Of a stretch of 64,000 nt of DNA, positions 1 to 64,000 are shown one piece after another. The DNA is from Candidatus Hadarchaeota archaeon (GTDB taxonomy: Archaea; Hadarchaeota; Hadarchaeia; Hadarchaeales; JAGGTB01): NCBI GenBank assembly GCA_964384105.1, contig CAYLJV010000004.1, forward strand, positions 32,001 to 96,000, in the 5' to 3' direction. The notes below the pieces were generated by a model. It was given only the letters and a program-made list of their open reading frames with translations, ran no database searches and was not told where the DNA came from. Position 1 is the stretch's first letter, and every line of letters starts with the position of its first letter. The translations under genes and the position numbers were made by a program.

Positions 1-504
1 CTTAAAAATGAAGGGATAAAGTGTTGGATGCTCACTGGTGATAATGAGGCTACCGCAAAGGCTGTTTCGGAGGAGCTTGGGCTTGATGGGTATTTTGCTG
101 GAGTGCTTCCCGATGAAAAACAGGAGAAGATAAAAGAATTGCAGGAGAAGGGGGAATTTGTTGCTATGACCGGGGATGGAGTCAATGACGCCCCGGCTCT
201 CGCTCAGGCTGATGTGGGAATTGCTATTGGTTCTGGCACGGATGTCGCTGCTGAGACCGCGGATATAATTCTCGTCGAAAGCAATTCTGCGGATGTTACC
301 AAGCTAATCCTGTTCGGAAATAAGACTCATAACAAGATGATTCAGAATTTATTCTGGGCTACGGGGTATAATGCCTTTGCGATTCCACTAGCTGCGGGTG
401 TAGCTGTTAGTTGGGGGATAATTCTACCACCGGCGATTGGCGCTTTGCTTATGTCTGTCAGTACTGTAATAGTGGCAATAAATGCTAGGTTACTAAGCCT
501 GTGA
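1..504 (+). CDS. copB: P1B-type heavy-metal (Cu) ATPase, C-terminal part (5' truncated by window)
   Basis: MLTGD, MTGDGVNDAPAL hinge, WATGYN and MSVST transmembrane motifs typical of CopB; frame open from base 1. Confidence 0.85.
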   Translation, partial: LKNEGIKCWMLTGDNEATAKAVSEELGLDGYFAGVLPDEKQEKIKELQEKGEFVAMTGDGVNDAPALAQADVGIAIGSGTDVAAETADIILVESNSADVTKLILFGNKTHNKMIQNLFWATGYNAFAIPLAAGVAVSWGIILPPAIGALLMSVSTVIVAINARLLSL

Positions 505-533
505 TTCGATCTAAGAACGTTTGCTCTGCTAAG

Positions 534-941
534 TTAGCGGATCGTTTCCTGCTTGCAGAATCCCTGCCCTTGTGATAGAGTTAGTCCCGTTGTTTCTCTC
601 GTGACCTTTATACTTTTTTTCGTTGTTTCACAATCCTCGGGATGTACAAACAACCATCCTTCTCGATCGAACCTTACACCGATGAGTGCATCGCATCCGA
701 ACTTTTCACAGAATTCTTTCAGTTTCTTTACTTCTTCTTTGTTGATGTAGACACATTTTTTTGAGCTAGACTTGGTTTCTATTCCTACTACAAAATCTCT
801 GTTGCTGGCTAGTATGTCTGGTTGGGGATGCTTTCTGCCGGAACCTGAAGCGGGTGATCTCATCACGGCGAAACCACTTCTCCATAGCAAGTTTACTAGC
901 TCTCTTTCTGCTCGACTTCCTTTTCCTATTTTGACCACCAA
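534..941 (-). CDS. hjc: Holliday junction resolvase Hjc
   Basis: KGSRAEREL...GFAVMRSPASG...PDILA...IETKS (PD-(D/E)xK) motifs. Confidence 0.92.
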   Translation of the reverse strand: MVVKIGKGSRAERELVNLLWRSGFAVMRSPASGSGRKHPQPDILASNRDFVVGIETKSSSKKCVYINKEEVKKLKEFCEKFGCDALIGVRFDREGWLFVHPEDCETTKKSIKVTRETTGLTLSQGQGFCKQETIR

Positions 942-1043
942 ACGTATGGTTTTAGTACTCGATTACTAAAGTTTCCTTATTTCTATGACAGTTTCTTTGT
1001 TTTCCTTAGGATTATTAGGCATGAATTATATAGATAAAAAGCG

Positions 1044-1271
1044 ATGGGACGATATTTAGTCATAGAAGAACCGAGGAGTAATAAATCGTATTTCTACAAT
1101 TTTGCCATTATCGAGGCTGAGGACGAGGAAGAGGCTGAATCAAAGTACTTAGGGAACATAGATGTTGATTTGGACAAGAACGATCTAAATATCTTTGATT
1201 TGAACTCAGTAGAACCAGATTTTTTCTATTACTTGGAAATCGATGAAGAGGAACTCGAAATTAGGAGATGA
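1044..1271 (+). CDS. small acidic hypothetical protein
   Basis: 75 aa ORF with ATG in an intergenic gap, TTATAT box upstream. Confidence 0.55.
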   Translation: MGRYLVIEEPRSNKSYFYNFAIIEAEDEEEAESKYLGNIDVDLDKNDLNIFDLNSVEPDFFYYLEIDEEELEIRR

Positions 1272-1384
1272 AGAATTACATCCGATTTTTGGTCGGCCGG
1301 TGGTGAGATTGTGAAGTGCTCCTTTTCTTTTTTTTAATTTTGGTACTCACTTTAATTAGGGATAAGAGCGATTATTAGTAGTAA

Positions 1385-4156
1385 ATGTTGAATCTTTCGG
1401 AGAGGGGTCAAACTCTATTTAGGTGGGTATTCTATGCGATCGTCGCTATCGCAGTGTTTATGTTAGTGGTATCCATAGTTTCAGGATTCATAATGGATTA
1501 TTATTGGTTCAGTTCTGTTGGTTATCTTCAGGTGTTCATGGTAAATCTTGAGTATCAACTGATACTCCTTTTTGTGGGCTGGTTAGTCACAACGATTTGT
1601 TTGCTTCATACTTGGCGCGGTATAAAGAAAAGGTTTGATGCCGATGTACCATTTATTGGAGATAAAGTATTCAAGGTTTTTTCTGTTTTGTTTGGTCTCG
1701 GTATTGGGTGGTGGTTTAAAGGAGAGTATATGACCGTTCTTAAATTTTTGAATCGGGCTTCATGGGGTGTTACTGATCCTGTTTTCGGAAATGATATCTC
1801 GTTTTATATTTTTACTCTTCCTTTCATTAAAACTGCTTTAACTTTTGTTGCTGTGGTCTCGGTAGTTGTTCTTTTTGTTTCAGTTTTCTCATATGGAATA
1901 TTGAGATCGGGACTTCGGAAGGAAGAAGAGGAGTTTGAATTAGAGGAGAGAGAGCCATTATCGGATGTTTTTGATTTCTTGAGATCGTGGCCTATCTCGG
2001 GCTCGATTATTTCTCTGACTGCGGTTGGAGCTATTTCCGTCTGGCTCGGTCGTTATTCTTATCTGTGGGAGTTTAATCCTGGTGCGCAGGTGCCTACAGG
2101 CGCAGCTTATATGGCTACTCACTATCTTATTCCATATGCATGGGTCAAGGCTTTCGGAATTATTTTGCTTGGATACATATTTTTATATGTTTTACGAAAT
2201 GCTGAGGAGCTTCGTTATAGACTGGATGTGAGCGGTTTATTCTCTCTGAAAAAAGTAGTTTCAATTGTATTGGCAATAATTGTGATATTTGCGATAGTTC
2301 CCGGTGCGGTTTTCGGCGCTATAGATACATTCAATGTTCAGCCGAATGAACCGGGTATTGAAAGGCCTTACTTAGAGAGAACTATAGAGTATACCAATAA
2401 GGCATACGGCCTAGACGGTATTTTTGAGATTCCGTACACTGTAACTTCAGAAAATTTGGGTGTTGAGGAAGCTCTTAATAGCCCTACTGTAAAAAACGCC
2501 AGAATAGTCGATTATAGGCCTGTTAAAGTTACCTATGAACAGAAGCAGAGATTGAGGACTTATTACGAGTTCCCAGATGTGGACGTGGATAGATATAGGA
2601 CAGAAGATGGTAAGAAACTGGCCGTTATTAGTGCACGAGAGATGGTTGTTAGAGACAGTAGCTGGCAAAATCGACATCTCTTCTTCACCCATGGTTTTGG
2701 TGCAGTGGTATCGCCTGCTAGTGAGAAAGAACCTGATGGGTCTCCAGTTTTAACTGTACGGGATATACCACCCGTTAGCGATTGGGATGTTACCGATATT
2801 CAAGAGCCCAGAGTTTACTTTGGAGAGAGAACCGACGATTATGCTATAGTTAGGGCTGAAGGACTTGACGAGTTTGATTACCCGCTGGGTGAAAATAATG
2901 TTCAGTATAGGTACGAATATGACAGCGGAATACCACTCGATAGTGCTTGGAAGAAGTTAATCGGCTGGTTCTATACGGGTGATTTCAATATGATCGTTTC
3001 TGATTACGTTGGAGAAGAATCTAAACTTTTATTACACAGAAACGTCCACGATCGTGTCAAAAAAATTGCACCTTTCTTGAGGTTCGATCCGAACGCTCAC
3101 CTTTTTGTTGGAGCAGATAAAGATTTGAACTATCTTCTAAATGGAATCACGTGGGCCGAGAAGTATCCTTACTCTTACTCGGACGGAACTGCACCAGGAT
3201 ATCTATCTGATAGCGTGAAGACATTTGTGAAAGCAAATACTGGAAAGGTCGATTTCTATATGGTCGATGAGGATGATCCTGTGGCGGAAGTTTACTCAAA
3301 TATTTATCCCGATCTTTTCCACGAAGGCGAAGAGATGTCCGAAGACTTCCGAGAGCATTTGATCTATCCAGAAAGTCTCTTCGATGTTCAGATGAATATT
3401 TTCAGGAGATATCATATGATGGATTATCAGGCTTTTTACCAAAAGGAGGATATGTGGACTTCTGCGGAGGAAAGATACCACGGTTCGACCAAGAGAGTGG
3501 AGGCCTATAACATCTTTTTGGACGTTAATGGCTACTCAGGATTCGAGAGAAATGAAGAGGAGTTCACTCTAGTACAGCCTTTCACCCCGGAAGGAAAGCA
3601 GAATATGAGGGCGTGGGTTGGAGTCTCCCAGGACCCCACTAACTATGGGAAGATTATGGCGTTAATGTTCTCGAAAGGAGAGCTAATAAGAGGCCCGATG
3701 CAGATCGAGTCTATAATCGACCAGCAGGAGGAGATATCACAACAGTTTTCCCTCTGGGATCGAGCCGGAAGCCAGGTTTTACGAGGTAATCTGTTAGTTC
3801 TACCGGTTGGGGGTGATGTGCTATATATCGAGCCGATTTATCTCAGCGCTGAGACGGCTCCTTATCCTCAGTTGAAGAGAGTTATATCTGTTTATGGTGA
3901 TACTGCTGCGATGGCAGATAATCTGGAAAGTGCAGTCATCGCATCTTTAGGTGAGATACCACTCACTAGACCGCCTGTGGGTGATAATATTATTGTCGGA
4001 GAACTTGCGAGAGTAGTCGATGACTATCTAGACCTTAATAGTGAATATCGTAGATTAATCGCCGAGAATAGGTATGCTCGAGCAGGACAGATAAGAGAAG
4101 AAATGTTAGAACTTGAGAGGAGAATGGCGGAGCTTTTGCGTGGGGAAGATAGGTAG
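1385..4156 (+). CDS. UPF0182 (COG1615) membrane protein
   Basis: WFSSVGY, DPVFGNDISFYIFTLP, YYEFPDVDVDRY, HLFFTHGFG, PRVYFGE, GNLLVLPV..LYIEPIY motifs. Confidence 0.92.
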   Translation: MLNLSERGQTLFRWVFYAIVAIAVFMLVVSIVSGFIMDYYWFSSVGYLQVFMVNLEYQLILLFVGWLVTTICLLHTWRGIKKRFDADVPFIGDKVFKVFSVLFGLGIGWWFKGEYMTVLKFLNRASWGVTDPVFGNDISFYIFTLPFIKTALTFVAVVSVVVLFVSVFSYGILRSGLRKEEEEFELEEREPLSDVFDFLRSWPISGSIISLTAVGAISVWLGRYSYLWEFNPGAQVPTGAAYMATHYLIPYAWVKAFGIILLGYIFLYVLRNAEELRYRLDVSGLFSLKKVVSIVLAIIVIFAIVPGAVFGAIDTFNVQPNEPGIERPYLERTIEYTNKAYGLDGIFEIPYTVTSENLGVEEALNSPTVKNARIVDYRPVKVTYEQKQRLRTYYEFPDVDVDRYRTEDGKKLAVISAREMVVRDSSWQNRHLFFTHGFGAVVSPASEKEPDGSPVLTVRDIPPVSDWDVTDIQEPRVYFGERTDDYAIVRAEGLDEFDYPLGENNVQYRYEYDSGIPLDSAWKKLIGWFYTGDFNMIVSDYVGEESKLLLHRNVHDRVKKIAPFLRFDPNAHLFVGADKDLNYLLNGITWAEKYPYSYSDGTAPGYLSDSVKTFVKANTGKVDFYMVDEDDPVAEVYSNIYPDLFHEGEEMSEDFREHLIYPESLFDVQMNIFRRYHMMDYQAFYQKEDMWTSAEERYHGSTKRVEAYNIFLDVNGYSGFERNEEEFTLVQPFTPEGKQNMRAWVGVSQDPTNYGKIMALMFSKGELIRGPMQIESIIDQQEEISQQFSLWDRAGSQVLRGNLLVLPVGGDVLYIEPIYLSAETAPYPQLKRVISVYGDTAAMADNLESAVIASLGEIPLTRPPVGDNIIVGELARVVDDYLDLNSEYRRLIAENRYARAGQIREEMLELERRMAELLRGEDR

Positions 4157-4166
4157 TTATCTACAA

Positions 4167-5315
4167 CTACTTTTTCTGGTTAAGCTTCATCCTCAAGATT
4201 ACTGTGGCGATCACGACACTTCCCATGAGGGGTACTAGTGTCCACATTCCGGTTTTCAAACTGTAGTGATCGGCAATCACGCCGATTAGAGCTGGGAATA
4301 CCGAGATTCCTATAGCGGAAGAAGTCATTGCGAGCCCGTTAACCGGCCCGCTGTACTGCGGATAGGAGCCGGTTGTTAGTGATAGGATATTCGGAAAATT
4401 TCCTGAGATGAAGAAGCCCACGGAAAAAATGCATATTACCGATATGATTTCGGAGCTTAGGAAGAGTGCCAGGAAAATTAGGAGGGTCGATATTGCCGAA
4501 TTCCAGATAACTAAGCTTGTGTAACCTGTTTTTTCGGCGATTCTGCTGTAAAGTATCCTTCCAGGAACATAAGCTGCTAAAAACCCGGAGAGTACTATAT
4601 TTGCAAAGTTTTCGGAAAAGAATCCGCTCATGTAGTATGGTAACCATATAAAGAATCCGCCTTCCACCCCGCCGTTGAGAAAGATTATGACTATCATTCC
4701 GAGTATTGGGGCACTTTTCCAGATTCTTCGAAGGCCTTTTAACGAAAGCGGTTTTTCTCTCTTGAAGCTGGGTAGTTCCGTTTTCCACATTATTAGGAAC
4801 AGTGGTATGCATATCAGGCCCAGCAAATAGTAGACAATTCTCCAGCTTCCAAACTTCAGGATTAAACTTGCAAGGAGAGGTCCTGAAGCCGCTCCGGCTC
4901 CCCAGGCGGCAGCGTTCAGATTGTATATCCAGCCCGTTCGATTTGGGTAAAGGTGATTGAGAGTAGGCCTGTCCAGACCTCTGAAGATACCGCTGCCGAT
5001 TCCCGTTCCAACCAAGAAAAGTAGTAACAGGTAGTAATGAGTCGAAAATCCTGTGAATATCAGAAATATTGAGACTATCCCTACTCCTAGAAGGAGAAAT
5101 TTTTTGATTCTTACTCTCCCAGAGGCCATACCCATGGCCAAAACGGTGGCAATGAATCCGACTGACCCGGCGGGAGCAATGAGGCCCAATAAACTCTTGG
5201 AGACCAAAAAAGTTTCCTGAAAATGAGATAGCAGAGGGCCTCTTACTTGCATCGCTGCTGCTCCGATTCCTACAAATAAGAACATGCACAGTGTCCAAAT
5301 TTTCCTGTTCCTAAT
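4167..5315 (-). CDS. MFS transporter
   Basis: About 12 hydrophobic segments; first ATG at 5285, probable true start ATT at 5315 downstream of AGGAGG. Confidence 0.85.
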   Translation of the reverse strand: MRNRKIWTLCMFLFVGIGAAAMQVRGPLLSHFQETFLVSKSLLGLIAPAGSVGFIATVLAMGMASGRVRIKKFLLLGVGIVSIFLIFTGFSTHYYLLLLFLVGTGIGSGIFRGLDRPTLNHLYPNRTGWIYNLNAAAWGAGAASGPLLASLILKFGSWRIVYYLLGLICIPLFLIMWKTELPSFKREKPLSLKGLRRIWKSAPILGMIVIIFLNGGVEGGFFIWLPYYMSGFFSENFANIVLSGFLAAYVPGRILYSRIAEKTGYTSLVIWNSAISTLLIFLALFLSSEIISVICIFSVGFFISGNFPNILSLTTGSYPQYSGPVNGLAMTSSAIGISVFPALIGVIADHYSLKTGMWTLVPLMGSVVIATVILRMKLNQKK

Positions 5316-5467
5316 TCTATCAATCCTCCTTTGTAGAGGGTTTTCTAAGAGGTCTTGGAAGCAATATATCTCTGATTATATTAACTAATTCGGTTTGCGA
5401 AATTGGGTTCTAGAAGGCAAAACCTTAAACTTTCAGATGCGTATTTTGGAAGAGCGAGGAGATAAAC

Positions 5468-6427
5468 TTGGTGGGAATAAAAGAGTTACATAGATTTTTT
5501 GTTCAAGAGGGGATCAAAGAGGACCCTCGGGGAGAAGATAGGATCGAGGAACAGCTGAAGAAAAGAAAAGAAAAATTTGGGGAGTTAGAAGGTGTGAGAA
5601 AGGAGGCCTACGACAAAGATAGGCTGGATAATCCCTTTGATGACACTAAAGTGCTTTTTGATTCTGGTAACGAGTTATCAAAAATTGCTGTTGGAATAGA
5701 CATGGAAGTCCAAGAACTTCTTCTTCTGGACAGGTTGAATGAAAAAGACGAAGGAATAGATGGTGTTATCAGTCATCATCCTGAGGGTATAGCTCTGGCT
5801 AGGCTCCATGAGGTTATGGGGCTGCAGATAGATGTTCTCTCCGAAGGCGGTATTCCCATATCGCAGGCAGAAGCCTTAGTTCGGCCAAGGTCTGATGAGA
5901 TCAAGAAAGCCGTTCATCCCAGAAACCACCCTAGAACCCCCACGGCCGCCGAATTGTTGGGATTCCAATATATGACTCTACACACACCGGCCGACAATCA
6001 CGCTTACAATTTTGTTGATGAGTACCTTTCTGAGAAGAATCCCGAAACTTTGGAAGATGTTGTATCGACTTTGCTTGAGATCCCAGAATATGAGTGGTCC
6101 CTAAAGTATGGTATGGAACCTCAGATCCACTCGGGAAAAGATAGTAACAGGGCTGGAAAAATTGGAGTTTTTGGATTTACAGGTGGAACCGATTTGGGTG
6201 AGGATGTGATTAAGAAAATGGCGGAATCCGGAATAGATACACTAGTTGCCATGCATGCTCCGAAAGATCAGATAAAGAAGGCGGACGAATACAACATAAA
6301 CATAGTAACTGCGGGTCATATGCCATCAGACTCTCTAGGATTGAATTTACTCTTGGATAAAGCGGAAGAGAAGTTCGATGTTGATTTCTTTGACATGTCT
6401 GGTTTTAAGAGAGTAAAAAGAGTTTAG
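5468..6427 (+). CDS. NIF3-family (NGG1p-interacting factor 3-like) metal-binding protein
   Basis: GIDME, SHHPEG, HTPADNH, AGHMPSDSLG motifs. Confidence 0.85.
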   Translation: MVGIKELHRFFVQEGIKEDPRGEDRIEEQLKKRKEKFGELEGVRKEAYDKDRLDNPFDDTKVLFDSGNELSKIAVGIDMEVQELLLLDRLNEKDEGIDGVISHHPEGIALARLHEVMGLQIDVLSEGGIPISQAEALVRPRSDEIKKAVHPRNHPRTPTAAELLGFQYMTLHTPADNHAYNFVDEYLSEKNPETLEDVVSTLLEIPEYEWSLKYGMEPQIHSGKDSNRAGKIGVFGFTGGTDLGEDVIKKMAESGIDTLVAMHAPKDQIKKADEYNINIVTAGHMPSDSLGLNLLLDKAEEKFDVDFFDMSGFKRVKRV

Positions 6428-6572
6428 TTTAATTTTTCTTGCTTTCCAACATTTTCTCTGTTTTATCATTTTTCGGTTGGAACTCTTTTTCCCCTTTATA
6501 GAAGATTTGAATGGATATATTTACAAAATTTCGGAACTTTCCCCAGATTTAAATAAACTGAGGATAAAATGA

Positions 6573-7505
6573 GTGAGGCTGATGAAAATGAGGGTTATAA
6601 AGAGATTAATTCTCATAATTACGGTCTTGGCACTTGCTTTTTCCCTTATCCCCCATTCCTTGGGAGATACTATCAGTGGACAGGCAGAGGTCGGTAATTC
6701 AATGCCTCGCTTAGTTGGAGTAGATGTGTCCGGTTCTATGGTTGATCCCGAGAGTTCTTTTACTGTTCGAACTGAGATCAGTGATAACAATACTCTGGGA
6801 GATATTGACAACGTAATCTTGAAAGTCTATGAGAATACTTTTGCTCATACAGATTCTGATGATAAGAGAAATCACTACACCTTTTGGTTTGACCCGTCGG
6901 ATAATACTTGGCATAGCGGGGTAGGGGCGAATATTATTGGTGATCCATTTATAGATTCCACTAATTCTACATATCCCACAGATTTAGGCGTAAATCAAGA
7001 TAATTACAATTTTGTAATCCGACTTAATGGAACTGCGAGCCCATCTAACTGGAATGTGTACGCGGAGGTTATTGATTCACAATCCGATACAGATGATCTC
7101 GAGAAGGGCAACGAGTTTTCGGTGAATAATTACGTAAGCTATAGCATTGGTATTGACACCATTTGCTGGTCAGACTTAGAACCTGATAGTAATACTAATC
7201 CTTCAGATAACAATCCAGTTCAAGTAGATGACATTGAAACGAATGTGAGGTTTGATGTTCAGAATAAGCTGGATAATGATTGGGCTTGTGGTGCTGATAC
7301 AATTGACATAGGTAATACAATGTATGCTAGTTCTGACGGTAGTGGCGAATCGGGATTTGCTAGTATGGCTTTTTCCAATATTTTTGAAAACCAAAATTAT
7401 GGAGAAAATCTAAGCAGGGGAATAAACTATTATCTTGATGTGCCATCGGATTGTTCACCGGGGACGTATACGAATACTTTCATTATCGAAGTAAGTGAAA
7501 CCTAA
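6573..7505 (+). CDS. secreted beta-rich surface protein
   Basis: N-terminal signal peptide; D/N/S/T-rich; C-terminal LDVP...GTYTNTF motif. Confidence 0.7.
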   Translation: MRLMKMRVIKRLILIITVLALAFSLIPHSLGDTISGQAEVGNSMPRLVGVDVSGSMVDPESSFTVRTEISDNNTLGDIDNVILKVYENTFAHTDSDDKRNHYTFWFDPSDNTWHSGVGANIIGDPFIDSTNSTYPTDLGVNQDNYNFVIRLNGTASPSNWNVYAEVIDSQSDTDDLEKGNEFSVNNYVSYSIGIDTICWSDLEPDSNTNPSDNNPVQVDDIETNVRFDVQNKLDNDWACGADTIDIGNTMYASSDGSGESGFASMAFSNIFENQNYGENLSRGINYYLDVPSDCSPGTYTNTFIIEVSET

Positions 7506-7561
7506 TTCCCAAGTTACGATAATGGACGGAGGCTTCTTTAATTCTAGCTAAGAGTGAGAAA

Positions 7562-8152
7562 ATGAAGATTTTTGCTGTACTTTTCTCCTTATTTCTCTTG
7601 GTTACTTTTATTCCCATTTCTGAGTCGAATAGAATCACAGTCACTTATCCTTCAGGAACCGATGATTTAACTATAAAAACTGGAGAAATCACAGAAATAG
7701 AAATTCACCTTTACAATAAAAACGAGAACCACTCATTAAGAGCTAATCTGACTTCCTCGTCTTTGAATAATATCTCTCTTTCATTTAGTGAAAATATCGT
7801 ACTGCCACCTGATAGTATGAGTGAGGTGATTCTGGAGTTAAGTTCCGAGGAAGTAAAGACTTTCTCTGGAGAGGTTCACGTGGAGTTTCTTGAATTGGAG
7901 AATGATTTTTCTTCTGATGCTGGTGGAAATGTCATAGCGGGTTCTTCTATCCCGATCGGCGGAGAAATAGTAGTGGAGCCTCGTGAGAGTTCGTTTAAAA
8001 TAACTCTATCCACTCTTTTCAAAATAATCTTGCCGATTTTATCCTTGTTGGTAGCTATTCTTATTTTTAAGAGAAGATTTGGGGGAAGGTCCTCTCCATG
8101 GAGGAGGTTCTCAGCCGCGAGTCCGATTGCAGGTTTCCGAAAATATAACTAG
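7562..8152 (+). CDS. secreted Ig-like protein with C-terminal membrane anchor
   Basis: Signal peptide, beta-rich body, C-terminal TM helix followed by KRR. Confidence 0.65.
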   Translation: MKIFAVLFSLFLLVTFIPISESNRITVTYPSGTDDLTIKTGEITEIEIHLYNKNENHSLRANLTSSSLNNISLSFSENIVLPPDSMSEVILELSSEEVKTFSGEVHVEFLELENDFSSDAGGNVIAGSSIPIGGEIVVEPRESSFKITLSTLFKIILPILSLLVAILIFKRRFGGRSSPWRRFSAASPIAGFRKYN

Positions 8153-8186
8153 CAAAAATTTAAAATCTTGAACCAAGTAATTCGTC

Positions 8187-8942
8187 TTGGGGATCTTTTT
8201 GGCGGATATAGAAATTGTTGAGAAGAAAAAGCCGAAAGAGGGGTCTACTTTAATATTGGCTTTTCCGGACGTCGGATTGGTAGGTCCAATATCCATTAGA
8301 CAGATGATAAAGGACCTTGATATGACCGAGATTGGCCATATAACCTCTGATGACTTTCCACCCATCTCAGCTGTTCACAATGCTAGACCGACCCACCCAG
8401 TTAAAATATACGAATCAAATGGGTTTATCGTACTTTCTTCGGAAATTCCTATCTCTCCAGATCTAATCGCTCCACTTTCCAAATCTTTAGATAATTGGAT
8501 CAACCAAATAAAACCGAAAAGAATCTACATAATAGGCGGACTTCCACATCAGAACAGATCAGAAGTTGATAAACCGGAGGTTCACGGAGTTCCGGCTAAC
8601 GAGGAGATGGAGAAGCTACTGGAGGATAACGAACTACATGTCATCCAAGAGGGATTTATTACCGGAATAAATGGTGTGATCCTGAGGAACTTCGCTGACG
8701 ATAATTTACCAGGGGTATATTTGATGGCAGAGGCCCATAAGAATTACCCTGATCCAGGTGCTGCTGCATCGGTGCTAGAGACGCTTTCTACTCTGACTGA
8801 TCTCGAAATAGATGTCGAGGAATTGAGAAAGAAGGAGGAGGAAATAAGATTGGCGGCTAGAGACCTTATGCGTCAGACTCAAAAAGCTATGAAACAGTCG
8901 TCCAAGGACCAAGAAGAGGAGATACCTATGATGTATGGGTGA
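8187..8942 (+). CDS. proteasome assembly chaperone (PAC2 family)
   Basis: FPDVGLVGPI, GFITGINGVIL, YPDPGAAA motifs. Confidence 0.88.
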   Translation: MGIFLADIEIVEKKKPKEGSTLILAFPDVGLVGPISIRQMIKDLDMTEIGHITSDDFPPISAVHNARPTHPVKIYESNGFIVLSSEIPISPDLIAPLSKSLDNWINQIKPKRIYIIGGLPHQNRSEVDKPEVHGVPANEEMEKLLEDNELHVIQEGFITGINGVILRNFADDNLPGVYLMAEAHKNYPDPGAAASVLETLSTLTDLEIDVEELRKKEEEIRLAARDLMRQTQKAMKQSSKDQEEEIPMMYG

Positions 8943-9304
8943 TCGGAATGTTTGACAGGAAAAATTTGAGTTGGGATATTGAAAAGAGAAGTTTGGATCC
9001 ATTGGTTCATGTTCGAGAAAGCGATGATGAAGTAATAGTTACTGCGGACCTTCCGTGTGTAAAAAAGGAGGATGTAGAACTTTATATTGAAGAGAGATCT
9101 CTGGCCATAAAAGCAAAGATGAAGAAAGAGATGAGATTCGAGAGTTGGGGCGGCGTTCATAGAAAGTATAAATTCAATAGCTTTCGTAAAAGTATCACCC
9201 TCCCTGCTAGGATCGACCCAGAGAAAGTCGAGGCAGAGTTTAAAAAGTGTATGTTGAAGGTTACGCTCAAGAAAAAGAAGCCCAAGTCGATCAGAATCGA
9301 GTAG
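8939..9304 (+). CDS. Hsp20/alpha-crystallin small heat-shock protein
   Basis: PLVHVRE..VIVTADLPCV, ITLP.RIDPEKVEAEF...LKVTL. Confidence 0.88.
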   Translation: MIGMFDRKNLSWDIEKRSLDPLVHVRESDDEVIVTADLPCVKKEDVELYIEERSLAIKAKMKKEMRFESWGGVHRKYKFNSFRKSITLPARIDPEKVEAEFKKCMLKVTLKKKKPKSIRIE

Positions 9305-9380
9305 ATTTGCCTTTTTATCTTTAAATTTTTATTTTTTTAGCGCAGGTTTTTAGTGTAAGAAATAAAAACAGTGTAGTCGT

Positions 9381-9514
9381 GCGGGGGTGCCCGAGCTTGG
9401 TCGAAGGGGCCGGTGTGAAGGATGAATGTCCTTCGCGGCTAAACTTAAGATCTCTCGTAGATAGGCCATCCGGTGGCCGTAGGGCCTTCGTGGGTTCGAT
9501 TCCCACCCCCCGCA
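9381..9514 (+). tRNA. tRNA-Leu(UAA) with two introns (9414-9442 at position 30/31; 9450-9467 at 37/38)
   Basis: GCGGGGG/CCCCCGC acceptor stem, GTTCGATTC T-loop, long variable arm; removing both inserts restores CCGGA-CTTAAGA-TCCGG; both inserts fold into BHB motifs. Confidence 0.92.
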
Positions 9515-9557
9515 TATCCCTTCAATTCAAAAAATTGGTTCTTTGTTTAGAAGGATA

Positions 9558-12176
9558 CTAATTTTGGAATCTCTGCAGTTTTACTTTGAACTTAGCTCCG
9601 CCGAGCTCGGAATCCTCGACTTTTATATTACCACCATAACTTTCAGCAATTTCTTTTACTAGGGCTAATCCCAAGCCGGAACCGGCATTTTTTCCGCATT
9701 TGAACCCTTTTTCGAAGATTTTGTCTTTTATCTGGTTGGAAATACCCTTTCCATCATCTTCTACAATAATCACACATTTTTCCCCCGATTTTTCCGCGGA
9801 TATTTTTATCTTCTTACAATTTGCATGTTTGATAGAATTTTCTAAAAGATTGGAGAAGAGCTCTTCTAGTAGCGGTCCTCCTAATATTTCACAATCTAGA
9901 TTTTCATATTCGATTTTGATACCATCTTCTTTTGCTTGAGTTTCGTGTTCACAAATTACATTTCCTATAACTGTGTGAATATTGAATTTACTAACTCTAC
10001 TTCCTCCGATTTCCCTTAGAGTCCTGACCTTCTCAATTAGTTCGTTCCCTTCCTTACTTGCCTTCTGAGCCTTTCTGATGAATCCTTTCGCTTCTTCAGG
10101 AAGATCGAAGTCTTTTAGGAGTTCGTGATATCCACCTATAATTTGGATCTTATTCTTTAGATCATGTCTTAGAAGCGAATGAAGAAAATCTTCCCTTTCT
10201 TCCATCTTTTTTTCTTCTGTTATGTCACGCCCTAGAGATACAAAACCGATGATATTACCATCTTCGTCTTTTAGAGCATGTGAATTCCAGGAAATTGTTC
10301 TTTTTTGACCATCCTTTCTTCTAATAGTTGTTTCGAGCCCTTCCATCGTTTCTTCCCCGGATACTACCTTTTGGACCTTTTCAAGTATATTCTCTCGATA
10401 TTCCTCATCAGGGTAGAAAAGTTCCCATAATCTTTTACTACCTAAAACTTCGTCTCTGGAATATCCGCTTATCTCCTCAGCCGCTTTGTTGAAAACTAAG
10501 GCGTTTCCCTCTTTATCGAAGACGTCTATCCAGACATTAGAGTTTTCAATAATGCTCTTTCTGAATCTGCTTAGTTCTTCGATTTTTTCTTGCGCTCTTT
10601 TCTGCTCTGTTATGTCTACAGCATGTTCTACTACTCCTATCACCTCATCTTTTTTATTTTTGACAGGGTCGCCTCTTATTTTCCAGGTTTTGTCATCTGG
10701 AGTAGTAAGTTCGGCCTCTTTCGATTTCTTAGTCTTTATCGCCTTTTCGACCGGACAGCCCTTGCAAGATTCATCTAGTTTTCTCCAGATCTCGTAGCAT
10801 TTCTGACCTTCCAGATCTTCAGGATCTTCGCCAACAGCTTTTCCGTAGGGTTCGTTTGCCCACACGATCCTTTGATTGATATCGTGATACGCTATTATCT
10901 CCGAAATATTGTTGAGAATTATTGATTTTTCCCTTTCCGATTTTTTCAGTTCTTTTTCCATATTCATTCTTTCGATTTCAGCTCCTACTCTGGACGCTGA
11001 AATAGTTAAGGCTTTTTTCCAGCTTCTGGGTTTTCTTAATCTATCCTTTGATATTACCCAAAGGACCCCCACTGTTCTGTCTTCCGTGTTTTTTATCGGT
11101 ATTCCGGCGTATCCTTCTGCACCTAGATCCTTTAGTTCTTCGTCCTCAGGAAACTGGCTACAAATATTTTCTTGATAAATACAGGCTCCTTCTTTGGTTA
11201 CATTCTCGCATGGAGTTTTGGGAAGTTCATATTCAAAATCCTTAATTTTTTCCCCGTCAAGAACCATGGCTATGGATTTTACTTTCTTTCCATCTTTAAT
11301 CTCCCCTATGTAGGCACCATCTGCGTTAAAGAATCGAGCTAACTCTTTAACTGTTTTAACAAATAGTTCCTGACCGATCGTTCCAACAGTGCTTTTTACT
11401 AGGTATTCCAAGGCCTTTTTAGATTCTTCTTGCTCTGTGATATCTTTTGAGATTACTGAGACTCTGTCAGTTTCTCCTGTTATTGGATTTTCAATAGGGG
11501 TGATGGTTCTAATTATGTAATATTCACCGTTAGTCCGGTGTTTTATTTCTTGAGTTTGCGATTTTCCTGATTCGAGTGTTTTTCTAACTTTCTTTTCAAA
11601 TTCTCTTGAATCTTTCTCTTCATGCAACTCGTGAAATTTAGTGCCGATTATCTCTTCATGCTTAATATCGTGTCTGCTCAGTTCCACGTCGTTTGCGAAA
11701 ACAAATCTGTAGTTTTTGTCTATGATGTAGATCGGGTCTTTTGAGCCCTTTACCAGAGAAGAGAGTTCGGATTCTATTTTTTCTTTTTCCCATCGAACTT
11801 TTTTGTGCTTTATCTCTTGAACAATCGCTTGAGCTAAGACACCGTACTGAGACCTTGGATCGCCTCCCTTCTGGATGTATCGATCGGCTCCGAGATTTAG
11901 AGCTTCTATTGCTACTTCCTCTCGACCTTTTCCGGTGAACATAAGAAAGGGTATATCACTTTCTAGCTCTTTTCTTATAATCTTGAGAAATTCTAGGCCA
12001 CTCTGAATTGGCATCTGATAGTCGGATACAATTGTATCATACTCTTCTTTATCTAGCATACCTAGGCCTTCTTCCACTGAAGTGGCTGTCTCTACGTTTA
12101 GCTTATCTTCCTTTTCAAGGAAGATTTTTGCCTGCTCTAAGATATCTGGCTCGTCGTCTACCATGAGAACTTTCAT
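9558..12176 (-). CDS. REC-PAS-GAF-PAS-PAS histidine kinase
   Basis: VDDEPD/SDYQMP receiver, PAS/PAC motifs, GAF (TPCENV..YAGIPI), LRHDLKN H-box, NSIKHA, DDGKG, GLGL. Confidence 0.92.
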   Translation of the reverse strand: MKVLMVDDEPDILEQAKIFLEKEDKLNVETATSVEEGLGMLDKEEYDTIVSDYQMPIQSGLEFLKIIRKELESDIPFLMFTGKGREEVAIEALNLGADRYIQKGGDPRSQYGVLAQAIVQEIKHKKVRWEKEKIESELSSLVKGSKDPIYIIDKNYRFVFANDVELSRHDIKHEEIIGTKFHELHEEKDSREFEKKVRKTLESGKSQTQEIKHRTNGEYYIIRTITPIENPITGETDRVSVISKDITEQEESKKALEYLVKSTVGTIGQELFVKTVKELARFFNADGAYIGEIKDGKKVKSIAMVLDGEKIKDFEYELPKTPCENVTKEGACIYQENICSQFPEDEELKDLGAEGYAGIPIKNTEDRTVGVLWVISKDRLRKPRSWKKALTISASRVGAEIERMNMEKELKKSEREKSIILNNISEIIAYHDINQRIVWANEPYGKAVGEDPEDLEGQKCYEIWRKLDESCKGCPVEKAIKTKKSKEAELTTPDDKTWKIRGDPVKNKKDEVIGVVEHAVDITEQKRAQEKIEELSRFRKSIIENSNVWIDVFDKEGNALVFNKAAEEISGYSRDEVLGSKRLWELFYPDEEYRENILEKVQKVVSGEETMEGLETTIRRKDGQKRTISWNSHALKDEDGNIIGFVSLGRDITEEKKMEEREDFLHSLLRHDLKNKIQIIGGYHELLKDFDLPEEAKGFIRKAQKASKEGNELIEKVRTLREIGGSRVSKFNIHTVIGNVICEHETQAKEDGIKIEYENLDCEILGGPLLEELFSNLLENSIKHANCKKIKISAEKSGEKCVIIVEDDGKGISNQIKDKIFEKGFKCGKNAGSGLGLALVKEIAESYGGNIKVEDSELGGAKFKVKLQRFQN

Positions 12177-12361
12177 TTTTTTACTTTCCTTTTTACTAGC
12201 TTCAAAGAGCTCCTTTTTAAATTATCAATACTTATCTCGGATTTTCTGTGATAAAGTTTTTCTTAGAGTGTTTGTTTCTGATAATTGATGTAAAGAATTC
12301 ACCGATTGGGAAAGTATTAAATGAGTAAAGATATATCTCACATGTCCCGGAGTTTTTACTC

Positions 12362-13249
12362 ATGCAGTCAGATTTAATCAGTGCGGCATTAGCTATCACT
12401 TCTGCGTTATTTTTTGCATTTGAGGCCTTAATGATAAGAAGATCTACCGTGAGGGGTGATCCGATGGACGCTGCTATTGGCGTCATGTGGGTTAGCTTTT
12501 TAGTTTATCTCCCCTTCTCTATTTTTTACTCTTTAAGCTCTGTCCTAACTGTCAAATCAATTTTAGCTTTTTTTGCTGCGGGAGCCTTTGGATCTTTTCT
12601 TGCAGTGATCTGTCTTTATTTCGGGATCAAGATAGTGGGAGCTTCTCAGACGAGTCCAGTTCTTAAGGGAGACCTTTTAGTAGCCTCAATAGTGGGAGTT
12701 TTTTTACTTGGTGAGACCGTTACGGCTGGCCATCTTGCCGGAATATTACTTTTGGTTGTAGGTCTGGTGATCGTTAGTCGAGAGATGGAAAGTGATGATT
12801 CTGCTACAGATTGGAGTCCGAAAATAGACCTCTTTTTTCCGATAGGTGCGATGGTGTTTTCGGGCTTGGCGAGACCGTTTGCTAAGATAGGATTATCTGA
12901 AGGGACACCCGTATTCTTGGGTTTAGGAATAAAATTCTCCGCCGGATTGGGTCTTCTTATCCTCTATTTTCTTATCAGAGGTAGATCCCCTTTTGCACCC
13001 TTTAAATCAGCTGAAAGGAAATCGTATATTCTTACAGGCTTTGCCGTTGCGATAGGAATGTTGTTGTTTTATTTGGCGCTCAGAGTATCTAGGGTCGTAG
13101 TCGTTATGCCTTTCTGGAGTTTAACTCCTCTTTTCGTACTAATTTTCTCGTATCTCTATTTGAAGAAGCTGGAAAGAATAACGAAGGGATTGGTTTTAGG
13201 TACCGTGACAGTTATTATTGGGGCTATTTTGACCGGTATCTTCATGTGA
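12362..13249 (+). CDS. EamA/DMT family transporter
   Basis: Ten TM segments in two repeats, LLGE and LKKLERIT motifs. Confidence 0.85.
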   Translation: MQSDLISAALAITSALFFAFEALMIRRSTVRGDPMDAAIGVMWVSFLVYLPFSIFYSLSSVLTVKSILAFFAAGAFGSFLAVICLYFGIKIVGASQTSPVLKGDLLVASIVGVFLLGETVTAGHLAGILLLVVGLVIVSREMESDDSATDWSPKIDLFFPIGAMVFSGLARPFAKIGLSEGTPVFLGLGIKFSAGLGLLILYFLIRGRSPFAPFKSAERKSYILTGFAVAIGMLLFYLALRVSRVVVVMPFWSLTPLFVLIFSYLYLKKLERITKGLVLGTVTVIIGAILTGIFM

Positions 13250-13306
13250 TTGTTTTGATTTAATTAGCAGCTTGAACATTAAAAGGATAGGTAGTGGGGA
13301 AAATCG

Positions 13307-13930
13307 ATGGTCAAAGTTGTAAAGATTTGCGAGGACGAATCTTCAGAAGCGATAGAGGAAGCAGCTGATTTGATAGACCGAGGTGAGCTGGTTATTTATC
13401 CCACTGAGACGGTTTATGGGCTGGGGGCTGATGCGACTTCTGATGAAGCGGCTTACAAGATTTTCGAGGCCAAGAAGAGGCCCTTTGAAAAGCCTATTTC
13501 CATAGCAGTCGATTCTCTGTCCATGGCTTACTATGCCGGCAAACTCTCCCGATTGGCAGAAGATCTGATTCAGGAATTTTTACCGGGACCTCTTACAGTT
13601 ATTGTGGAGAAGAGACCAGTGATCTCGGATGTATTGTCCGCAGGCACAAAAAAAATTGGTATCAGGATTCCCGATCACCCCGTGGCGTTAGGGATAATTC
13701 GAAGGTTTGGGAGGCCGATAACCACCACCTCGGCCAACATTTCAGGTGAATCTGAACCTTTTGGAGTAAATGAAGCTGTAAATCAACTCGAAAAATCGAT
13801 ATCACTGGCGATAGATTCGGGAAGATCGAAATCAAGTGGGCCCTCCACTGTGGTGGATTTGACTGAGGGATTGAGGATGGTGAGAGAGGGTCCTTTATCG
13901 GAATCAAAAATCCGCTCTTTTTTAAGATGA
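13307..13930 (+). CDS. sua5: L-threonylcarbamoyladenylate synthase (YrdC/Sua5 domain)
   Basis: YPTETVYGLGAD, KKRP, PGPLT, TTSANISG, STVVD. Confidence 0.93.
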   Translation: MVKVVKICEDESSEAIEEAADLIDRGELVIYPTETVYGLGADATSDEAAYKIFEAKKRPFEKPISIAVDSLSMAYYAGKLSRLAEDLIQEFLPGPLTVIVEKRPVISDVLSAGTKKIGIRIPDHPVALGIIRRFGRPITTTSANISGESEPFGVNEAVNQLEKSISLAIDSGRSKSSGPSTVVDLTEGLRMVREGPLSESKIRSFLR

Positions 13931-13999
13931 TTATCAGGCCTACGAAGAATCCGAAAAGTTTTATTTAGGGATTGTAATCAACCAAACAAGTGAAGAGAA

Positions 14000-14392
14000 A
14001 TGTCAAGAAACCCGTTTGATGAATTTAAGAAGTTCGAAAAAATGTTCCGTGAGATGATGGAAAATGATGGCCTCCTTTTAGGAGGGTCAGGTTACAGCAT
14101 CAGCGTTCAGAGAATCGGAGATGAGACAAAAGTTAAGGTAAACGGTGATATTTCCGAGAGGGATATAGAGCAACTAAAGCGAAAATATCCGGATTCGGAG
14201 ATTGTGGTGAACGATAAGAAAATTGGTGATGGAAGTCCAGTAGAAGTTTTGGATGATTCAGAGAATGTCTCTTCTGAGAAAGAAAGTACTTCTCGTGAGA
14301 ATGGGCCCGAAATAGAAGAAGTCGACGAGGACGAAATAGAGCCTGAGGAGCTCGCTCTCAAGAGATTTGAAGAGAGAAAGAAAAAGGAGTGA
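14000..14392 (+). CDS. hypothetical protein with acidic C-terminus
   Basis: 130 aa ATG ORF co-oriented with neighbours; N-terminus NPFDEFKKFEKMFREM resembles sHsp N-terminal arms. Confidence 0.65.
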   Translation: MSRNPFDEFKKFEKMFREMMENDGLLLGGSGYSISVQRIGDETKVKVNGDISERDIEQLKRKYPDSEIVVNDKKIGDGSPVEVLDDSENVSSEKESTSRENGPEIEEVDEDEIEPEELALKRFEERKKKE

Positions 14393-14437
14393 AAAGCTTC
14401 TGACTAAAGCTTTTGCTGTTTTCTTTCTGAAAGAGGT

Positions 14438-15085
14438 GTGTCTTTGGTAGCAGTACTTTTTGATTTAGATGGTACAATTGCAGGTAATTCCAGGAGAAAA
14501 AGCGAAGTAATGGACCAGGTTGCAAATAAATTCGGGGTTCCGGGCATAAAACGGGAGGATTACTTGAAAGCCTTCAAGAAAGTAGTGAATGATAAAAAAT
14601 TGGATAATAGAGTTCCCATTTTTAAGGAGATTGTAGGGGATAGGGCTCTGGCAGAGAAAATCGCTGAGGAGTATAGAAGAAGATCTTTGGAGGGCATCTA
14701 CGTTTACGAAGATGCGAAGGACCTTTTGGAGAATCTGACTGTTAAAATGGGCTTAGTCACCAATGGGCCTCGAGAGGTTCAATGGGAGAAGATCAAGATG
14801 CTCAATATTGAGAAATATTTTGATACGATTCTGGTTTCCGGAGAGTTGGGTGAGTCCAAGCCCCAGTCGAAAATTTTTCAAATTGCGATGAACTCTCTTA
14901 AATCAAAACCAATTGAAACAATGTATGTGGGCGATGTTCCGGGTTTAGATGTAGTCGGAGCAAAAGCTGCTGGGCTTATAGCGGTTTTGATAAATAGAGA
15001 TGGAAAAAAAGTCGATTACAGTCCGGATTATGAAGTTAAGGACCTTAGAGAAGTTTACCAGATAGTCAAGAGCATGGGTGGTTAG
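14438..15085 (+). CDS. HAD-superfamily hydrolase
   Basis: FDLDGT, VTNG, KP..KIF, YVGD...DVVGA. Confidence 0.9.
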   Translation: MSLVAVLFDLDGTIAGNSRRKSEVMDQVANKFGVPGIKREDYLKAFKKVVNDKKLDNRVPIFKEIVGDRALAEKIAEEYRRRSLEGIYVYEDAKDLLENLTVKMGLVTNGPREVQWEKIKMLNIEKYFDTILVSGELGESKPQSKIFQIAMNSLKSKPIETMYVGDVPGLDVVGAKAAGLIAVLINRDGKKVDYSPDYEVKDLREVYQIVKSMGG

Positions 15086-15086
15086 T

Positions 15087-15212
15087 TTGGTCAAGAGATA
15101 TGAGTGTAAGGATTGTGGGAAAGAAATATCTCGACAAGAGCTCGAGAATTCGGATAAAATCGTCTGTCCTTACTGTGAGTCTTATAGAATTAAAAAGACT
15201 GAAGAAGATTGA
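15087..15212 (+). CDS. 41-aa zinc-ribbon microprotein (not in ORF track)
   Basis: TTG start after GGTGG SD; MVKRYECKDCGKEISRQELENSDKIVCPYCESYRIKKTEED with two CxxC pairs. Confidence 0.7.
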   Translation: MVKRYECKDCGKEISRQELENSDKIVCPYCESYRIKKTEED

Positions 15213-15216
15213 GAAT

Positions 15217-15735
15217 TTAACCTTCTAAAGATTCTTTTCCGACGAGGAGTTCGCCTAATTGCTTGCGTTCAGATTCGGGCTCTTCTGCCGGTTGCCCTAT
15301 GCAGAAAACGGCCATTAGTTCAAGATGGTCAGGTACTTTTGTGATCTTTTTAACACATTCTTCGTGATTCAGGATTTCCCCATTCCAAACTGCACCGAGG
15401 CCTAAGGAGTGAGTAGCTAGCCATATATTTTGACAACAGGCACCGATGCCCTGCAGGTCCTTTGTTCGATCGTAACCAGCTTCGCTGTCCAGATAGACAA
15501 TTATGAGAACTTTTGCCTGTTTCATCGTTTTTGAATATTTTGTACACTCTGCAATCTCTGTGATTTCGTCTTTTTCTGTTATTACTTGAAACCTCCAAGG
15601 TTGGTTGTTTAATCCTGAAGGTGCCCATCTAGCGGCGTTTAATATTTTTTCGATTTTTTCTTTAGAAACTGGCTTATCCTTGAATTTTCTGATACTTCGC
15701 CTTTCTTTTATACACTTTATGACGTCGTTGCCCAT
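15217..15735 (-). CDS. nitroreductase family protein
   Basis: RRSIRKF, APSGLNNQPW, LGLGAVW. Confidence 0.9.
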   Translation of the reverse strand: MGNDVIKCIKERRSIRKFKDKPVSKEKIEKILNAARWAPSGLNNQPWRFQVITEKDEITEIAECTKYSKTMKQAKVLIIVYLDSEAGYDRTKDLQGIGACCQNIWLATHSLGLGAVWNGEILNHEECVKKITKVPDHLELMAVFCIGQPAEEPESERKQLGELLVGKESLEG

Positions 15736-15780
15736 TTTAACAAATCCGATTATCCAAGGGATAAAATTAGGTCGTATTAC

Positions 15781-15927
15781 TTACTCTTCTTCGTCTTGTT
15801 TTTCTGTATGCCAGAATCGATCTTTCTTTGGATCGTAAATTACACTACAATTTTTACAATAACAGACACCTAGGCTTTCCCACCATTTCATATCTCGGTC
15901 ACATTCATTGCATTTTGGACATTCCAT
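15781..15927 (-). CDS. 48-aa Cys-rich zinc-finger microprotein (not in ORF track)
   Basis: AGGAG SD and ATG; MECPKCNECDRDMKWWESLGVCYCKNCSVIYDPKKDRFWHTEKQDEEE. Confidence 0.7.
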   Translation of the reverse strand: MECPKCNECDRDMKWWESLGVCYCKNCSVIYDPKKDRFWHTEKQDEEE

Positions 15928-16052
15928 AGTTTTCTCTCCTTATTTTCTTGAACCTCAAAAACGAACTTCTACGAGTATAGGCTTTTGAAAGTCCGCTTTG
16001 TACGTTCTGTAATACATTTATTTTCCTAGAGTATAAATTTTAGAGATTATTG

Positions 16053-16838
16053 TTATTTTGAGAGTTCTTTTGATCTTTTTTTGGCTGCTTTAACGGCTTT
16101 TTTAATATTTTCCTCTACTTTTCCGTCTTCTAGTACTTTTACTCCTTCGATAGTCGTACCCTTGGGTGAGCAGACCATATCTATAAGATCTTCCAGATTT
16201 TCTTTGGATTCTAAGACTAATTCACTGCTTCCCTTCACGGTTTGGGCGGCTAATCTTGTCGATTCACTTTCTGATAGTCCATTTTCCACTCCCGCATCTT
16301 TCATGGCTTTAATTACGAGAAAGATGTATGCAGGTCCACTCCCACTTAGTCCAGTTATTATGTCCATCAGATCTTCGTTTACTTTTAGAGTCTCACCCAT
16401 CTTGCTCAAAATCTCATTTACAAGTTTTTCGTCTTCTTCTGTAGCATTTTTTCCTAGGGTGTAGCCTGAGGCCATCTCCGCTACTCGTCCACAGATGTTA
16501 GGCATTACTCTGACTACCCTGGCGTTTGTATGTTTGCCGAGGAAGTCAGTTGATACTCCAGCGGCTAGAGATATCAGGAGTTTGTCCTCCGTTAGTTCGA
16601 GGTTCTCTATCACTTTTCCTACGATACTGGGTTTTACTGCTACGAAAACTACTTTGGATCCCTCGACGGCCTTTTTGTTATCTGTGGTAGTCTTTACCTC
16701 AAGTTCTCGGATTTTTTCTAGCTTCTCTTCGTCTAGGTCGCTGGCAGTTATTTCAGCTGGATTGAACGTCTTGGATCTGATGAGACCCGTTAAGAAAGAC
16801 TCTCCGAGATTCCCACAACCTATAATCGTTATTTTCAT
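16053..16838 (-). CDS. proC: pyrroline-5-carboxylate reductase
   Basis: IGCGNLG, VRVMPN, GLSGSGPAY, VCSPKGTTIEG. Confidence 0.95.
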   Translation of the reverse strand: MKITIIGCGNLGESFLTGLIRSKTFNPAEITASDLDEEKLEKIRELEVKTTTDNKKAVEGSKVVFVAVKPSIVGKVIENLELTEDKLLISLAAGVSTDFLGKHTNARVVRVMPNICGRVAEMASGYTLGKNATEEDEKLVNEILSKMGETLKVNEDLMDIITGLSGSGPAYIFLVIKAMKDAGVENGLSESESTRLAAQTVKGSSELVLESKENLEDLIDMVCSPKGTTIEGVKVLEDGKVEENIKKAVKAAKKRSKELSK

Positions 16839-16975
16839 GATATCGTACCTGTTTCAGTTACTTTCAATTCTTTAGGCCTATATTTCTACCGGAATTGAAA
16901 TGGGTTTATCGATATTATGAAACGTGAAGAACAATTATTTAGATGTGTTAATATGGAAATTTATATGTGGTTCAG

Positions 16976-17110
16976 ATGGGAGAGATTTTCAAACCTGGAG
17001 ATTCTAAAAAGGAGAAAATAAGGAGACTTGCCAACGAGCTTCAGATATCGGAGGAAGAAGCGAAGAAGATTCTGAAGAAGCGAGGATTGGAAGATCTGGA
17101 AAGGAAGTAA
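16976..17110 (+). CDS. 44-aa helical microprotein (not in ORF track)
   Basis: MGEIFKPGDSKKEKIRRLANELQISEEEAKKILKKRGLEDLERK; purine-rich coding-like composition. Confidence 0.55.
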   Translation: MGEIFKPGDSKKEKIRRLANELQISEEEAKKILKKRGLEDLERK

Positions 17111-17188
17111 GCTTCTTTGCTAGATAGAAACTTTCTAATTAGATCTTCAGCAAGTTTTTAATCTGCTGTTGTAATTATGTTCTGGTAG

Positions 17189-17268
17189 GCCCCGGTAGCT
17201 CAGTTCCGGTCTAGAGCGCACCCTTGGTAAGGGTGAGGTCGCGGGTTCGAATCTCGCCCGGGGCTCCA
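17189..17268 (+). tRNA. tRNA-Thr(GGU), CCA encoded
   Basis: GCCCCGG/CCGGGGC acceptor stem, CACCC-TTGGTAA-GGGTG anticodon arm, GGTTCGAATC. Confidence 0.96.
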
Positions 17269-17754
17269 TATCCGTCTTTTCTTTTGGAAAACGTGGGCGA
17301 AAAAGAGGAATTTTCTAGGCCTAATTTTTGGATTAAAGTATTTTCTAGGATTTTGACAGATTGATTCCTTCGCTTTTGGCAAGCTCTTTCAGTTCTTTAG
17401 GTGGTTGATTGTGGTCTTTCTTTTTTCTGTACGTACAGGATTTTTTCATTGGTCATATGGATTATTACTCCTTTGCAGGGTTTGGCTCGTTTAAGAGTGA
17501 AGAAAACAAATTCTCTATTTTTCTGTACTTTTATAGAATTTTAGTCAAACTACTACAGATATTGATCCGTTCACTCAAATGATCTTTTCGAATATCTTTG
17601 AGTATTTTATTTTCTTCTCTGTTTCTCCCCTCATGTGCTTTTTTTATATTTTCTTTCAGTTTTTTCATTAATTCAAATTTGAATTTCTTCAACTTCTCTT
17701 TTTCATTATCGGGTATATTTGGAATCATGCTTTTGAAATTATCAATAATTATCT

Positions 17755-18019
17755 TTGCAACAAAACAAAAAAGAGAAGAATCTTTTTCTTCCCTCTTTAT
17801 GTGGGTTACTCTGGCTTATTGGTTTTATAGGTCTCGCCACCTCAATTAAGCTCGTGGGTTTATCCGTAGCACTTCCCTTTATCGTTTCGAGCACTATTTT
17901 CTCAGTTTTTTTATGCCTTGTTGTCAAGGGAAATGGAATTTGGGTCTAATAAAAAGCAAATTTTACTTGGAGTTTTACTGGGTGTTCTAGGTATAATCGC
18001 CCTAGCCGGAAGTTTATGA
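17755..18019 (+). pseudogene. frameshifted C-terminal fragment of a DMT/GRP-like transporter
   Basis: GLLWLIGFIGLATSIKLVGLSVALPF... continues after a frameshift near 17930 as EFGSNKKQILLGVLLGVLGIIALAGSL*; no N-terminus. Confidence 0.5.
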
Positions 18020-18042
18020 AGCTGTAAAACGTTTTTTACTCT

Positions 18043-18170
18043 TTATCCTAAAATTTTCAACTCGGCCTTTATCGTAAATCTCTTTTAATTTCTTAGGACT
18101 GGAATCTGAGCAGTGTTGTCCTAAAACACTTTTAGGGATCCGACCACAAAGAGCGTCTATATACTCACCA
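18043..18170 (-). pseudogene. tyrosine integrase C-terminal fragment
   Basis: EYIDALCGRIPKSVLGQHCSDSSPKKLKEIYD then (after one extra A) KAELKILG*; resembles the archaeal integrase tail D.FCGRVP.SVL..HY.D.SP..L..IYDKA.L.VL, with catalytic Tyr replaced by Cys. Confidence 0.6.
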
Positions 18171-18201
18171 GAACTTTTTACTTGAGTTTTTTATTATTAT
18201 C

Positions 18202-18738
18202 CTACTCAGAAAACTTATTGTAAGTGATGAATTCATTTAAGTCCTTTCTGGATTTCTTTTTCTTTTCTAAAGGTCTCTTTGGATATCCCATCGTCATCAG
18301 GCCTACTATCTTGCAATAGTCTGGAACTTCTAGAACTTCTTTTGCTTTTTCTTGATTAAAGGCTCCTATCCAGCACGTTCCTAGTCCTTCTTCTGCGGCC
18401 TTGAGACTGAGGTGATCGAGAGCTATAGTCACATCTACGATTCCAGAAGGAATCTCACAAGACATTGTATATTCGGGATCAGTAGTAACACCTGCCACTA
18501 CAGCTGACGCTTCTTTCACGAAATCCTGTCTGTTTGCCGCTCTGGATAATTCTTCTTTTTTCTTGCTATCCGTCACTACGACGAATTTCCAATCCTGTTT
18601 ATTGTTAGCAGATGGTGCCATTCTGACGCAATCCATAATCTTCTCAACTTTCTCTTGAGGAATATCCCTGCCCTCATACGATCTCACAGATCTTCTACTC
18701 AATATGGCTTCTTCAACATTCAAAATATCTATCTCCAA
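18202..18738 (-). CDS. nitroreductase family protein
   Basis: RRSVRSY, APSANNKQDW, GLGTCWIGAF. Confidence 0.92.
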   Translation of the reverse strand: MEIDILNVEEAILSRRSVRSYEGRDIPQEKVEKIMDCVRMAPSANNKQDWKFVVVTDSKKKEELSRAANRQDFVKEASAVVAGVTTDPEYTMSCEIPSGIVDVTIALDHLSLKAAEEGLGTCWIGAFNQEKAKEVLEVPDYCKIVGLMTMGYPKRPLEKKKKSRKDLNEFITYNKFSE

Positions 18739-18819
18739 TTTATTTTGTAATTATTTAGTTAATTTCAATCTTATTTTTAATTTTGTTTTACCATTTTCTG
18801 GTTGTAATGGTTGTTTAAA

Positions 18820-18872
18820 ATGGAGGTACCGCCCCGGCCAGTCCTCGAAAGTCCGTGTGACCCTCTGATGTT
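18820..18872 (+). ncRNA. putative box C/D-like guide sRNA (23S P-loop)
   Basis: GC-rich 50-nt island in an AT-rich spacer; GTACCGCCCCGGCCA complementary to the conserved 23S P-loop; CTGA box at 18865-18868 followed by a T-tract; C box degenerate. Confidence 0.5.
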
Positions 18873-19005
18873 CTTTTTATTTTTCTAAACAAACACTTTA
18901 GTGTTATAGAAAAATTTTTAACAAATTGTAAAAATATTTATAGGAGCTTGGGGGTGACCTAGAGAGAATTTTCCAGTTAAGGTGATTTTATTAACATTTC
19001 AGTTA

Positions 19006-19236
19006 TCATGCTCCCGCCGGTGAATTTCTTCTCTTGAGAATCGAATTTTACAACACCGGCGGTATGTGCCCCTGGGATTTCTCAACTCCTTGTTTGCACA
19101 GCTAGGGGCACTGGGGCTGGGCGTGCCGGTGGGCTCTGCTTCGGTCGGCTACCGACTGTTTGTTTTGCAACCTGCCCGCGAAAGGGTAACATCCCCGGCC
19201 CCTTAATCTCACTATCTCGAACTCATAATTAGAATT
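19006..19236 (+). ncRNA. unrecognised structured RNA motif, copy 1
   Basis: Stems 19014-22/19054-62, 19066-75/19102-11, 19113-21/19194-202, 19128-33/19171-76; G-U pairs favour the + strand; homologous to 52864-53138(-). Confidence 0.7.
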
Positions 19237-19321
19237 AAAATGGTTTTCGGTTGACTAAAAAATCCTATACGAAACTTCCGGACTTATGGAAGTATTAATA
19301 ATTCTATAATGAAAGAATAAG

Positions 19322-19711
19322 TTGGTCTTAATGAATATTATTAATCTATTTCATATCCATAGGAAGTATATCTTCAAGCACTACTTCGATGAAAGTAACC
19401 TGTTTAGAGATTTACGTGATTACTACGACAGATCGGAATACAGGTTCGAAGTGGACGAGGACGAAGTAGATTACGTTGTCGAGAAACTCGAAGAATATGG
19501 ATACAGAGCCCATATCGTTGAAAGAAATGAGATATCGGACTACACTTTGATTATAGGCAGATACGATAAACAGGGAGACCTACTGAAAAACTCCGTGGAA
19601 GTCATTGAACTCGGAGACGAGAAGGCTCTAGTTATGAAGAGCAGGGTCGCAAAAGAAGAAGCCATGGACCGAGGAAGAGAGCCGAACGAAAAATGGAAAG
19701 CACGCCTCTGA
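19322..19711 (+). CDS. conserved archaeal hypothetical protein
   Basis: YIFKHYFD...LRDYYD..EYRFEV pattern reminiscent of a haloarchaeal uncharacterised family. Confidence 0.7.
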   Translation: MVLMNIINLFHIHRKYIFKHYFDESNLFRDLRDYYDRSEYRFEVDEDEVDYVVEKLEEYGYRAHIVERNEISDYTLIIGRYDKQGDLLKNSVEVIELGDEKALVMKSRVAKEEAMDRGREPNEKWKARL

Positions 19712-19932
19712 AAGTTCAAAAAAACTATAAAAAACAAATCCTTTTCAACAGTGTTTCGAGAGCTTTTACTGAAAAGAAAAATTTGCTACTTTGGTATTTT
19801 CACTAGGAGTTTAAAATCAAATACTTTCTTAACAAGCTGTTAATTTTAATTTTGTATTAACATACTTTTATTAACGTTAACAAATCATTTAAACCACAAA
19901 AAGTTAAAAACCCAAACAAAGGAGAAACAAAA

Positions 19933-21405
19933 ATGTTTTCGTCAAAAATACCCAGATGTATGTCCACTCAACATCCGGACAATGCAAATCAGCCGATCTT
20001 TGCGAGCGACCCAGAAACGCTAAGAGATAAGGATGAGATTCTTGAAGCGTTCTTTGCCTACTCGGAGCTTAAATGTGATGAACAGATGTGGGATATAGAG
20101 GGAAAAGAAGCGAGTAGGTCAGTTGTTAGAGAACTACTTGAAGCACATCCTGATTTTTTCAAGGAAAACAAATTAGGGGAGGATCTTAGACTTACCGTTA
20201 GAATACCTAATCCAGAATACGAAAAAGTAGAACAAAAGGCAATACTCGAAATACTCGAGAACATACCGCGTTCTTATGATACTGCTAAGGTATTTTATGA
20301 TGATGGAACCGCGCCCATATACGAAGTTATCTTACCAATGACTACTTCTTCGAGGAGTTTAGAGAGGATATACCACTATTATCAAGGATATGTGTCGGGA
20401 AAGAAAGGTCATAGACCCTTCGACAAATCAATAGAAGAATGGGTAGGGGAAATAAAGCCCGATCGCGTGAATGTCATACCCTTAATAGAAGAAATGGATT
20501 ACATGTTGGAAGCTCACAACATAATCAGAGATTTTTTAGAGGAAAAGGAGATTGAGAGCCAAAGAGTTTTTCTTGCTAGGTCCGATCCAGCTCTGAATTA
20601 TGGATTGATCTCGGCAGTTTTGATAAACAAAATTGCATTAAGTAAGCTACAGAAGCTGGAAGAAAACGTTTCTACGAAGATATACCCGATACTCGGTGCC
20701 GGCTCGGCTCCGTTTAGGGGGAATTTATCTCCAGATCGAGTTGAGAATACTCTGGCAGAATACCCCTTCGTTCAGACATTTACAATACAGTCTGCTTTCA
20801 AATATGATTATCCGAAAGAAAAATCTTCAAAAGCCATAGAGATGATAAAAAATGCTAAAAGAAAAAGTATTGATCCGATGGATGAAAGAAAGTGCCTTTC
20901 ATTAATAGAGAAGGCAAAGGGGGACTATAGAAAAAAAGTATTGAGTCTAGCTTCGACTGTTAATAAACTATCTGAATACGTACCTTCGAGAAGATCAAGA
21001 AAACTTCATGTTGGATTATTCGGTTACTCTCGAGGGATAAATGGCGAGAATAAAAGTTTTAAACTCCCTAGGGCGATTAAATTCACTGCATCTTTATATT
21101 CTATAGGAGTCCCTCCTGAGATAATAGGGTTTAGTGCACTTTCTGAGAAAGATGTTGAATTTCTTGTGGATGAAGCTTATAAGAAAATTCTGACTGACCT
21201 TAAAGATGCAGCGCAATACTACAATGAAGATGTAGTTAAAGAGTTTCCTTTTTTAAAAGAAGATATGAAAAAAGTTCAGGAATATGTCGATGTAGAAATT
21301 AATGAAGAACATAAGGAAATAACAAATCAGATTTTGAATCAGGAAACGGATGATATGAAAGAAAAAATTCGACAGGCTGCAGAAATAAGGAAATTTTTAG
21401 GTTAA
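19933..21405 (+). CDS. ppcA: archaeal-type phosphoenolpyruvate carboxylase
   Basis: IPRCMSTQHPDN, FLARSDPALNYG, GAGSAPFRG, TIQSAFKYD, LPRAIKFTASLYSIG. Confidence 0.95.
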   Translation: MFSSKIPRCMSTQHPDNANQPIFASDPETLRDKDEILEAFFAYSELKCDEQMWDIEGKEASRSVVRELLEAHPDFFKENKLGEDLRLTVRIPNPEYEKVEQKAILEILENIPRSYDTAKVFYDDGTAPIYEVILPMTTSSRSLERIYHYYQGYVSGKKGHRPFDKSIEEWVGEIKPDRVNVIPLIEEMDYMLEAHNIIRDFLEEKEIESQRVFLARSDPALNYGLISAVLINKIALSKLQKLEENVSTKIYPILGAGSAPFRGNLSPDRVENTLAEYPFVQTFTIQSAFKYDYPKEKSSKAIEMIKNAKRKSIDPMDERKCLSLIEKAKGDYRKKVLSLASTVNKLSEYVPSRRSRKLHVGLFGYSRGINGENKSFKLPRAIKFTASLYSIGVPPEIIGFSALSEKDVEFLVDEAYKKILTDLKDAAQYYNEDVVKEFPFLKEDMKKVQEYVDVEINEEHKEITNQILNQETDDMKEKIRQAAEIRKFLG

Positions 21406-21628
21406 GAATTTTGGTATCAGAGCATGCAGAAAGGTTAATTACTGATTCTTAATGTGGGCACTGGTTAATAACCGAAATTTTTTTCCCGTGGTTGTTTTCT
21501 AAAGTAATCTCAGCAGATTTTGATTATTGGAAATGGCACCAAGTAATATCTTATCGTAGCAAAAATAATAATTCTACTAAAAGATTTGAGTTACTTGGAT
21601 AAATCCCCAAGTTGACCAGACTTCGTAT

Positions 21629-21883
21629 CTAATGAACATTTTCCAAAGTAATTTCAATGCCGTGGATGTTCTTCTCGTATATCTCTTCGGATTTTTTTAC
21701 TCTTACGTAAGGAATTGTATCCGTCAACATTTTGACAATCTCCGATGTCTTGCCAGTTTTCTCACCAAGTCCTCTAATTCTCACTTCGTTAGAAAAAGTA
21801 AGTTTGAACAGGCAGGTGCTGGCGTACGTGTCGGCGTGTCTGTTACCGACTTTAACATTGCTTATATTTACATTTTTGATCAT
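21629..21883 (-). CDS. divergent Alba-family nucleic-acid-binding protein
   Basis: VKVGNR..TY...NEVRIRGLG....IEITL pattern, 84 aa; GGAGG SD. Confidence 0.7.
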   Translation of the reverse strand: MIKNVNISNVKVGNRHADTYASTCLFKLTFSNEVRIRGLGEKTGKTSEIVKMLTDTIPYVRVKKSEEIYEKNIHGIEITLENVH

Positions 21884-22307
21884 TATTATCTACCTCCTAA
21901 TTTTATCAAATTCTGAATCAAATCTCCAATAGAATTATTACCAAATTGAATGATTTTTCTAAGAACGTTCCAACGTTTTCTATAAATTTCCTGATTATTA
22001 CTATCGTGTTACACACCCTTAAGCTTTTAGTCTATTGTCGAATTAACTTGGAATAATAGTAGTAATAATAGACAAAAATAACCGTTTTCTTTAAATACAT
22101 ATACCAATTGTCGAATTTTTCCTGTTCAATATAATACCCGTCAGCTATTTCTCTGATTATGTTTTGACCGTTCTTTTTTGTTAGGCAATTTAAACAAACT
22201 TGAAAGTTTATTTTCACATCACGTGTTTTATCACAAAATCTCTTTTTCTGTATCTTTGATTTTGCACTTAATTTTAAGAATCTATAAATCGAATTTTTAA
22301 TTGAATT

Positions 22308-23006
22308 ATGAGCAAAAGTGCTGAGATAATTAAGGCTCCGGAGATGAAAGAGGGGAAGGGTGCTAAGGTCAAGAGGGCCTTCCCTAACAGAGAAGTATCT
22401 CAAGTAAATCCTTTTATTCTTCTCGATGAATTCTTCGTAGAACCGCCAGCTGGCTTTCCAGAACATCCTCACAGCGGGTTCGAGGCGATAACTTACATGC
22501 TTGAAGGAGCTTTCGAGCACGAGGACAATAGCGGGGCAACTGGGAGAATAGAAACTGGTGAAGTACAGCATATGATCACGGGGTCAGGAATAAGACATTC
22601 CGAGTTTCCCGGGACTAATGGACTTAATCATGGACTTCAGCTTTGGATAGATTTACCGGACGAACTTAAGGATATGAGCCCCCAGTATTCGAGCTTTAAG
22701 AGAAATGAAATTCCGATAGAGAAAACGGAGAGCGTTACCATAAGAACGATTATTGGAGAGGGTTCACCTGTCGAAGTTCACACACCTGTTCAATATATCT
22801 ATGTCACTGTGAAGCAGGGGGGAGAATTTTCTTGGAAGATAAAAGAGGGATACAACGGATTTCTTTATTGCGTTTCTGGTAATGGTACATATGAGCAGGA
22901 TATCGACTTTGATGGGGGTACTTTATTGCTTTTCGAGAGAAGGCAGATTAAAATTAGATCAAATACCGAGATGGAGTTTGCTGTAATATCTGGAGAGCCT
23001 CTTTAG
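22308..23006 (+). CDS. pirin family protein (C-terminally short)
   Basis: PFILLDEF, GFPEHPHSGFE, GSGIRHSE, LQLWIDLP. Confidence 0.88.
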   Translation: MSKSAEIIKAPEMKEGKGAKVKRAFPNREVSQVNPFILLDEFFVEPPAGFPEHPHSGFEAITYMLEGAFEHEDNSGATGRIETGEVQHMITGSGIRHSEFPGTNGLNHGLQLWIDLPDELKDMSPQYSSFKRNEIPIEKTESVTIRTIIGEGSPVEVHTPVQYIYVTVKQGGEFSWKIKEGYNGFLYCVSGNGTYEQDIDFDGGTLLLFERRQIKIRSNTEMEFAVISGEPL

Positions 23007-23076
23007 ATTTCAGATTTCTTAGTAAGAATTAATAAAATAGAATAGAAGTATTTTTTTCTTTTTGAGCAGTTCCTTG

Positions 23077-23256
23077 TTACTTTTTTATTTCTAGGTTTAT
23101 CTTTTTCCAGTTTTCTCCGATCTTCTCTTTTTCGGCAGTACTTTCCTTCTCTTCTTGAAGATTGGATACCGCGCATGTGAGGACTGAAGTAAGTATTTCT
23201 CGAACAAACTTATTCATGACGATCTTTCGATTGTCTACTTCAAGTTTAATATCCAA
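23077..23256 (-). CDS. 59-aa protein resembling the C-terminal domain of MobB (not in ORF track)
   Basis: GGGGGTGA SD then TTG; MDIKLEVDNRKIVMNKFVREILTSVLTCAVSNL...KINLEIKK. Confidence 0.6.
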   Translation of the reverse strand: MDIKLEVDNRKIVMNKFVREILTSVLTCAVSNLQEEKESTAEKEKIGENWKKINLEIKK

Positions 23257-23427
23257 ATTTTCACCCCCGCATTATTACTATTAACTTTCTTTGATTCTTT
23301 AAACCAATGTGTGGTAAAAGTGAATACAGCTCTGAACTAAAACTCAATTCATTTATTTCTATTTCCAATTTCTTTAGAAGAAAAAAATAAACTTAAAGAA
23401 AGAGAGTTTTGAACAGGATGTGATATT

Positions 23428-23742
23428 TTGCCGAAAGTAAAAATTACCGTTCTTAAAAAGACCACGGAAGAAGACCTTTTCGAAGAATACGCTCACGAAA
23501 ATTGCGAAAGAATTTGTAGTAGATTCGATGTGGGTGAAGAGTTTGTAGTTGAAGGAGAAGGACTGTCTGTTCCCGAGGATTTTTGCCCTTATGCGTGGGA
23601 TTCTATTTCGAGCCATATCAAGGCATTGATTCTAGGTGGTAACTTTGGCCTGTGGGAATGGACTAAGGATGAAAAAACCGCAGTAGTATGTTGTCCGGAC
23701 GGGTTGAAGCCAGTGTTTTTTAAACTAGAGCCGGTTGAGTAG
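23428..23742 (+). CDS. TIGR04076 family protein
   Basis: KVKITVLK, FCPYAW, CCPDGLKPVFFKLE. Confidence 0.85.
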   Translation: MPKVKITVLKKTTEEDLFEEYAHENCERICSRFDVGEEFVVEGEGLSVPEDFCPYAWDSISSHIKALILGGNFGLWEWTKDEKTAVVCCPDGLKPVFFKLEPVE

Positions 23743-23847
23743 GTTGGTTTGCGAGTAAGAGGTCTTCATCTGTACGAATAGTAAGGACTAATTATTCTAC
23801 TACTTTTTAATAAAAATAGTGCGTGATATTTAACCTAGGGGGATTGG

Positions 23848-24204
23848 ATGGAATATACGACTAAGACTATGCTTCCTCCAGAAGTGAATAAATTCTCTAT
23901 TTCAGAGAGTTCTTTTAGAAGGATTTTGGAGGAGAATCTTGGAGGAGAGATAGAATCTATAGACGTGGATGGGGATGAGGTGGATATAAAGATATCCGGT
24001 TCTTTTTTGAAGAAGATTCTAGGAGAGAGATACGAGAAGAAAATCGGTGGCGTAGAGGTTGACGGTGGAGAAGTGGATATAAGGTTACAAAAACCTCGTG
24101 AAGAATTGGAGGATGAAGATGAAGAAGAGACCGAAGAGAAGACTGAGGATGAAAACGGGGAGGAAGAGAAAAGTAAAAACAAGAGGTCAATATTCTCCAT
24201 TTAG
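23848..24204 (+). CDS. hypothetical protein with internal repeat and acidic tail
   Basis: Repeated unit DVDGDEVDIKI / EVDGGEVDIRL; GGGGA SD. Confidence 0.6.
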   Translation: MEYTTKTMLPPEVNKFSISESSFRRILEENLGGEIESIDVDGDEVDIKISGSFLKKILGERYEKKIGGVEVDGGEVDIRLQKPREELEDEDEEETEEKTEDENGEEEKSKNKRSIFSI

Positions 24205-24314
24205 AGTAAAAGTTAACTTTATCCATCTTTTTTGAGTGTAATTGTTTTTAGAATATTGAAAAAGAAAGATTTTTAGTTTTTAGAGGTTTTCAGTATTTTG
24301 GGGGAGGTGAAAAG

Positions 24315-24776
24315 ATGAAGATTTTGAGCCCTACATTTGATGATGGTGGAAAGATTCCATCCAAGTACACCTGTGACGGTGCTGATATTTCTCCTAGGCT
24401 GGACATTTCCCAAGTTCCTCCGGACGCTAAAAGCTTAGCTGTGGTAGTTGACGACCCGGATGCGCCTGGAGGTGTTTTTGACCACTGGGTTATCTGGAAT
24501 ATCCGCGCGGATATTGACACTATTCCTGAGGAAGTTCCAAAAAAAGAAGTCGTAGATTCCCTTGGTGGAGCTTTGCAGGGTAAGAACGATTTTGGTAGTA
24601 TTGGCTACAGAGGTCCGTGTCCTCCAGGAGGTCCGGCTCACAGGTACAGATTCAAGGCTTATGCCCTTGACGAAAAATTAGACTTGGACTCCGAAGTGTT
24701 GAAGAAAGATTTGGAAAAAGAGATGGAAGGACACGTTCTTTCAAAAGACGAAATAGTAGGAAAATATAGTCGTTAA
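24315..24776 (+). CDS. YbhB/YbcL (PEBP) family protein
   Basis: YTCDGADISP, DDPDAP, HWVIWNI, YRGPCPP, HRYRF. Confidence 0.93.
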   Translation: MKILSPTFDDGGKIPSKYTCDGADISPRLDISQVPPDAKSLAVVVDDPDAPGGVFDHWVIWNIRADIDTIPEEVPKKEVVDSLGGALQGKNDFGSIGYRGPCPPGGPAHRYRFKAYALDEKLDLDSEVLKKDLEKEMEGHVLSKDEIVGKYSR

Positions 24777-24804
24777 ATTCTCAGTTAATTGTATCTATCG
24801 AGAT

Positions 24805-26760
24805 TTACTCGGTTATTATCATTCCTGGCCCAGGGGGTAGAATCCTCATTAATTCGTCAATATCTACCTTCTTGCCTGTTTTTTCTTCTATTTCTTCTTT
24901 GAGTTCCTTAGCGAGTTCACTTTTCTTTGTTGGACCTGGTTTTAATTTAGCCAGTATTTCGGAACGAGCACTTATCGCCGATATTGGGCCACACATAAGA
25001 ACATCGTTTCCATTATCCTCTTTGAATAAGCCTATTTCAACTTCTACAGGAACGGTTAGATAATTTCTTTCTCCTTTTATCATGTAGCTCCCCTGGGGGA
25101 GATATTCTCCTGCAGGTGTCTCTTTGGTTACTTGTTCAGGTTTTGCCCAGTAAACATCTGCGTTTGCTAGACCCTTTTTCCATGCTCTAGAGTACGCTGC
25201 TGCTAGCTTCGCCGCTTCCCCTATGGTGCTTTCGGGAATCTTTTTGTTTTCACTTTTTATTACCGTATGAGGCGCCCCTTCCAAATCCGCATGGAGGTAT
25301 AGGTCCTGGGATTCCATGTGTTTTTCTACGACTTCTTGATTCGTTTTTTTGTCCCGTCCCGCTATTATCAAAAATCCGTCCGAGGAGTAACACCATCTGT
25401 ATTTTTCATACCACATTCTCTTCCGTGTCTTTTTTGGAGCCGGTTTTTCGGGGATTTCTATCTCTTCCTCTTTCAATTCTTCGATTTCTCTCAGAGTTTT
25501 TTCTCTCGCTTTTTTAGCTCCTTCAATCTTACTTTTCGAACGTTTGTATTCTTTGTAGAATTTGGCTGCATTTTCAAACGATGATAATCTTATATCTATC
25601 TTGACCGATACTTCCGGAAAGTTGATTGTAACTTCTCCTTTGTGGGGATCTACAGATTCGATCATGCTTGCCCATTTCTTACCTTCCTTTGATGCCTCTT
25701 GGATAATTTCGTCAATGTTTTCCCAGCCCTTTTCATTTCTAATCTTGTCTAGCTTTTCTAGAATTTCGTCAACAGTTTTATTACATGTTGAGATCTTATC
25801 GGCCTTTCTTTTGGTTTCCTTCTTTTTTTCTTTCATCTCTTGTATCTGGTTTTCCTGTTTTTCGAGCTTGGATTTTATTTTATTCAGTTTCTTTTCCAAT
25901 ATGCTTTCTTTCTTATCTTCTACTTTCTCTCTAGCAATTTTTTGAAAATATTTGTCTAGAGCTTCGTTAAAACTTTCAAAACTCTCGCTTTCTTGATCTT
26001 GTTGAGTTTCAAAGGGAAAAGGTAGTACTTGAATGGGTTCTTCATTTTCATATACGATTACTGGAGATTTCTTTCTTGTGAGAATATCCTTTATCACTTC
26101 GTGGATTTTTTCGTAATCTGATTTGGAGAGTTCATTAGGATCGGTTTCTTTTGATATGCCGGCTCTGGAGCATATTTCTTCGGAGAGATCTCCACCGATA
26201 TTGAGATTTCTGGCTAGTCCTCTTACGAGTTCTTTAGATTCTTTCAATACCTCTTCCAGTTCATTTATGGAAATAGAGGAGATATTTTTTCCTTTTTTAG
26301 GCGGTAAAGAATATTCCTGACCGGATTTTATCTCTCTGTGCTTCCAGCTTTTGGTCCGATACGGTTGTATTATTTTCCGGTCTTTATCACATAATATCAA
26401 GTTGCCGTCCCCAAAAAGCTCGGCAATTAAATAAAATGTTCCTTTTTTACTCTCAAACTTTAGGTTCACTATCCTTTCCATGTCAGGTTGGATGATATCG
26501 GTTAGTTTGGAGTTTTCCAAATATTTTCTCAACAGCATTGGGTAAGAAGGTGGATGAGTTGGAGTTTCATATTTCATCTCGGTTAGGTGTATCCGTTTTC
26601 CGGGTTCGATTATTAAATCAGTTCTACTTTCTCCAGATGGTTTGAATTTGAAGAGGAATACTCCGCCAATCTCGTAGATTTTTCCGGTCCAGGCTCCTAC
26701 AATTATCTCTAGCTCTTCTAGGCAATTCTTGATATCTAGTGCGGACATTGTGTTTTTCAA
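24805..26760 (-). CDS. rqcH: ribosome quality-control protein Rqc2/NFACT
   Basis: MLLRKYL, ELFGDGN, coiled coil, WYEKYRW, GRD..NQ, HAD..GAP, GEYLPQGSYMI. Confidence 0.9.
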   Translation of the reverse strand: MKNTMSALDIKNCLEELEIIVGAWTGKIYEIGGVFLFKFKPSGESRTDLIIEPGKRIHLTEMKYETPTHPPSYPMLLRKYLENSKLTDIIQPDMERIVNLKFESKKGTFYLIAELFGDGNLILCDKDRKIIQPYRTKSWKHREIKSGQEYSLPPKKGKNISSISINELEEVLKESKELVRGLARNLNIGGDLSEEICSRAGISKETDPNELSKSDYEKIHEVIKDILTRKKSPVIVYENEEPIQVLPFPFETQQDQESESFESFNEALDKYFQKIAREKVEDKKESILEKKLNKIKSKLEKQENQIQEMKEKKKETKRKADKISTCNKTVDEILEKLDKIRNEKGWENIDEIIQEASKEGKKWASMIESVDPHKGEVTINFPEVSVKIDIRLSSFENAAKFYKEYKRSKSKIEGAKKAREKTLREIEELKEEEIEIPEKPAPKKTRKRMWYEKYRWCYSSDGFLIIAGRDKKTNQEVVEKHMESQDLYLHADLEGAPHTVIKSENKKIPESTIGEAAKLAAAYSRAWKKGLANADVYWAKPEQVTKETPAGEYLPQGSYMIKGERNYLTVPVEVEIGLFKEDNGNDVLMCGPISAISARSEILAKLKPGPTKKSELAKELKEEIEEKTGKKVDIDELMRILPPGPGMIITE

Positions 26761-26855
26761 GTATTATCACCTTTTGGAATTTTTTCAAGATTTAATAAAA
26801 CCATCATTAGTATAAATAAAAAATGGGATAAAATGGGTCTCTGAAAGTTTGTAAA

Positions 26856-27962
26856 TTACTTTCTAGCCACGAGGACAATGTCTTTTTTGCTCTGTTGGTG
26901 TTCTACATTTGTAACTATTTTCGCTACTTCATCGTCCGTGATGTCTATTACATAGATCACTTGTAAGTCGTAATCAGCTATATTTGCGTCGTCTCGAGCT
27001 GCTTCTATGACACTTTTAGCCCAATCTTCCCACTCAGAATTAGCTTCTTCAAATCCGGCTTTTGAGGCCTTTATTTCTTCCCATACATCTGTTGAAAATC
27101 TATGGGTTGCTCCATCCTGGTTATAGCTCCATGCAATCGAGGAAATGACATCTTTTGGATATATTATTTTTAATACCTCAGCGTTTTGCACTCTCTGAAT
27201 CAGAGTTTTGTTTTCTGGATCGTATTCATAAACGTCAACTCTGGATCCTTCTTCAAGAGTAGGTGTCTTTTGAAATTCATTTATGATTGGAACCATATAG
27301 GAATTTGGAGCTCGGAACTTTGCTTCCTTTAAAACTTCCCAATTTTTGTTCAATACGAAACTTCTTGCTTCGGATTTAGCATAATGAATCTCATAGAGTG
27401 GACTGTCCTGTCTCACCATAACCACATAGTTTTCGTAGATGGTACCTATTTGAGATAGATGTATGCTCCGCCATTCGGAATTCAATTTATCATTTAGCTC
27501 GGTCTCAGCTGCAGTTAGTGCATTTAGACTAGTTGCTGAATTTATTTGCTTTTTTAGGCTTTGATTGAGCTCTTCAAGCTCATAAAAATGCCCTTGGGTT
27601 GCTTTTTCTATCTGAGTGATAAGTTCCTTGCGTTTTTTCTCGATTTCATAAGAAGAGTTGATCTCGTTTACTATCGAGGCAACTTCACCTTTCGAATCAG
27701 CGGCTTGTATCTGTGCTAGATATTCTCTTGTCTTAGCTTGAGATTCTTCAGTTTTGACTTGGGCCAATGTTTTGGCTAAAGTATTGGTTGCAGAGTCTTT
27801 GGCCTCTTGCAGTTCTTCCCTTTCAGCTTTTACAAAACCGAAGTAATAGACTCCATATCCAACTGCACCAATTATGGCTAGTACGACAACAACTCCAACC
27901 ACTACCGAAGAATCGACTTTTCCTTCTTGATTAATACGTTTCACGCTCCAGTAACCAAACAT
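26856..27962 (-). CDS. DUF515-like pilus-associated membrane-anchored protein
   Basis: N-terminal TM, coiled coil, beta-rich C-terminus; divergent from the pilin operon as in Epd-type loci. Confidence 0.6.
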   Translation of the reverse strand: MFGYWSVKRINQEGKVDSSVVVGVVVVLAIIGAVGYGVYYFGFVKAEREELQEAKDSATNTLAKTLAQVKTEESQAKTREYLAQIQAADSKGEVASIVNEINSSYEIEKKRKELITQIEKATQGHFYELEELNQSLKKQINSATSLNALTAAETELNDKLNSEWRSIHLSQIGTIYENYVVMVRQDSPLYEIHYAKSEARSFVLNKNWEVLKEAKFRAPNSYMVPIINEFQKTPTLEEGSRVDVYEYDPENKTLIQRVQNAEVLKIIYPKDVISSIAWSYNQDGATHRFSTDVWEEIKASKAGFEEANSEWEDWAKSVIEAARDDANIADYDLQVIYVIDITDDEVAKIVTNVEHQQSKKDIVLVARK

Positions 27963-28173
27963 AATAGTGAGCTATTCATATATAAGCTAAAGCTTTTTTC
28001 GTACTATTAGTGCTAACTAAAGGTCGGATTGACAATCAGAAGGTTTTTTTTTCTCCCATTAAGGATGAGAGGTCCAATTGGATTGAGAGAATTATTTAGC
28101 GATTGAATGGTAGCCTTATAAGTAAAAGGTGTCGATAATAGTATAATAGAAGATGTTAGAAAATTACTAATTA

Positions 28174-28683
28174 TTGATAAGGGGAAAATATTTGAATAAA
28201 GGACAGTTTAGTATAGAATTTATATTTGTTTTGGCAGCTTTACTTGCGGTCCTAGTTAGTGTATCGATTCCACTTTATAGGAGTTCTAGAGAATCCACAG
28301 AGGAAATTACGGATACTTTGGAGGCTCGAAAAGCGTTAAATAGTATCTCACAGGGTCTCAACTCCACGTATTCTGGATTTTCTGGAAATAAGAAAAAGGC
28401 CGTTTACTGGTTGCCGAAAAACGTCGATAATATCTATGGAAACGCTGTCGATAACCATTTTGTTGTGAAACTAGCTCTAGATAGTGGAGATAACACTGTT
28501 ACCTTGTCGTCCGATACGATTTTACCTGGTTACTGGGAGAATAGAATTGATTTAGAGAATATTACGATTGAATCCGATAATCGAGTTCTTCATGAAACTG
28601 TTTTTGAGCTAACTGAAAATAATGAAAGCCCGGGTATTGACCATATGATAAATATTTATGATAGTATATTGGAGAGGGAATGA
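28174..28683 (+). CDS. class III signal peptide pilin-like protein
   Basis: KG/QFSIEF followed by a hydrophobic stretch (QxSxE motif). Confidence 0.85.
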   Translation: MIRGKYLNKGQFSIEFIFVLAALLAVLVSVSIPLYRSSRESTEEITDTLEARKALNSISQGLNSTYSGFSGNKKKAVYWLPKNVDNIYGNAVDNHFVVKLALDSGDNTVTLSSDTILPGYWENRIDLENITIESDNRVLHETVFELTENNESPGIDHMINIYDSILERE

Positions 28684-29155
28684 ATTGAAAGGACAATCCT
28701 CAGTAGAATTCTTGCTTGTTGTCGCGGTTATACTATTGGTCTTAACCACTTTTACTGTAACCCAGATGTTCAATCCGAGTCAAAACGCTACTCAGGAAGT
28801 AACCTCTGCTAGTTTGGCCAACTCTGTGGCTGACCGGATTGCGAATGCTATCAATGGGGTTAGTTCAGGAGGGGAGGGTACGGTCGATTCTGTGGGAGTT
28901 TCCCTAACAGATAAGTGGTCTTTGCGAGTCGAAAGGGATAACCAGGTGTTGAAGATCGGAGTTAAAACGGGAAAGTCAGTTACTTGGTTGGAGAGTGAGT
29001 TGATTTATGCATTTAACGCGGAATTAGTCGATATACCTTCTGGAGAGTACATAGTGATTGTTGAAAAAGGAGGAGATGAAGGGATATCCAGGTCGAATAA
29101 TCGAATATTCATAAACGTTAATCCATCCTCCGGTGGAGGAAGGTGGAAATATTGA
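28658..29155 (+). CDS. class III signal peptide pilin-like protein
   Basis: KG/QSSVEF plus hydrophobic stretch; true start likely TTG near 28685. Confidence 0.85.
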   Translation: MIVYWRGNELKGQSSVEFLLVVAVILLVLTTFTVTQMFNPSQNATQEVTSASLANSVADRIANAINGVSSGGEGTVDSVGVSLTDKWSLRVERDNQVLKIGVKTGKSVTWLESELIYAFNAELVDIPSGEYIVIVEKGGDEGISRSNNRIFINVNPSSGGGRWKY

Positions 29156-29222
29156 CAATAATTATCATGACGGGTCTGTTAATCTGCTTGAACCGTATTT
29201 GTAATCTGTTATCAATTCAGTT

Positions 29223-29645
29223 ATGCTGGGTGGATATTTTATGAAGGGTCAAGCCAGCTTGGAAATGCTTTTAATTTTAGCGGCGATTCTATCGGCTTTA
29301 TCGGGATTCATATATTATGCTCAAGGGTCCAATGAATCAATAAATGCTTATTCTGCAGTACAAACTGGTGTTGAGAACTCAGTAACCAAGCTAGAATTGA
29401 AACATAAAATTTCAGTGAATTATGATATTGATCAAGACGGAGATGACTTTACTATCAGCCTAAAGTACTGGGGAGGCAATCTATCAAATTCCTCGATAGA
29501 AAACCTTGTCTATAATGAGGCAGTAAGTTTTGTTTATAAAGCATTTAGAGACAAGTATCCTGACAGTATCCCTGAATCGGTATCTACCGATCGCCACGAG
29601 TTTAGGATATTTGTCAATGCTAGTGTGGTGACGAAGAATGAATGA
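29223..29645 (+). CDS. class III signal peptide pilin-like protein
   Basis: MKG/QASLE; start likely ATG 29241. Confidence 0.85.
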   Translation: MLGGYFMKGQASLEMLLILAAILSALSGFIYYAQGSNESINAYSAVQTGVENSVTKLELKHKISVNYDIDQDGDDFTISLKYWGGNLSNSSIENLVYNEAVSFVYKAFRDKYPDSIPESVSTDRHEFRIFVNASVVTKNE

Positions 29646-30603
29646 CCGAGGTCAGATTTTTACCTTCGATATGCTTTTGGCAATGATCCTTTTAATGTTA
29701 GTAACTATATCTTCAGGATATGCATTGAATATGGTTAACGACCAGTCCTCAGAATACGTTTCTAGGTATTCTTTGGATAGAGAAGCTCAGGATATAGCTA
29801 ATGCGTTGATTAGGTCTCCGGGTATGCCGAGTTACTGGGAAGAAAATGATGTGGATATGTTAGTTCCAGGTTTTGCTAAGTTAGATCAGTACGACCAGCC
29901 TATTTCTCATTATTTGGATATAATCAAACTATCACAATTTGCATCCAAAATTGGTTACGAACCAATAGATGAAAATATAAAAAAGTTTTTCGGTGGCACA
30001 ACTAATTTTGAAATAGAGATTAGTAGAAATGAAAATGCTCATTTACGAATATGGCCAGGATGGAAAAATAGTTCTAAATCAGGTGTGGAGAACGCTCTTG
30101 AGGTGGTGACTGTTGAACGAATTGTTTATGGAACGGGTGCAGAAGTTCGTGCTGAAACTCCGCCTTTAATAAGGGCAACGGGAAGAGATGTTGAAAACCT
30201 TTGGTTTAGAATTAATGCTGGAGAGCTAGATGCTTTTAATTGGTATATATATGCTGAGAATTTAGTGCCCTTTGAGATGAATTATAATATAGATGTCTAT
30301 GTCAATCACACACAACTGGGAGGAGGGCATGTGAACTACAATTTTCATAAGAATCAAATTCCCATCCCAGGTCAAGCTCCTAAACCGCCTGCCACTGGTG
30401 GGATAGAAAATGACACTGATATATCAACCACTAATCAGCTGAAAGTTGGTATGAATTTTATACATATAAAAATGACAGCAGTTCCGGGAGTCAATACAGT
30501 AAAATTCTATATAATTGCTATTCCTGAGGGTTCCCCGGAATATGAAATAGTTCCTTCTACGGAAAGAATTTCGATGCAGCTTAAATTGAAAATGTGGAGG
30601 TAA
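29638..30603 (+). CDS. minor pilin-like protein
   Basis: RG/QIFTFD signal; LIRSPGMP.YW; ends LKLKMWR. Confidence 0.8.
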   Translation: MNDRGQIFTFDMLLAMILLMLVTISSGYALNMVNDQSSEYVSRYSLDREAQDIANALIRSPGMPSYWEENDVDMLVPGFAKLDQYDQPISHYLDIIKLSQFASKIGYEPIDENIKKFFGGTTNFEIEISRNENAHLRIWPGWKNSSKSGVENALEVVTVERIVYGTGAEVRAETPPLIRATGRDVENLWFRINAGELDAFNWYIYAENLVPFEMNYNIDVYVNHTQLGGGHVNYNFHKNQIPIPGQAPKPPATGGIENDTDISTTNQLKVGMNFIHIKMTAVPGVNTVKFYIIAIPEGSPEYEIVPSTERISMQLKLKMWR

Positions 30604-30607
30604 AAAA

Positions 30608-31759
30608 ATGTCGGTAAAAAATGATGAAAGAGGATTTATATTCACTTTGGATGCCACTTTGGCCGTTTTAGTGTCTTTGATAGCGATAGTGGGTGTAGCA
30701 CAGATTGGAAGTCCATATACAGTATATAGTCAACACAGTCAGCTTCAGATTGAAAGGTATGGAAACGATGCTTCACAAGTAATCCAGTTATCGGGTGGCA
30801 TGGGCCGTGTTATGGAACTAGTCGAAAACAAAGAGTTTGAAGAGGCCAAAGCTCTAGCGAGAGAGGAACTCCGGAAGGTGCTACCCTCTGAATTGCAGTT
30901 TAAATTAGTTGTTGGGGATAATCTATTGGCAGTTTATCCTAATGATAATAGTGGATGGGAAAATAGATTTTCTAATGTGAATGACCTTTACGTGTCAGCT
31001 CCGATATATGTGACCCCTCCACTAAAAGAACTTCGTTTACTCGCCTGGTTGGATGACTCAAAGGATCAAGAGCTTTTGAATAGTATTTTGAGTGGAATGG
31101 AGTGGGAAGTTACGTATACGGATAATGAGGCTCGTTTCCAAGAGGAGATACAACGGGATAATCTGGGCTATTACCATACGGTATTCATACCCGATGCAGA
31201 TCTCACGTTTGTTCAGGAGACAATCGATAATCTTGTTCAGTTTTCTTCTTATGGAAGATTAGTAGTTGGTGGTGACACATTGTGGAATAACTTAGAAGCA
31301 GATGATTCTTTACCCGATGAACTAGCGGGTGTTTTTGGAATAGATGATGAGTACATACTTAGATACGCACATGCTGATGAGGGTATGATGTATATTTGGG
31401 ACTCAACTCATCCCATAACGGAAGTGTTTATAAGAGGACACCCAGTGGATTATCCTGATGAAGAAAACCTTTACGAGTACTCTCTTCAAGGTGGTACAGC
31501 ACTTTCCCATTGGTATCATCAACAGACCGATTCTTACTTGGGTGAGCCTGCTATAATATTCAATGACGAGGATGAGTTCAATCCGGGCACGGGGGTACTC
31601 TTTAATATGCGTTTAGCTCAAGCTGCGTCTTCGGATGAAATTAGTTCACAGGATAGAAGCGATTGGATCACTTTGGCAAAAAGGTCTGTTTACTGGATCA
31701 GTCCCTTTTGGATATTTAGAAGGGTAACACTTTACGTATGGAGAGGAGAGGGTGTTTGA
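30608..31759 (+). CDS. minor pilin-like protein with inserted globular domain
   Basis: RG/FIFTLDA signal; ends VTLYVWR. Confidence 0.8.
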   Translation: MSVKNDERGFIFTLDATLAVLVSLIAIVGVAQIGSPYTVYSQHSQLQIERYGNDASQVIQLSGGMGRVMELVENKEFEEAKALAREELRKVLPSELQFKLVVGDNLLAVYPNDNSGWENRFSNVNDLYVSAPIYVTPPLKELRLLAWLDDSKDQELLNSILSGMEWEVTYTDNEARFQEEIQRDNLGYYHTVFIPDADLTFVQETIDNLVQFSSYGRLVVGGDTLWNNLEADDSLPDELAGVFGIDDEYILRYAHADEGMMYIWDSTHPITEVFIRGHPVDYPDEENLYEYSLQGGTALSHWYHQQTDSYLGEPAIIFNDEDEFNPGTGVLFNMRLAQAASSDEISSQDRSDWITLAKRSVYWISPFWIFRRVTLYVWRGEGV

Positions 31760-33768
31760 TGATACAGGAGGATCAACGCGGATTTGTCCTTAGCGGAGTT
31801 ACACTTTTGCTCATATTACCGGCCTTGCTCTTATCTGTCTCTTTTTTGAATGTAGTAGAGACTGGTGAAGAAGCAGTGGCTGTTAGGAGCGTATCGGACA
31901 AAGTTGTGACTACTGCTTGGAATATTGAAAGAATGGTTAGTTATATGGATACGATTGGAATTACTCTTGATAATTCCACTCTCAGAAAGCTTGCCGAAAA
32001 CTACAGGGAGGCTTCTGTATTAGATGTTAAAATTTCTCCAGGAGTGTATGATATATGGGAGAACGTTCATGAATCAGATGGTGATGATTCTTATCCTCAT
32101 TATGCCGGATCTAAGTATTGTGAAATCAAGGCAATAGGGGAAGATGAGTGGTACTACAGTTTCGAAGATCTTGATCCCAGATACAATCGTTATCCAGATA
32201 ATGACCGAAATGAACCAACGCTACATGTAAAAAGACTGGATAATGGGGATGTGCGCGTAACATTTGTAAGGTATGACGGAGGTTATACCGCCGATATATG
32301 GTTTGAAGATGAGCTGCTTTGGGAGGGTGTTGGAAGTCATGTTGAGCCTTATAGTTTAAGTGAGACAATAAGAAACCCGGCTCGCTTAGTTCATATAGAG
32401 GTTACTGATCCGGCTATTAATGCTCATTTTGAAGAGCAGTATCGTCCCGTACAGTTAGACCAAGAAATTTCTGAGCAAACTGAAGTCGAAGAGAGTGAAT
32501 CACCGGTAGCAGATGCAGGTGGACCTTATTCTTTATATGCGGGAGAGTCTATTGAGCTGGATGGAACTGAAAGTTACGATCCCGATGGTTCTATTCAAAG
32601 TTATTCTTGGGAGATAATTAGTGGCCCCGGAAGTCTCTCTGATGCAGACACGAGTACGCCGGTTTATACCGCTCCAGAGGTGATCTCAGATGAGACCATA
32701 GTAAATGTAGGCTTAACTGTAACAGATAATAACGGTCAAATTGGTTTGGATAACACTACTATTACTGTCTATCCTGAGTCTGAGTGGGAGTATAGAAAGA
32801 AAATCACTATAAATCCTGATTATGTGGATTCTGAACTAACGAATTTCCCAATGCTATTCCATATTATCGATGATAAAGACGTTGGAAAAAATGCTCAGAG
32901 TGATGGTGATGATATTATGTTTACAAATTCTGACGGTATAACTAGACTAGATCATGAGATAGAAAGTTATTCTGTTTCAGGTAATAAGGCTGAACTCTGG
33001 GCGTGGATAAGAATTCCGACATTATATTCAAGCGATAATACGGTTATTTATATGTACTACGGAAATGATACGACCTCCAATCAGGAGGATGTTGAAGGGG
33101 TTTGGGAATCTTCTGCAGAGTTAGTTTATCATTTTAATGAAGAGTCTGGAAATCCCTCTGATTCCACAGGGAATAATTCTGGAGTAATCGAAGGTGGAGT
33201 TACTCAAGGAGCTTCTGGTAAGATTCAGAACGCATATGAATTTAATGGTTCAGATTCATGGGTTAGGGTTTTCGATGATCCTTCAATCGATTTAACTTCT
33301 CCTTTTTCAATTTACGCTTGGATAAACGTGGATGATGGAACTGGCGATCGAAACATTTGTCAGAAGGGGGATAGCTATGCTATGTGGGAAATAAGAAGTG
33401 GGGGCTTCCCATATAATGTTATAAGAAATGGTGGATGGCATACTGAATTTGAATGGACTGAGGATTCAAATTGGTTTGAAGGAGATTGGCACCAAATAAC
33501 TTTTGTATATTCAGGTTCTCGAGTGAGGAATTACCTTGATGGTTCGGAAGATGCTTCATATGGCTTTTCTGAAACTACCAACACAAATAATACTGATTTG
33601 GGGATTGGTGTTAACAACCCCTGGTTGGATTCTTGGTTTGATGGTAGAATAGACGAATTCAGAATTTATTCTGAAGAAAAATCTCCTGAATGGCTTTCGA
33701 CAGCATATAACAATCAAAATAACCCTTCGGCTTTTTACACAGTCGGAAGTGAAGAGGCTGTGCCTTAG
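31738..33768 (+). CDS. pilin-like adhesin with PKD, DUF2341 and LamG domains
   Basis: RG/FVLSG signal; PVADAGGPY..SYDPDG..YSW (PKD); WEYRKKITI..NFP..IYMYYGN (DUF2341); WHQITFVY..FDGRIDEFRIY (LamG). Confidence 0.85.
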   Translation: MERRGCLMIQEDQRGFVLSGVTLLLILPALLLSVSFLNVVETGEEAVAVRSVSDKVVTTAWNIERMVSYMDTIGITLDNSTLRKLAENYREASVLDVKISPGVYDIWENVHESDGDDSYPHYAGSKYCEIKAIGEDEWYYSFEDLDPRYNRYPDNDRNEPTLHVKRLDNGDVRVTFVRYDGGYTADIWFEDELLWEGVGSHVEPYSLSETIRNPARLVHIEVTDPAINAHFEEQYRPVQLDQEISEQTEVEESESPVADAGGPYSLYAGESIELDGTESYDPDGSIQSYSWEIISGPGSLSDADTSTPVYTAPEVISDETIVNVGLTVTDNNGQIGLDNTTITVYPESEWEYRKKITINPDYVDSELTNFPMLFHIIDDKDVGKNAQSDGDDIMFTNSDGITRLDHEIESYSVSGNKAELWAWIRIPTLYSSDNTVIYMYYGNDTTSNQEDVEGVWESSAELVYHFNEESGNPSDSTGNNSGVIEGGVTQGASGKIQNAYEFNGSDSWVRVFDDPSIDLTSPFSIYAWINVDDGTGDRNICQKGDSYAMWEIRSGGFPYNVIRNGGWHTEFEWTEDSNWFEGDWHQITFVYSGSRVRNYLDGSEDASYGFSETTNTNNTDLGIGVNNPWLDSWFDGRIDEFRIYSEEKSPEWLSTAYNNQNNPSAFYTVGSEEAVP

Positions 33769-33778
33769 GTGAAAAGAT

Positions 33779-34213
33779 ATGTTAGATCTAAAATTAAGTA
33801 AGAAAGGATTTTTTTCTATAGATGCTCTTTTTGCGATTATACTATTAATTCTGGTTATGGGTACCTTAGTAAATCTTTATCAAGGGCGGGCAGAGGTGGT
33901 TGAAAGTTCGAGGAGTAAGTTTGAGGGACGGATGATAAGCGAAAAGTTAGCTGCTGCTGTTAATTCAGTCTATGCTACGGGGGAACCTTTAGATTTGCGG
34001 TTAAAGTTGCCCGATAATATAGTCGGAAATAATTATTCCATCCGATTTATTCAGGAAAATAGAAAAATAGCGGTGGAATTGTTGAGTGGAAGTCAAATAT
34101 CTGACTATACTGGTGCATCTGTAGTTTACGGAGAAGTTACTGTTGAGAATCTAGATTTTTCTGAACAGATATTAGTATATTGGGAAAATGATGAGATAGT
34201 AGTAGGAAATTAA
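33779..34213 (+). CDS. class III signal peptide pilin-like protein
   Basis: KKG/FFSIDA plus hydrophobic stretch. Confidence 0.8.
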   Translation: MLDLKLSKKGFFSIDALFAIILLILVMGTLVNLYQGRAEVVESSRSKFEGRMISEKLAAAVNSVYATGEPLDLRLKLPDNIVGNNYSIRFIQENRKIAVELLSGSQISDYTGASVVYGEVTVENLDFSEQILVYWENDEIVVGN

Positions 34214-34282
34214 GCGATGTCCCATTAACTTGGAACAGCAATTTTAACTTTATAAACTAAATAAAACTTTGGTTAGAATCAA

Positions 34283-35050
34283 ATGGAAAAAGAAGATTCA
34301 AGATTATTGCGGTTTTTCAAGAAAATTGGAGGCACTATTTTCGGTTTAAAGAAACTCCCTAAAACTATGAAAGAAATAAGGATGGAAAGTAAACCTAAAA
34401 ATATTTATTCGAGGTCAAAAGAAAGAAAAATACCTAATTTTCTTAATGATTTTTTCCGAAAGAGGCACGCTGGCTGGCCGGAATACGTAATTTTAAAAGC
34501 TCAGATTGCTATAATACTCCTTTTTGGAATTTCGACTACGGTTGTTCTTTTTGATAGCTCTTTGCTGATTTTTGGCCCTATAATGATTATTTTGACTATC
34601 TATCTGATTCTGATAGCAAAATCAGAACTTAAAAAGGCTTTCATTTGCGATTTTTCCGCCTATAGAAGCTTTATAGGTATTTGTGTCAGTCTAGCATGGG
34701 GTGCTGTTTTCCTTTTAGAGTATTTTCCCCCTATTTTTTCAAGTAATCTACTCAGAATTTTATTTCCCATTGTGATTGTAATCCTTGGTGCCGTCTTTGC
34801 TTTTGTAGCGTTTAGGGTAAGATACGGTAGAGACTATACATATGGTATTATTCAGGATTTAAAGGGCGAAAAAGCTAAAGTGAAAATTGGTTACGATCTT
34901 CGAAGCAATGTGAAGCAAGGTATTTATTTCCTAGATTCGTATGTCCCTGTTTCGAAAGGTGATGTTGTCGAAGTGAAGGTTGATCGTTCTACTTTGGGTT
35001 TGAGAGGATCTAAAGCCGAGGCGATTGTCGAAAGGATTGAAAAGAAATAA
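34283..35050 (+). CDS. DUF2101-like membrane protein
   Basis: Four TM segments, RYGRDYTYG..YDLRSNVKQG motif; typical of Epd pilus loci. Confidence 0.7.
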   Translation: MEKEDSRLLRFFKKIGGTIFGLKKLPKTMKEIRMESKPKNIYSRSKERKIPNFLNDFFRKRHAGWPEYVILKAQIAIILLFGISTTVVLFDSSLLIFGPIMIILTIYLILIAKSELKKAFICDFSAYRSFIGICVSLAWGAVFLLEYFPPIFSSNLLRILFPIVIVILGAVFAFVAFRVRYGRDYTYGIIQDLKGEKAKVKIGYDLRSNVKQGIYFLDSYVPVSKGDVVEVKVDRSTLGLRGSKAEAIVERIEKK

Positions 35051-35056
35051 TTACTC

Positions 35057-36181
35057 TCACGCTATTCCGCCTACTAGATTTATAATCCACCAGTAAATAT
35101 CCCCATAGAAAATAGCTATTGGGACCCCTATAGCGAAAGATGGGGCAAAAGGTAACCCTTCTTTGATTCTTATATGGTTCTCTATTTTTTCTTCTTTAAC
35201 TCCTTTTTTAAGCAATTCAACTTGTTCGTCTGAAACTCCTGCTGCTAAATTACTGTCGGCCAATGTCTTGTCAAATTGTGGTTTTAACTGAAAGTTTTTG
35301 GGATTCTCGAATATCCTTTTAACTGAACTCACGAGTCCTGGGCTTTTATATCTCCTTATTTCATCGTTCTTCTCGTAGATTGTCTCAGCCGGAATCATTC
35401 CTTCCTTCAATTCATTTATAGGAATTTCACTTTGGAGGACGTGTTTGTTGATTACCTTAACTGAGTTTATGATGAATCTAAATCCGAATACTACCACGAA
35501 AGATATTGCCAAGAATTGAAGTATATCTAACGAATGTAAATAAGCGCCGTATCCAGTCAAACCTAGTGCTATTGGAATTCTAATTTGAAAGGGTATTCGA
35601 TAAACTACTAAAATTATAACTAAAACTATCAGAATTTGTGCAATTTGACCCAAATCAAAATAGTTGGTTACTTTAGATCCTAGTATAGATCCTCCTGTCA
35701 ATACAAAAGGTGTTATCAAAATTTCTGGAAAAGCTTCCCTAATAGGTTCAGTAACCTTTCTTCCTATTCCTGGCGTTCGGAGTGATTTTACTATTACATA
35801 TCCGATTAGGACTGGAGCAAGGCAGATAATTCCGTTTAGAAGTATTGTTAGAATGAACGGGTAAGGAGCAGACATGTAAGGTGCATTGTACCCCCCCAGT
35901 AGCGCTCCGAGGGCTGCGTAAAGTTTTACATCCCCCCCGGCCCACCCCCCTATAATCCACATTAGGTAACCTATCCCGAATGTTACTCCAGCCCCGATTC
36001 CACCTGTAACAGCTAATAAAAAATTCTGTTGATAGATACCATATCCGAGATAAAGTGCTATACCTGCTATTATCATTGGAAAAGTCAGCTTGTTCGGGAT
36101 TATTCTTTCCTTTAAGTCGGTATAATTTGCTATAAAAACAGTAGCCAACGCTAATACTGCAACGATTTGGTAGAATACCAT
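35057..36181 (-). CDS. eppA: EppA-like A24 prepilin peptidase
   Basis: TDLKERIIPN and GGDVK catalytic Asp motifs, extra TM insertion, LKEGMIPAE, LPFAP. Confidence 0.85.
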   Translation of the reverse strand: MVFYQIVAVLALATVFIANYTDLKERIIPNKLTFPMIIAGIALYLGYGIYQQNFLLAVTGGIGAGVTFGIGYLMWIIGGWAGGDVKLYAALGALLGGYNAPYMSAPYPFILTILLNGIICLAPVLIGYVIVKSLRTPGIGRKVTEPIREAFPEILITPFVLTGGSILGSKVTNYFDLGQIAQILIVLVIILVVYRIPFQIRIPIALGLTGYGAYLHSLDILQFLAISFVVVFGFRFIINSVKVINKHVLQSEIPINELKEGMIPAETIYEKNDEIRRYKSPGLVSSVKRIFENPKNFQLKPQFDKTLADSNLAAGVSDEQVELLKKGVKEEKIENHIRIKEGLPFAPSFAIGVPIAIFYGDIYWWIINLVGGIA

Positions 36182-36238
36182 ACTTATCGTTATTAATAAA
36201 AAGTTAATTTATAAATAAATTGTCAGAAATTGGTCAAC

Positions 36239-36409
36239 CTATTTTAAGTCCTTAATAAGATTGTCTCTTATTCCATCGATTTTACTTTCCATTTCAGGCC
36301 CGAGGGAGTCGAAGATTTCGAAAGTAACCGTCACGATACCGGCGATCACTGATAAAGCTACCGCTACCATTAATAAATATTCAATCGCTCCTTGTCCTTT
36401 TTCGTCCAT
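36239..36409 (-). CDS. 56-aa short pilin (not in ORF track)
   Basis: MDEKG/QGAIEYLLMVAVALSVIAGIV... Confidence 0.85.
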   Translation of the reverse strand: MDEKGQGAIEYLLMVAVALSVIAGIVTVTFEIFDSLGPEMESKIDGIRDNLIKDLK

Positions 36410-36466
36410 TTTTTACATCCTCTTGTTTCAGTACAAAATAATCTCAGTGAGACTCCATTTGTACGT

Positions 36467-36643
36467 TTAATCTGATAATATGTTCTCTAGGAGTTGATTT
36501 TCTTTTTCTTTTGCTGCGTTTTCCCCAGACTCTGCAAGATCCCTTACATAAATGAAAGCTATTACAATCACTGCTAGTACTCCTGCAAGTATGAGTAGGT
36601 ATTCTGTGGCTCCTTGAGCTTTTTCATCTTTCAAAATTTCCAT
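36467..36643 (-). CDS. short (major) pilin
   Basis: MEILKDEKA/QGATEYLLILAGVLAVI; GGAGGTGA SD. Confidence 0.88.
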   Translation of the reverse strand: MEILKDEKAQGATEYLLILAGVLAVIVIAFIYVRDLAESGENAAKEKENQLLENILSD

Positions 36644-36955
36644 TTTAGTCTCACCTCCACTCATCAAGTAGGTGTAGATATAAATAATCTCCTATTAAAG
36701 TTTATTTTAAGGGATATTAAAATCTATTCCGAACTTTTAGTACTTATTTTTAGTTCTTTTTTAATACAAAGCCCTAGAATTAATCTTTTATAATATATTT
36801 TCGACTAGATTTTCTTGTTTTTGTCTTGCTACGTTTTCCACTGATTTTGCAAGATCCCTCACGTAGGTTACGGCGATTATAATCACTGCTAGTACTCCTG
36901 CAAGTATGAGTAGGTATTCTGTGGCTCCTTGAGCTTTTTCATCTTTCAAAATTTC
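36566..36955. repeat. 75-bp identical direct repeat (36566-36640 = 36881-36955) in two pilin genes
   Basis: Identical by direct comparison; covers the signal peptide and hydrophobic N-terminus. Confidence 0.9.
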
Positions 36956-36973
36956 TACTATTTCTTCTGACAT
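36788..36973 (-). CDS. short (major) pilin paralogue
   Basis: EILKDEKA/QGATEYLLILAGVLAVI. Confidence 0.88.
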   Translation of the reverse strand: MSEEIVEILKDEKAQGATEYLLILAGVLAVIIIAVTYVRDLAKSVENVARQKQENLVENIL

Positions 36974-37025
36974 GTGTTCCTCTGTTCAAGGGTCTAAATT
37001 AACTATTAAAGTTTTTTGTTCAGCA

Positions 37026-38003
37026 TCAAAGAAACAATGTATCAACAAGAATCCGCGAAGCGAAAAAAACACCAATAGCTACACCCATAAATGGCACAGA
37101 ATATGTAAGACCTTTTGATAATTTTCCATATCTGATTACCCCGACTGCTGCACCAGTAATTGCTGCTTGTATTAATATGTAAATTGGGATGATTATGTCT
37201 ATATTGCTTGGTAAGCCTCCTTGTGTGGAAGACCCGAATAACCCAATTCCACCTACACCTCCACCAGTAGTCTCGGTCATTGCAGTTCCTATATTAAGAA
37301 CCATCCCAGAGATAAGTGGAGCAGCAAATAATGCTGCTGCTAATAGGAATAGGACCTGTTGCATAGTTGCTGCTTGCCTTTCTCGTTGGATAGATTGAGT
37401 CTCTCTTATATCTTCTGAAACTGCTTCTAATACGTCTGCTATTGTGGCCCCTCGTTCCATACCTTCTTCTATTAGGAAGAAGGCACGCTCATAGAGTTCT
37501 GATCGCGTTTTTCTAGCCATAGAGATCATTGCCCTCTGCATTGTTCGACCTCTTCTTACTTGAGCAAGCATAAGCTCGATCTCTTCGGAGAGAGCTCCGT
37601 GTTCAGATCCTGCAACATCTTCTAAAGCTCCTTCCAAACTTACTCCTGCCTTTAGTGAGGCGGAGATCTGCCTTAATGCATCAGGTAGGGCATTTTCTAA
37701 TTCAGAGGTTCTTCTTTGAATTAGGTAGATCGGAACTATCATTGTTAGACTAGCTAGAGTTCCGTACAATGCTATTATCGCATATACTATATCAGGCAGT
37801 AAAGGAAAATTGAATACAAAAGAAATTCCAAAAATGGCTCCTCCAGCTATTAGACTTATCATTATTGAGATACCACAATATTCCGATCCAGAAAGAGCGA
37901 TATTGGTCGCTCTCAATTTGTTATTAACATCCTCTAAAAATCTCTGAGGGAGGGCTTTCTGAGCTAATATGTCCATTACTCTAAGTATAGACATTTTATA
38001 CAC
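37026..38003 (-). CDS. type II secretion system F (TadC-like) pilus platform protein
   Basis: ELENALPDALRQISASLKAG..LE.AL..V...HGALSEE. Confidence 0.88.
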   Translation of the reverse strand: MYKMSILRVMDILAQKALPQRFLEDVNNKLRATNIALSGSEYCGISIMISLIAGGAIFGISFVFNFPLLPDIVYAIIALYGTLASLTMIVPIYLIQRRTSELENALPDALRQISASLKAGVSLEGALEDVAGSEHGALSEEIELMLAQVRRGRTMQRAMISMARKTRSELYERAFFLIEEGMERGATIADVLEAVSEDIRETQSIQRERQAATMQQVLFLLAAALFAAPLISGMVLNIGTAMTETTGGGVGGIGLFGSSTQGGLPSNIDIIIPIYILIQAAITGAAVGVIRYGKLSKGLTYSVPFMGVAIGVFFASRILVDTLFL

Positions 38004-39144
38004 TCGGCTCCATTCTTTTGAAGATTATGATTAAGTAGATAAGCATAACTGGTATGAATACGAGAAATACCATATTTAGTAAAGCTGGGGGAAATAGACC
38101 TCCTCCGATAAAACCTGTTATTATCATTACCACTATCAGCATTGGTGGCATAACAGCTGCAGCAAACATGTATATCATAGACATCATATTCAATGATTGT
38201 GTGTAGTTTCTCAAATTCATCCTCATCGTGAAAGCAGCTTCGTCAGCCAGTATATTCAAAGTTCTAGAGATGTTACCACCAGTTCTTAATGTTCTTTGAA
38301 TTTGTCTTATGGCTCTCGTCAGAAAGTCTGATTTGACTCGATCTCTCATTCTGTTTAGGGCATCGGCCATAGATTCTCCTCGTCTCATGTCAGTTATAGC
38401 TCTGGCAAATTCCTCTGAAAGAGCGCCATATCTTGATCTACTAACTGAGGTCATTGCTTCGGGGAGGCCAATACCAGAAGAAAGTTGAGTAGCTAGATGC
38501 CTTAAAGCGTATGGAATTTCTTGATTTATTTCATTTGAACGTTTTCCTATTTTCTGTTTTGGATAGAATCTTCCGATACCCAGTGGCATTATAAAACTGA
38601 TTATACCTGCCAGAAATGCTATTAGTATTGAACCAATCATAACCCCTGTTAATATAAGTACTACTATGCCTGCGATAGATCCAATTCCAAGTAACATACC
38701 GATGTAATGCTCGGCAGGGATTTTTATATATGCCTTATCCAAATCTTCTTCTAATTCCGAGAAAAATCCACTCAATTTACTTGATGGTTTTTTGAAAGGC
38801 TGAAAGAAAAAATCTGCAAATCTCTCAGAAAGCGGCCTTTCTAGATCCCTACTTCGCTTCTCCCATTCTTTTTCCTCCCTTTCTTCCAACTCCATCTCTT
38901 TTTCTAGCATTTCCTCTATTTTTTGATCTTCTTCTTCGAGTTCTTGTAGTTCATGCAATCTTTCCGAGAGGCTTCCTCCCTCCCTCTTTATAGTCGGTTC
39001 TTTTTTTACTAAATCTCTTATTCTTACAGGAGTGGATGATGTTATCTCCCCCGCTTTTCGCACACTTTCGCCAATTCTACGGAAGAACGCTCTTAATCTT
39101 CCGTTTTTATTTTCTCCTTCCATATTTCTCACGAGAATAAACAA
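37996..39144 (-). CDS. type II secretion system F (TadB/C-like) pilus platform protein
   Basis: EIPYALRHLATQLSSGIGL..YGALSEEF, RTGGNI. Confidence 0.88.
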   Translation of the reverse strand: MFILVRNMEGENKNGRLRAFFRRIGESVRKAGEITSSTPVRIRDLVKKEPTIKREGGSLSERLHELQELEEEDQKIEEMLEKEMELEEREEKEWEKRSRDLERPLSERFADFFFQPFKKPSSKLSGFFSELEEDLDKAYIKIPAEHYIGMLLGIGSIAGIVVLILTGVMIGSILIAFLAGIISFIMPLGIGRFYPKQKIGKRSNEINQEIPYALRHLATQLSSGIGLPEAMTSVSRSRYGALSEEFARAITDMRRGESMADALNRMRDRVKSDFLTRAIRQIQRTLRTGGNISRTLNILADEAAFTMRMNLRNYTQSLNMMSMIYMFAAAVMPPMLIVVMIITGFIGGGLFPPALLNMVFLVFIPVMLIYLIIIFKRMEPSV

Positions 39145-39152
39145 ATTGCTAA

Positions 39153-40775
39153 CTAGGATGTAATTCTTTCCATAAATTTCTGAGGATCTTTGTAGTATTG
39201 ATGAATCACTTTACCCACTTTTTCAATGTCTCTAATTTCTTCTTCTTTCATCCACTCTAATATTGCCGCCCTTCTCTTGATTTCTTTTTCTATATCTCTT
39301 CCTCCGACTCCGGCGAAATCGGCTATCGATTTCTTTATTGTGCTTGGCACTCCTGTGGATTCTAATGTATCTTTTTTAGGATCCCATTTATATACTCGAC
39401 TTAACTGTGGTTTTCCATTTTCCATACCAGATACTTCAGCGATTTCGGTTATTCTTCGAGTACTTCCTTCTCCATGTCTCTGAATTCTCTGTTGCATTAC
39501 TATGGCGTCTAAAGCAGAAATCATCATTTCTGGCACGCTCATAGGTTCTTCTGTTAATCTTGTGATGGTTTCCATAGCATTGTTGGAGTGTATAGTTCCC
39601 ATACAGCCGTCATGTCCTGTGTTCATACCAGTAAACATTGTTCTGGCCTCCGGTCCTCTAACCTCGCCTACAACTATTCTATCAGGTCTCATTCTCAGTG
39701 CGTTTTTTACTAGGTCATCCATGGTTATTTCTCCTCTTCCTTCGACGTTTGGTAGCCGTGTTTCAAGCCTAATCCAGTGTTCGTGAGGTAAATTAAGTTC
39801 TGCTGTATCCTCTATTGATATTATTCGCTCCCTTTGGGGAACAAAAGCGGAAATGGCGTTCATTGTAGTGGTTTTCCCACAAGCGGTACCCCCTGCAAAG
39901 AGTATATTTGAAGGGGATACACCGTAACCTTCAGTAGCTAACCAGAGGAATGCAGCTACGTCTGAATTTAAACTACCGTAATTAATAAGATCTATTATTG
40001 TTAATGGATCCCTTCTGAACTTTCTTATAGATAGGGTGGGTCCATCCAGCGAGATAGGTGGGATAGTGGCATTTACACGACTGCCATCTGGTAATATGGC
40101 ATCGAGTAGAGGGTTTTGCTGGTCAATTCTACGACCGACATGCCTTGCGATTTTTTCGATTTGCCTGAGGAGTTCGTCTTCGTCTTTGAATATCACATTA
40201 GTGATGCACATTCCATAGTCCCGATGGTAAACGTAAGTTGGTTTCTTTGTGGAGGGAACTAGGATATCTTCGAGATCGTCGTCTTCAAGGAATATATCCA
40301 GAAGACCGAATCCGATCATATCTCTTACAATCATCCGGGCCATTTGGTTCAGTTTTTCATCGGTAATGTTTTTTGATAGCCCGCCTTGTTTGAACATTTC
40401 TTTAATTTTATCTAAGAAGATGTTTTCTCTTTCTTGATAGTCCTTAATGTTTCTTGGATCAATATCTATTCGATCAATAGCTCTTTCTCTAACCTCTTCC
40501 ATCAACTCTCTCTCAGCTTTTGATAGCTCAGGAAGTTTTACCTCATAATAAGCTTGATCTACATTTGTGCTGTAAATATCAAAATTTTCGCTACTTTTCA
40601 GCTTTTCTTCTAGTTCTATATCTCTATCCGTTTCTGTTCGTTCCTCTATTAGCTCTGCAGGTTTACTTTTTGAGACACTTAACCCAGACATGCTGGAGGA
40701 CATACTTTGAGAATTGGGATTCCCGTTTTGTTTTCTAAGTTCTTTTTCAATTTCTTTTCTATCTTTAGGCACCAT
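39153..40775 (-). CDS. pilus assembly ATPase (CpaF/TadA/FlaI family)
   Basis: GGTACGKTT Walker A, IEDTAEL, LRMRPDRIVVGEVRG, TGHDGCMGTIH. Confidence 0.93.
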   Translation of the reverse strand: MVPKDRKEIEKELRKQNGNPNSQSMSSSMSGLSVSKSKPAELIEERTETDRDIELEEKLKSSENFDIYSTNVDQAYYEVKLPELSKAERELMEEVRERAIDRIDIDPRNIKDYQERENIFLDKIKEMFKQGGLSKNITDEKLNQMARMIVRDMIGFGLLDIFLEDDDLEDILVPSTKKPTYVYHRDYGMCITNVIFKDEDELLRQIEKIARHVGRRIDQQNPLLDAILPDGSRVNATIPPISLDGPTLSIRKFRRDPLTIIDLINYGSLNSDVAAFLWLATEGYGVSPSNILFAGGTACGKTTTMNAISAFVPQRERIISIEDTAELNLPHEHWIRLETRLPNVEGRGEITMDDLVKNALRMRPDRIVVGEVRGPEARTMFTGMNTGHDGCMGTIHSNNAMETITRLTEEPMSVPEMMISALDAIVMQQRIQRHGEGSTRRITEIAEVSGMENGKPQLSRVYKWDPKKDTLESTGVPSTIKKSIADFAGVGGRDIEKEIKRRAAILEWMKEEEIRDIEKVGKVIHQYYKDPQKFMERITS

Positions 40776-40860
40776 TAGCCCTCCTTATGGGTCTTATCTT
40801 CTTTCTTAGTTATAATATTGGTTATAGACTGATGATTTAGAGCGAACAACATTTTTTCTA

Positions 40861-41973
40861 TCATCTATTATTTGGAGAGATCCCAAAAGCGATGTATTTT
40901 TTGGCTTTTTCAAGCTTTTTTATATGCTCTTTAGTTTCTTTTACCAGTCTTTCAACAATTTCAAAATAGCTATCGGGGGTACTACCTTTCCAGGAACTTT
41001 CGATTAGAGGTCTCTCTGTCAGAGAAAGTAATTTTTTATAAACATCTAAAACTAGGTTTTCTTTTTCCATTAGTTCTGTGAGTATATCCTCTTCATCTTT
41101 CATCTTTATTTTGAAATCTTCTAATTCAGAGTCGTCAACGTATTGGTTGAGTTCCATCTCACCGAGATTCCTACTAACTTTTTCTAACAAAGATTTATGT
41201 TCTGCTGTATTCTTTGCGAGTTCGAATAAAATTTCACTGTGTTTATCTACTTTTTTATAAGCTCTCCAAAGTCTAGAGAGCATAAGTTGAGATTCTGACC
41301 AAGCGTAGCCAATGAATGTTTGAAGAACGTCCAAATTGACTTTTTCTGCTTCTTCTTCTAGTTCAGATTCTCTAATAGTTTCTACTTGTTCTATCAAATC
41401 GGCTCCTTCCTTGGCTCCTTTTATGGCATTATCCAACTTTTCCTTTTCTTTTTCCGGAATTTCCAATTTTTTTAGATTTTCCAATTGCTCACGAATATCT
41501 TCGATCTTGTTTTTTAAATCCCGACTAAGTAGCAGATTTAAGAATTCGTTCCTTTCTTTTATCCATTTGTGTTCGGCTACCTGTAAGATTGCATCGGCGA
41601 GTACTGCATATTGAGATTTCGGTTCTCCGCCCTTCTGAAAGTATCGGTCAGCCCCTAAGTTCAATGCCTTCATTGCAGCTTCTTCTTTACCTTTCCCGGT
41701 AAGTATTATGAATGGAATATCATTGTTCTTTTCCCTAAGTGTTCTTAAAAGGTCAATTCCGTTCATTTCGGGCATTTTATAGTCTGAAACTATTATTTGA
41801 AATTCTTCATTTTCTAGAAGTTCGAGTCCCTCTTCAGCTGACGTTGCAGTTTCTATGTCAAGCTTCTCGTCCTGTTTTTCTAGAAATATTTTTGCTTGTT
41901 CGGTTATATCCGGTTCATCATCTATGAATAATACTCTTATCTGCTTTGAACCGCCCGCTTTTGAATCATTCAT
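40861..41973 (-). CDS. response regulator fused to a degenerate HisKA and a ferritin-like domain
   Basis: IDDEPD/SDYKMP receiver; LLSRDLKNKI lacks the His; helical C-terminus with AEH and ETKEH motifs. Confidence 0.8.
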   Translation of the reverse strand: MNDSKAGGSKQIRVLFIDDEPDITEQAKIFLEKQDEKLDIETATSAEEGLELLENEEFQIIVSDYKMPEMNGIDLLRTLREKNNDIPFIILTGKGKEEAAMKALNLGADRYFQKGGEPKSQYAVLADAILQVAEHKWIKERNEFLNLLLSRDLKNKIEDIREQLENLKKLEIPEKEKEKLDNAIKGAKEGADLIEQVETIRESELEEEAEKVNLDVLQTFIGYAWSESQLMLSRLWRAYKKVDKHSEILFELAKNTAEHKSLLEKVSRNLGEMELNQYVDDSELEDFKIKMKDEEDILTELMEKENLVLDVYKKLLSLTERPLIESSWKGSTPDSYFEIVERLVKETKEHIKKLEKAKKYIAFGISPNNR

Positions 41974-42344
41974 CCTTCTTTCACCAATCTGACTTTAACT
42001 ATGAAGTGCATTCTTTTTAATTTGATAGATTACTTGTTATCAGTACTATTTGTAAGCATTAGAACCGCTTCAATCTTTAATAAATCAACCAATATTAATT
42101 TTCGGTCTATTAAAAAATAGCAAATCCGACAGGATTTTCGATTACTTTCCGAGTGTCATGGTTACTAATTTATTGATTTACTGTACAATTACTCTTCATT
42201 TGCCAAGTTTAATACCTATTTATTAGATAGAACTTTTCGTGAGTGATAAATTCTCAGACTGGATAGTGTAGGACTGCTAGAAAAGACAAGTATTGACTGA
42301 AGTTGTTGAGCTTTTTGGAACTCTATGTATTTGGAGGTTAGAGT

Positions 42345-42980
42345 TCATTCTTCCTGAGGTATGAGAAGCTTTCCCGTGCCGTCCCAGACGGTAGTTGCGT
42401 AGAACAGTACCTCGCCGGCCTGTTGATGTACTATAAGGGTGCCCCCAAAATCTCCCGCAGGATAGGAGTAAACATAATAGGGGTGCAACAAGCTGACGTC
42501 TTCTTTTTGGATAGTTCTCTCACTATAATCCAGTTCGGCAATCTTTTCATCCATAAGTTCGATCCCATCTTCCAACCGAAAGTTTTCAATCTCGCTGTAG
42601 CTTGACTTGTATGCTTTCTTTAGTTGATTGGTCTCATAATCCAGCCTAAATATAGCTATTTTCACTTCTTCGTCAGTGTTAGAGGATAGTACTACAATTG
42701 CCTCTGCCTTACTTGGATCAAACACACCAACGCTGTAAGGATGGATATAGATCAAGGCTGTTGTTTTGCTTTCCTGAGTCACATACTCGGCTTCCTCTAG
42801 GTCCCTTACCTCTTCCCAAATATGTTCTGCATTATCGACTGAAGGTCCCTCGGGAGTCGTATAAATTCGGATGGTAGGTTTTGTATGTTCTCCTTCCTGG
42901 TCACCCAAAAAAGATAGCGTGAATACTAGCCCTGAGATTATGAAGAGTGCTATTGCTATCAGTATGATTTTGTTTTTCAT
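42345..42980 (-). CDS. secreted or membrane-anchored hypothetical protein
   Basis: N-terminal hydrophobic signal, 211 aa. Confidence 0.7.
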   Translation of the reverse strand: MKNKIILIAIALFIISGLVFTLSFLGDQEGEHTKPTIRIYTTPEGPSVDNAEHIWEEVRDLEEAEYVTQESKTTALIYIHPYSVGVFDPSKAEAIVVLSSNTDEEVKIAIFRLDYETNQLKKAYKSSYSEIENFRLEDGIELMDEKIAELDYSERTIQKEDVSLLHPYYVYSYPAGDFGGTLIVHQQAGEVLFYATTVWDGTGKLLIPQEE

Positions 42981-43271
42981 TTCTCTATATTGAGATTTTG
43001 TCTTTGGAATTATTTATATTCAGTTTATGATGAATTATTTTGATATACAAACTGGCCCAAATTTAAGAGTGTCTAAAAATCTCCATTTTTTGTTCCTAGG
43101 ATAATTCGAGGGTAGTAGAAAGTTTCTAGAGGGGAGGAAGAAATTACTTTTTTAAATAGCTGAAATAATAAAGATAAGGACTGAAATTGGAGTAGGAGAA
43201 ACTCATAAATTTGTAGTTAACTGGGTTAAAGACTAAATAAACAGGAAAGAATGTTAAGTAGGTGTTGAGAT

Positions 43272-43541
43272 ATGGATTTAGAAGTTAAGGTTATGATGGT
43301 ATTCGTAGTCTTTTCGGTGATAATAGGAGTAATATCAGGAATTGCAGAACTAACAGGCTATCAAGGATTTTTATTGGCTTTAGTCTTCTTCTACGTTTCT
43401 TATAGAGTGGCACCTAGGGTATTCAAGGATCAAGAGGGTATCGAGGACCTCAGCAGAGGAGATATACTAAAGACGGCGGTAATACCTTATTGGTTCCTTT
43501 GGCTAGTACTCTGGACGCTGACATATACCTTAACATTGTGA
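43272..43541 (+). CDS. small 3-TM membrane protein (DUF5379/EMC6-like)
   Basis: Three TM segments ending PYWFLWLVLWTLTY. Confidence 0.6.
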   Translation: MDLEVKVMMVFVVFSVIIGVISGIAELTGYQGFLLALVFFYVSYRVAPRVFKDQEGIEDLSRGDILKTAVIPYWFLWLVLWTLTYTLTL

Positions 43542-43621
43542 AAATATTTGTATGGGCGTTGGACCAAAGTCTTTTTAGCTAATTTTTGGGCTTCTTTGAT
43601 AGAGAAACAGGAGCTGATTGA

Positions 43622-45211
43622 TTGGATTATATAGAGCATCCTCTGATAAAAGAGAATTCTATCGAAGCCCGAGTTTATCAACAGGTGATATTCGATTCTG
43701 TGAGGAAAGAAAACTCCTTAGTTGTTCTTCCAACTGGCTTAGGAAAGACTCAAATAGCCATAATGTTAGCTGCACAAAGAATTACGAACTTCCCTGACCT
43801 TGATGTCTTAATGATGGCACCCACTAGACCACTAGTTCTTCAACACAGAGAAACCTTTAGCGGATTGATGACCCTGGCTTCTGACGATTTTAGTGTTGTA
43901 ACTGGAAGGATATCTCCTCAGGAACGAAAGAGTGTCTGGAATAAAGGAAAGGTGTTTTTTGCTACACCTCAGACTGTCGAGAGAGATATCGTTTCTGGAA
44001 GAGTTTCTTTAGACAATTTTTCACTATTGATTTTCGATGAGGCTCACAGAGCAGTTGGAGATTATCCCTATGGATTCATAGCTGAGAGTTACGAATCCGA
44101 GGCGGAAGAACCTCTCATACTTGGCCTTACTGCTTCTCCAGGGGGTACTTCTGAGAGAATAAAGAAAGTGAAAGAAAATTTGTGTATACGTAATGTAGAA
44201 GTTCGGTCGGATGAAGACTCTACAGTAAAACCTTATGTCCAGCCAGTGGAGCTGGAGAGAGTACTTCTGGATCTGCCTGAACCTGTTGCAAAGATAAAGA
44301 AATTCCTCGAAAAGCAACTGAAGGATCATTTGAAAGAGTTAAAGAAGATGGGATTTCTTGATTCCATTCAAAATGTTGGAAAGAAGGACTTATTGGATGT
44401 TCAAAAGAAGATCAAAAAAGGTCAGAAGGAGATGGGGCCCTCCCCACCTAGGCGATTCTTCACTGGGATGATGGAGCAGGCTGCATCCTTTAGGCTATCT
44501 CACTGTATCGAGCTGCTGGAATCTCAGGGCTTGAACTCTCTGAAAAACTATCTGGATAAAATTTCGAACCAGGTAAATAAGCAGGGTGCTTCTAAATCCT
44601 TGAAATTACTTTTACGGGATCCTAGAATGAAGAAAGTAATCAATTTGGTGGAGAGCTCCGCTGGCAGAGTAGAAAATCCGAAGTTGGAAAAGGCGAAGCA
44701 GATAATCATGAAACAAGTAACTGAGAAGCCGAATTCAAGGATAATTTTATTTGCTCACTATAGAGATTCTGCCAGCCAGCTTGTAGATTCATTCGAAGAT
44801 TTGAACGGTGTTCGACCGGTTAAGTTCATTGGACAGGCCGATCGAGGTGAAGAAAGCGGTTTAAGTCAGAAGGAACAGGAAAATATTTTAGAAAAATTTA
44901 GAGAGGGGTTTTACAACCTCCTTGTTTCCACAGCTGTGGGTGAAGAAGGCCTCGATATACCAGGGGTCGACCTGGCAATTTTCTATGAGGCGGTACCCAG
45001 TGAGATTAGGAGCATACAGAGGAGGGGTAGAACCGGTCGAAAAAGACCTGGTCGGGTGGTAGTTTTGTTGATGAAAGGAACCCGTGACGAGGCCTTTTAT
45101 TGGTCCGCATATCATAAGGAAAAGAGGATGAAGGAGACGCTCAGAGAGATGAAAAAAGGTGGAGATAAAGATAAACAACAGAAGTCGCTTGAGAGTTTTG
45201 AGGGGAATTAG
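43622..45211 (+). CDS. hef: Hef/FANCM-type DEAH helicase domain
   Basis: IEARVYQ, LPTGLGKT, FDEAHRA, GLTASPG, GEEGLDIP, IQRRGRTGR. Confidence 0.92.
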   Translation: MDYIEHPLIKENSIEARVYQQVIFDSVRKENSLVVLPTGLGKTQIAIMLAAQRITNFPDLDVLMMAPTRPLVLQHRETFSGLMTLASDDFSVVTGRISPQERKSVWNKGKVFFATPQTVERDIVSGRVSLDNFSLLIFDEAHRAVGDYPYGFIAESYESEAEEPLILGLTASPGGTSERIKKVKENLCIRNVEVRSDEDSTVKPYVQPVELERVLLDLPEPVAKIKKFLEKQLKDHLKELKKMGFLDSIQNVGKKDLLDVQKKIKKGQKEMGPSPPRRFFTGMMEQAASFRLSHCIELLESQGLNSLKNYLDKISNQVNKQGASKSLKLLLRDPRMKKVINLVESSAGRVENPKLEKAKQIIMKQVTEKPNSRIILFAHYRDSASQLVDSFEDLNGVRPVKFIGQADRGEESGLSQKEQENILEKFREGFYNLLVSTAVGEEGLDIPGVDLAIFYEAVPSEIRSIQRRGRTGRKRPGRVVVLLMKGTRDEAFYWSAYHKEKRMKETLREMKKGGDKDKQQKSLESFEGN

Positions 45212-45865
45212 TTGAAGGTAATCGTAGATCATCGTGAAGCTTCTTCGAGAGTGATAAGGGAAATTTACCGTCTCGATTTGGAAGTGGATATGCAACAGTT
45301 AGAAGTCGGAGATTATATTCTCAGCGAAAGGGTTGGAGTTGAGAGAAAAACGGTTCGAGACTTTTTGCAGTCTCTGATCGATGGAAGACTATTGGGACAG
45401 TCTAGAGATTTAGCGGAGTCTTTTGAACGCCCCTTAATGATTATAGAGGGAAACGGTCTATATACGGAGAGAAATATTCACCCAAATGCCATAAGAGGTG
45501 CTCTTGCCTGTATAACCGTTGATTATCACATACCAACTATTTTCACTGAAGACGAAACGGAAACTGCTCAGATAATTGCTTCTATAGCAGGTAGAGAGCA
45601 AAAGGATCGGAAGAGTGACATACCAATCCGCTGTCAAAGAAAGGTGCTTTCGCTGCCAGAGTTACAGCGGTTTGTGGTCGAGGGTTTACCAGGCGTTTCA
45701 GCAGTTCTAACAAAGCGTCTTTTGAATCATTTTGGCTCTGTTGAGAAAGTTATGGATGCTTCTAAGGATGAGTTAAAAGAAGTTCATGGAATCGGAGAAG
45801 AAAAGGCGAAAGAGATCAGAAGGATTTTGGAAGCTGAATATGTGGAAGAGGGAACAGAGCATTAG
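45212..45865 (+). CDS. XPF/ERCC4 nuclease-HhH domain
   Basis: VDHRE, GDY, ERKT..DF, twin HhH (LPGVS, VHGIG). Confidence 0.92.
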   Translation: MKVIVDHREASSRVIREIYRLDLEVDMQQLEVGDYILSERVGVERKTVRDFLQSLIDGRLLGQSRDLAESFERPLMIIEGNGLYTERNIHPNAIRGALACITVDYHIPTIFTEDETETAQIIASIAGREQKDRKSDIPIRCQRKVLSLPELQRFVVEGLPGVSAVLTKRLLNHFGSVEKVMDASKDELKEVHGIGEEKAKEIRRILEAEYVEEGTEH

Positions 45866-45868
45866 AAA

Positions 45869-46513
45869 TTATTTCTGTCCGTAATCTTTGGAATACATCT
45901 TCGTCATTTTTTCTACGTCATCTTTGCTCAGCTTATGTGGTGATCCTAAAAGTTTGGAAAAAACATGGATCTTGGCGCTCTTCTCAGTTATCTCAGCTAC
46001 CTTTAGCGCCTCTTTCATGTCTTCTCCAACAGCTACCACTCCGTGGTTGGCTAGGAGTACGGCTTTTTTGTTGCCGAGTGCACTCATAGCAGAGTCAGCT
46101 AAATCCTTAGTACCGGGTAATTTGTATTCAGCCGTTTCTACACTTCCACCTACTATCTGAACCATATCCTCGACAATTGGGGGAATATCCTTTCTGCTGC
46201 AAGCTACAGCACTTGCGAAGGTAGAATGAGTGTGAACAATAGCGTTCACGTCTTTTCTCGATTTATATATCTTAGTATGAAGTTGATATTCGGTTGAGGG
46301 TTTTCTTTTTCCTTCTTTTATTTCACCGGCGAGATTCAGGATTACTATGTCTTCCTCGCCTACTTCCGTATAATCTATTCCAGAAGGGGTTATGGCGATT
46401 TTTTCCGGTTCTTTTTCAAGTCTGTGGCTTAGATTTCCCCAAGTACCTGCTACTAATCCTCTTTCGTAAATCTTTATTCCAGATTTTACCAATTCTTTCT
46501 TTTCGTTTACCAT
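45869..46513 (-). CDS. class II aldolase (FucA-like)
   Basis: GNLS, ITPSG, PSTEYQLH, VHTHS, LANHGV. Confidence 0.9.
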   Translation of the reverse strand: MVNEKKELVKSGIKIYERGLVAGTWGNLSHRLEKEPEKIAITPSGIDYTEVGEEDIVILNLAGEIKEGKRKPSTEYQLHTKIYKSRKDVNAIVHTHSTFASAVACSRKDIPPIVEDMVQIVGGSVETAEYKLPGTKDLADSAMSALGNKKAVLLANHGVVAVGEDMKEALKVAEITEKSAKIHVFSKLLGSPHKLSKDDVEKMTKMYSKDYGQK

Positions 46514-46529
46514 GTCTCTTCCTTCAAAA

Positions 46530-47687
46530 TTAGAGAGAAGATACTGCTTTTTCTAGTCTTGCTAGGGCCTCTTCGATGTTTTCTACGGAGTTTGCGTAAC
46601 TCATTCGGATATGCCCTTCCCCAGCTGGTCCAAAGGCACTGCCGGGGGTTGTTGCTACTCCCGCTTCTTTGAGTAGGTGTTTGCAAAGGTCCATAGATTT
46701 CATCCCTAGGTCTTCAATGTTAGGAAATACATAGAATGCACCATCTGGTTTTACACAGTTAATACCGGCTATAGAATTCAGACCATCGACTATAACGTCT
46801 CTTCGTTTCTTGTATTCTCCAACCATTTTACTAACGCAGTCCTGAGACCCTTCTAAAGCGGTTACACCCGCATACTGGGCGAATGAGGTGGGACAAGTTG
46901 TGGAATTTTGTTGGATTTTAATCATTTCTGAAATAATATCTTTATCTGCCGCAGTGTAGCCCAATCTCCATCCGGTCATGGAGTAAGTCTTGGAAAAACC
47001 ATTAATGTATATGGTCCGATCTCTGTGTTCTTCGAATGAAGCAATACTGACTATATCATTATCATAGCTTATTTCATCGTAGACTTCGTCGGTTAGTATC
47101 CAGAGGTCGTGATCCGAGGCGAGGTCTGCTAGAGCTTTGAGATCTCTCTTTTCTAATACTGCTCCGGTTGGATTGTTTGGGTAATTAAGTAGTATCAGTT
47201 TAGTTTTCGAAGATATTTTCTCTTTCACATCTTCTGCTTTCAGTCTGTATCCCTCTTCTTCACTAGCTTCGACAAATACTGGTTTTGCGTTTATTATCCT
47301 TGTCATTCCTTCGTAGGTCCAGCATGGGGTTGGTAATATTACCTCATCATCTGGGTCTAGTGTGACTGTCATAGAAGAAAATAGGGATTTTTTTGCTCCT
47401 GGAGTGACTATTATTTCCTCGGGACTCCTATCTATTCCCTTTTCACTTATTTTTTTGGAGATAGCTTTTCGGAGTTTCGGTATTCCCGCACTCGAGGTGT
47501 ATCCTATCTTACCTTCGTCAAGAGCTTTTTTTGCACTTTCTTTAATGTGTTCAGGGGTATCAAAATCAGGTTGACCCACTTCTAAATGTACGATATCTTT
47601 TCCGTCCGCTTCTAGTTTATTTGCCAGTGAAAGTATTTCAAGAGTGCCAGAACCGGGCACATCTTTCATACGATTTGCTATTCTAAT
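46530..47687 (-). CDS. class I/II PLP-dependent (aspartate) aminotransferase
   Basis: GQPDF, NYPNNPTG, DEVY, SKTYSMTGWRLG; probable ATT start at 47687 (first ATG 47669). Confidence 0.92.
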   Translation of the reverse strand: MRIANRMKDVPGSGTLEILSLANKLEADGKDIVHLEVGQPDFDTPEHIKESAKKALDEGKIGYTSSAGIPKLRKAISKKISEKGIDRSPEEIIVTPGAKKSLFSSMTVTLDPDDEVILPTPCWTYEGMTRIINAKPVFVEASEEEGYRLKAEDVKEKISSKTKLILLNYPNNPTGAVLEKRDLKALADLASDHDLWILTDEVYDEISYDNDIVSIASFEEHRDRTIYINGFSKTYSMTGWRLGYTAADKDIISEMIKIQQNSTTCPTSFAQYAGVTALEGSQDCVSKMVGEYKKRRDVIVDGLNSIAGINCVKPDGAFYVFPNIEDLGMKSMDLCKHLLKEAGVATTPGSAFGPAGEGHIRMSYANSVENIEEALARLEKAVSSL

Positions 47688-47740
47688 CTTAATCTCCCGC
47701 TAAAGTTTTACGATTGTATGTATAAGTTTTCTTCGATTAT

Positions 47741-49321
47741 ATGCATTGGGCAGATCAGGTTGCAGAGGAACTCAAAAACAGGCCAAAGGAAGACCATGTC
47801 GTAGCTAGCGGTATCTCGATTTCGGGTAATATCCATATTGGTCATTCTAATGACGTGTTTATTGCTGATGCGATTAGACGGGCCTTAGGGGAAATAGATG
47901 TTGAGGCTCAGGCGTTGTGGTATGCGGACGATTTTGATCCAATGCGGAGGGTCCCGTGGCCACTTTCCGAGGAGGATTACAAGGAGTATTTAGGCATGCC
48001 ATATGTGGATATTCCCTCTCCTGACCCCGACTACGAGAGCTTTGTAGATTATTTTGAGAAGCCATTCCTAGAATCTCTGGACGATTTTGGGATAAAGGTA
48101 GATATCTATTCTTCATACGAGATCTATCAGAGTGGAAAACTAGTCGATCAGATCAGAACTTCATTGGAAAATTCTGAAAAGATTCGAGTTATCCTTAATA
48201 AGTTCAGATCTAACAACCTCCCGAAAGATTGGCTCCCTTACGATGCAGTCTGTGAGAACTGCGGTAGGATAGCTACCACTCGAGCTTACGATTGGGAGGG
48301 CAATTACGTTTATTATGTCTGTGAAGGCGCGGATTATGTGGAAGGATGTGGATATGAGGGAAAAGCGGATTATACTAAAGGTGAGGGTAAGCTAACCTGG
48401 CGTGTTGAGTGGCCGGCCCGCTGGAAGATGTTGGGGGTTACTTGTGAACCCTTTGGCAAAGACCACGCTGCCGCTGGTGGTAGCTATGATACAGGGAAGT
48501 TAATTGCGAAGGAAGTCTTTGACTATAAACCACCTGAGCCGATTCCTTACGAGTGGATAAGTATGAAAGGTAAGCCACTTTCCTCTTCTAAGGGACGGGT
48601 CTTTACTTTGAAGGAGTGGCTGGAGGTCGCTGACCCAGAATTACTCAGGTACTTTATCTTTAGAAGCAAGGCTATGAAGGCGAAGGATTTCGATCCGGGC
48701 CTTCCTCTTCTTGAACTCTATAAGGAGTATAGGCAATTGGAGAAGGTTTACTTTGGAAAGGATGAGGCCAAGGAGAGTCGAGAAGAGCAGTTGAACAGAA
48801 TATATGAACTCTCTCAGGTCGAGGATGTTCCTAAGAAGTATCCTCAGAGAATTCCTTTCAGTTTGGCTACTATAATGATCCAAGTGGCTAGAGATTCGGA
48901 CCATGTCATCAGGATACTCAAGAGGAAGGGTGTTCTTGAGAATCCTACGAATTGGGAAATTAAACAAGCGGAGGAGCGGCTCGAGAGGGCTGAGAATTGG
49001 GTGGAGAAGTACGCTCCAGATAATGTACGATTGGAGATACTGAAAGAAGTTAGCGAAGAAATAAAGGAGAATCTTTCGCCAAAACAAAAAGAATGTCTTT
49101 CTTCTTTGGCTAAGGATCTTTCAGAGAGGGATTATGGCCCTGAAGAAATTCATAATAGGGTGTATGAAACCGCTCGAGAGAATGATTTAAAACCTGTTAA
49201 ACTCTTTCAAGCTATTTACAAAGTATTGTTGGGCCAAAAGTATGGTCCACGGGTAGGAAACTTCCTTACAGCTCTTGAGGACGAATTTGTTATTGAAAGA
49301 TTCAATAATGCCGCAAACTGA
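47741..49321 (+). CDS. lysS: class I lysyl-tRNA synthetase
   Basis: MHWAD, SGNIHIGH, Zn-binding CxxC, KLTWRVEWPARW, EPFGKDH, LSSSKG. Confidence 0.96.
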   Translation: MHWADQVAEELKNRPKEDHVVASGISISGNIHIGHSNDVFIADAIRRALGEIDVEAQALWYADDFDPMRRVPWPLSEEDYKEYLGMPYVDIPSPDPDYESFVDYFEKPFLESLDDFGIKVDIYSSYEIYQSGKLVDQIRTSLENSEKIRVILNKFRSNNLPKDWLPYDAVCENCGRIATTRAYDWEGNYVYYVCEGADYVEGCGYEGKADYTKGEGKLTWRVEWPARWKMLGVTCEPFGKDHAAAGGSYDTGKLIAKEVFDYKPPEPIPYEWISMKGKPLSSSKGRVFTLKEWLEVADPELLRYFIFRSKAMKAKDFDPGLPLLELYKEYRQLEKVYFGKDEAKESREEQLNRIYELSQVEDVPKKYPQRIPFSLATIMIQVARDSDHVIRILKRKGVLENPTNWEIKQAEERLERAENWVEKYAPDNVRLEILKEVSEEIKENLSPKQKECLSSLAKDLSERDYGPEEIHNRVYETARENDLKPVKLFQAIYKVLLGQKYGPRVGNFLTALEDEFVIERFNNAAN

Positions 49322-49350
49322 CTTTTTTAAAACTTAATTTTATTCGATTA

Positions 49351-49563
49351 TTAAGGTTCTGAACCGAAAAGTTGTTCTACCAGAGATTTATCTTTAGGTT
49401 TCGTTTTCTCCCTTTCTGCTTCTTTGTCTACTTTGCCCTTTTTTATTATGATACCTTTGCAGTTTCTACAACGGAAGAATTCGTTGTTTCCTACATCGGC
49501 CCCTAGATACTTTAGGGAATCGTGCTCACAGTCCTTGTCTCCGGCTACACTATAAAATGTCAT
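49351..49563 (-). CDS. small zinc-binding hypothetical protein
   Basis: CEH...CRNC pattern. Confidence 0.6.
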   Translation of the reverse strand: MTFYSVAGDKDCEHDSLKYLGADVGNNEFFRCRNCKGIIIKKGKVDKEAEREKTKPKDKSLVEQLFGSEP

Positions 49564-49663
49564 TTCACTTTTAGCTGTCTTTTTGGTAACAAGTAAACTT
49601 TTTGGGTGTTTTAACTTTTTGGATGTTTTATGATAGATACGGCTTTGCTGATTGGTAAAGATT

Positions 49664-49816
49664 CTAGGAATTCTCTTCCGATATTTTGTCTATCAGAAAC
49701 AAAATGGGGCTAAAAAATAACGCAACTAGAATCAACAGTATTTTCACCGGTTTTGGAACATATCCTTGGTCGAGCATGTCATAGAGTCGATCTATCTCTT
49801 CGTCTCTAGTCGTCAT
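49664..49816 (-). CDS. 50-aa single-TM microprotein (not in ORF track)
   Basis: MTTRDEEIDRLYDMLDQGYVPKPVKILLILVALFFSPILFLIDKISEENS; GGTGA and TTTATA upstream. Confidence 0.5.
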   Translation of the reverse strand: MTTRDEEIDRLYDMLDQGYVPKPVKILLILVALFFSPILFLIDKISEENS

Positions 49817-49955
49817 TGTCAGTGGACTTTCACCAATAAGTTATATAAAATTGTTTTTACCAACGCTCTTTCAAATTGTCAATGGTTTATATTTAAAAGC
49901 AGTGTTAGAGCTTTAAGAGAATAAAAATTAAACTATAGTTTTGTGAGGAAATTAG

Positions 49956-51140
49956 ATGAACATTTTGATTTGGATAGGAATCGCCGCCGCAGTCCTATGG
50001 ATTTTCATAATAATTTTGGATCGATTGTATGATTTGGAGTCCAAAGGTATCTCAGTAGCTCCGGGAATGGTTACTTGGCGTACCCAGCATGGTCTCGGTT
50101 TCATTGACAGGATAGCTAAGGCTGGAAAAGGTCTTTGGAAAGTTTTTGGATATCTTGGAGGTAGTATAGGGGGTATCCTCATGGCAGTAATGTTTGCCTT
50201 GCTGATCCTCAATACTGTTATGTTGTATACAGTGGGGGCACCGCCGGGTACGGGAGGTGCAGGTGTTAGGTTTGCCATACCAGGGCTCACGATACCTCTT
50301 CTAGCGGGGATAATCGGTCTCGCTACCGTATTGATTGTTCACGAACCGGCTCACGGCATTGTTCTCAGAAAACTTGGTATGAAGACTAAATCAACGGGTT
50401 TGGCACTCTTTTTACTCATCCCTGGAGCTTTTGTTGAGGAGGACGAAGAGGAGTTCAAAAAAGTATCTGTTTCGAAAAGGATTCAGGTGGCGGGGGCTGG
50501 GTCTTTTGCTAACTTAATATTGGCGATGGGTTGTTTCCTGATTGTACTAACTCTCATTTCACCTTTATCTGGTCTATACATAACCAATGCAGTTGAGAAT
50601 CAACCAGCTGCGATGGCGGGTTTGCCTGATGGGTCTCGTTTGGTGGGAATAGACGACACTCAGATCGAGGATTACTCGGATCTTCAGAATTTTATGGAAA
50701 ACGCTTACCCAGGTCAGGAGATTGTCTTAAGGACCACGGAGAACCAATATCTTGTAACTCTTGCGAGTGATAATGGTGAACCGCATATTGGAATTGAGTT
50801 CATAGCGGCGACTTCGATCTCTAAAGGCACATTGATGAGGCCAGTCGGAATATATTCAGTGGCAATTAGCGAGATATTGATGAATCCGATAGTGAATCAA
50901 TATACTTACGATAGTCCCATCCCTTGGTCTATCTTAGAATTGCTCAAATGGATATTTACTTTGAATCTTTTGGTTGGGCTCTTTAACCTTCTGCCGCTCA
51001 AACCACTCGATGGGGGGCACATAGTGCAGGGTCTTTCTGAAAAGATCGCGTCTAAGTCGAATGCAAGCAGGATAGCTAATGGGATCAGTAGTATAACCTT
51101 GATAGTTATTTTGTTGAATTTCCTCCCAGCTCTCACGTGA
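49956..51140 (+). CDS. site-2 protease (M50) with PDZ domain
   Basis: HEPAH, GAFVE, AGSFAN, NLLPLKPLDGG. Confidence 0.92.
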   Translation: MNILIWIGIAAAVLWIFIIILDRLYDLESKGISVAPGMVTWRTQHGLGFIDRIAKAGKGLWKVFGYLGGSIGGILMAVMFALLILNTVMLYTVGAPPGTGGAGVRFAIPGLTIPLLAGIIGLATVLIVHEPAHGIVLRKLGMKTKSTGLALFLLIPGAFVEEDEEEFKKVSVSKRIQVAGAGSFANLILAMGCFLIVLTLISPLSGLYITNAVENQPAAMAGLPDGSRLVGIDDTQIEDYSDLQNFMENAYPGQEIVLRTTENQYLVTLASDNGEPHIGIEFIAATSISKGTLMRPVGIYSVAISEILMNPIVNQYTYDSPIPWSILELLKWIFTLNLLVGLFNLLPLKPLDGGHIVQGLSEKIASKSNASRIANGISSITLIVILLNFLPALT

Positions 51141-51361
51141 TAACGATGGACGATATCGAGGTCAACGTTAGAATTGTTTCGGACGAAGGCTCTGGAACTT
51201 ACAAACTGGGTTCTGGGTCAAGTATTAGAGACCTGCTCGAAAGTCTCGACAGAAATCCTGAGACCGTAGTGGTTAAGCGGAACGATAAGATAGTTCCCGA
51301 GGAAGAAGAATTGGAGAGCGGAGATGAAATAGTGGTAGTACCCGTGGTTTCGGGTGGTTAG
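51137..51361 (+). CDS. ubiquitin-like sulfur carrier (SAMP/ThiS/MoaD)
   Basis: Beta-grasp size, C-terminal VVSGG. Confidence 0.9.
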   Translation: MITMDDIEVNVRIVSDEGSGTYKLGSGSSIRDLLESLDRNPETVVVKRNDKIVPEEEELESGDEIVVVPVVSGG

Positions 51362-52321
51362 TTGAAGGAGTGCAGTTTTTGCGGGAGACGGGCCGTTTAC
51401 AATCACAGGACCGCTGGCGTTTATAGATGCGACAGATGCTTTTCCAAAAATATAGAGAAAAGATTTCGTCGGACTGTTAATAAATACGACCTCGTGGAAC
51501 CCGGCGACAGAGTCATAGCAGGAGTTTCAGGTGGAAGTGACAGTGTTGTCAATCTGAAGTTACTTGCCGATTACTCTAATTATCGTGATATCGAAGTTGT
51601 TTCTTTGACCATAGATGAGGGAATAGAAGGATATCGAGACGAGAGTATTCCGATCGCTAGAGAAAATTCGGAGAATTTAGGTATAGAACACGTCGTCGTA
51701 GGGTTTGAGGGGGTTTTCGGCGAGAATCTGGACGAATTGGCGAGAATTTCAGAGGAAATAAGCGGACCCGATCCGTGCACGCTCTGTGGAATTCTACGCA
51801 GATCCCTCCTCAACCAAGCTTCTCGCGAATTGAATGGGGATAGATTAGCTATCGCCCACAATCTCGACGATGAGGTCCAGACAATCATGTTGAATTACAT
51901 AAGAGGGGACCTTTCAAGGCTCAAGAGAATAGGCCCAAAGACCGAAGCACAGGAAGGTTTCGTTCCGAGAATCAAGCCGTTGAGAGAAATAACCGAGAAA
52001 GAAGCCGCGATCTATGGGATGTTGAAGGGTCTAAAGATCCATGTGGCGACCTGTTCTTATGTGGGGGGTATGAGAAGCGAGGTTCGGGACTTTATTAATA
52101 AGTTGGAAGAAAACCACCCCACCACAAAATTTAGGATATTGAGAATGTTTGATGAAATGAATCCCCATTTACCTTCTGAATCGAAAGATTTTGAGTTAGA
52201 ACGTTGCGAAATATGTGGCGAGCCCGCTACAGGTGGTTTGTGCAGGGCATGTGAACTGTTAGAACGACTTGGTATAGAAAGAAGGAAAAAAGTCTTATTT
52301 CCGACTAAAGACAAAGGGTAA
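51362..52321 (+). CDS. ncsA: tRNA 2-thiolation protein NcsA/TtuA (TIGR00269)
   Basis: N- and C-terminal Zn fingers, SGGSDS PP-loop variant, PCTLCGILRR, HNLDD. Confidence 0.88.
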   Translation: MKECSFCGRRAVYNHRTAGVYRCDRCFSKNIEKRFRRTVNKYDLVEPGDRVIAGVSGGSDSVVNLKLLADYSNYRDIEVVSLTIDEGIEGYRDESIPIARENSENLGIEHVVVGFEGVFGENLDELARISEEISGPDPCTLCGILRRSLLNQASRELNGDRLAIAHNLDDEVQTIMLNYIRGDLSRLKRIGPKTEAQEGFVPRIKPLREITEKEAAIYGMLKGLKIHVATCSYVGGMRSEVRDFINKLEENHPTTKFRILRMFDEMNPHLPSESKDFELERCEICGEPATGGLCRACELLERLGIERRKKVLFPTKDKG

Positions 52322-52325
52322 CACT

Positions 52326-52640
52326 GGTGGCGAGCTAGGCCGGGGAGCTAGCGGTTCCCTATACGAAAATCCGCTATATGTCGGGCCGAAGCTCTGGGGC
52401 GGCGTTCGGAACCACACGTCGGCTCGACTCGGAGCGTAGACGCCTCGTCCTGTTGGGTCGCTGGTGGCGGACTCTCAACCGGAGGGTTGAGACGAACCGC
52501 CTTCGCCTGCTGAATCCGGTCAGGGACGGAAGTCCGCAGCTGTAGGCAGGACAGTTGGCGCTTGCAGGGTCGCGGGGCCGAGCTACCGACCGAGTGTCAG
52601 GCGTGTGGGGAAGGCGTCCACCCAGAGCCCGTTCGCCACC
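52326..52640 (+). ncRNA. ffs: archaeal SRP (7S) RNA
   Basis: GGTGGCGAG/TTCGCCACC terminal helix, Alu-like CTAGGCCGGGG, helix 8 CAGG-GACGGAAGTC-GCAGC; 315 nt. Confidence 0.93.
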
Positions 52641-52731
52641 ATATTAATCCTGGTTTAGAGCATTGTCGAAAAATCAATATTTAATATTAATGAATGTTTA
52701 AGTTGAGGAAAAAGAAAAATAACTTGCAGAT

Positions 52732-52821
52732 GCCGGGGTGGCCCAGTCTGGTAACGGCGCTGGCTTGCTAAGCCAGTTGCGCGAGAGCGCTTCCTGGGTT
52801 CAAATCCCAGCCCCGGCGCCA
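52732..52821 (+). tRNA. tRNA-Ser(GCU), CCA encoded
   Basis: GCCGGGG/CCCCGGC, CTGGC-TTGCTAA-GCCAG, long variable arm. Confidence 0.96.
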
Positions 52822-52863
52822 TTTCTTTTGTGCGAAGTGAATAAGGAAATTGTAGCGTTTTGA

Positions 52864-53138
52864 TAATTCTAGTATTAAGATTCTTGATATTGAGAAGGAA
52901 GGCCGGGGACGTTACCTCTTTCGCGGGCAGGTTGTTGCCTATACTCTTTTATGTCGGTCGCCAACCGACTACAGTGCCTGCCGGCGCGCCCGGGACCCTC
53001 TGAACCACAAAGTGGTTCTCCAAGTCACCGCTTGGCTGTTTGAACAAGGAGTGAGAAATCTGCCAGCGGGACTTTTAATCCGCCGGTGTTGAAAATATAG
53101 TTCCTCAAGAGAAAAGTCAACGACCGACGGGAGCATGA
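52864..53138 (-). ncRNA. unrecognised structured RNA motif, copy 2
   Basis: Same motif order and stems as 19006-19236 with compensatory changes and one extra hairpin (GAACCAC-TTT-GTGGTTC). Confidence 0.7.
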
Positions 53139-53330
53139 AAGGATAGTCCTTTAATCAATTTATTCTGGTTTTACCTCCTTAACAGTATATAAACTATATA
53201 CTTCTATGTTCTATAACATATTTATATTCCCGGATTTTTTTAAAAAAAACGGAATCATCGATTGCGAATAGGTGAGATGAATCGGGAACATAAACGAAGA
53301 GACTCATTTTGGAGGGCTCTTAATTCTGGA

Positions 53331-53681
53331 CTATAAATTGTTTTGGCGCATTTTCAAGAACTCGGACCATTCATTGGGTTTTATTCCTGCTATCCTCTTC
53401 GCTTCTTTTCTAATGGCTTGTTCTCCTCGTGTTTCAAGTATGTATTCAATCCACTCTGATTTTCTATGATTTTTCAAAAATTCTTTTAGATCCTCCAATT
53501 CCAGAGTATCTATTTTTTCGAGTGTATTTTCTGAGTCATCTTTTACCGAAGCGGGGGACTCGTAGTCTTTTTTTATCAATTCTTCGATGTATTTTGAAAT
53601 GTTTGAGTGATCCTTTTTAAGCCGCTTGATTAGTTTTTCCGACAATTTAATCTCTAGGCGGATTTTGCTGTCTTTGCACAT
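53331..53681 (-). CDS. ribbon-helix-helix (CopG-like) domain protein
   Basis: RLEIKLSEKLIKRLK..NISKYIEELI pattern at the N-terminus. Confidence 0.55.
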   Translation of the reverse strand: MCKDSKIRLEIKLSEKLIKRLKKDHSNISKYIEELIKKDYESPASVKDDSENTLEKIDTLELEDLKEFLKNHRKSEWIEYILETRGEQAIRKEAKRIAGIKPNEWSEFLKMRQNNL

Positions 53682-53799
53682 CGTTGATATCTCTTCCGTT
53701 AGTAGTAAAAATAGATAGGGGGAGTAAAAATTTAAGGAACTCGATCTGTTCTTTTTCGTGAACCGTTCAATTTTCTGATAAGTACCGATACAAATTTAA

Positions 53800-53861
53800 A
53801 AGAGGAGCCCCGGAAGCCAGAAGAAAAGGGGGATCGGGAGGTGACTTCTCACTTCCGAGGC
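53800..53861 (-). terminator. 3' hairpin plus T-tract after the 53882-54883 gene
   Basis: GCCTCGGAAG/CTTCCGGGGC stem plus AGAAG/CTTCT, followed by TCCTCTTTT on the - strand. Confidence 0.55.
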
Positions 53862-53881
53862 ATTAGTATTAGATCAAGTGA

Positions 53882-54883
53882 TTATGGGCCACCTGTATCT
53901 TCAGGAATTCCCGCATCCTCTGGGGGCCCAGCATTTTCTGAATTGTTTTCATTGTTATCTTCCGTTGATCCTGCGTTATCTGGAATGTTTCCGAAGGAGT
54001 TCTCTGATGGTCCCATGTTCCCTGGTACATCAAGGTTCTCGAGGAAATCTCTGATATTATCCATGTTTATTTCTCGGTCCTTCAGGATGTTTCGAATGAT
54101 TCCTGGGGGTAGTGTTTTTTCCTTTAAGAAGTTCTCGAGATCTTCGGTTGGGATATTTCTGTTTTCCAGTATCTCTTTGAGTATTCCTGGTGGTAGTTCC
54201 TTACCCTCCAAGAAGTTCAATAGGTTCTCGTAATGTATTTCACGATTTTCTAAAACTTGCTTCATAATACCCGGTGGCACGAAATTGTTCTCTATCATTC
54301 TTTTGACGTTTTCCCAAGCGTTGTCCATTTCTTGGATTTTTTGTTTCAGTATTCCTGGTGGTATTTCCCCTTCACCGAATGCATTTTCGATATTCTCTAG
54401 GACTCTTTCCTGTACTCTGCTGCGAATCATGGCCCTTTCAATCGCCTGCTTAGCTTGAGGTGAGACTTTGTTCTCTAGATTCTCTAAAACTCTAATGTGG
54501 TTTTGTACTGCTTCTCTTGCTCTCTGGATCCCCTTACCATTATTAGCGAATCCTGCAGCTTTTCCTATCCGGTCTCCTGCTTCGCTAAGCAAGTTAGCGT
54601 GATTGTTAGAGATTCCTCCTGAGGCTACATTTTTGTATTCTTGAATTCGTTCTTGAGCTCTATCTAAATGCCAGTTTGGATTATCGGAATTTGCTAATTC
54701 CTTTATTCGTTCTCCGGCCATTTCCAATCCATAAAGTGGACTTTCCGGATTCTGATCAGCAAAGGAATCTACTGCTACAGGAGTTCCGACTGCTCCGCCG
54801 GCAACCGCTACGATTGCAACAACTGCCGCTGCGGTGACCACTCCTGCTTGTCCTAAGTTTAACATTTTTTCTTTCACCTCCAT
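53882..54883 (-). CDS. exported DUF5667-like protein with 28-aa PPG repeats
   Basis: Hydrophobic N-terminus, PESPLYGLE..GE motif, four PPGI repeats, N/E/P-rich tail. Confidence 0.7.
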   Translation of the reverse strand: MEVKEKMLNLGQAGVVTAAAVVAIVAVAGGAVGTPVAVDSFADQNPESPLYGLEMAGERIKELANSDNPNWHLDRAQERIQEYKNVASGGISNNHANLLSEAGDRIGKAAGFANNGKGIQRAREAVQNHIRVLENLENKVSPQAKQAIERAMIRSRVQERVLENIENAFGEGEIPPGILKQKIQEMDNAWENVKRMIENNFVPPGIMKQVLENREIHYENLLNFLEGKELPPGILKEILENRNIPTEDLENFLKEKTLPPGIIRNILKDREINMDNIRDFLENLDVPGNMGPSENSFGNIPDNAGSTEDNNENNSENAGPPEDAGIPEDTGGP

Positions 54884-55200
54884 GATTTTTCTTAATCTTT
54901 TGGTAAATCCATGTCCAGGACCTTATTTAAATAATCTCCAACAACCGTTCATCTTGTGATTTTATTCCCTATTAGGAAGTACAATTTTATCCTAAAATCC
55001 AAATAGAGATTTTAAAACGTTCATTTTTCAGATAAAAGCTTAATTAAAACTTTAAATTCTAATCAGAAGAATTTACCAAAAATCGTTATAGGTCCCTTAA
55101 GTGGTCGGTTCTTGTTGGATGTGTTTTGTGATTGTTCGGAATTTGAGTAGAAAATGATAGTTTTGGCGAAAAGTAAGAATGGTCGAATGCGATAAGTTGA

Positions 55201-55536
55201 TTATTTTACCATAGTTAAGAACATTTTGAATTTTTCTTCGGCTTTAAGTGAATGAGGTTCGCTTGAGGGTATTACCGTGCTTTCTCCCGATTTTAGTTCC
55301 AGATCCTTTCCTGAGATAGTAACTTTTGCCTTTCCTTCTAGAATCTGTAGTAGGGCTTCGTATGGGGCTGTATGTTCACTAACTGTTTGTCCTTCGTCAA
55401 AAGCGAAGAGGGTTAGAGTTCCTGTTTCTCGATCTACTAATGTTTTGCTTACGATAGAACCTTCTTGGTATTCTATAAGCTCCCCTATTTTGAAGATTTT
55501 GCCGGATATTTCTCTTAGTAAGCTATTTTCACTCAT
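55201..55536 (-). CDS. cupin domain protein
   Basis: LFAFDEGQ.VSEHTAP, PHSL. Confidence 0.9.
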   Translation of the reverse strand: MSENSLLREISGKIFKIGELIEYQEGSIVSKTLVDRETGTLTLFAFDEGQTVSEHTAPYEALLQILEGKAKVTISGKDLELKSGESTVIPSSEPHSLKAEEKFKMFLTMVK

Positions 55537-55618
55537 GGACCCTGCTCCATATACGATTTATGGCTTATTACTGATAGGTAAAAAGAGTTTTTGGTCTTGT
55601 TTCCAAAAAATTTCACAA

Positions 55619-57502
55619 TCAAGTTTCTGAGTCTTGAACTTTTGGCTTATTTAGCTGTACTTCAAATCTGGATCCACCTAGTTCCGATTCTTTAAAGTTT
55701 ATAGTTCCATTGTAACTCTCAATTATCTTTTTTACTAGGGCTAATCCAATTCCTGAGCCGGCCGTTTCTCCACATTTGAATCCTTTGTCAAAGATTCTAT
55801 CTTTTATACCGTCAGGGATTCCTTTACCATCGTCCTCTATTACGACCATGCATTGTTCTGGTGATCTTTTTGTAGAGATTTTGATTATTTCACAATCTGC
55901 ATGCTTGATTGAGTTTTCTACAAGGTTGGAGAATAGCTCCTCTAATAGTGGACCTGCTAAAATTTCGCAGTCTTTATTATCATATTTAATCTTTGTACCT
56001 TCATCATCGGCTTGATCTTCATATTTCTGGACAACTCTTCTTATTACTGAAGAAACATCAATTTTGTCGACTTTGCTTTTGTCTACTTTTCGAAGAGTTC
56101 TAATTTTCTCTATGAGGTTGTTACCCTCCCTGCTCGCCTTTCGAGCTTTTTTAACGTATTCCTCTGCCCCCTCAGGTAAATCGAAATTTCTTAACAGCTC
56201 GTGATATCCTTCGATGATCTGAATTTTATTCTTGAGATCATGTCTTAGAAGCGAATGAAGGAATTCTTCCTTTTCCTTTGTTTTTCTTTTCTCCGAAGCA
56301 ATTAACGCCTTTTCATAATTGGATATGAGGTTTGATTTCATGGAATCGAGTTTCTGAATCTTTTTACGTTTTTTGCCAAGCAATGCGGCTGTTATGATTA
56401 TTGGAACTGCCAGACCACCTACAAAGAAGGATACAACTAGGGGGAGAGCATTCGATAAGAAGGAAAACCCACGGAAGTAGATTACAGTCAAAACCGCAAA
56501 AATTGAGATGCCAAAGATCCATGAAGCCAAACTAAATTTTAACATACGTCTTGCGTAGGTCCACTGAGAAGTTAGTAGTTCCTCGAGTTTTCCTTTCGTT
56601 GCTTTTAATCTATTTTTTATATCCTCTGGGTTACTTTTCCTTATTTCTTCAGACTCTAAGTTTCCTATCTCTCTATGTTCCTCTATTATCTCTTTTTTGG
56701 GACTTTCTGAGAGTTGTTGCTCAAGTATTTTTTCTATTTTCTTATTTTCTGTGATATCTTGAGCTAACAAAAGAGTCTCGTCTGATCCTAATATTACCTG
56801 CTTAAATAAAATGAATTGAGCATCTTTCTTTTCCTTGGGGGTTATCTTGATTTCTTTTTGTTCACTGTTGGGATTTCCGGATATTACTTCAAATTCTTTA
56901 TTTTGAATTTCTTTCTTGTTTTTGTTTGAAGGATTGTTTTCAAGCCAGCTATACAAGTTTCCTAAATCTTCTGTTCCCAAACCCAGCATTTCATCCATTT
57001 TTGAGTTGAAGATTTTTACATTATCTTTTGATCCGCATATCACTATTCCTATTTCAGCGTTTTCGATTGTTTTTCTGTATCTTTTTTCTGATTTTTGGAT
57101 TTCTTTTTGGGCTCGATGTCTTTCTACTGCCTGAAATATTGCATGTTTTAATTCTCCGTATTGTGCCTTTTGGTCTCCGCCTTTCTGGATATATTGATCG
57201 GCTCCGAGATTGAGGGCTTTCATCGCTACCTCTTCCCGACCTTTTCCGGTGAAGATGATGAATGGGATATTGCTGTTTTTTTCCTTCCTTAAGATTCTCA
57301 GAAATTCAAGGCCGTCAATCTCGGACATTTGATAGTCAGATATTATAGCGTCGTATCTTTCATTTTTTAGAAGCTCTAAACTTTTTTCCACGGAGCTCTC
57401 AGTTTCTACATTTATTTCCTTCTCTCCTTTTTCTATGTACAGCTTTGCTTGTTCCAGTAAATCTGGTTCGTCGTCTACAAAAAGTACTCTCAATCTAACC
57501 AA
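55619..57502 (-). CDS. REC-PAS-2TM histidine kinase
   Basis: Receiver, PAS-like segment, two TM helices, LRHDLKN, NSIKHA, DDGKG, GIGL. Confidence 0.88.
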   Translation of the reverse strand: MVRLRVLFVDDEPDLLEQAKLYIEKGEKEINVETESSVEKSLELLKNERYDAIISDYQMSEIDGLEFLRILRKEKNSNIPFIIFTGKGREEVAMKALNLGADQYIQKGGDQKAQYGELKHAIFQAVERHRAQKEIQKSEKRYRKTIENAEIGIVICGSKDNVKIFNSKMDEMLGLGTEDLGNLYSWLENNPSNKNKKEIQNKEFEVISGNPNSEQKEIKITPKEKKDAQFILFKQVILGSDETLLLAQDITENKKIEKILEQQLSESPKKEIIEEHREIGNLESEEIRKSNPEDIKNRLKATKGKLEELLTSQWTYARRMLKFSLASWIFGISIFAVLTVIYFRGFSFLSNALPLVVSFFVGGLAVPIIITAALLGKKRKKIQKLDSMKSNLISNYEKALIASEKRKTKEKEEFLHSLLRHDLKNKIQIIEGYHELLRNFDLPEGAEEYVKKARKASREGNNLIEKIRTLRKVDKSKVDKIDVSSVIRRVVQKYEDQADDEGTKIKYDNKDCEILAGPLLEELFSNLVENSIKHADCEIIKISTKRSPEQCMVVIEDDGKGIPDGIKDRIFDKGFKCGETAGSGIGLALVKKIIESYNGTINFKESELGGSRFEVQLNKPKVQDSET

Positions 57503-57613
57503 TGAATGGTTTTAGTATTATTGAGTTATTAATTTCATTATCTCGAAGCAGCTACAGAGTTATTTTTGGGGGAAGAGCTCTTGATAACTGCTGATTGGAA
57601 TTATATTTGAATA

Positions 57614-58276
57614 TTACTTGTTTTTCAGCTTTATAGATAACCAACTTATCAGAGTCACCAGCAGAGCTGTAACAACGGAGAACAATAATTTTCCTTTCAA
57701 CCCTCCGGATTCTCTAATGAAGGAGATCATATCGTATATGCCTGCGCCGATGTAGTAAGCAGGAAATGCTAATATTATCGGCAAAAGTTTACATAACAGA
57801 TTTTTCCGATTTTGAGATGCTAGGTAACCATTGAGATATATCATAGGCCCAGAAAATAGAAGGAACAACCAGAGTGATCCGGTGAAATTTTCATAGATTA
57901 ATATATGTCCAAAGTCCGGTGTTAGTCCACCAGGATTTGATGTTACTCCAATTATAGGAAGGATGATAAATATTCCAATTGTTCCAATTATCGTTATAAT
58001 AAATCCGAGAGATAGAATTAACTGAGCACGAGATTCCTCTCTTTTGATGATTCTATTCAAGGGGTAAAATAAAATTAGTACTGAGGCTATCGAGCCTACG
58101 AAAAATTGTCTTAGCGGCTCCTCGAGGATGTAACTTGGCGCATTTTGTGGCGAGTTTAACTTTATCCACCCATAGCTCAGTAGGAGGTAGATAGAGCTTA
58201 TAACCACTGCTATTAGTAAAGAGATGATTACTATCCTAGATTTCAAAATGGTTTGACTTTCTTTTTGATTTTTCAT
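57614..58276 (-). CDS. multi-pass membrane hypothetical protein
   Basis: About six hydrophobic segments. Confidence 0.65.
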   Translation of the reverse strand: MKNQKESQTILKSRIVIISLLIAVVISSIYLLLSYGWIKLNSPQNAPSYILEEPLRQFFVGSIASVLILFYPLNRIIKREESRAQLILSLGFIITIIGTIGIFIILPIIGVTSNPGGLTPDFGHILIYENFTGSLWLFLLFSGPMIYLNGYLASQNRKNLLCKLLPIILAFPAYYIGAGIYDMISFIRESGGLKGKLLFSVVTALLVTLISWLSIKLKNK

Positions 58277-58440
58277 TTTCTCAGTTTGTTATTTTTTAGA
58301 TATCTAAAGTGCGGAAGTGGTATTTGAAGGTTGGTGTTTTCTTTTTTAAGGGAAGTTATTTTTACTTTTTGTTTCGTCTTGGATACAAAGTTTATAATCA
58401 GAGTTCTTCATAAACTTCGTAGAATAGTAGGTGAACATAA

Positions 58441-59742
58441 ATGCCAACTTCCTCTAAGCGAGTTTTCGGTTTTGTTATAGTGCTGATACTTGCTTCTGCC
58501 TTGACTGTGGGGTATGCTTTAGATAGTTATCTTATTTCAGAAGATAGTGATGAGATAAGTAAGGCTCAATTCCTATATTCTAACTTTTCGAGAGAGGAAG
58601 AGCCAAATGTTACAGAAGAGGTACTCTCTGAATTAGTCGGCGGAAATAATCAATTCGTTTTCGATTTGTACCAAGAAATTTTGGATGAAGATGGTAATCT
58701 TTTCTATTCGCCGTACAGTATTTCTTTAGCATTAGCCATGACTTATGCAGGGGCGAGAGGCGAGACCGAAGGGCAGATGTCAGATGTTCTCAATTTCACC
58801 TTATCTCAAAACGATTTACATCCCGCTTTCAATGCGCTAGACCAACAGTTGACTGGTAAGGAAAAACCCGAAAATTTCGAACTAAATATCGCAAATGCTT
58901 TTTGGGGCCAAGAAAATTACCATTTTGAGGAAGCTTATTTGGATACCCTTGCCAGGAATTACGGAGCGGGTATTGGCATTCTTGATTTTATGGGGGAACC
59001 AGAGGAAAGTCGAGAAATTATAAATGAGTGGGTTGAAGCTAAAACTGAAAATAAAATTGAGGATCTGCTTCCAAAAGGTTCGATTAGTCCCGCAACTAGG
59101 GCAGTTCTTACAAATGCTATATACTTCCTTGCTAAGTGGCAGAACCCCTTTCAAGAATCGAACACAGAGGATGGAAAGTTTACTCTCTTGAATGGTGAAG
59201 AAGTTAACGTGCCGATGATGTTTCAATCGAGTAAATTTAGATATGCTGAGGGAGGCTCATACAAAGCAGTTGAGTTACAATATAATGTGGAAGATATGTC
59301 CATGTTAGTTGTATTGCCGGAAAGAGGCTCGTTCTCGGATTTTGAAAAGTCTCTTAATAGCGACTGGCTAGGCGACATTATTAGCAATTTGGAAACTAAA
59401 GAGGTAGAGCTCAAGATGCCAAAATTTGAGTTCGAAAAAAGTTTGAACCTGTCAAAGACTCTCATCAAGATGGGTATGCCAGTTGCCTTCAGTCCTGACG
59501 CTGATTTTTCAGGGATTACAGGGGATAGATCTTTGTTAATAGACGAAGTATTTCACAAAGCGTTTGTATCTGTAGATGAAAAGGGAACAGAAGCTGCGGC
59601 TGCTACCGCTGTTGTTATGAGAGAGACTTCGGTTATGCCTACCGTTGAGCTATCGTTAGATAGTCCATTCATTTTCATGATACGAGACAATGAGACGGGT
59701 ACTATCCTCTTTGCTGGACGGGTTCTGAATCCAAATGCGTAA
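58441..59742 (+). CDS. secreted serpin
   Basis: NLFYSPYSI, NAIYF..W, VPMM, EKGTEAAAAT hinge, PFIFMIRD..ILFAGRV.NP; N-terminal signal. Confidence 0.95.
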   Translation: MPTSSKRVFGFVIVLILASALTVGYALDSYLISEDSDEISKAQFLYSNFSREEEPNVTEEVLSELVGGNNQFVFDLYQEILDEDGNLFYSPYSISLALAMTYAGARGETEGQMSDVLNFTLSQNDLHPAFNALDQQLTGKEKPENFELNIANAFWGQENYHFEEAYLDTLARNYGAGIGILDFMGEPEESREIINEWVEAKTENKIEDLLPKGSISPATRAVLTNAIYFLAKWQNPFQESNTEDGKFTLLNGEEVNVPMMFQSSKFRYAEGGSYKAVELQYNVEDMSMLVVLPERGSFSDFEKSLNSDWLGDIISNLETKEVELKMPKFEFEKSLNLSKTLIKMGMPVAFSPDADFSGITGDRSLLIDEVFHKAFVSVDEKGTEAAAATAVVMRETSVMPTVELSLDSPFIFMIRDNETGTILFAGRVLNPNA

Positions 59743-59825
59743 TTATGCGGAGTTTTGCTAATTTAGGACTGAACCCCGGGATTTAAAGGGAAGAAGAACG
59801 TTTAAGGACAAAACGGAGAAACAAA

Positions 59826-59954
59826 ATGCCATGGGAAAAAGCATCTAAATTTTACAGGCAAAGAAAAAAAGAGGCTTACAGTCGTATCAGGCAGGAAGAC
59901 CTTTTCCAAGAGTTCAAGGAGTTTATTGACTGGAGAACCAATCAGGCAATGTGA
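59826..59954 (+). CDS. possible 42-aa microprotein
   Basis: GGAGA SD and ATG; MPWEKASKFYRQRKKEAYSRIRQEDLFQEFKEFIDWRTNQAM. Confidence 0.35.
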   Translation: MPWEKASKFYRQRKKEAYSRIRQEDLFQEFKEFIDWRTNQAM

Positions 59955-60041
59955 TGATTAATTGTTCTTTTCTGTTTAGAATGCTATTGTTACTGTTAGA
60001 AAATTACTTCTAATTTTGTTTTTGATTTGCATATATTGTTC

Positions 60042-61718
60042 TCAAAAGTTTTTATTTGCTTTTTTGTCCTTTTGAATGGCTTTGTAGACGCTGTAACCCC
60101 CACTAAGATTTGAGGCCTCGTATCCCTTTTGGGTTAGCATCCTGTTTGCTATATATGATCTCAAACCGATTCCACAATAACTCACAATTTTCTTGTCTTC
60201 TGGTATCTCGTCAATCCTGTTCCTGAGCTCGTGTAGGGGAATGTGGATCGAATTTTCGATCTGTCCCTCTTTTAACTCTGATTGCTTTCTAACGTCCAAA
60301 ATAGTAGTGTTTTCTTTATCTAAAGAATCTAGATCGTGCCAGTGAACTATGTCCATCATATCGTTGATTATGTTCCCAGCCACGTAACCTGCCATGTTAA
60401 CGGGATCCTTTGCTGCAGAATATGGTGGTGCATAGGCTAGTTCAAGTTCCTGCAGGTCGAATACAGTCTTTTCGAACCTTATTGCGTTTGCTAAAACATC
60501 TATTCGTTTGTCTACTCCCTCTTTTCCTACTATCTGAGCTCCGTATAGTCTTCCATTTCTCGGATCAAAGATTACTTTTATAGTCATCTTTTTCGCGCCG
60601 GGATAGTAGCCGACGTGAGATCTGGATATTGTGAAAGATTTTTCGTAGTTGATACCTTTCCTTTTGAGTGTTTTTTCGTTCATTCCAGTGGACGCTACTG
60701 TTAGGTCAAAAACTTTTGTTATGAACGTTCCTTGAGTGCCTTTGTATTTTTCTTTCTGTCCGGCGATATTATTGGCTACAATTCGCCCCTGTTTATTCGC
60801 AGGGCCTGCCAAGGGAATATAGCAAGGTTCTCCATCAACTTTGTGTTTTATCTCAATAGCGTCACCTATAGCGTAAATATCGGGATCGGAGGTCTCTAAA
60901 TATTCGTTTACTTTAATTCCTCTTACTTCTCCTATTTCTAAACCTGCCTTCTCGGCGAGTTCAGTTTCTGGCCTGACCCCTATTGCCAGGATTATAATGT
61001 CGGATTTCAGTTTTTTACCGCTCTCCAGAACTACTTTCGATTCTCCGTCTTCCCTTTTGAAAGATTTAACTCCATCTTCGAGGTGAAGATCTATGTCTTT
61101 TTCCCTAAGATGGTTGTGTATTTTGACTGCCATGTCGTAGTCCAATGGGGGCATAACTTGGTCCATCATCTCTACTAAAGAAACGTTTAAACCGGCATTT
61201 TTGAGATTCTCTGTCATCTCTAGGCCAATGAACCCCCCTCCTACCACTACAGCTTTTTGAACCTTCTCCGATTCTACAAGTTTCTTGATAGAATCAGTAT
61301 CAGGTATATCTCTGAGAGTAAAGAGGTTATCAACTTCATCTATTCCTTCGATAGGTGGCTTTAATGGCTCAGCTCCCGGGGAAAGGACGAGTTTATCGTA
61401 ATCTTCGAAATAAGTTTTATTGTTTTTTAGATCCTTGACTTTTACTTTCTTTTTCTCCGGGTCTATGTCTACTACTTCATTGTTGACTCTTACATCAACG
61501 TTGAACCGGGTTTCTATCGATTTGGGTGTTCGGATTATCAGGTTTTCTCTATTCTCAATTTTATTTCCAATATAGTAAGGGAGACCACAATTTGCGAAAG
61601 AGACGTATTCTCCTTTTTCAAATATTATTATCTCAGCGTTTTCTTTCAATCTTCTTAGACGCGCTGCTGCGGTGGCCCCGCCTGCGACTCCACCAACGAT
61701 CAGAATCTTCTCAGACAT
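60042..61718 (-). CDS. CoA-disulfide reductase / NADH persulfide reductase with rhodanese domain
   Basis: GGVAGG, SFANCGLPY, GGGFIG, YAPPYS, C-terminal YCGIGLRS; start placed at MSEKIL. Confidence 0.9.
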   Translation of the reverse strand: MSEKILIVGGVAGGATAAARLRRLKENAEIIIFEKGEYVSFANCGLPYYIGNKIENRENLIIRTPKSIETRFNVDVRVNNEVVDIDPEKKKVKVKDLKNNKTYFEDYDKLVLSPGAEPLKPPIEGIDEVDNLFTLRDIPDTDSIKKLVESEKVQKAVVVGGGFIGLEMTENLKNAGLNVSLVEMMDQVMPPLDYDMAVKIHNHLREKDIDLHLEDGVKSFKREDGESKVVLESGKKLKSDIIILAIGVRPETELAEKAGLEIGEVRGIKVNEYLETSDPDIYAIGDAIEIKHKVDGEPCYIPLAGPANKQGRIVANNIAGQKEKYKGTQGTFITKVFDLTVASTGMNEKTLKRKGINYEKSFTISRSHVGYYPGAKKMTIKVIFDPRNGRLYGAQIVGKEGVDKRIDVLANAIRFEKTVFDLQELELAYAPPYSAAKDPVNMAGYVAGNIINDMMDIVHWHDLDSLDKENTTILDVRKQSELKEGQIENSIHIPLHELRNRIDEIPEDKKIVSYCGIGLRSYIANRMLTQKGYEASNLSGGYSVYKAIQKDKKANKNF

Positions 61719-61893
61719 TTTTCTCACTAGAAGCCTAAGATTGGGCATCCTTTTTTCTGAAGCAGATGTTCCCACTCTTATGCTTATATTCGAATATTCT
61801 AATCTTTTAATATATACTTTTTGTTTTTAACGAGCTTTCCGTGAATTGGAGATAGTAATTCGTAAAGAATAGTATAGCGAGTTTCAGTTCTTT

Positions 61894-62766
61894 CTATTTA
61901 CTTAAAACTCCTAAAGAACAGTAGCCTACGACTTGCCCGGTTGGTCCGGCAGTGTCCCCACTGGTAGCGTATTTGAATAATTCTGCTTTGTTTGCCCCCA
62001 GCTCTTTAGAAGCAACGATCATGGCAGCCACGGGTCCATAACCACAGACGCTCATATTTTTCCTTGAAACCGTTTCGAGGAGCCCTTTCCAGTCGAGATT
62101 TTTTATTTTCTCTATAGCTTCCCGGTCCTTTGATTCGGCCATTCGTTGAGGTTCGTAGTGGGTGAGGTCGGTGGAGGCGATAATTAGAATTTCTTCTCCT
62201 TCGATAATTTCTCCGATTGCTTCCCCTAGGTCCCTGCTTGTTTCGGTGCTTTGCTTTTTCATACAGATTGGAACTATGGTGAAGTCTTCGTCGAATAAGT
62301 ATTGCAAAAATGGGAGTTGAACTTCCAGAGAGTGTTCGTTTAAGTGAGCGGAGGAATCAAGCTCTGCGGTCTCCGATTCTTCCAGAATTTTGTCCCTGAG
62401 ACTGTCGTCGATTTCGATTTGTCCTAAAGGCGTTTCCCACAGGTCCGAAGAATCGACTGAAACTTCAGGTCCCATTCCCGAGTGATTCGGTCCTATGATT
62501 ATAACTGAGTCTGGTTTTCCGTCTTCTGCCAGTTTCGAAAATCCGTGAGCGGCAACCGGCCCTGAATAGGGGTAGCCGGCGTGGGGTGATACCAGTCCTA
62601 TTATCTCTCTGGGACCCTTTTGGACCTCTGGAATGGGTCCCGGTCCATGTTCGTGTTTGAAACAGTCCTCTATCTGAGCGGTTAGATTAGACTTGGAACC
62701 ACCGTAAAAACGACCAGCGACAGCGGGATATCTTATATCTGGCATGTGAATCCCCATCCTTTGCAA
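61894..62766 (-). CDS. MEMO1 family protein (AmmeMemoRadiSam protein B)
   Basis: PAVAGRFY, PHAGY.YSG, EHSLEVQLPFLQ, STDLTHY, CGYGP. Confidence 0.92.
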   Translation of the reverse strand: MQRMGIHMPDIRYPAVAGRFYGGSKSNLTAQIEDCFKHEHGPGPIPEVQKGPREIIGLVSPHAGYPYSGPVAAHGFSKLAEDGKPDSVIIIGPNHSGMGPEVSVDSSDLWETPLGQIEIDDSLRDKILEESETAELDSSAHLNEHSLEVQLPFLQYLFDEDFTIVPICMKKQSTETSRDLGEAIGEIIEGEEILIIASTDLTHYEPQRMAESKDREAIEKIKNLDWKGLLETVSRKNMSVCGYGPVAAMIVASKELGANKAELFKYATSGDTAGPTGQVVGYCSLGVLSK

Positions 62767-62933
62767 GCTTGGTAATCATTTATTACTATTTCCTATTCAA
62801 GTTTTCTCAGTATTTTTTAGCTATCTACGGCCAGTTGGTTGAGTGAAATAAGTTCGACGATTTGTTCTAAATATGAGTTATCTGTTAGACCTGAAATAAA
62901 AGAAAGTAAAAAGAAGAAGAGATAGGGGAATAT

Positions 62934-63701
62934 TTATTCTATCGCTGATTTTGTTTCTGGTAGTATCTGGCCGCCGTCTACGATGATGGTCTGGCCGGTA
63001 ATGTAGGATGCCTCGTCGGAGGCTAGGAATGCCATTGCGTGGCCGATATCTTCTGGTTCACCCATTCGTTTCATTGGTATTGACTCCGCCTGATCCTCGA
63101 TGTGGCCCTCTAACTGCTCCTTGTAACCTTCTGTGAGAATATTTCCTGGCTCGACGCCGTTCACGTTAATATTGTACTGGGCGAGTTCCAAGCCTGCAGC
63201 TTTTATGAAACCGTTTATTCCAGCCTTGCTCGCGGCGTAGTGGGCTAGTTTGGGGTAAGCGGTTCTGGGCCCGGTTATAGAGGAAGTTATGACAATTTTT
63301 CCATAATTCTGCTCGATCATGTAGGGGAGTACCGCTTTAACGCTCAGGAATGTTCCCTTCAAGTTAATATCGAGAACCTTATCCCAGTCCTCCTCCGTCA
63401 TCTCCTGGAGGCTGACCTCGGGGTAAATCCCAACATTATTACACAGAATATCCACACTACCGTACTCCTCGTTGCAAGTACTCGCCGCTTCTTCCATATC
63501 TTCCATTTTTGTGACATTCGCCTGAATGTAAGTTGCCTCGTATCCCTCATCTTCTATCTCTTCAGCCGTCTTCCTCGCCAACTCTTCTTCCAAATCTACC
63601 GCCAGAACTTTCGCTCCTTCCCTTGCAAAAACCTTAGCAATACCACGACCAATACCTCTACCAGCACCAGTCACGATAGCACTCTTGTCCTTGAGTCTAA
63701 T
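62934..63701 (-). CDS. short-chain dehydrogenase/reductase (FabG-like)
   Basis: TGAGRGIG, NNVG, YAASK, PG; probable ATT start at 63701. Confidence 0.92.
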   Translation of the reverse strand: MRLKDKSAIVTGAGRGIGRGIAKVFAREGAKVLAVDLEEELARKTAEEIEDEGYEATYIQANVTKMEDMEEAASTCNEEYGSVDILCNNVGIYPEVSLQEMTEEDWDKVLDINLKGTFLSVKAVLPYMIEQNYGKIVITSSITGPRTAYPKLAHYAASKAGINGFIKAAGLELAQYNINVNGVEPGNILTEGYKEQLEGHIEDQAESIPMKRMGEPEDIGHAMAFLASDEASYITGQTIIVDGGQILPETKSAIE

Positions 63702-63813
63702 CTAAATCACCTCTCGGTTATTAAAATCTCGAAATCTTATAAAAATTGTTTCAATACTTGCTTTTATTTAAGTAGAATAAACTAACTATTTGGAGCTGGA
63801 CCGATCATATATT

Positions 63814-63887
63814 GGGCCCGTGGTCTAGTTGGCTATGACGTCGCCTTTACGAGGCGAAAATCGAGGGTTCGAATCCCTCCGGGCCCA
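63814..63887 (+). tRNA. tRNA-Val(UAC)
   Basis: GGGCCCG/CGGGCCC, TCGCC-TTTACGA-GGCGA, GGTTCGAATCC. Confidence 0.96.
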
Positions 63888-64000
63888 CTCCAACCTTTTA
63901 CTTCCTCCGATCGCAAAACGTTGACGAAAATATTCATCTCTCTCTGGCGAAAGATCGATGTATTGGTTGGCTCAGTTGGCTTACCTTACTCGTGAAAAAA

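Follow-up and report, generated by a model that had tools for sequence, protein, structure and literature searches.

To our knowledge, few archaeal regulatory RNAs are mechanistically understood, and almost none of them comes from an uncultured lineage. In Gram-positive bacteria, masking of the Shine-Dalgarno (SD) sequence by multicopy sRNAs is well known; known sibling sRNAs are smaller and simpler than a pseudoknot-bearing RNA of ~240 nt, and LhrC is ~100 nt long with a simple terminator hairpin at its end. sRNA41 of Methanosarcina mazei is encoded by a single-copy gene in a lineage unrelated to the one studied here, and the GC-rich-island ncRNAs of AT-rich archaea are represented in Rfam by the families HgcC, HgcE, HgcF, HgcG and SscA. 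LhrC is described as multicopy, with three redundant UCCC motifs, located in loops and a single-stranded stretch, that bind the purine-rich SD of their targets (PMC4132741), and sRNA41 has been proposed to mask ribosome-binding sites (RBSs) in an archaeon (PMC5867862).

Here we analysed a stretch of 64,000 nucleotides, referred to as the window, in which two GC-rich intergenic islands (copies A and B, Table 1) align block by block with a mean column identity of 76% over 331 columns, a similarity far above chance. An earlier note on this DNA had reported the islands as two diverged copies of a structured RNA; its positions were right and every block it quoted is present, so that the existence of the copies stands, but their number does not, since the genome holds seven members, two in the window and five (copies C-G) on other contigs, with pairwise identities of 54-81%. 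BLAST of copy A against its own genome recovered copy B as two pieces (E 6.8e-10 and 2.4e-9) together with four more full-length copies (E 1.5e-53 to 3.9e-19), and when the 1.62-Mb genome was searched with a covariance model built on the 3' domain, exactly seven matches were obtained (79-108 bits, E 1.5e-15 to 1.6e-22). A supposed eighth partial copy at about position 44900 of the window lies inside a helicase ORF and was discarded. The family is real, its fold is under selection, and it is non-coding, scattered among unrelated housekeeping genes and outside the described RNA families. Judging from sequence, the two islands are best explained as two members of a set of seven paralogues, each transcribed on its own to give a structured ncRNA ~240 nt long, in an uncultured archaeon with Hadarchaeota as the label of its closest named relatives.

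Table 1 Predicted features of the two family members located in the window (positions refer to the window).
Feature	Position	Strand	Remarks
Copy A, whole conserved unit	19002..19252	+	RNA predicted at ~245 nt, together with the proximal promoter box; extent of homology
TATA-like A/T-only box	18985..18994	+	20-29 nt upstream of P1 in copy A; putative promoter
Conserved 5' box, GTTATCAYGCTC type	19002..19013	+	directly before P1
P1 hairpin, 9 bp	19014..19062	+	19014-19022 with 19054-19062
Conserved motif TTCTCTTGA	19029-19037	+	in the large P1 loop
P2 hairpin, 10 bp	19066..19111	+	19066-19075 with 19102-19111
Pyrimidine-rich motif, copy A	19077-19094	+	in the P2 loop
3' domain	19113..19202	+	helices a, b, c and hairpin d
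Helix a	19113-19121/19194-19202	+	3' domain
Helix b	19128-19133/19171-19176	+	3' domain
Helix c	19137-19139/19167-19169	+	3' domain
Hairpin d	19141-19145/19151-19155	+	3' domain
Pseudoknot	19125..19149	+	GCC 19125-19127 with GGC 19147-19149 of the hairpin-d loop
Invariant strand CCGCGAAAG(A)GGTAAC	19176..19190	+	joins helix b to helix a
AU-rich tail	19203..19252	+	third pyrimidine motif and T-run
Third pyrimidine motif ATCTCACTATC	19206-19216	+	in the tail
T-run TTTT	19244-19247	+	in the tail; likely terminator
Copy B, whole conserved unit	52849..53142	-	extent of homology
Copy B, P1 hairpin, 8 bp	53080..53130	-	
Copy B, P2 hairpin, ~11 bp, two bulges	53024..53072	-	sequence unlike copy A
Copy B, extra small hairpin	53000..53022	-	between P2 and 3' domain
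Copy B, 3' domain	52896..52998	-	covariance model 78.9 bits, E 1.1e-16

As far as LhrC is described, the resemblance to this family lies in the organization: Listeria monocytogenes (LhrC1-5 and relatives) likewise carries several paralogous sRNA genes per genome, and in both cases a short pyrimidine-rich motif occurs three times, in two loops and one single strand. No sequence or structural homology accompanies this likeness (the Rfam search was negative), and whereas LhrC is bacterial with the motif UCCC, the archaeal family has a UCUCA/CUCC-type motif, a length of ~240 nt and a pseudoknotted, invariant 3' domain. No similarity was detected to sRNA41 either, as judged from its description. 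Furthermore, neither a description of a comparable archaeal sibling-sRNA family nor a paper dealing with hadarchaeotal ncRNAs was returned by a literature search.

The proposal of a stand-alone functional RNA family outside Rfam is supported by the covariation described below and by the checks that the earlier note had suggested: cmscan gave no match to the family, the covariance model uncovered further copies in this genome and one relative in related archaeal genomes, and the flanking genes proved to be unrelated housekeeping genes. With Rfam 15 (4227 models), the whole window returned only the SRP RNA and three tRNAs, and the loci of copies C-G and of the relative (in the congeneric genome G002) only tRNAs. 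Around copies A and B, a permissive search (E up to 10) yielded ceN36-1 with 21.6 bits (48 needed), the Listeria sRNA rli60 with 20.8 (60 needed) and snoR21 with 24.5 (90 needed), none of them over the RNA core and the snoRNA-type ones implausible; no ribozyme or riboswitch model matched the two copies up to the same E value. With the Hgc and SscA ncRNAs the family shares the appearance as GC-rich structured islands in AT-richer archaeal intergenic DNA, but up to E = 10 none of their models matches copy A or copy B, and in a host genome of 40% GC the island contrast is milder than in their hosts. RNase P RNA was ruled out, as a normal archaeal RNase P RNA is present at C3:148469-148758, and so were box C/D sRNAs (RUGAUGA/UGAUGA in none of the seven copies, CUGA in two at non-homologous places) and, by inspecting the alignments, H/ACA sRNAs (no conserved ACA/ANA after P1, P2 or the 3' domain). 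One short word in the family may resemble HDV-like ribozymes, but the nested double pseudoknot of that class is absent: helix a joins the 5'-most and 3'-most strands of the 3' domain, whose sole crossing element is the 3-bp loop pseudoknot.

The architecture, as modelled, is predicted to comprise two 5' hairpins (P1 and P2), a pseudoknotted four-helix 3' domain whose joining strand of 15 nt is invariant, and a tail rich in A and U that ends in a T-run, and copy A folds with an MFE of -84 kcal/mol (z -3.9 versus shuffles). With the seven 3' domains aligned by plain MAFFT, their 26 pairs (182 cells) are standard pairs in 96.7% of cells, with changes on both sides in seven pairs; none of 500 shuffles reached these values, and slid-register controls were 38-54% paired. 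Adding the G002 homologue gave 97.6% paired cells and 11 pairs changed on both sides. In the closing helix of P2, six out of seven predicted pairs show changes on both sides, and copy G retains the P1 helix, in which both sides differ at three positions. Stems kept despite sequence change, as the earlier note had claimed for its quoted helices, are therefore borne out by the pairing statistics. The GGC/GCC loop pseudoknot, which had been offered there as a possibility, is paired in 23 of 24 cells (seven copies plus the G002 homologue) compared with 20 of 24 for a competing nested pairing; its outer pair is G-C in five cases, copy F and the G002 homologue have U-A there, and copy E leaves the position unpaired. 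G-U pairs occupy 13 of 206 cells and would become A-C mismatches if the opposite strand were the sense strand, so the common sense strand that had been deduced from such pairs also holds. Since copies differing to this extent (54-81% identity) carry compensatory changes, the fold is under selection and not decaying.

With respect to gene boundaries, homology between the copies spans only about -95 to +251. An AT-rich promoter-like box is located upstream of each copy, with pure A/T 8-mers at -22 to -34 before P1 in five of the seven (A, B, C, D and F), and a T-run of at least four follows 40-52 nt past the 3' domain in all copies except B; we infer that these elements represent promoter and terminator. 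On this basis the end given for copy A in the earlier note, 19236, is probably too early, as the predicted RNA would reach the T-run ~10 nt further on. The conserved 5' box, which in its GTTATCAYGCTC form occurs genome-wide only at family members, could in copy A be either a 5' leader or a promoter-proximal operator, and its position just before P1 suggests a common transcriptional control. Copies B and D are convergent on tRNA genes (copy B ends 28 nt from the 3' end of a tRNA-Ser gene at 52732-52821 on the plus strand) and hence are not leaders of a downstream gene, a possibility that was ruled out, the neighbours being unrelated in addition.

It is barely credible that the islands encode a small protein, or that they are a chance, non-functional GC-rich repeat. 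Short ORFs do occur in six out of seven copies, and A, C and D have a PARERVT-like peptide word in common, of which B has a variant, but this word follows from the invariance of the underlying DNA; starts, frames and lengths of the ORFs differ, E and F are closed in the PARERVT frame, copy G has no ORF of at least 20 aa, and substitutions track base pairing instead of codons. No ORF is conserved among the seven copies, in agreement with the earlier statement that the reading frame is not conserved, and a small-protein gene was ruled out.

The genomic context raises the question of mobility. Copies B, D and G lie 28-205 nt from tRNA genes, copy A is 0.8 kb from a 38-aa C-terminal integrase fragment and 1.7 kb from tRNA-Thr, an intact integrase gene is found 1.8 kb from copy E and 4.4 kb from copy C, and the G002 homologue has an integrase 1.4 kb away. 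Moreover, the PEP carboxylase gene adjoining copy A is absent from the other eight genomes of the host's taxonomic family, the syntenic SRP RNA/tRNA-Ser loci of the genomes G002, G003 and G004 are without copy B, and the distribution is patchy. All this would suit cargo or a remnant of an integrative element, the RNA serving the element in copy control, immunity or integration, or else a decaying DNA repeat. Yet homology between the copies ends within ~100 nt of the RNA, so there is no shared element around them, and a larger common mobile element is not supported. In five of the seven copies no inverted-repeat pair spans the unit, the pairs found in A and F sit at non-equivalent places in AT-rich flanks, target duplications are not consistent among copies, and tRNA-fragment att repeats were not found on the contigs carrying them. 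A MITE, IS-derived repeat or transposon end, which the earlier note would have seen in a consistent position at IS ends, was ruled out by inconsistent terminal repeats, by the short extent of homology and by the divergence with compensatory changes noted above; the copies do not lie at IS ends. In addition, a pattern scan of viral contigs gave 0 matches, a BLAST search against phage and plasmid sequences was negative, and no gene recurs beside the copies, whose neighbours are mostly core metabolic genes, with C and E looking like a local tandem duplication that includes a TFB gene. We therefore consider an origin in mobile or decaying DNA highly unlikely.

Outside this genome, a covariance-model search of all 65 genomes of the order detected one relative, consisting of the 3' domain only, between two genes of a pst-like (phosphate-type ABC transporter) operon in G002. 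The family is absent from five out of six congeneric genomes, and two of the 65 genomes in the order carry it. Pattern scans gave 0 matches in a genome contig collection and 0 in metagenome contigs, where a second scan produced eight loci, none of them real (18.4 bits for the best by the model, the best pattern-bearing locus being a coding region of a GC-rich organism); the loci of the nearest named MAGs showed nothing significant, and four DNA contig sets of one study contained only the locus itself and cross-matching paralogues.

The G002 homologue carries CACCUCCU directly 3' of the 3' domain, and the RBS of the next gene, AAGGAGGUG, follows ~60 nt downstream. A structured domain, an anti-SD-like word and an SD sequence in this layout are also found in translational riboswitches and r-protein leaders, and could act as a translational expression platform; together with the compact pseudoknotted fold and its invariant joining nucleotides, this raises the possibility that the 3' domain belongs to a new type of small ribozyme or riboswitch aptamer, acting in cis in the pst-like operon and joined to trans-acting 5' hairpins in the present genome. 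We regard this as distinctly unlikely. Seven out of eight instances lie outside 5' UTRs as free-standing genes whose neighbours have no common function, and only one is placed in an operon spacer, which is not the setting expected of a cis-acting riboswitch. Riboswitch and ribozyme classes are normally widespread, whereas this family was found in only two species, with no match in the scans of public collections. The negative ribozyme and riboswitch models and the missing HDV-like topology point in the same direction, and the MFE fold of the G002 spacer leaves the tail-RBS pairing unformed (z-score only -0.83). Equally doubtful is the more general notion that the 3' domain could be an autonomous module of a new class with a metabolite, phosphate/arsenate or protein pocket, used in cis in the sister species and recruited into seven trans RNAs here. 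Were it true, one signal would be sent via the anti-SD-like arms to many mRNAs, and the family would be a ligand- or protein-gated archaeal sRNA family.

In the per-copy MFE folds, the three pyrimidine-rich motifs of P1 loop, P2 loop and tail lie in unpaired regions, the P2 motif of copy B entirely within the loop. The 16S rRNA of the same genome ends in GAUCACCUCCU, and the P2 loops of copies C and F contain UCACCUCCU, which equals 9 nt of this anti-SD end. The anti-SD-like motif is degenerate in four out of seven copies (A, B, D and G), and in C, E and F it is partly paired with upstream GGAG/GGGG in the MFE fold. The strongest duplexes predicted between P2 loops and start-codon regions involve strong RBSs of large ORFs, and the sites at C2:216701 and C2:221247 have 13 contiguous complementary bases in common. 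As any CU-rich query pairs well with RBSs, such a target scan has no discriminating power, and the 16S tail, used as a control, gave similar scores. A 5-mer SD word precedes only ~6-8% of ORF starts, a value that depends on crude start calls.

Several paralogous genes with their own putative promoter and terminator, and redundant exposed C/U-rich motifs that are complementary to the SD in silico, are the features by which sibling sRNAs are recognized, and our tentative reading is that the family may be one of sibling riboregulators. The seven RNAs would work in trans and mask RBSs: the pyrimidine-rich motifs that they expose would pair with the purine-rich RBSs of mRNAs and stop translation initiation, in the manner of the LhrC motifs and of the proposal for sRNA41, and the 3' domain would serve as a scaffold that resists nucleases or would bind a partner protein. 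Among the three options raised by the earlier note, a regulatory RNA fits best, and a ribozyme or the RNA of a mobile element is little supported.

Conservation peaks in the invariant joining strand (invariant alignment columns, an exact 14-mer in five copies and a one-base insertion in the other two) and not in the proposed seeds, which hints at another primary function; in base-pairing sRNAs the opposite pattern is usual. An unpaired 15-nt strand between covarying helices is a typical site of protein or tertiary contacts, three instances of the pyrimidine motif lie in unpaired regions, and the 3' domain stands alone in G002 and is thus autonomous. These observations fit an RNP scaffold or sponge, in which the 3' domain would be a protein site and the UCUCA-type repeats would bind or titrate an RNA-binding protein, possibly the usual reader of the 16S 3' end, mRNA pairing being secondary or absent; CsrB/RsmZ are the model for such titration by repeated motifs. 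However, no candidate partner gene recurs beside the copies, and neither a K-turn nor another known protein-binding motif is readable in the internal loop of the 3' domain, where inspection of the alignments found no conserved GA/AG tandem and the short strand has no conserved GA pair. We consider this alternative unlikely on balance.

If the genes are expressed, sibling riboregulation would add an archaeal sibling-sRNA family with a covariation-backed pseudoknotted domain and arms imitating the ribosomal anti-SD, which bears on an independent archaeal origin of SD masking by multicopy sRNAs, and the 3' domain would offer structural studies a small fold that is new; the very narrow distribution over two species limits the significance.

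A genome search with the reverse complement of the invariant strand gave no convincing site; its only match with a single mismatch is antisense to 23S rRNA, which means that the 23S rRNA contains a same-sense look-alike of the strand, ~0.5 such matches being expected by chance. At the place where copy B has its extra small hairpin, copy G carries a different one.

The earlier note had described two diverged copies of a structured RNA, and all sequence blocks quoted for them were confirmed when both places were read and aligned. Both islands are real, but the pair is incomplete: BLAST with copy A and a covariance model of the 3' domain recovered the same seven loci (copies A to G) in the window's own genome (G000, an archaeal assembly of 1.62 Mb in 12 contigs with 40% GC), the model at 79-108 bits and with no weaker matches. 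The copies are 54-81% identical at aligned positions in pairwise comparison, with A, C and D most alike, B, E and F sharing a longer helix-c region, and G as the outlier. Their fold is under selection, the genes are independent and dispersed, and they belong to no known family, membership in any described family not being demonstrable by membership tests, as the note had supposed. On sequence grounds this is a real, undescribed RNA family known in two species only.

Coordinates of the RNA copies and of other features discussed (C, contig of G000 unless stated; neighbours given for the RNA copies)
Feature	Position	Strand	Neighbours
Copy A	window 19002-19252 = C4:51002-51252	+	nitroreductase, PEP carboxylase
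Copy B	window 52849-53142 = C4:84849-85142	-	tRNA-Ser/SRP RNA, small ORFs
Copy C	C3:117731-117988	-	C and E together: TFB paralogues, a winged-helix protein
Copy D	C1:135624-135882	+	VTT-domain protein, TrkH, SufBD
Copy E	C3:120295-120563	-	as for C
Copy F	C1:397568-397832	-	flavodoxin, TenA
Copy G	C1:153781-154061	+	triosephosphate isomerase, TauE
Homologue in G002	G002:C102:2459-2553		
tRNA-Thr	window 17189-17268		
38-aa integrase-like stretch	window 18059-18172	-	
GC-rich element	window 18819-18870	+	
PEP carboxylase gene	window 19933-21405	+	
SRP RNA then tRNA-Ser(GCU)	window 52328-52821	+	
TBP/TFB region (L031)	C3:111000-127000		
Large ORFs with identical upstream stretch	C2:216681; C2:221264	+; -	
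23S rRNA look-alike	C6, about 67976-68002	-	
16S rRNA gene, two parts	C6:69770-70532; C9:16055-16757		

Two 5' hairpins precede the 3' domain, P1 with a large loop containing UUCUCUUGA and P2 with a loop containing UUUCUCAMCUCCUUGUU; B and G each have one more hairpin, placed after P2 and ahead of that domain. The 3' domain is closed by helix a (9 bp), within which helices b and c and hairpin d are stacked, and the hairpin-d loop pairs back onto the strand below helix b. The 15-nt strand joining b to a, CCGCGAAAG(A)GGUAAC, is invariant in all seven copies. Past the domain comes a tail, about 45 nt long, in which AUCUCACUAUC-like words occur.

In a structure-free MAFFT alignment of the seven 3' domains, 96.7% of the 182 cells in the four nested helices hold standard pairs, 7 of 26 pairs changed on both sides, and none of 500 column shuffles came up to the real alignment in paired fraction, number of double changes or covariation score. 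Since kindred sequences can exceed shuffles without structure, more telling are the double-change pair count and the slid control, in which moving the partners by 1-3 columns lowered pairing to 38-54%. Adding the homologue from the related genome G002 gives 97.6% paired and double changes in 11 pairs, in an alignment biased towards structure because it was fitted to the model. The pseudoknot proposed earlier, between GCC just 5' of helix b and GGC in the hairpin-d loop, is paired in 23 of 24 cells. At the outer pair five sequences have G-C, copy F and G002 have U-A, and copy E has a mismatch; a competing nested extension of helix b reaches only 20 of 24. The claim that stems persist through sequence change also held: P1 forms a 6-10-bp helix in every copy, which G retains although three of its positions differ from A on both sides, and P2 closes in all seven while its sequence differs in nearly each, RNAalifold giving 7 pairs with double change in 6, per-pair counts that are rough because the alignment ends are ragged. 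Thirteen G-U cells fix one sense strand, the fold of copy A has -84 kcal/mol (z -3.9), and, as the note had it, no reading frame is common to the copies, G lacking any ORF of at least 20 aa.

Similarity between copies begins 17-95 nt ahead of the RNA and ends at about +251; the duplicated unit is thus the RNA with its immediate upstream region and nothing more. Pure A/T 8-mers lie 22-34 nt ahead of P1 in five of seven copies, and from their position we infer that transcription would start within a few nucleotides of P1. Also ahead of P1 is a box of the TTATCAYGCTCCCG type, found genome-wide only at family members, which could be either a 5' leader or a common operator. A run of at least four T, often TTTTCG, stands 40-52 nt past the 3' domain in six of seven copies; copy B, which abuts tRNA-Ser, is without it. 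Between the nitroreductase gene and copy A, 130 nt upstream of the latter, lies a GC-rich element of about 50 nt with CUGAUG at its end and GAAAGUCC within, unique in G000 by BLAST and with only a weak snoRNA-like Rfam match (ceN36-1, 21.6 bits, E 0.21); it is possibly another small RNA.

Two covariance models (R1, R2), searched in 60 relatives and then in the whole order (65 genomes, 64 of them other than G000), gave a single match beyond G000, in G002, at 47.5 bits with R1, a model built without G002 sequence. This homologue is the 3' domain alone, with compensatory changes that keep helices a and b and hairpin d. It occupies a 180-nt spacer in a phosphate-type ABC transporter operon, with the second permease gene on one side and the ATPase gene on the other, near an arsenate-reductase-like phosphatase and an integrase; CACUCACCUCCUCUCC follows the domain directly, and the AAGGAGGUG site of the ATPase gene lies about 60 nt further. 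No such spacer exists in the pst operons of G000 itself. By the definition used in the genome set the genus is a deep one, the pst proteins of G000 and G002 sharing 58-66% identity. When 185,579 species genomes, JGI metagenomes and IMG/VR were scanned with exact patterns, possibly with records of the window's own genome excluded, no true homologue emerged. The window's DNA is present in metagenome runs from microbial mats, all from one study and none of those listed an RNA run. Contigs of a second sample have a 3'-domain junction at window 19124 whose upstream P2 strand exactly matches none of the seven copies (agreement 0.82), which hints at more variants among related strains from these mats.

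The flanking genes are ordinary and mutually unrelated, with no recurring neighbour family across the seven copies besides TFB, of which one gene lies downstream of C and another downstream of E, an arrangement that looks like a tandem [RNA...TFB] duplication. That the RNA belongs to a mobile element is very unlikely: tRNA genes lie 28 nt from B, 120 from D and 205 from G, E has an intact integrase at a distance of 1.8 kb, and an integrase fragment and a PEP carboxylase gene are close to A, but the copies share no consistent inverted or direct terminal repeats, their contigs hold no att-like tRNA fragments, and viral, phage and plasmid collections gave 0 matches. The fragment, 0.8 kb from A and between tRNA-Thr and the nitroreductase gene, is a 38-aa stretch that matches the C-terminus of an archaeal-type G002 integrase at 63% identity; it resembles what an integration event would leave behind. 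None of the family's other eight genomes yielded the archaeal-type PEP carboxylase (Pfam PF14010, E 6e-176); its gene may sit on an acquired island, or have been lost or left unassembled in the relatives. These neighbours hint at variable regions. The SRP RNA/tRNA-Ser pair is syntenic in the related genomes G002, G003 and G004, which have unrelated sequence at the position of copy B; the site is a variable junction, because the DNA past the tRNA differs in each genome. Within 12 kb, region L031 holds TBP, two TFB paralogues (66% identical, each with an RNA copy, C or E, ahead of it), a winged-helix regulator and the intact tyrosine integrase. The best named matches of a TFB protein (72% and 68%) come from two contigs belonging to a MAG that carries the label Candidatus Hadarchaeota; this MAG, the nearest named one, likewise has two TFB loci.

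The 16S rRNA of G000 ends in GAUCACCUCCU. Copies C and F have UCACCUCCU in their P2 loops; against this word, E and G are off at one position and A and B have one change each, D being degenerate; the G002 element has CACCUCCU in its tail. Words like UCACCUCCU and CACCUCCU are complementary to strong Shine-Dalgarno (SD) sites. Our tentative reading is that the family comprises sibling riboregulators, whose working ends would be three exposed pyrimidine-rich motifs masking ribosome-binding sites, while the 3' domain would be a scaffold that stabilises the RNA or binds a protein. We arrive at it because the functionally closest precedents are LhrC, described in PMC4132741 as multicopy sRNAs whose redundant C/U-rich loop motifs bind SD regions, and the archaeal sRNA41 (PMC5867862). 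The likeness would be in the proposed mode of action; the present RNAs differ from sibling SD-masking sRNAs in domain of life and size, in their pseudoknotted domain, part of which is an invariant strand, and in that this domain also stands alone in cis in another species (G002). Because the invariant part is the 3' domain rather than the proposed seeds, two other readings stay live: that the RNA is chiefly a protein scaffold, which seems unlikely, and that it is a sensor or ribozyme, which we consider quite improbable. In a scan of start-codon windows, the best P2-loop duplexes fell on strong ribosome-binding sites of large ORFs, a result that is non-discriminating because the 16S tail itself gives the same outcome.

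A same-sense 14-mer in 23S rRNA is one base off the invariant strand (GCGAAAGGGAAAC type); about 0.5 such matches are expected by chance and we treat it as coincidence, though it would be relevant should the 3' domain imitate a site on rRNA where a protein binds. An identical 22-nt stretch with a strong SD in it stands upstream of two large ORFs 4.5 kb apart, and 13 contiguous bases of this stretch are complementary to the C/F P2 loop; the N-terminus of one ORF is, we presume, aldehyde:ferredoxin-oxidoreductase-like. The 16S rRNA gene is split over two contig ends, with a tRNA-Ala-like sequence past its 3' end.
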